A DNA stretch of 15,334 nucleotides from Spirochaetia bacterium (GTDB lineage: Bacteria; Spirochaetota; Spirochaetia; CADAEX01): NCBI GenBank assembly GCA_963662265.2, contig CAXXHA010000020.1, positions 1 through 15,334 on the forward strand, given 5' to 3'. Made by a program: the position numbers and the translations under genes. Positions 1-15,334 of this stretch are shown here, piece after piece (position 1 is the first letter of the stretch; each line of letters begins with the position of its first letter). The notes beneath the pieces were generated by a model, which was not told the DNA's origin, did no database searches, and saw only the letters and a program-made list of their open reading frames with translations.

Positions 1-337
1 TTTTGAAAATATTCTGTTTTCTCAGCCTTGTAAGCTTCTTATAGGCATATGTAAGTTCTTCATTTGTAAAATCACGTCTCTGTATATTTTCCTCTATTTC
101 AACTTCGAGAAGATCTGCCTTGTTTTTTTTATCAATAATAACAGCATTGATATATTTCCAGCCTAGTTTTTTTGCAGATTCCAGTCTCCTGTGACCGGCT
201 ATGAGGTGAAGGTTCTGGTTGACGACAATTGAATTAAGCTGGCCGAACTTTTCAAGGCTCTTGATCAGAGGATCAAGGTCGCCCAGATTTTTTCGTATCC
301 GGTTATCAATTTTAATATCTTCTATTTTTATTTCCAT
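1..337 (-). CDS. ParB/Srx N-terminal (CTPase-like) domain protein, 3'-truncated by the window edge
   Basis: Not in the ORF track; translated by hand from ATG at 337: MEIKIEDIKIDNRIRKNLGDLDPLIKSLEKFGQLNSIVVNQNLHLIAGHRRLESAKKLGWKYINAVIIDKKNKADLLEVEIEENIQRRDFTNEELTYAYKKLTRLRKQNIFK. Contains the ParB Box II GxRRxxA motif (IAGHRRLESA) and ENxxR (EENIQRRDF). Weak GGGA RBS upstream. Confidence 0.88.
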   Translation of the reverse strand, partial: MEIKIEDIKIDNRIRKNLGDLDPLIKSLEKFGQLNSIVVNQNLHLIAGHRRLESAKKLGWKYINAVIIDKKNKADLLEVEIEENIQRRDFTNEELTYAYKKLTRLRKQNIFK

Positions 338-675
338 AAACAATCCCAATTCAGAAAGAATTAAAAAATCTGAAACTGATATTAATAATATCATGAAAAA
401 CTGAAAACAGCCTGCATAAAATATCAGGAAAATTATTGAAGGATGAAATATTCATCATGTAATCTCTTCAGCGGAGTGATAAGGAAATAATAAGGGAAAA
501 CAACTGATCCGGCAGGGTAGCAGCTGCTTGCTGAAGTCTTCTTATTTTGTGTTTGCTGCTGTTTTTAAGGCACTTTGCCGGAAAAACGAGAAATTATACA
601 TGTTTTGATGAAATATGCCTTAAAAACGCAAATAACATGAAATATTTCTTAATATTCCGGCCGAATCATTACATA

Positions 676-3189
676 TTAATCAAGTATGTCTTCAGTTATA
701 TTATCCTCAATACTTGTATCATTTTCTATATCCGAGAGCGCCTCAAGTTCACTGATATCCTGAAGGTTAGAAAGTTCTTTTTCAAAATCATCAAGAGAAT
801 AGACATCAGTCAGGTAATTATCCTGGAGTCTCTGAATAAGTATCTCGTTTCTTTCAGACTTGAATTTATGCATTGTACAGAAGCTTCTCGGCTCTGTCCC
901 CGCTATAAACAGTTCCTTCTTGACACCGTCATCGCAGTACTCTGTCGGAAGCATTCCTGATTCCCTGCAGACAGAAAGTTCTACAAGTCCGCTGTCAGGT
1001 TTTTTGAATTCAACAGGGGGGTATTCCGGATTGTTTTCATGAATTGATTTCATGTATCTGGCCCATACAGGACCTGCAGCAGTCGCACCAGTCTGGTTAA
1101 GCCCGAGAGAATTACCAGGCATGTCAAAACCGAACCAGACAGCAGTTGTTACATAAGGGGAAAATCCGACAGTCCATGCATCAGACCAGTTCTGTGTAGT
1201 TCCTGTCTTGCCTGCAAAATTCATGGGAAAACCGCCGACTCTCCGCCTTCTGTTTGCAAGAGTACCGAAATCGACTGTGCTTTTCAAAAGGTCAACCATT
1301 ACATACGCTGCCTGGGGGGAGAGGATCTGAAGTCTTTCGCCTTCGCGCTTCTGATTTGCCCTCAGCTCTCTCTCCGGTTCAAGTATTATTTTTCCGCTTC
1401 TGTCTTCTATATATCTGATGCCTATTGGCGTAACTTCCTTGCCGCCGTTGGGGAAGGTGGCAAAAGCCCTTGCCATCTGGATAGGCGCCACGCTTATAAT
1501 ACCCAGTCCAAGGGGATATTTTCTCGGAAATGTATTTCTTATTTCCAAAGGGTCGCTTATACCCAGAAGACGTGCAGCCCTGTTTATTGCAGCATCAAAG
1601 CCTATCTTGTCGAGTACCTGAATAGAAGGCACGTTCATCGATGTTGCAAGGGCATATCTTAAAGTTACATGACCTTTCCATTCTCCCATATAGTTCTGGG
1701 GAGTGTAGGGTGTTCCGTCATCGTTCCAGAAAATAACCGGTTTGTCATATATGAGGGAAGCGGGGGTGAGAAGCTTTGAGGAAATAGCTGCAGAGTAATA
1801 GAGCGGCTTGAATGAAGAACCAGGCATGACTTTTGCCTGTACCGCCCTGTTAAGCTTCTTTGTTTCGAAGTCGCTTCCTCCAACCATGGCCTTGATATGG
1901 CCTGTCCCGTTTTCTATAGATACAAGAGCGCCTTCTACAGCTGTCTTGTGTTTTACTTTTTTCTGGATAGAATGAGAAATCTTTGAAAGATACCTGAGCT
2001 GGGATGAGTCGAAAAGAAATGCGGTTGTATTCAGAAGAGGAGTAATATATTCATTGAAAATTTCCTCTGATTCTCTTTTCTGTTTTGTTCCTGCAATCCT
2101 TATCTCTGGAAGATCAAAAAGAAGGGAAAGTGATTCAATTACTGTATAATACTCATTGTTAACATAATTCATTCTTTCTGAAACATTCTGAAGAAATCTT
2201 TTATTCATAGATGAATAGGCGCCATTCATCTGTTTTTCAGCTTCTCTCTGGTAGTTTAGGTCAAGAGTTGTATGCACAACAAGACCGTCTCTGAAATAGT
2301 CGAGTGATCCGAAAAGGGATTCCTCAAGCTGCTGCCTGATAAATTCGCTGAAATAGGGTGCTTTGTCGTTTTTAACAAGATAAGCAGTTTCAGATGATGA
2401 TCTTAACGGATCATAGGTGTTGTTCCAGTAGTCTATAAGCGATTCTTCTGCCTCTTCCCTTGTAACATACCCGAGGTCAACCATCTGGTGGAGTACTTCT
2501 GATTGTATTTTCTTTGCCCTGTTGGGATGTTTTATAGGGGAATATCTTGCCGGGTTTGCAAGCTGGATTACGAGAAGGCATGATTCCGCTACTGTCATTT
2601 CCCTTGCAGAGTGCTTGAAATAAAACTGGGAAGCAGCCTCGACTCCGTAGGTATTGTGCCCGAAATATGATTCGTTGAGATAAAGTTCAAGAATTTCGTA
2701 CTTGCTGAGCCTTTTTTCAAGCTGCAGCGCCCACCAGAGCTCTATAAGCTTTCTTTTAAGAGTTTTCAGTGACCTGTCGGCATAATGGCGCCCTGCAACC
2801 TGCTGGGTAATTGTACTTCCCCCAGAGACATATCTTCCAAGCAGTATGTTCCAGGCAGCCCTGGCTGTCCCCTTGAAGCTGAAACCGCCGTGTTTGAAGA
2901 AATCCCTGTCTTCACGTGTTATGAGTGCATTTATAAGATGCTTGGGAAGTTCATTTATAGGTATAATTTCCCTTTTTTCATCGGAGAAAAACTCAGTTAT
3001 AAGCTCCCCGTTGATATCCAGTATCTGTGACGGAAGGGACGGTTTATAGTCCCCGATCCTGTTTGTATTTGATATATTCCTTGTTTCAGCCATTATCATG
3101 CCGAAGACTGAACCTATTAAAACTGCAATAATTATTGAAACAGCTAAAAAAACTTTTACAAGTATTAATTGTTTTTTAGTAAAAATCAT
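676..3189 (-). CDS. mrcA: Class A penicillin-binding protein (PBP1A family; transglycosylase + transpeptidase)
   Basis: N-terminal TM helix. GT51 motifs REDRDFFKHGG, GGSTITQQVA, RKLIE, ILELYLN. Transpeptidase motifs SxxK (SSFK), SxN (SMN), KTG (KTGT). Acidic C-terminal tail. Confidence 0.95.
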   Translation of the reverse strand: MIFTKKQLILVKVFLAVSIIIAVLIGSVFGMIMAETRNISNTNRIGDYKPSLPSQILDINGELITEFFSDEKREIIPINELPKHLINALITREDRDFFKHGGFSFKGTARAAWNILLGRYVSGGSTITQQVAGRHYADRSLKTLKRKLIELWWALQLEKRLSKYEILELYLNESYFGHNTYGVEAASQFYFKHSAREMTVAESCLLVIQLANPARYSPIKHPNRAKKIQSEVLHQMVDLGYVTREEAEESLIDYWNNTYDPLRSSSETAYLVKNDKAPYFSEFIRQQLEESLFGSLDYFRDGLVVHTTLDLNYQREAEKQMNGAYSSMNKRFLQNVSERMNYVNNEYYTVIESLSLLFDLPEIRIAGTKQKRESEEIFNEYITPLLNTTAFLFDSSQLRYLSKISHSIQKKVKHKTAVEGALVSIENGTGHIKAMVGGSDFETKKLNRAVQAKVMPGSSFKPLYYSAAISSKLLTPASLIYDKPVIFWNDDGTPYTPQNYMGEWKGHVTLRYALATSMNVPSIQVLDKIGFDAAINRAARLLGISDPLEIRNTFPRKYPLGLGIISVAPIQMARAFATFPNGGKEVTPIGIRYIEDRSGKIILEPERELRANQKREGERLQILSPQAAYVMVDLLKSTVDFGTLANRRRRVGGFPMNFAGKTGTTQNWSDAWTVGFSPYVTTAVWFGFDMPGNSLGLNQTGATAAGPVWARYMKSIHENNPEYPPVEFKKPDSGLVELSVCRESGMLPTEYCDDGVKKELFIAGTEPRSFCTMHKFKSERNEILIQRLQDNYLTDVYSLDDFEKELSNLQDISELEALSDIENDTSIEDNITEDILD

Positions 3190-3195
3190 ATGAAT

Positions 3196-3224
3196 AAAGT
3201 ATGTAGTGTCAGGCTCTTTGTCAA
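3196..3224 (-). promoter_or_regulatory. Sigma70-type promoter of the PBP1A gene
   Basis: Minus strand reads TTGACA (3224-3219), 17-nt spacer, TACTTT (3201-3196). The -10 ends 6 nt before the ATG at 3189. Confidence 0.65.
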
Positions 3225-3381
3225 GGTCATGAAATTAAAATTATATTCAAGATTTAAAGACTTTTTAACAGCAGTTTGAATGAAAATCAGGCTTAATGCA
3301 TCATATTATCTGTCACCTGTGCAGGGTACCGGGGCTGCAGGTATTATTATACCCTTAAGGAAAGGTTAATTACGTATCAGC

Positions 3382-3412
3382 AAAAAAATAGGCCGGTCCA
3401 AAAGAACCGGCC
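3382..3412 (-). terminator. Rho-independent terminator
   Basis: Minus strand GGCCGGUUC-UUUU-GGACCGGCC (9-bp GC-rich stem with one U.G pair) followed by UAUUUUUUU. Confidence 0.85.
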
Positions 3413-3470
3413 ACCTCGAGGTGCCGAATAATATAGTTAACTGGGAGGGGAACTATATTATCACGACACT
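3382..3470 (-). ncRNA. Candidate ~90-nt small RNA with an anti-SD (CCCCUCCC) loop; I cannot assign a family
   Basis: 5'-GUGUCG-UG-AUAAUAUAGUU[CCCCUCCCAGUU]AACUAUAUUAU-U-CGGCAC stem-loop, then a terminator. The G.U wobbles form only on the minus strand. A promoter-like element lies immediately upstream and there is no ORF. Confidence 0.55.
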
Positions 3471-3474
3471 TTTA

Positions 3475-3501
3475 TTATCGACAATTAGTATAAAAGTTTA
3501 A
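3475..3501 (-). promoter_or_regulatory. Putative sigma28 (FliA)-type promoter for the candidate sRNA
   Basis: Minus strand (T)TAAA...GTCGATAA versus consensus TAAA-N15-GCCGATAA. Spacer is 14 nt from TAAA or 15 nt from TTAA. The -10 ends 5 nt before the base of the stem. A sigma70 TATACT at 3492-3487 is an alternative. Confidence 0.4.
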
Positions 3502-3560
3502 CAAAATCTTATAAATATTTCGTTAAATTATCAAAAATTAAGAATAAATAAATATTGCTG

Positions 3561-4553
3561 CTATTCCTCTTTGACTTCTATGTCAAGAAGAAGGTTAATA
3601 ACGTAATTTTTCCCCTCTTCAAGCTCAATAGTCCTGCTCAGGCTGTAATTCCCCAGTTTGAAAAGAACAGTGTGTTCCCCCGGTTCAAGAGTGCTTATTT
3701 TTCTTGAATTCTGAATATTGCCGTCAATATAAAGTTCTGATTCGTCAGGCGAATATATAGACACAACAGGGTTGTTTTTCTTCAGGAGGATTTCAACATT
3801 TCTTGTCTCATTTGTTTTTACAGTAATGTTTTCATTATGTTCCGAATAACCCTTTTTGGACACAGTTACTTTATGTATGCCTGATGTGAGTAATATGTTA
3901 TCCGCTTTACTATGTGAATTCCCGTCAATTGAAAGTGAAAAATCTTCTGTGTTTTCCGGATTATTGTCATTGCTTCCGGGAACAAGTACTTTTACATTGA
4001 TCTTTCCCTGTTCAGGCCAGTAGGTTTTTATCTTTATTTTGTATTTTTCAGATAAAAGATAATCAGGAACACCCTTCATTACAGGCAGTATTGTAAACAT
4101 AAGAGGTTTACTGTCTTTTAAATTTGTGAGATCGATAACTTCAGTTCCAGGCATTGAAGAATCAGATGATTTACTTCTGCTGAACTTCAGATCTATAAAG
4201 AAACGTGTCCTGTCGGGTAAAAGAACTGATTTTGAATATTTTCCATGATAGCTTTTTATGTCGTATGATGGCTGAGGAGAAACATTTGTATAGGAATATA
4301 AGGAAAAACTGTCTCTGAAACGTTTAATTGTCTCTGAACTTCTTATTTCTATTGATATTTTATCCGGAAGGTTTGAGTAGTCAGGTGAAACAGCAAAAAT
4401 TTCCTCGGGAGAAATGTCAAATTCAGTTGCTTTCCTGTCTGCTGACAGTATTTCCGCATCCAGAATATTAACGAGAGGTCCCCTTATGTTATCTGCATGA
4501 GATAAAACAGTGCTGAAAAGTATAAAAATAACTGCTAATTTAGATTTTTTCAT
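3561..4553 (-). CDS. Exported PEGA-domain protein
   Basis: Signal peptide MKKSKLAVIFILFSTVLSHA. Two C-terminal PEGA-like repeats (SIDGN...LTSGIHKVTVSKKGYSE; LYIDGN...LEPGEHTVLFKLGNY). Starts 5 nt after the upstream stop. Confidence 0.8.
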   Translation of the reverse strand: MKKSKLAVIFILFSTVLSHADNIRGPLVNILDAEILSADRKATEFDISPEEIFAVSPDYSNLPDKISIEIRSSETIKRFRDSFSLYSYTNVSPQPSYDIKSYHGKYSKSVLLPDRTRFFIDLKFSRSKSSDSSMPGTEVIDLTNLKDSKPLMFTILPVMKGVPDYLLSEKYKIKIKTYWPEQGKINVKVLVPGSNDNNPENTEDFSLSIDGNSHSKADNILLTSGIHKVTVSKKGYSEHNENITVKTNETRNVEILLKKNNPVVSIYSPDESELYIDGNIQNSRKISTLEPGEHTVLFKLGNYSLSRTIELEEGKNYVINLLLDIEVKEE

Positions 4554-4558
4554 CTGAT

Positions 4559-5443
4559 TTATTTCTTTCCCCGTATATATTTTAATGGGTCCTGAGATTC
4601 ACCTTTTTTCCTGATCTCAAAATGAAGATGAGGACCGGTTGAATATCCTGTATTACCAACTTTACCAATAACATTTCCGGTTCTGATTGATGAATTCAAT
4701 AATACTAGAGTTTTACTCAGATGTCCATATATTGAATAGAAACCTCCGCTGTGCTCAATAAAAATGAAATTTCCAAGCACAGGATCATAACCGGTGTTGC
4801 TTACAACTCCTGAAGCTGATGCAAAAACATCAGTACCTACAGGGGCAGCAATATCAATCCCGTTGTGAAAAGAGAGCTTCCCGGTAAAAGGGTGGGGCCT
4901 GTTGCCGTAAAACGAAGTTATTTTCCCCCTATCAATGGGATAACGGAAAAAAGTGTTCAGAAAAAGCGATCTTTCAGTGCTGTTGAGCCTGCCGTCCTTT
5001 ATCATGAAGAATACTGATTTCTTACTGCTGCTGTTTATATAGATTTTTTTTCCTTTCAGTTTACGTGATGAAAGAAACAGTTCAAGATCATTATTTGCGT
5101 TATCAGGTATGAAAATCGCCGGCTGGTTCGGAACAAGTACTTTATTGAGGTTTAAAAAATCTGCCGGCTTATTTATCCTGTTAAGTGTTGCAATAGTACC
5201 GTAGGGCAGGTTGACTCTTGAAGAAAAATGGAACAGGTCTTCATCTTTCCTGCTGTAGACAGCAAGCATGAGGGGAAGATCGTATCTCTCTGATGCCGAG
5301 TGTTGATAGGACAGATCTATGTCGCTTGAAATCTGCCTGAATATAACATCGTTTCTGTTCAGGGAAATGATTTCCGGGTAATCAGAAAATAAAACGGGGC
5401 AGGATGATATAAAAAGAAGTATTAAAGATAATCTTTTTTTCAT
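4559..5443 (-). CDS. Exported M23-family peptidoglycan endopeptidase with a degenerate LysM-like region
   Basis: True start is likely ATG 5443 (MKKRLSLILLF signal peptide; ATGA overlap with the upstream stop), not 5731. Zn ligands HxxxD (HNGID) and HxH (GPHLHFE) are intact, plus YGHL. Confidence 0.9.
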   Translation of the reverse strand: MKKRLSLILLFISSCPVLFSDYPEIISLNRNDVIFRQISSDIDLSYQHSASERYDLPLMLAVYSRKDEDLFHFSSRVNLPYGTIATLNRINKPADFLNLNKVLVPNQPAIFIPDNANNDLELFLSSRKLKGKKIYINSSSKKSVFFMIKDGRLNSTERSLFLNTFFRYPIDRGKITSFYGNRPHPFTGKLSFHNGIDIAAPVGTDVFASASGVVSNTGYDPVLGNFIFIEHSGGFYSIYGHLSKTLVLLNSSIRTGNVIGKVGNTGYSTGPHLHFEIRKKGESQDPLKYIRGKK

Positions 5444-5847
5444 TTCCCCTTTTTTTTCTTCAGCCAGCTGATAAGTCCTGCTGTAAGAAACAGAACTGTC
5501 ATTATAACAGAACCCTGGAAAATGAGTGAGTTCATGTAAAGAATTACAACTGCGGATGCTCCTAAAAGCATTGCTGCCAGGTAAAAAATCCTGGCAATGG
5601 CAGATAATACAGATTTTACCGACAGCTGTTTTCTGTAGAGTTTTAATCCTGTGGAATAAAGGATATAAAAAACTGCTCCCAGGGCAATAGATATTGTGTA
5701 AACAGACGGGTATTTTGCAGCCAGGTACCATACCGGGAATACAATTACAAGTCCTGTTAAAATTACTGCAGCAGCAGCTGCTGCAATATACAGAAGCTTT
5801 CTGAGCATGCTTAAATAAACTGTTGTAATTCCTGCACTGTTATTCAT
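5440..5847 (-). CDS. Small integral membrane protein (about 4 TM helices), unknown function
   Basis: Likely start ATG 5847 (MNNSAG...), overlapping the TPR gene stop by 8 nt. Four hydrophobic stretches and a lysine-rich C-terminus. Coupled to both neighbours. Confidence 0.75.
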   Translation of the reverse strand: MNNSAGITTVYLSMLRKLLYIAAAAAAVILTGLVIVFPVWYLAAKYPSVYTISIALGAVFYILYSTGLKLYRKQLSVKSVLSAIARIFYLAAMLLGASAVVILYMNSLIFQGSVIMTVLFLTAGLISWLKKKKGK

Positions 5848-6790
5848 TTTCTTTAATATCTCCCGCATCCCTGTAGTTTTCAAGAGCTGATGAGAAATAG
5901 GCGGAATCTTTCTCCCTTCCAAGTGTTGCTGCTGTTTCAGATAGTTTTCCGAGAAGTTCTTTTATCTCCGGTTTATTTTTGAGAACATCGAAAACCATGT
6001 AGGACTTGAGGTAATAACCGTATGCTGTTTCAAGGTTCCCTTTTTTCTCATTGACTATTCCGAGCGCCTTGAAATCCTTTCCTATACCGAAGCTGTTTTC
6101 GACGATTTTATCCTCTTCAAGAGCTTTCAGAAGAAAACTTTCCGCATTGTCATAGTTTTTATTTTTGGAATAAACAGATGCACTCATGTAGTAATTTGCA
6201 GCAAGTTCTGCATGTTTTTTTTCTGCCTGGTTGATTTTGGCGGAATGACTGAAACGGGAGAGAGCTTTTGTATAATCACCGTCTTTTTTATAGGCAATAC
6301 CCATATTATGAAGAATAACTGCAGCTTCGAGTGAATCTGTACCTGCTGAGGCAAATGCCTTTTCAAGCATTTCTGATGCTTTTTTATATTCCCCTGTCCT
6401 TATGTAGAGTTCTCCGAGGTTGTTTGAAGAAACTGTTCTGAGTTTAGTATCATTCAGTTTTTCAGATATGCTTAAAGCCTGAAGAAAATATTTTTCAGCA
6501 GATTCCGTATCATCAAGGTTAAGGCTGGATTTGCCGGCAGAGTTGCATGACATTGCAATACCCGGTTCATTATCAGATGCAATGTTTTCATCAAGGGCAA
6601 GCTTGAAAAATACAAGAGCCTGGTCATATTTCCCTTCAGCATAGTAGTTGTTGCCGAAATCTGTAAGCTCGGCAGCTTTGTTTTTCCTGGAATTGACAAC
6701 ATCTGTCTCCTTTGGAGCAGATGAGCATGAAAACATCAGAAGAAAAGCTGATAAAATTAAAATAAAATGTTTAATGTGCTGTTTTAACAT
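5840..6790 (-). CDS. Tetratricopeptide-repeat lipoprotein
   Basis: Lipoprotein signal ending LLMFS-C. Repeated TPR helices (GNNYYAEGKYDQALVFFKLAL; NNLGELYIRTGEYKKASEMLEKA; HNMGIAYKKDGDYTKAL). Start overlaps the mlaD stop (TAATG). Confidence 0.88.
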   Translation of the reverse strand: MLKQHIKHFILILSAFLLMFSCSSAPKETDVVNSRKNKAAELTDFGNNYYAEGKYDQALVFFKLALDENIASDNEPGIAMSCNSAGKSSLNLDDTESAEKYFLQALSISEKLNDTKLRTVSSNNLGELYIRTGEYKKASEMLEKAFASAGTDSLEAAVILHNMGIAYKKDGDYTKALSRFSHSAKINQAEKKHAELAANYYMSASVYSKNKNYDNAESFLLKALEEDKIVENSFGIGKDFKALGIVNEKKGNLETAYGYYLKSYMVFDVLKNKPEIKELLGKLSETAATLGREKDSAYFSSALENYRDAGDIKENE

Positions 6791-7836
6791 TAGAAGTCCT
6801 CATCTCTGTAGTTGTTGAATGTGTTGTCCTGCCCCTGAAGTTCAGTTATGCCTCCCTTAAGGAGAGGATTATTTTTCAGTCCTTCAAGAACTGCTTTCCC
6901 TTCCTTGAGAGCGCCCCTGCTTTCTTCCAGCACACCTGTTATCTGCGGCGTACTGTCATTCAGGTAAGCAGTAAAAGTGTTCAGTTCCTGCGTCATCTTA
7001 TCAAGATTTGCAAGAATCGAGTTCAAGTTATTGTATAATTCCCTGTTGTCGTTAAAAAGAGCTGCAGCAGAACCGTCTTCTCCCATTAACCTGGGAATAA
7101 GTCCATCCGGATTTGCAGTCAGTGTATTTACATTGCCTGTAATACCTTCGAAGTTATCCAGAAGAACATTTATCCTGTTTGTAGTTTCTGCAATAATAAT
7201 TTTTATATTTGAAGTCATTGATGCAACATTGTCTATAGTATCGCCTACAGGACCTTCCAGTTCCCCCCTGAGAGCAGTGTTGACTGTATTGCTGAGTTCG
7301 TTGAAAGATGCAAGAACCAGGTTGACGTTTGCAAGAATAGGATCAATCTGGTTTATAATCCTTGTAACAGTGTTTTCCCCCTGTGGAATATCAACAACTC
7401 CCTTTTTTATAAGCTCCCTTGCTTCTTCAAGGTTGTAGGAGGGGATAAAGCTGTTTTCCTCGAGAGGATCTCCTATAAAGTTACCCGGATGAATAACAAG
7501 TTCGCTTCCGATACCTATAGGGCTTATAACGTGCTGGATTATTGAGTTTGGCTTAATTTTCTCATAGAATTTTTCATAGATATAGAACTCCACTTCAACA
7601 TTATTGTCTTCGGTAAGGTTGATTTTCTTGATCTGTCCGATTTCAAATCCTTTCAGTTTAATGGGTTTCCCTATGTTCAGCTGTTCTGCAGAAAGAAAAC
7701 GGGTATTGAAATAATAGTTTTTCTGAAACCATCTCTGGTTGATCCCCATGAAAATCAGGAGAACAGAAAGGCAGAATACTGCCAGGATGGAGAAAATACC
7801 CACTATCTGATCCGCATACTGAATTTTAAATTTCAT
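6790..7836 (-). CDS. mlaD: MlaD/MCE-domain protein with a long helical C-terminal region
   Basis: N-terminal TM. MCE motif (AEQLNIGKPIKLKGFEIGQIKKINL...VEFYI). Long coiled/helical region ending NNPLLKGG. Adjacent to mlaE- and mlaF-like genes. Confidence 0.85.
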   Translation of the reverse strand: MKFKIQYADQIVGIFSILAVFCLSVLLIFMGINQRWFQKNYYFNTRFLSAEQLNIGKPIKLKGFEIGQIKKINLTEDNNVEVEFYIYEKFYEKIKPNSIIQHVISPIGIGSELVIHPGNFIGDPLEENSFIPSYNLEEARELIKKGVVDIPQGENTVTRIINQIDPILANVNLVLASFNELSNTVNTALRGELEGPVGDTIDNVASMTSNIKIIIAETTNRINVLLDNFEGITGNVNTLTANPDGLIPRLMGEDGSAAALFNDNRELYNNLNSILANLDKMTQELNTFTAYLNDSTPQITGVLEESRGALKEGKAVLEGLKNNPLLKGGITELQGQDNTFNNYRDEDF

Positions 7837-7859
7837 ATTTAATTAGCCCTCATTTTATT

Positions 7860-8672
7860 CTACTCGAAATCAGGTGATATCAGATTCAGAATATCATCAT
7901 CAAAATTTGATACTTTATCAATAACATTTGCAAGAATGTTTCTGATATTTTTATCGCCGGATTTAACTATATCATTGTATCTTCCTGACGCATAAATTTT
8001 ATGATCCTTAAGCAATATGAGATTATCTGCAAGCATTGATGTTATTTCAGGATCATATGTACAGATTATAAGTGTTTTATCTTCAGATTTCAGGTCTTTT
8101 ATTATGGATCTGATTTTTGCAGCAGTTTCAAAATCAAGAGCTGACAGGGGATTGTCAATAAATATAATTTCGGGATCTGTTATCAGTGCACGGGCAAAAG
8201 AGACAAGCTTCCTGTTACCTGATGAAATCTGGGAAGGTCTTTTGGAAAGATTTTCATTTAAACCCAGTTTTCTGCACATCCTGTTTATTTTCACCTCAAT
8301 TACATCTTTATCAAGCTCGGGGTAGTGGTACTGAAGAGGAAGTTCAAGGTTCTGAAAAAGGTTTTTATTTGCCCACAAAGCGCTGTCCTGAAAAATAAAA
8401 CCGTTTCTCTTCCTGAAATTCCTGACTTTGCTGAAAGACATTATGTTGAAGTTGTTCCCTTCTATATACAGCTTGCCGGAGTCTGCAGGAAGAATACCGG
8501 AAAGCACCTTTAAGAGTGTGCTTTTCCCGCTTCCGAGGGAACCTGTAATAACAGTTGTTGTATTTTTCTGTATAGAGACAGATACATTGTCGAGAATTGT
8601 TATACCGCTTTTTGAAAGGGTAACATCCCTGAGTTCCAGTACTGTATTGTTATCTGTATTTACACTGCACAT
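7860..8672 (-). CDS. mlaF: MlaF-like ABC ATP-binding protein with degenerate catalytic motifs
   Basis: Walker A GSLGSGKST and Q-loop GFIFQD are present. Signature is ISSGNRK, Walker B is IIFIDN, H-loop position is CTYD. Lies between mlaE and mlaD. Confidence 0.82.
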   Translation of the reverse strand: MCSVNTDNNTVLELRDVTLSKSGITILDNVSVSIQKNTTTVITGSLGSGKSTLLKVLSGILPADSGKLYIEGNNFNIMSFSKVRNFRKRNGFIFQDSALWANKNLFQNLELPLQYHYPELDKDVIEVKINRMCRKLGLNENLSKRPSQISSGNRKLVSFARALITDPEIIFIDNPLSALDFETAAKIRSIIKDLKSEDKTLIICTYDPEITSMLADNLILLKDHKIYASGRYNDIVKSGDKNIRNILANVIDKVSNFDDDILNLISPDFE

Positions 8673-8675
8673 ATA

Positions 8676-9467
8676 TCAGAACCACAGGTAATTTATCGTT
8701 ACTATTATTGCATCGGCAAGTATACAGAGAATAAATCCCTGTCCTACAGATTTTATTACAACCACAGGTATTTCTGTAGTAGATCCTTCAACCTTGAAAC
8801 CATTATATGTAGCAACAATGGAAATTATCATTCCGAATACAATACTCTTGAATATTGAGGAAAAAATAACAACTGGCTTGAGTACAAGAAGCAGGTTTCT
8901 GAAATACTCAAGAAAAGTTACCTGTTTTATAATCTGGGATATGAAATAGGAGCCTATAAGGCCGGAAATATTGAAATAGAGGTTTAGAATAACAAGAGAA
9001 ATTGTTACCCCGAGGAATCTAGGTACAACAAGATAAGATACTGGGTCTATTCCTGTTGCAATATAAGCCTCAATTTCATGAGAAACAACCATGTTTCCAA
9101 GCTCTGTCGATATAGCTGTCGCTGACCGGGCTATAATGATAAAAGCGGTGAGAAGGGGGCCGAGTTCCTTTGTAATTACAACTACAAGAATTTTGTAGAT
9201 AAGATCACCCTGGCCGAACTGGGGAAGCAGGGTCAGCCCCTGTATAATAATTACTACACCAAGAGCAATACCGATAAGGCTTATAATACTAAGTGCTTCA
9301 AAACCTGTGAAAAGGATCTGCATTACCAGTACTTTATAACCGATATGTTTCTGCTTTATAAAAAAAAAAGATTCGCGGATTGTTTTCAGGAAAAAACCTG
9401 AAGCATAAGCTAATTCTTTTATACTGTTAAGTATGTTACTGCCGATTCGATTTATTGAATTTACCAT
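8676..9467 (-). CDS. mlaE: MlaE-family ABC permease
   Basis: Motifs KELGPLLTAFIIIARSATAISTELGNMVVSHEIEAY and GIDPVSYLVVPRF. Multiple TMs; 263 aa. Confidence 0.92.
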   Translation of the reverse strand: MVNSINRIGSNILNSIKELAYASGFFLKTIRESFFFIKQKHIGYKVLVMQILFTGFEALSIISLIGIALGVVIIIQGLTLLPQFGQGDLIYKILVVVITKELGPLLTAFIIIARSATAISTELGNMVVSHEIEAYIATGIDPVSYLVVPRFLGVTISLVILNLYFNISGLIGSYFISQIIKQVTFLEYFRNLLLVLKPVVIFSSIFKSIVFGMIISIVATYNGFKVEGSTTEIPVVVIKSVGQGFILCILADAIIVTINYLWF

Positions 9468-9486
9468 ATATTTATTAACCTTAATT

Positions 9487-9515
9487 ATTATAGCTTATTT
9501 GATATGCAGCTGCAA
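9487..9515 (-). promoter_or_regulatory. Sigma70-type promoter of the mlaE operon
   Basis: Minus strand TTGCAG (9515-9510), 17 nt, TATAAT (9492-9487), about 20 nt upstream of the mlaE ATG. Confidence 0.55.
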
Positions 9516-9956
9516 TTATAATTACATATATGTTGTATCACAGTTCTTATAAATTTAGACATTTAAAATAATTATTTTACCTGCAGATTACGGCAATGAG
9601 TAAAATAAGAACAATATAATGTTTGTTTTTAAAAAACCTCTGTCCGATAATATATTTATGCCAGGTACATCTGTGTAAAATCATCAAATATACATGTTGT
9701 TAAAAGCAGTACCCGGTTTTATAATTATTTGAAAATAGGGATTTCAAAAAATATATTTTTTGTTATCATATAACAGAAGAATGTGTAAATAATGTATTTT
9801 GTAAAAAAGTCCGTGTAAACAGGCAGTAAAAATGATATAAATTATGTAAACTGCCTAAACAGTTATATAATTAATTAACTGTAAATCAGATTATTTAAGA
9901 ATAACCGGTAGAAATAGTCCGGAAAGTATTGAGCATAAAAAGCAGGAGTCAAAACA

Positions 9957-10947
9957 GTGCCCCAGGTTATGCAGTATCAGGCAAAATCTATTATTTATTT
10001 TGAAGGCGATGTCAGCGAAAAGATATATATACTTCAGACGGGAAAGCTATGTCTTAATTTTGTTGATATTGAAACCGGCCAGGAAATACGGGAAATGGTT
10101 AAAACCGGGGAATTTTTCGGCGTAAAATCTGCAATGGGGCGGTATCCGAGAGAGGAAACTGTCGATGTTCTCACACCGAGCACAGTTGTAGTCTTTTCAG
10201 TCCCTGAATTTGAAAACCTGTTCCAGAACAATATAAGAATATGCATGCAGATGCTTAAAGTATTTTCCAACCAGCTCAGGAGAATACACAGAAATGTAAG
10301 AAATCTTCTTGCATATGAGGACCAGACAGATCCTGAAAAGGGACTCTACAACATCGGTGAGTATTATTACAATAACAAAAAATACAAACAGGCGCTTTAC
10401 GCGTTCAGAAGATATCTGACATATTATCCCACAGGCGTATACCAGTCCCAGGCAACACAGTACATAGGAAAAACAGAGAGTTTTATACAGGGTATGCCGG
10501 TCGAAGAGGAGGGAATCTCTGGCTGACAAGCCTGCCCAGAAAACAATACACAGGACTGAAAAAGATGATTCAAGGATCTTTTTTGAGGGAATGAACTATT
10601 TTTCACAGGAAGATTATCAAAGCGCGCTTGATTCATTTAAAGAGATTGTAATGAGATATCAGGCAAGTGAGAACTATCCGAAAGCTCTTTTTGAAACAGG
10701 AAGATGTTATTATTTTCTCAAGCAGTATGACAACTGCATGAAACATTTTACTGCGCTTATCCAGAAAATGCCCAAGCATCCCGATATTGTTGATGCGCTT
10801 CTTTACCTGGGTTTATCGTGCGAGTCTAAGGGAAATAATCAGAAAGCTGTATCGTTTTTCAAAAAAATACTTACAATGGGTGAAGAAAATTCACAGTCAA
10901 TACGCAAGGCAAAACAGGCATTGGGCCGCCTGGAGGGGAATGTATAA
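9957..10947 (+). CDS. Cyclic-nucleotide-binding-domain + TPR protein interrupted by a +1 frameshift (ORFs 9957-10526 and 10591-10947)
   Basis: GTG start with AGGAG RBS (9944-9948). cNMP fold (IIYFEGD...IYILQTG...GEFFG...YPREETV), then a TPR. The second frame is open from 10468. Removing one G from GGG at 10511-10513 gives one 329-aa ORF (…PVEEEESLADKPAQKTIHRTEKDDSRIFFEGMNYFSQEDY…) with further TPRs. Confidence 0.78.
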
Positions 10948-11580
10948 ATGGATTTTTCGCAGTTTGACAGGTTTAAAGTTACATTTCAGAAAGGTGATCT
11001 TATATTTTGTGAATATGAACCAGGCGATACATTCTACCTGATACAGTCTGGAAGGGTTCAGATTGTAAAAATAATGGGTGATATAGAAAAAATTATAGAT
11101 ATACTCCACCCTGGTGAAATATTCGGCGAAATGGCTATTCTAGAGGAAGCACCACGTTCAGCCAGCGCACTTGCAATAGAGACTGTTGAGGCTCTGGAGT
11201 TTAACAAGAAAAACTTTGAAATACTCTTAAGGGGTAATCCCCATATATCATCGACAATACTCCAGACATTTATCAAGAGAATATATGACCAGAAAAGAAG
11301 ATTCATGATACTAACGCTTAAGGAACCTGCTGCAAAAGTTGCCGATGTATTTCTAATGCTTTCAGAAACTCAAGCCTCAGACAGCACATCGCCTACAGAA
11401 AGGATTATTGAAACCAGCGTGGATGATATAGCCCACTGGTGCGGAATGACCCCCCAGGAATGCGGACAGATTGTTGAGCATTTTGTGAACCAGAGAAAGA
11501 TCGAGATGGATTCAAATCATATTATTGTCAAGAATATCAATGATTTCAGAAGGTTTGTGAATTCAAGACGTAAGCAGTAG
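10948..11580 (+). CDS. Crp/Fnr-family transcriptional regulator
   Basis: cNMP-binding domain with a canonical phosphate-binding cassette FGEMAILEEAPRSASA. C-terminal HTH-like segment (SVDDIAHWCGMTPQECGQIVEHF). RBS GGAGGGG at 10932-10938. Abuts the upstream stop. Confidence 0.88.
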   Translation: MDFSQFDRFKVTFQKGDLIFCEYEPGDTFYLIQSGRVQIVKIMGDIEKIIDILHPGEIFGEMAILEEAPRSASALAIETVEALEFNKKNFEILLRGNPHISSTILQTFIKRIYDQKRRFMILTLKEPAAKVADVFLMLSETQASDSTSPTERIIETSVDDIAHWCGMTPQECGQIVEHFVNQRKIEMDSNHIIVKNINDFRRFVNSRRKQ

Positions 11581-11600
11581 TTAAAGTTTTTCATATAGAA

Positions 11601-11609
11601 TGTTATAAT
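11601..11609 (+). promoter_or_regulatory. Possible extended -10 promoter (TGnTATAAT) for the solute-binding protein gene
   Basis: TGTTATAAT in the 107-nt spacer upstream of 11688. The context is AT-rich, so this could be chance. Confidence 0.3.
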
Positions 11610-11687
11610 TTAAGAAATAATATTTTCCCCACCTGATAACAATAGTTTATAATTAATAATTGAGGTCTTAAATCAGGACTGATTATT

Positions 11688-12458
11688 ATGAGAAAAAGTA
11701 AAATAATATTGTTTTTACTGCTTATTACACTCTTTAATACTATTCCTTTACATGCTCAGAATACAGTTGAAATAATTACAAATGATTATATCCCCTTTAC
11801 TTCATCTGAAAATACCGGTACTGGAGTTATCCTTGATATTATCAGGATATCTTTTGCGATTAATAATATACAAGTTAAATATATATTCGCTCCATGGAGA
11901 AGATGCGAGGAAAATCTCAGAAACGGATCAGTCTTTGGATCTGTTCCTTACTTCAAGACAGATGAAAGAATTGAAAAATATGATTTTTCAGATCCTGTAA
12001 TATATTCAGTTAACCATTTCTACTATAACAAAAAAAGATTTCCTGAAGGATTTAAATGGAAAACACTTTCTGATTTAAAGGGATACAGGATCGGAGTTAT
12101 AATGGGGTACTGGTATGAGAAAGAGTTTGAAAAAGCAGGGCTAAATATTGATTATGTGGCAACAGATAAACAAAATATTAAAAAGCTGATTTATGATCGA
12201 ATTGATTTTCTAGTTTTAGATGAAATAACTTTCATTTATATAATGAAAAAATATTTCCATGATAAAATGGAAATGATTGGAATGGTTGAAAACCCGTTAA
12301 GTATCCTGCCATTCCACATAATGATATCTCGTAAATATACAAAATCGAAGGTGTTTACAGAAATATTCAACAACGGACTTGAAACTATCAAGAGAAATGG
12401 AGATTATGAAAAAATATTAAAAAAATACGGGATACCTCAGAACCAATCAGTTCATTAA
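11688..12458 (+). CDS. Periplasmic solute-binding protein, family 3 (polar amino-acid type)
   Basis: Signal peptide. Motifs DYIPF...G...DII, APWRRC, TDER...YDFSDP, DLKGYRIGVIMGY, FNNGLETIKRNGDYEKILKKY. Confidence 0.85.
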   Translation: MRKSKIILFLLLITLFNTIPLHAQNTVEIITNDYIPFTSSENTGTGVILDIIRISFAINNIQVKYIFAPWRRCEENLRNGSVFGSVPYFKTDERIEKYDFSDPVIYSVNHFYYNKKRFPEGFKWKTLSDLKGYRIGVIMGYWYEKEFEKAGLNIDYVATDKQNIKKLIYDRIDFLVLDEITFIYIMKKYFHDKMEMIGMVENPLSILPFHIMISRKYTKSKVFTEIFNNGLETIKRNGDYEKILKKYGIPQNQSVH

Positions 12459-12471
12459 GATAATATATATT

Positions 12472-13782
12472 TCAGACAGGTCCGAACTTCTCACCATAGA
12501 GGAATTTAAGAAAATCGGTACGCGTAATAATTCCCGCAATTTCCCCGTTATCCAGAACAGGTAGATGCCCGATGCTGTTCTTGTACAGAAGCTTTTCTAT
12601 ACCGCTCAAGGTAGTTGATTTTTCCACAGTTATCACCTTCCTCGACATATAGCCCTTAACAGGTGAATGCATCTGCTGTGATTTTCTGGCTTTCATTATA
12701 TCCCTGAGGGTGAGTATTCCTGTAAGCTCGTTGCTGCTGTTTATGACAGGAGCACCCGTGCAGTTGATGTTTTCAAGATACATTGATGCATCGATAATTT
12801 TCTCATTCTCATCAATGCAGTAGACATCTTTTGTCATCAGATCTTCTGCCGTCCTTGCATTTTCAAGATTGCTGCTCAGGACTTCGATAAGTTCGTTGAA
12901 AACATCCTCTCCGGTTCCCCCCTTTACCTTGGCTGAAGCGGCTTTTTCATGACCACCCCCGTCAAAATGGGACAGAAGCTGGTTCAGCTTTATCCTGTCT
13001 TTCTTGCTGCGTGCAATAATAAGTGTAGTCTTACGCTTTCTAAGGTAAAAAACAGCAAAGAAAGCATCCGGGTTTTCTATTTCAAATATTTTTTCAACTA
13101 CAGAAGCAAGACCTGATATCTGATCCTCAAGTTCAACATAACTCAGGATAATATGCTGCCCGTTAAGGTCCCTGTGGGTTATCCTGTTCAGTATTTCATG
13201 GATAAGGGAAACCTGGTATTCTTCCTTGAGGTTTTCCAGAAAATACTTAACAAGCTTTATAGATGCGCCGTTTTTCAGAAAAAAATCAGAAACAATAAAA
13301 TCGTCTGAAGTTATATTCTCGTGGGTGAAATTGCCTGTATCTGCATAAATGCCTGTAAGACCTATTGTAGCCTCATCTGGTGTAAGGGGTATATTCTTTT
13401 CCATGAGAATACTGCCAATAAAAGAGGCATTTGCACCGCACGATGAATGATTAAGCTTCATACCCGGAATATCGTGTGAGTCTGAAGGGTGGTGGTCATA
13501 TACAATAATATCACCTGTCGCTTTTTCAATTAGCGATTCGAATTCCCTTATCCTCTGCATAGACCTTGTATCTACAACAACGATATTTTCAATATCTTCA
13601 TTGATAACATCCTTGAGAGTGAGGAAATCGATGTTTTTTCTCATGAGGTTGTAGAGATTCTTAGCTACAGGATGAATAAGCCTGCTTCTTACTTTTTTAT
13701 AATCGGGATAAATTTTACCTGCAAGAACAATAGATGCAATGCAGTCAAGATCCATGTTGGAATGACCAATAACTATATTCAT
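12472..13782 (-). CDS. DHH/DHHA1 phosphoesterase with a C-terminal CBS pair
   Basis: Start is likely ATG 13782 (MNIVIGHSNMDLD). DHH motifs HxxxDxD, VVDT, DHH, GIYADTGNF. DHHA1 motif GGGHEKAAS. Two CBS domains (GAPV...GILTLRDI; HLPV...GIITRTD). Confidence 0.9.
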   Translation of the reverse strand: MNIVIGHSNMDLDCIASIVLAGKIYPDYKKVRSRLIHPVAKNLYNLMRKNIDFLTLKDVINEDIENIVVVDTRSMQRIREFESLIEKATGDIIVYDHHPSDSHDIPGMKLNHSSCGANASFIGSILMEKNIPLTPDEATIGLTGIYADTGNFTHENITSDDFIVSDFFLKNGASIKLVKYFLENLKEEYQVSLIHEILNRITHRDLNGQHIILSYVELEDQISGLASVVEKIFEIENPDAFFAVFYLRKRKTTLIIARSKKDRIKLNQLLSHFDGGGHEKAASAKVKGGTGEDVFNELIEVLSSNLENARTAEDLMTKDVYCIDENEKIIDASMYLENINCTGAPVINSSNELTGILTLRDIMKARKSQQMHSPVKGYMSRKVITVEKSTTLSGIEKLLYKNSIGHLPVLDNGEIAGIITRTDFLKFLYGEKFGPV

Positions 13783-14028
13783 AAAAACCTGCAAAAATGT
13801 AATTGTGTTGAATCCGGTATTAAAAGCCGGATTTTAGTATAATTATGTGTTTAAAATTATAACATAATAATATATAAAGTGGTTAGCAATAAATTGCAGC
13901 TTAAACACTGTTGTAGTAAGATTATTTATGATGTAAATTGTTTTCCTGTGAATCAGGATGTTTACAACAGGTTGAGCACATAAATATCAGTGCTGAAGCT
14001 GATTTTAATATAAGAATAAAGGTAGTAT

Positions 14029-14325
14029 ATGTTCGAGTTGAATAGCAAGCAGAGAAGTTCGCTTCTGAAACAGTCACACACGCTGAGTCCCCGGGTATGG
14101 ATAGGGAAAAACGGTCTTACAGACGCAATTATTGAAAATGTTGATACACTAATTGAGAAACAGGAACTGATGAAGATCAAGTTTGTCGATTACAAGGATT
14201 CAAAAAGAGAAATAATGGATATAATTTCTGAAAAAACTGATACTGCAATTGTAAAGATTATCGGAAATGTTGCGGTTGTATACCGTCAGGCAAAAGATCC
14301 CGAGAAAAGGAAAGTTTTCCCGTAA
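14029..14325 (+). CDS. yhbY: YhbY/CRM-domain RNA-binding protein (ribosome assembly)
   Basis: 98 aa with LNSKQRSSL...SHTLSPRVWIGKNGLTD...ELMKIK...IIGNVAVVYR. AAGGTAG RBS. Confidence 0.9.
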   Translation: MFELNSKQRSSLLKQSHTLSPRVWIGKNGLTDAIIENVDTLIEKQELMKIKFVDYKDSKREIMDIISEKTDTAIVKIIGNVAVVYRQAKDPEKRKVFP

Positions 14326-14363
14326 AATAATGAGTACTTAACAATTATATTGAAAACTGATGC

Positions 14364-14852
14364 CTACTGCTTCTCGTACTGCTCGACTTCTGTGCTCTTG
14401 TATTCAAGCTCAACTCCAGCCTCTTCAAACATCTTTTCAGATTCTTCGGCTGAATGGTACTTTTTCTCGCAGACAACCCGTACTATACCGCAGTTGATAA
14501 TAAGCATTGCGCATGTTATGCATGGAGTCATTCTGCAGTAGAGAGTAGCGCCCTCTATGGAAATACCGTTTTTTGCAGCCTGGCATATAGCATTCTGCTC
14601 GGCATGAACAGTACGTACACAGTGCTGTGTAACATGGCCGTCTTCATGTATTGTCTTTTTAAAAAGATGACCGACCTCGTCGCAGTGGGGAAGTCCGGCT
14701 GGAGAGCCGACATAACCCGTAACAAGAATTCTCTTGTCACGGGCTATTACACAGCCGCTCCGGCCTCTGTCGCAAGTCGCACGCTTGGAAATAGCATTTG
14801 CCACTTCAATGAAATAATCATCCCACGTAGGTCTTACATAACCGGAAGACAT
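14364..14852 (-). CDS. dCMP deaminase (ComEB-like cytidine/deoxycytidylate deaminase family)
   Basis: RPTWDDYF N-terminus and Zn motifs HAE (HAEQNA) and PCxxC (PCITC). Start is likely ATG 14852, with an AAAGGTG RBS, 4 nt after the pfp stop. Confidence 0.9.
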   Translation of the reverse strand: MSSGYVRPTWDDYFIEVANAISKRATCDRGRSGCVIARDKRILVTGYVGSPAGLPHCDEVGHLFKKTIHEDGHVTQHCVRTVHAEQNAICQAAKNGISIEGATLYCRMTPCITCAMLIINCGIVRVVCEKKYHSAEESEKMFEEAGVELEYKSTEVEQYEKQ

Positions 14853-14856
14853 TTTG

Positions 14857-15334
14857 CTACACACCTTTCTCAAGTTTGAGAGTTTCAGTCGGTTTGTTGC
14901 AAACTTCGTCCGGACCGAAATACTGGATTGCTCCGGGATAGATAAAGGAAGTTTTTACAGCCCATTCATCTCTTTTTGCAGCAAATGCTTTAAAAGGAGC
15001 GCCGTCAAGTTCTACAAGAGCTTTTTTAATTACCGGTTTCATCTTGCCTTTTCTCTGTTCCATGTTCATAAGCATTGATATTGGTACTCCGCCAGGAATC
15101 CAATCCTCAACAGGTTTTTCAAGATCCATGATTGAAGACATATATCCTGTAAGTCCTGCTGAAATAAGAAGAGTTGCAATATATCCGAGAGAGTAGCAGT
15201 AATTAGCATCGAAGTTTGAAGGGAATGCGCATCTTCCTTCGTAACCGAAGAAGTGGTTGAGTGCGCTGAATTTCCCGCTGTATTTACCGAGATTTTTAAG
15301 TTCTTTAAGTCTTTTTTCAGTCATCTGAATGAGA
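14857..15334 (-). CDS. pfp: Pyrophosphate-dependent phosphofructokinase, C-terminal part (5' end outside the window)
   Basis: [48 protein letters not shown]. The frame stays open to the window edge. Confidence 0.9.

Follow-up and report, generated by a model that had tools for sequence, protein, structure and literature searches.

The window analysed here, a 15,334-nucleotide stretch of DNA from a Spirochaetia bacterium, carries a PEGA-domain gene and a PBP1A gene separated by a gap of 371 nt. The gap holds a compact unit, read on the minus strand, which an initial annotation made from the letters alone described as a candidate undescribed sigma28-dependent small RNA with an anti-Shine-Dalgarno loop. 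This raises the questions of whether an RNA gene is present and of what such an RNA might act on. Judged from the sequence comparisons below, the ~90-nt RNA gene is real, previously undescribed and conserved in many spirochaetes. With moderate confidence, we read it as a free-standing, sigma28-dependent, trans-acting RNA that would occlude the translation starts of fliF, fliO, fliP and ftsZ, providing negative feedback on flagellar assembly and a link to cell division. Coordinates of the locus and its neighbours are collected in the table.

Table. Features of the small-RNA locus and its flanking genes (positions are those of the window; - is the minus strand).
Feature	Position	Strand	Basis or remark
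PBP1A gene (transglycosylase + transpeptidase), class A PBP	676..3189	-	Pfam
PBP1A promoter (TTGACA 3224-3219; ATG 3189)	3189..3224	-	Sequence; outside the small RNA
Predicted small RNA, about 88-90 nt	3382..3471	-	Covariance-model match G000:C20:3382-3471, 83.4 bits
Intrinsic terminator	3382..3412	-	Terminator scan
Hairpin P1, about 18 bp	3421..3469	-	Fold and compensatory changes
Seed UUCCCCUCCCAGUU (apical loop plus two closing U's)	3439..3452	-	Invariant core UUCCCCUCCCA in alignment
Sigma28-type -10 box GTCGATAA	3475..3482	-	Sequence
Sigma28-type -35 box TAAA	3497..3500	-	Sequence
Alternative -35 reading TTAA	3501-3498	-	Gives the consensus N15 spacing
PEGA-domain gene, last of the Mla-like/TPR/M23 operon	3561..4553	-	Pfam

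Promoter, stem, 12-nt loop and terminator all lie on the minus strand where the initial annotation had placed them. The TAAA-led promoter boxes also stand, with a minor correction: the spacer between TAAA and the -10 box is 14 nt, and the N15 spacing of the family fits TTAA. The stem starts 5 nt after the -10 box. Placed from the promoter position, the 5' end would be at about 3470-3468; the 3' end would fall within the U-tract. At the base of P1, GUGUCG (3469-3464) pairs with CGGCAC (3426-3421); further up, AUAAUAUAGUU pairs with AACUAUAUUAU, and the loop is CCCCUCCCAGUU (3450-3439, minus strand). Most of the seed has a predicted unpaired probability of 0.8-0.99. The terminator consists of GGCCGGUUC-UUUU-GGACCGGCC (3412-3391) and the U-tract UAUUUUUUU (3390-3382); it is the sole terminator-like site in the scanned region 3000-3800.

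For the minus-strand RNA, the folding energy is -37.4 kcal/mol (z = -6.3), a value equalled by none of 200 shuffled sequences. The plus strand folds at -32.9 kcal/mol and its stem has no U-tract behind it. Each stem has one U.G pair, feasible on the minus strand only, as had been claimed. The gene occurs in a single copy in the 3.77-Mb assembly. On the RNA strand, GGA occurs once, in the variable terminator arm, and is not conserved. A CsrA-sequestering RNA was considered and rejected, as multiple loop GGA motifs are absent.

No known family accounts for this RNA. Rfam 15 gives no match at gathering score anywhere in the window, in agreement with the first impression that it is not a named family. 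Below threshold (E up to 10) there are only mmgR/suhB (16.7 of 41 bits), SorX (15.2 of 46.6) and three other chance-level matches.

The intergenic region is widely shared within the class. By blastn it matches 31 of 40 relatives (19/19 of the same family and 12/21 from other families of the class), and conservation peaks over the -10 box, the 5' arm and the loop. With follow-up by a covariance model built from 113 sequences, 33 of the 40 class relatives carry the small RNA; that follow-up did not find it in G021, G023, G025, G031, G033, G037 and G038. Among 150 other genomes sampled evenly over the phylum, the model matches 30. These include 13/14 genomes of family f32 and 6/10 of f23; in the same scan, f33 (0/16), f38 (0/15) and f36 (0/6) have no match. 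Family f46 scored 0/7 under the strict filters of this large scan, and a short form was later found there.

An exact-pattern scan of contigs from one genome per species returned at least 113 Spirochaetota loci. The 80 record titles among the matches listed are Spirochaet-, Treponema, Sediminispirochaeta or Alkalispirochaeta, with the exception of one cave MAG labelled Borreliella. A common build is seen throughout 133 motif-bearing loci among the matches listed. CGA(T/A/C)A stands at the expected distance in 130 of these 133 (110 CGATAA, 13 CGATAT), and the other three end at contig edges. The terminator is recognised in 113 unique sequences; seven loci fail the terminator rule, of which two are truncated, one contains Ns and four have the stem with a poorer U-tract. 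Five non-spirochaete matches of the short pattern are chance matches, none of them matched by the covariance model. Treponema putidum ATCC 700334 is a named carrier, and the motif is also present in the record of Alkalispirochaeta alkalica DSM 8900. The reduced 1.14-Mb genome G141 retains the small RNA 36 nt upstream of PBP1A.

Base pairing is maintained across this distribution. In a structure-fitted alignment of 94 distinct sequences, a fitting which itself favours the tested structure, standard pairs fill 94.4% of cells, compared with 21-45% in controls whose partners were slid 1-3 columns out of register. Twenty of 21 pairs are altered on both sides, and covariation scores 0.513 versus at most 0.10 in the slid controls; none of 500 shuffles reaches the observed values. 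All nine terminator pairs are altered on both sides (96.5% paired). An independent MAFFT/RNAalifold run finds compensatory changes at 16 of the 21 pairs. At the P1 base, G.U or U.G pairs occur in 23, 22 and 12 sequences; these are feasible on the minus strand alone. Loss of the C-rich loop or of stem covariation in relatives would have counted against the initial annotation; the loop does not vary and the stems show covariation, in different families and classes alike.

Two structural variants indicate which part of the RNA is constant. Family f23 has an entirely different upper stem (GGCGGAUGG/CCAUCCGCC), with pairing kept and UUCCCCUCCCA still in the loop. The short form in f46 keeps the promoter, a single-stranded AUUUCCCCUCCCAGUUUUU at the 5' end and the terminator; P1 is gone. 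The constant feature is therefore the C-rich stretch, not the hairpin.

These variants also bear on a different kind of function, in which the RNA is a protein-binding sponge or scaffold, the C-rich loop is recognised by a protein and the G-rich gene starts described below are unrelated strong Shine-Dalgarno sequences. The 11-nt loop is invariant across classes, beyond what is seen in most small-RNA seeds, and the P1 base (UGUCGG/CCGACA) is conserved in sequence as well as in pairing; both would suit such a role. It is nevertheless quite improbable: the f46 form drops P1 yet retains the seed, f23 replaces the P1 sequence, the RNA strand lacks GGA motifs suited to CsrA, and extended complementarity in four gene families goes along with presence of the RNA.

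Sigma28 (FliA) promoters have a recognisable geometry, and the homologues of this RNA share it. Anchored on CGATAA, 122 unique homologues have C, G, A, T, A and A at 100, 100, 100, 94, 100 and 90%. G occurs at -2 from CGATAA in 77%, and T, A and A at -21, -20 and -19 from its C in 76, 85 and 91%; neighbouring positions carry nearly no information. The consensus TAA(A)-N15-G-N-CGATAA, with a spacer of about N15-N16, is that of sigma28. TAAA-N15-GCCGATAA-like boxes stand at the right spacing, the window itself having TAAA-N14 or TTAA-N15.

In the window's genome, the motif is found in relaxed form immediately ahead of fliD, flgM, flgB, a FlgG-like rod gene and motB, and also within the fliJ region; the rod-gene promoter recurs at 14 of 26 orthologous loci. 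In T. denticola, flaB2 has a mapped promoter with TTAA and CCGATAA boxes and reported FliA binding, according to the available part of that study (PMC9481697). The sigma28-like promoter of the initial annotation is thus borne out by the geometry of the 122 homologues, the motif at late flagellar genes and, within that part of the source, the T. denticola promoter. FliA is encoded in the window's genome (298.8 bits, G000:C11:58495-59169). It is found in 149 of 151 phylum genomes and so does not separate carriers of the small RNA from non-carriers. This promoter pattern suggests that the small RNA is transcribed and that its transcription depends on FliA.

Could the unit be no gene at all, only the terminator or 3' UTR of the PEGA operon with a promoter-like sequence by chance? 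The window does place it behind the PEGA gene, on the same strand and 60 nt past the stop codon, and many relatives have a PEGA stop codon that overlaps the -35 box of the small RNA. Against this, the promoter boxes keep a fixed spacing in 122 unique homologues, P1 covaries, and the unit persists at loci with a different upstream gene or with one on the opposite strand. In genus g3 (nine genomes), the intact gene, with promoter and terminator, sits between two opposite-strand ORFs; in one of these genomes (G004) it is 73 kb from PBP1A. The small RNA, free-standing in genus g3, is thus not a 3' UTR, and not a PBP1A leader either. A mere 3' UTR, the outcome that would have undone the initial annotation, is very improbable.

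The neighbourhood itself is partly conserved. By tblastn, a PEGA gene lies upstream at 14 of 48 homologous loci. PBP1A lies downstream on the same strand at 34 of the 48, other classes included. The upstream operon in the window (3561-9467, minus strand) has genes for proteins resembling MlaE, MlaF and MlaD and for a TPR protein, an M23 peptidase and the PEGA protein.

PBP1A has a promoter of its own, placed after the terminator. Its ATG lies about 6 nt past the -10 region, which implies a leaderless mRNA. This layout recurs across the class as cTTGACaaa-N14-TAnnnT with an ATG 5-9 nt on and no Shine-Dalgarno sequence; loci showing it include L003-L020, L137, L142 and L161. PBP1A of family f32 differs, with cTTGACtttt and a leader of ~50-60 nt.

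A cis leader or attenuator of PBP1A was rejected, as PBP1A has its own promoter, adjacency is limited to 34 of 48 loci and the two genes are 73 kb apart in G004. A looser cis element may be envisaged, in which sigma28 transcription ending at the terminator modulates the PBP1A promoter by occlusion, insulation from the upstream operon or a U-tract acting like an UP element, or in which it reads through and makes PBP1A expression sigma28-dependent. The same-strand adjacency speaks for this, as does the position of the cTTGAC -35 box within a few bases of the U-tract in many relatives. In the window, however, 166 nt separate the terminator from the PBP1A -35 box. PBP1A has a conserved promoter and a leaderless start in the class, its 5' region and mRNA hold no conserved complement of the loop, the genus g3 gene is fully conserved far from PBP1A and between opposite-strand genes, and occlusion needs no invariant 11-nt loop. 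We regard this cis role as unlikely. The frequent adjacency is not accounted for by the trans-acting model, and may reflect a rival or additional role.

In T. pallidum, minus-strand coverage of the PBP1A/M23 intergenic region is low, with a mean of 18.8, a median of 5 and a third quartile of 39, compared with 192 for PBP1A, in the available sections of PMC12223175. The same sections do not call the intergenic region a transcript, and describe a library that loses RNAs of tRNA size (PMC12223175), so the low coverage is not decisive against a small RNA.

If the RNA acts in trans through its loop, its targets are expected to carry the complement. In the window's own genome, the loop complements G-rich start sites of the form (A)(A)CUGGG(A/G)GGGGA(A/C)-AUG at fliF, fliO, fliP and ftsZ. 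A small genome (G010) gave the first pointer: there, a 12-nt perfect complement, CUGGGAGGGGAA, lies on the GTG start of FliO. In the window's genome, both strands (7.5 Mb) hold five sites only with fourteen contiguous pairs, G.U allowed: the gene's own antisense, the fliO start, the ftsZ start and two sites of intragenic look on contig C1. The fliF start region has 13 contiguous pairs with the loop. When duplexes are ranked over 15,912 candidate starts, fliO (-27.9), ftsZ (-26.4) and fliF (-26.1 kcal/mol) are the top three; fliP is 6th, a FliI-like ORF 9th and an MraY-like ORF 11th. These six belong to one dcw-plus-flagellar cluster on contig C11. The anti-Shine-Dalgarno loop of the initial annotation has thereby gained conserved candidate targets, by predicted pairing.

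The flanks of the target sites (5' CU and 3' GGAA) match the RNA loop; the anti-Shine-Dalgarno tail of 16S rRNA presumably does not match them. The central A/G variation of the target motif fits pairing with the 16S tail equally well as pairing with the RNA. The G-rich start regions could be strong Shine-Dalgarno sequences selected for other reasons.

First scans of the window's own genome, for exact GGAGGG or perfect 8-15-mers, gave no clear target. This is explained by the G that the true sites carry at loop-U wobble positions. The 8-mer GGGAGGGG is no commoner than its reversed control, and counts of the perfect 11-mer TGGGAGGGGAA in 40 relatives are near control level; several non-self matches of the 11-mer are the start sites of fliO, fliF or ftsZ.

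Other candidate targets were rejected. In flaB, fliD, flgM, flgB, motB and the csrA/fliW/flgK/flgL region there are only 6-bp matches. The rod gene has GGGAGGGG as its Shine-Dalgarno sequence in the window's genome, and across 25 orthologues the extended match is not maintained. Among genes neighbouring the small RNA, nothing was found as a loop target past a Crp-like gene.

That gene encodes a Crp-like cNMP-binding regulator (10948-11580, plus strand). Its Shine-Dalgarno sequence CUGGAGGGGAAUG forms a loop duplex of about -19.9 to -22 kcal/mol and ranks about 22nd of 15,912. A 9-nt complement of the loop, CCCCGGGAGGGGAGUG, occurs four times in the assembly in 23S rRNA (contigs C24 and C32); it sits in a self-paired hairpin and is probably irrelevant.

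The predicted sites recur in relatives. For fliO, 30 loci from 40 relatives and the window's genome were compared, with energies calculated against the 15-nt loop. The motif is present in 27 of the 30, counts which are not independent samples as the relatives share kinship, with duplexes of -20.5 or lower; in 26 of these the site directly adjoins an in-frame start codon. The motif is missed at a contig-edge locus, in a 58%-complete genome and in G021 (-12.3), which lacks the small RNA. For fliP, at least nine contiguous pairs at the start codon are seen at 17 of 30 loci. The fliF duplex is -19.0 or lower in 29/29 RNA-bearing genomes, and in G034 it is a 15-nt perfect match (-31.2). G023, the sole RNA-lacking genome analysed for fliF, has an ordinary Shine-Dalgarno sequence, GGGAGGUGAAC, whose energy of -19.8 does not separate it from the carriers.

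The ftsZ duplex is -19.5 or lower in 24 of 25 RNA-bearing class genomes, the exception being G029 (-17.5); five class relatives that lack the RNA have -9.1, -9.3, -9.3, -9.6 and -14.9. Four of these five also have no FliO, FliF or rod-gene matches and are probably aflagellate. Overall, the ftsZ motif is absent in eight of nine RNA-lacking genomes.

Beyond the class, the carriers G062 (-22.0), G050 (-24.5), G141 (-24.2) and G047 (-20.9) and the f46 short-form genome (-21.5) have strong ftsZ duplexes, and the non-carriers G051 (-9.5), G048 (-4.5) and G053 (-7.2) do not; the carrier G055, of family f23, has -16.1 only. Eight of ten phylum genomes outside the class agree with the pattern of RNA and motif. 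An exception is G042 (family f27), which has G-rich ftsZ (-19.1) and fliP (-16.5) starts and in which no small RNA was found; covariance-model matches in f27 are bare terminators. A pattern match, L366, was considered as a divergent f27 RNA and rejected, as it resembles an opposite-strand start site. For fliP and fliO, the pattern beyond the class is the same, with the same f27 exception. Family f23 keeps the small RNA and has a weak or absent fliO/fliP motif; in G055, fliO has a 9-bp cognate duplex in a shifted register, an anecdotal case.

The features expected of a trans-acting small RNA are found together at this locus: a promoter and Rho-independent terminator of its own, independence from neighbouring genes, an accessible conserved seed and conserved start sites in trans. 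On the model that we favour, activation of sigma28 late in flagellar assembly would switch the RNA on. Through its exposed loop, it would pair with the Shine-Dalgarno and start regions of fliF, encoding the MS ring, and of fliO and fliP, encoding the export gate; it would also pair with ftsZ, probably with fliI and possibly with mraY. The pairing spans about -14 to -1, so ribosome binding should be blocked. Finished flagella would thereby stop the initiation of new basal bodies, and FtsZ synthesis would be damped, tying flagellation to division. Pairing in vivo, and repression as its outcome, are suggested by the sequences. A fuller version is more tentative and may well fall short: a late-sigma checkpoint that turns off fliF, fliO, fliP and fliI, fixes flagellar number per cell end and tunes FtsZ and perhaps MraY, with seed and motif that would have evolved together across classes and been lost jointly in aflagellate lineages.

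The sign of regulation might also be the opposite. The same RNA and the same pairing could relieve inhibitory structure, such as that of G8-G10 tracts, or stabilise the mRNAs, boosting FliF, FliO, FliP and FtsZ. The complementary sites would be identical, nothing in the sequence fixes the sign, and sigma28-dependent small RNAs of E. coli reportedly have positive as well as negative effects. The duplex covers the Shine-Dalgarno sequence and reaches the start codon, which is the classic geometry of occlusion, and activation or protection is an unlikely outcome.

RNAs with C-rich seeds that occlude G-rich Shine-Dalgarno sequences include RsaE/RoxS, S. aureus RNAIII and H. pylori RepG. The spirochaete RNA shares with these, and with alpha-proteobacterial mmgR/suhB (RF00519), an unpaired C-rich anti-Shine-Dalgarno loop and a compact hairpin plus terminator. 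It differs from them in having one seed and in its promoter class and regulon, and its mmgR score is 16.7 bits against 41. DicF, another point of comparison, is said to pair with the ribosome-binding region of ftsZ and to control division. It is a small RNA of E. coli, as outlined in the accessible part of PMC5069750. The spirochaete RNA is likewise predicted to pair at the ribosome-binding region of ftsZ. DicF, however, is prophage-encoded, confined to enterobacteria, not driven by sigma28 and without homology to the spirochaete RNA, whose ftsZ site is shared with flagellar genes.

The FliA-dependent flagellar small RNAs of E. coli reportedly comprise FliX, MotR, UhpU and FlgO. In the available parts of the sources, a FliA-dependent flagellar small RNA is described for C. 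jejuni (CJnc170/FlmR; PMC11187230) and sigma28-dependent small RNAs for E. coli (PMC10578931). The spirochaete RNA resembles CJnc170/FlmR and FliX, MotR, UhpU and FlgO in late-class transcription and base-pairing feedback on flagella, both here predicted. In contrast to them, it has no homology in sequence or structure (no Rfam match), it is predicted to act on ftsZ and on the structural and export genes that come first in assembly, and both its seed and its target sites are maintained from class to class within the phylum. The E. coli RNAs are derived from UTRs, whereas the spirochaete RNA is a free-standing gene. As far as the alignments go, the unusual trait is the depth of joint conservation of seed and target sites.

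In the open-access literature, no spirochaete sigma28 small RNA and no description of this sequence was found; the available portions of PMC5737381, PMC8632094 and PMC8551640 mention nothing resembling it. The number of periplasmic flagella, and the timing of new-pole assembly with division, are open questions in spirochaetes. To our knowledge, almost no regulatory RNAs have been characterised in spirochaetes beyond Borrelia and Leptospira. The present finding supplies a conserved RNA, an 11-14-nt seed, a promoter class and the candidate targets fliF, fliO, fliP and ftsZ, which makes the hypothesis directly testable in cultivable species. Since the RNA is retained in the reduced genome G141 and in Treponema putidum, it is probably relevant to host-associated treponemes. 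It merits an Rfam family, an annotation gain for hundreds of spirochaete genomes and MAGs.

Several other features were seen in these genomes. In G022, G024, G027, G030, G036 and G040, the small RNA lies ~6-10 kb from flgF/flgG-like rod genes. The dcw (ftsZ) cluster is directly upstream of the flagellar superoperon in several families. G8-G10 tracts stand right before the ftsZ, fliF, FliI-like, fliO, fliP and MraY-like starts in the window's genome (contig C11, ~18-62 kb); such tracts at start codons could allow replication slippage and phase variation. Finally, five genus g3 genomes (G007, G012, G014, G016 and G017) have one in-frame TGA within the FliO match (e.g. L263, L267, L268 and L272), which could be due to a split gene, a sequencing artefact or recoding.
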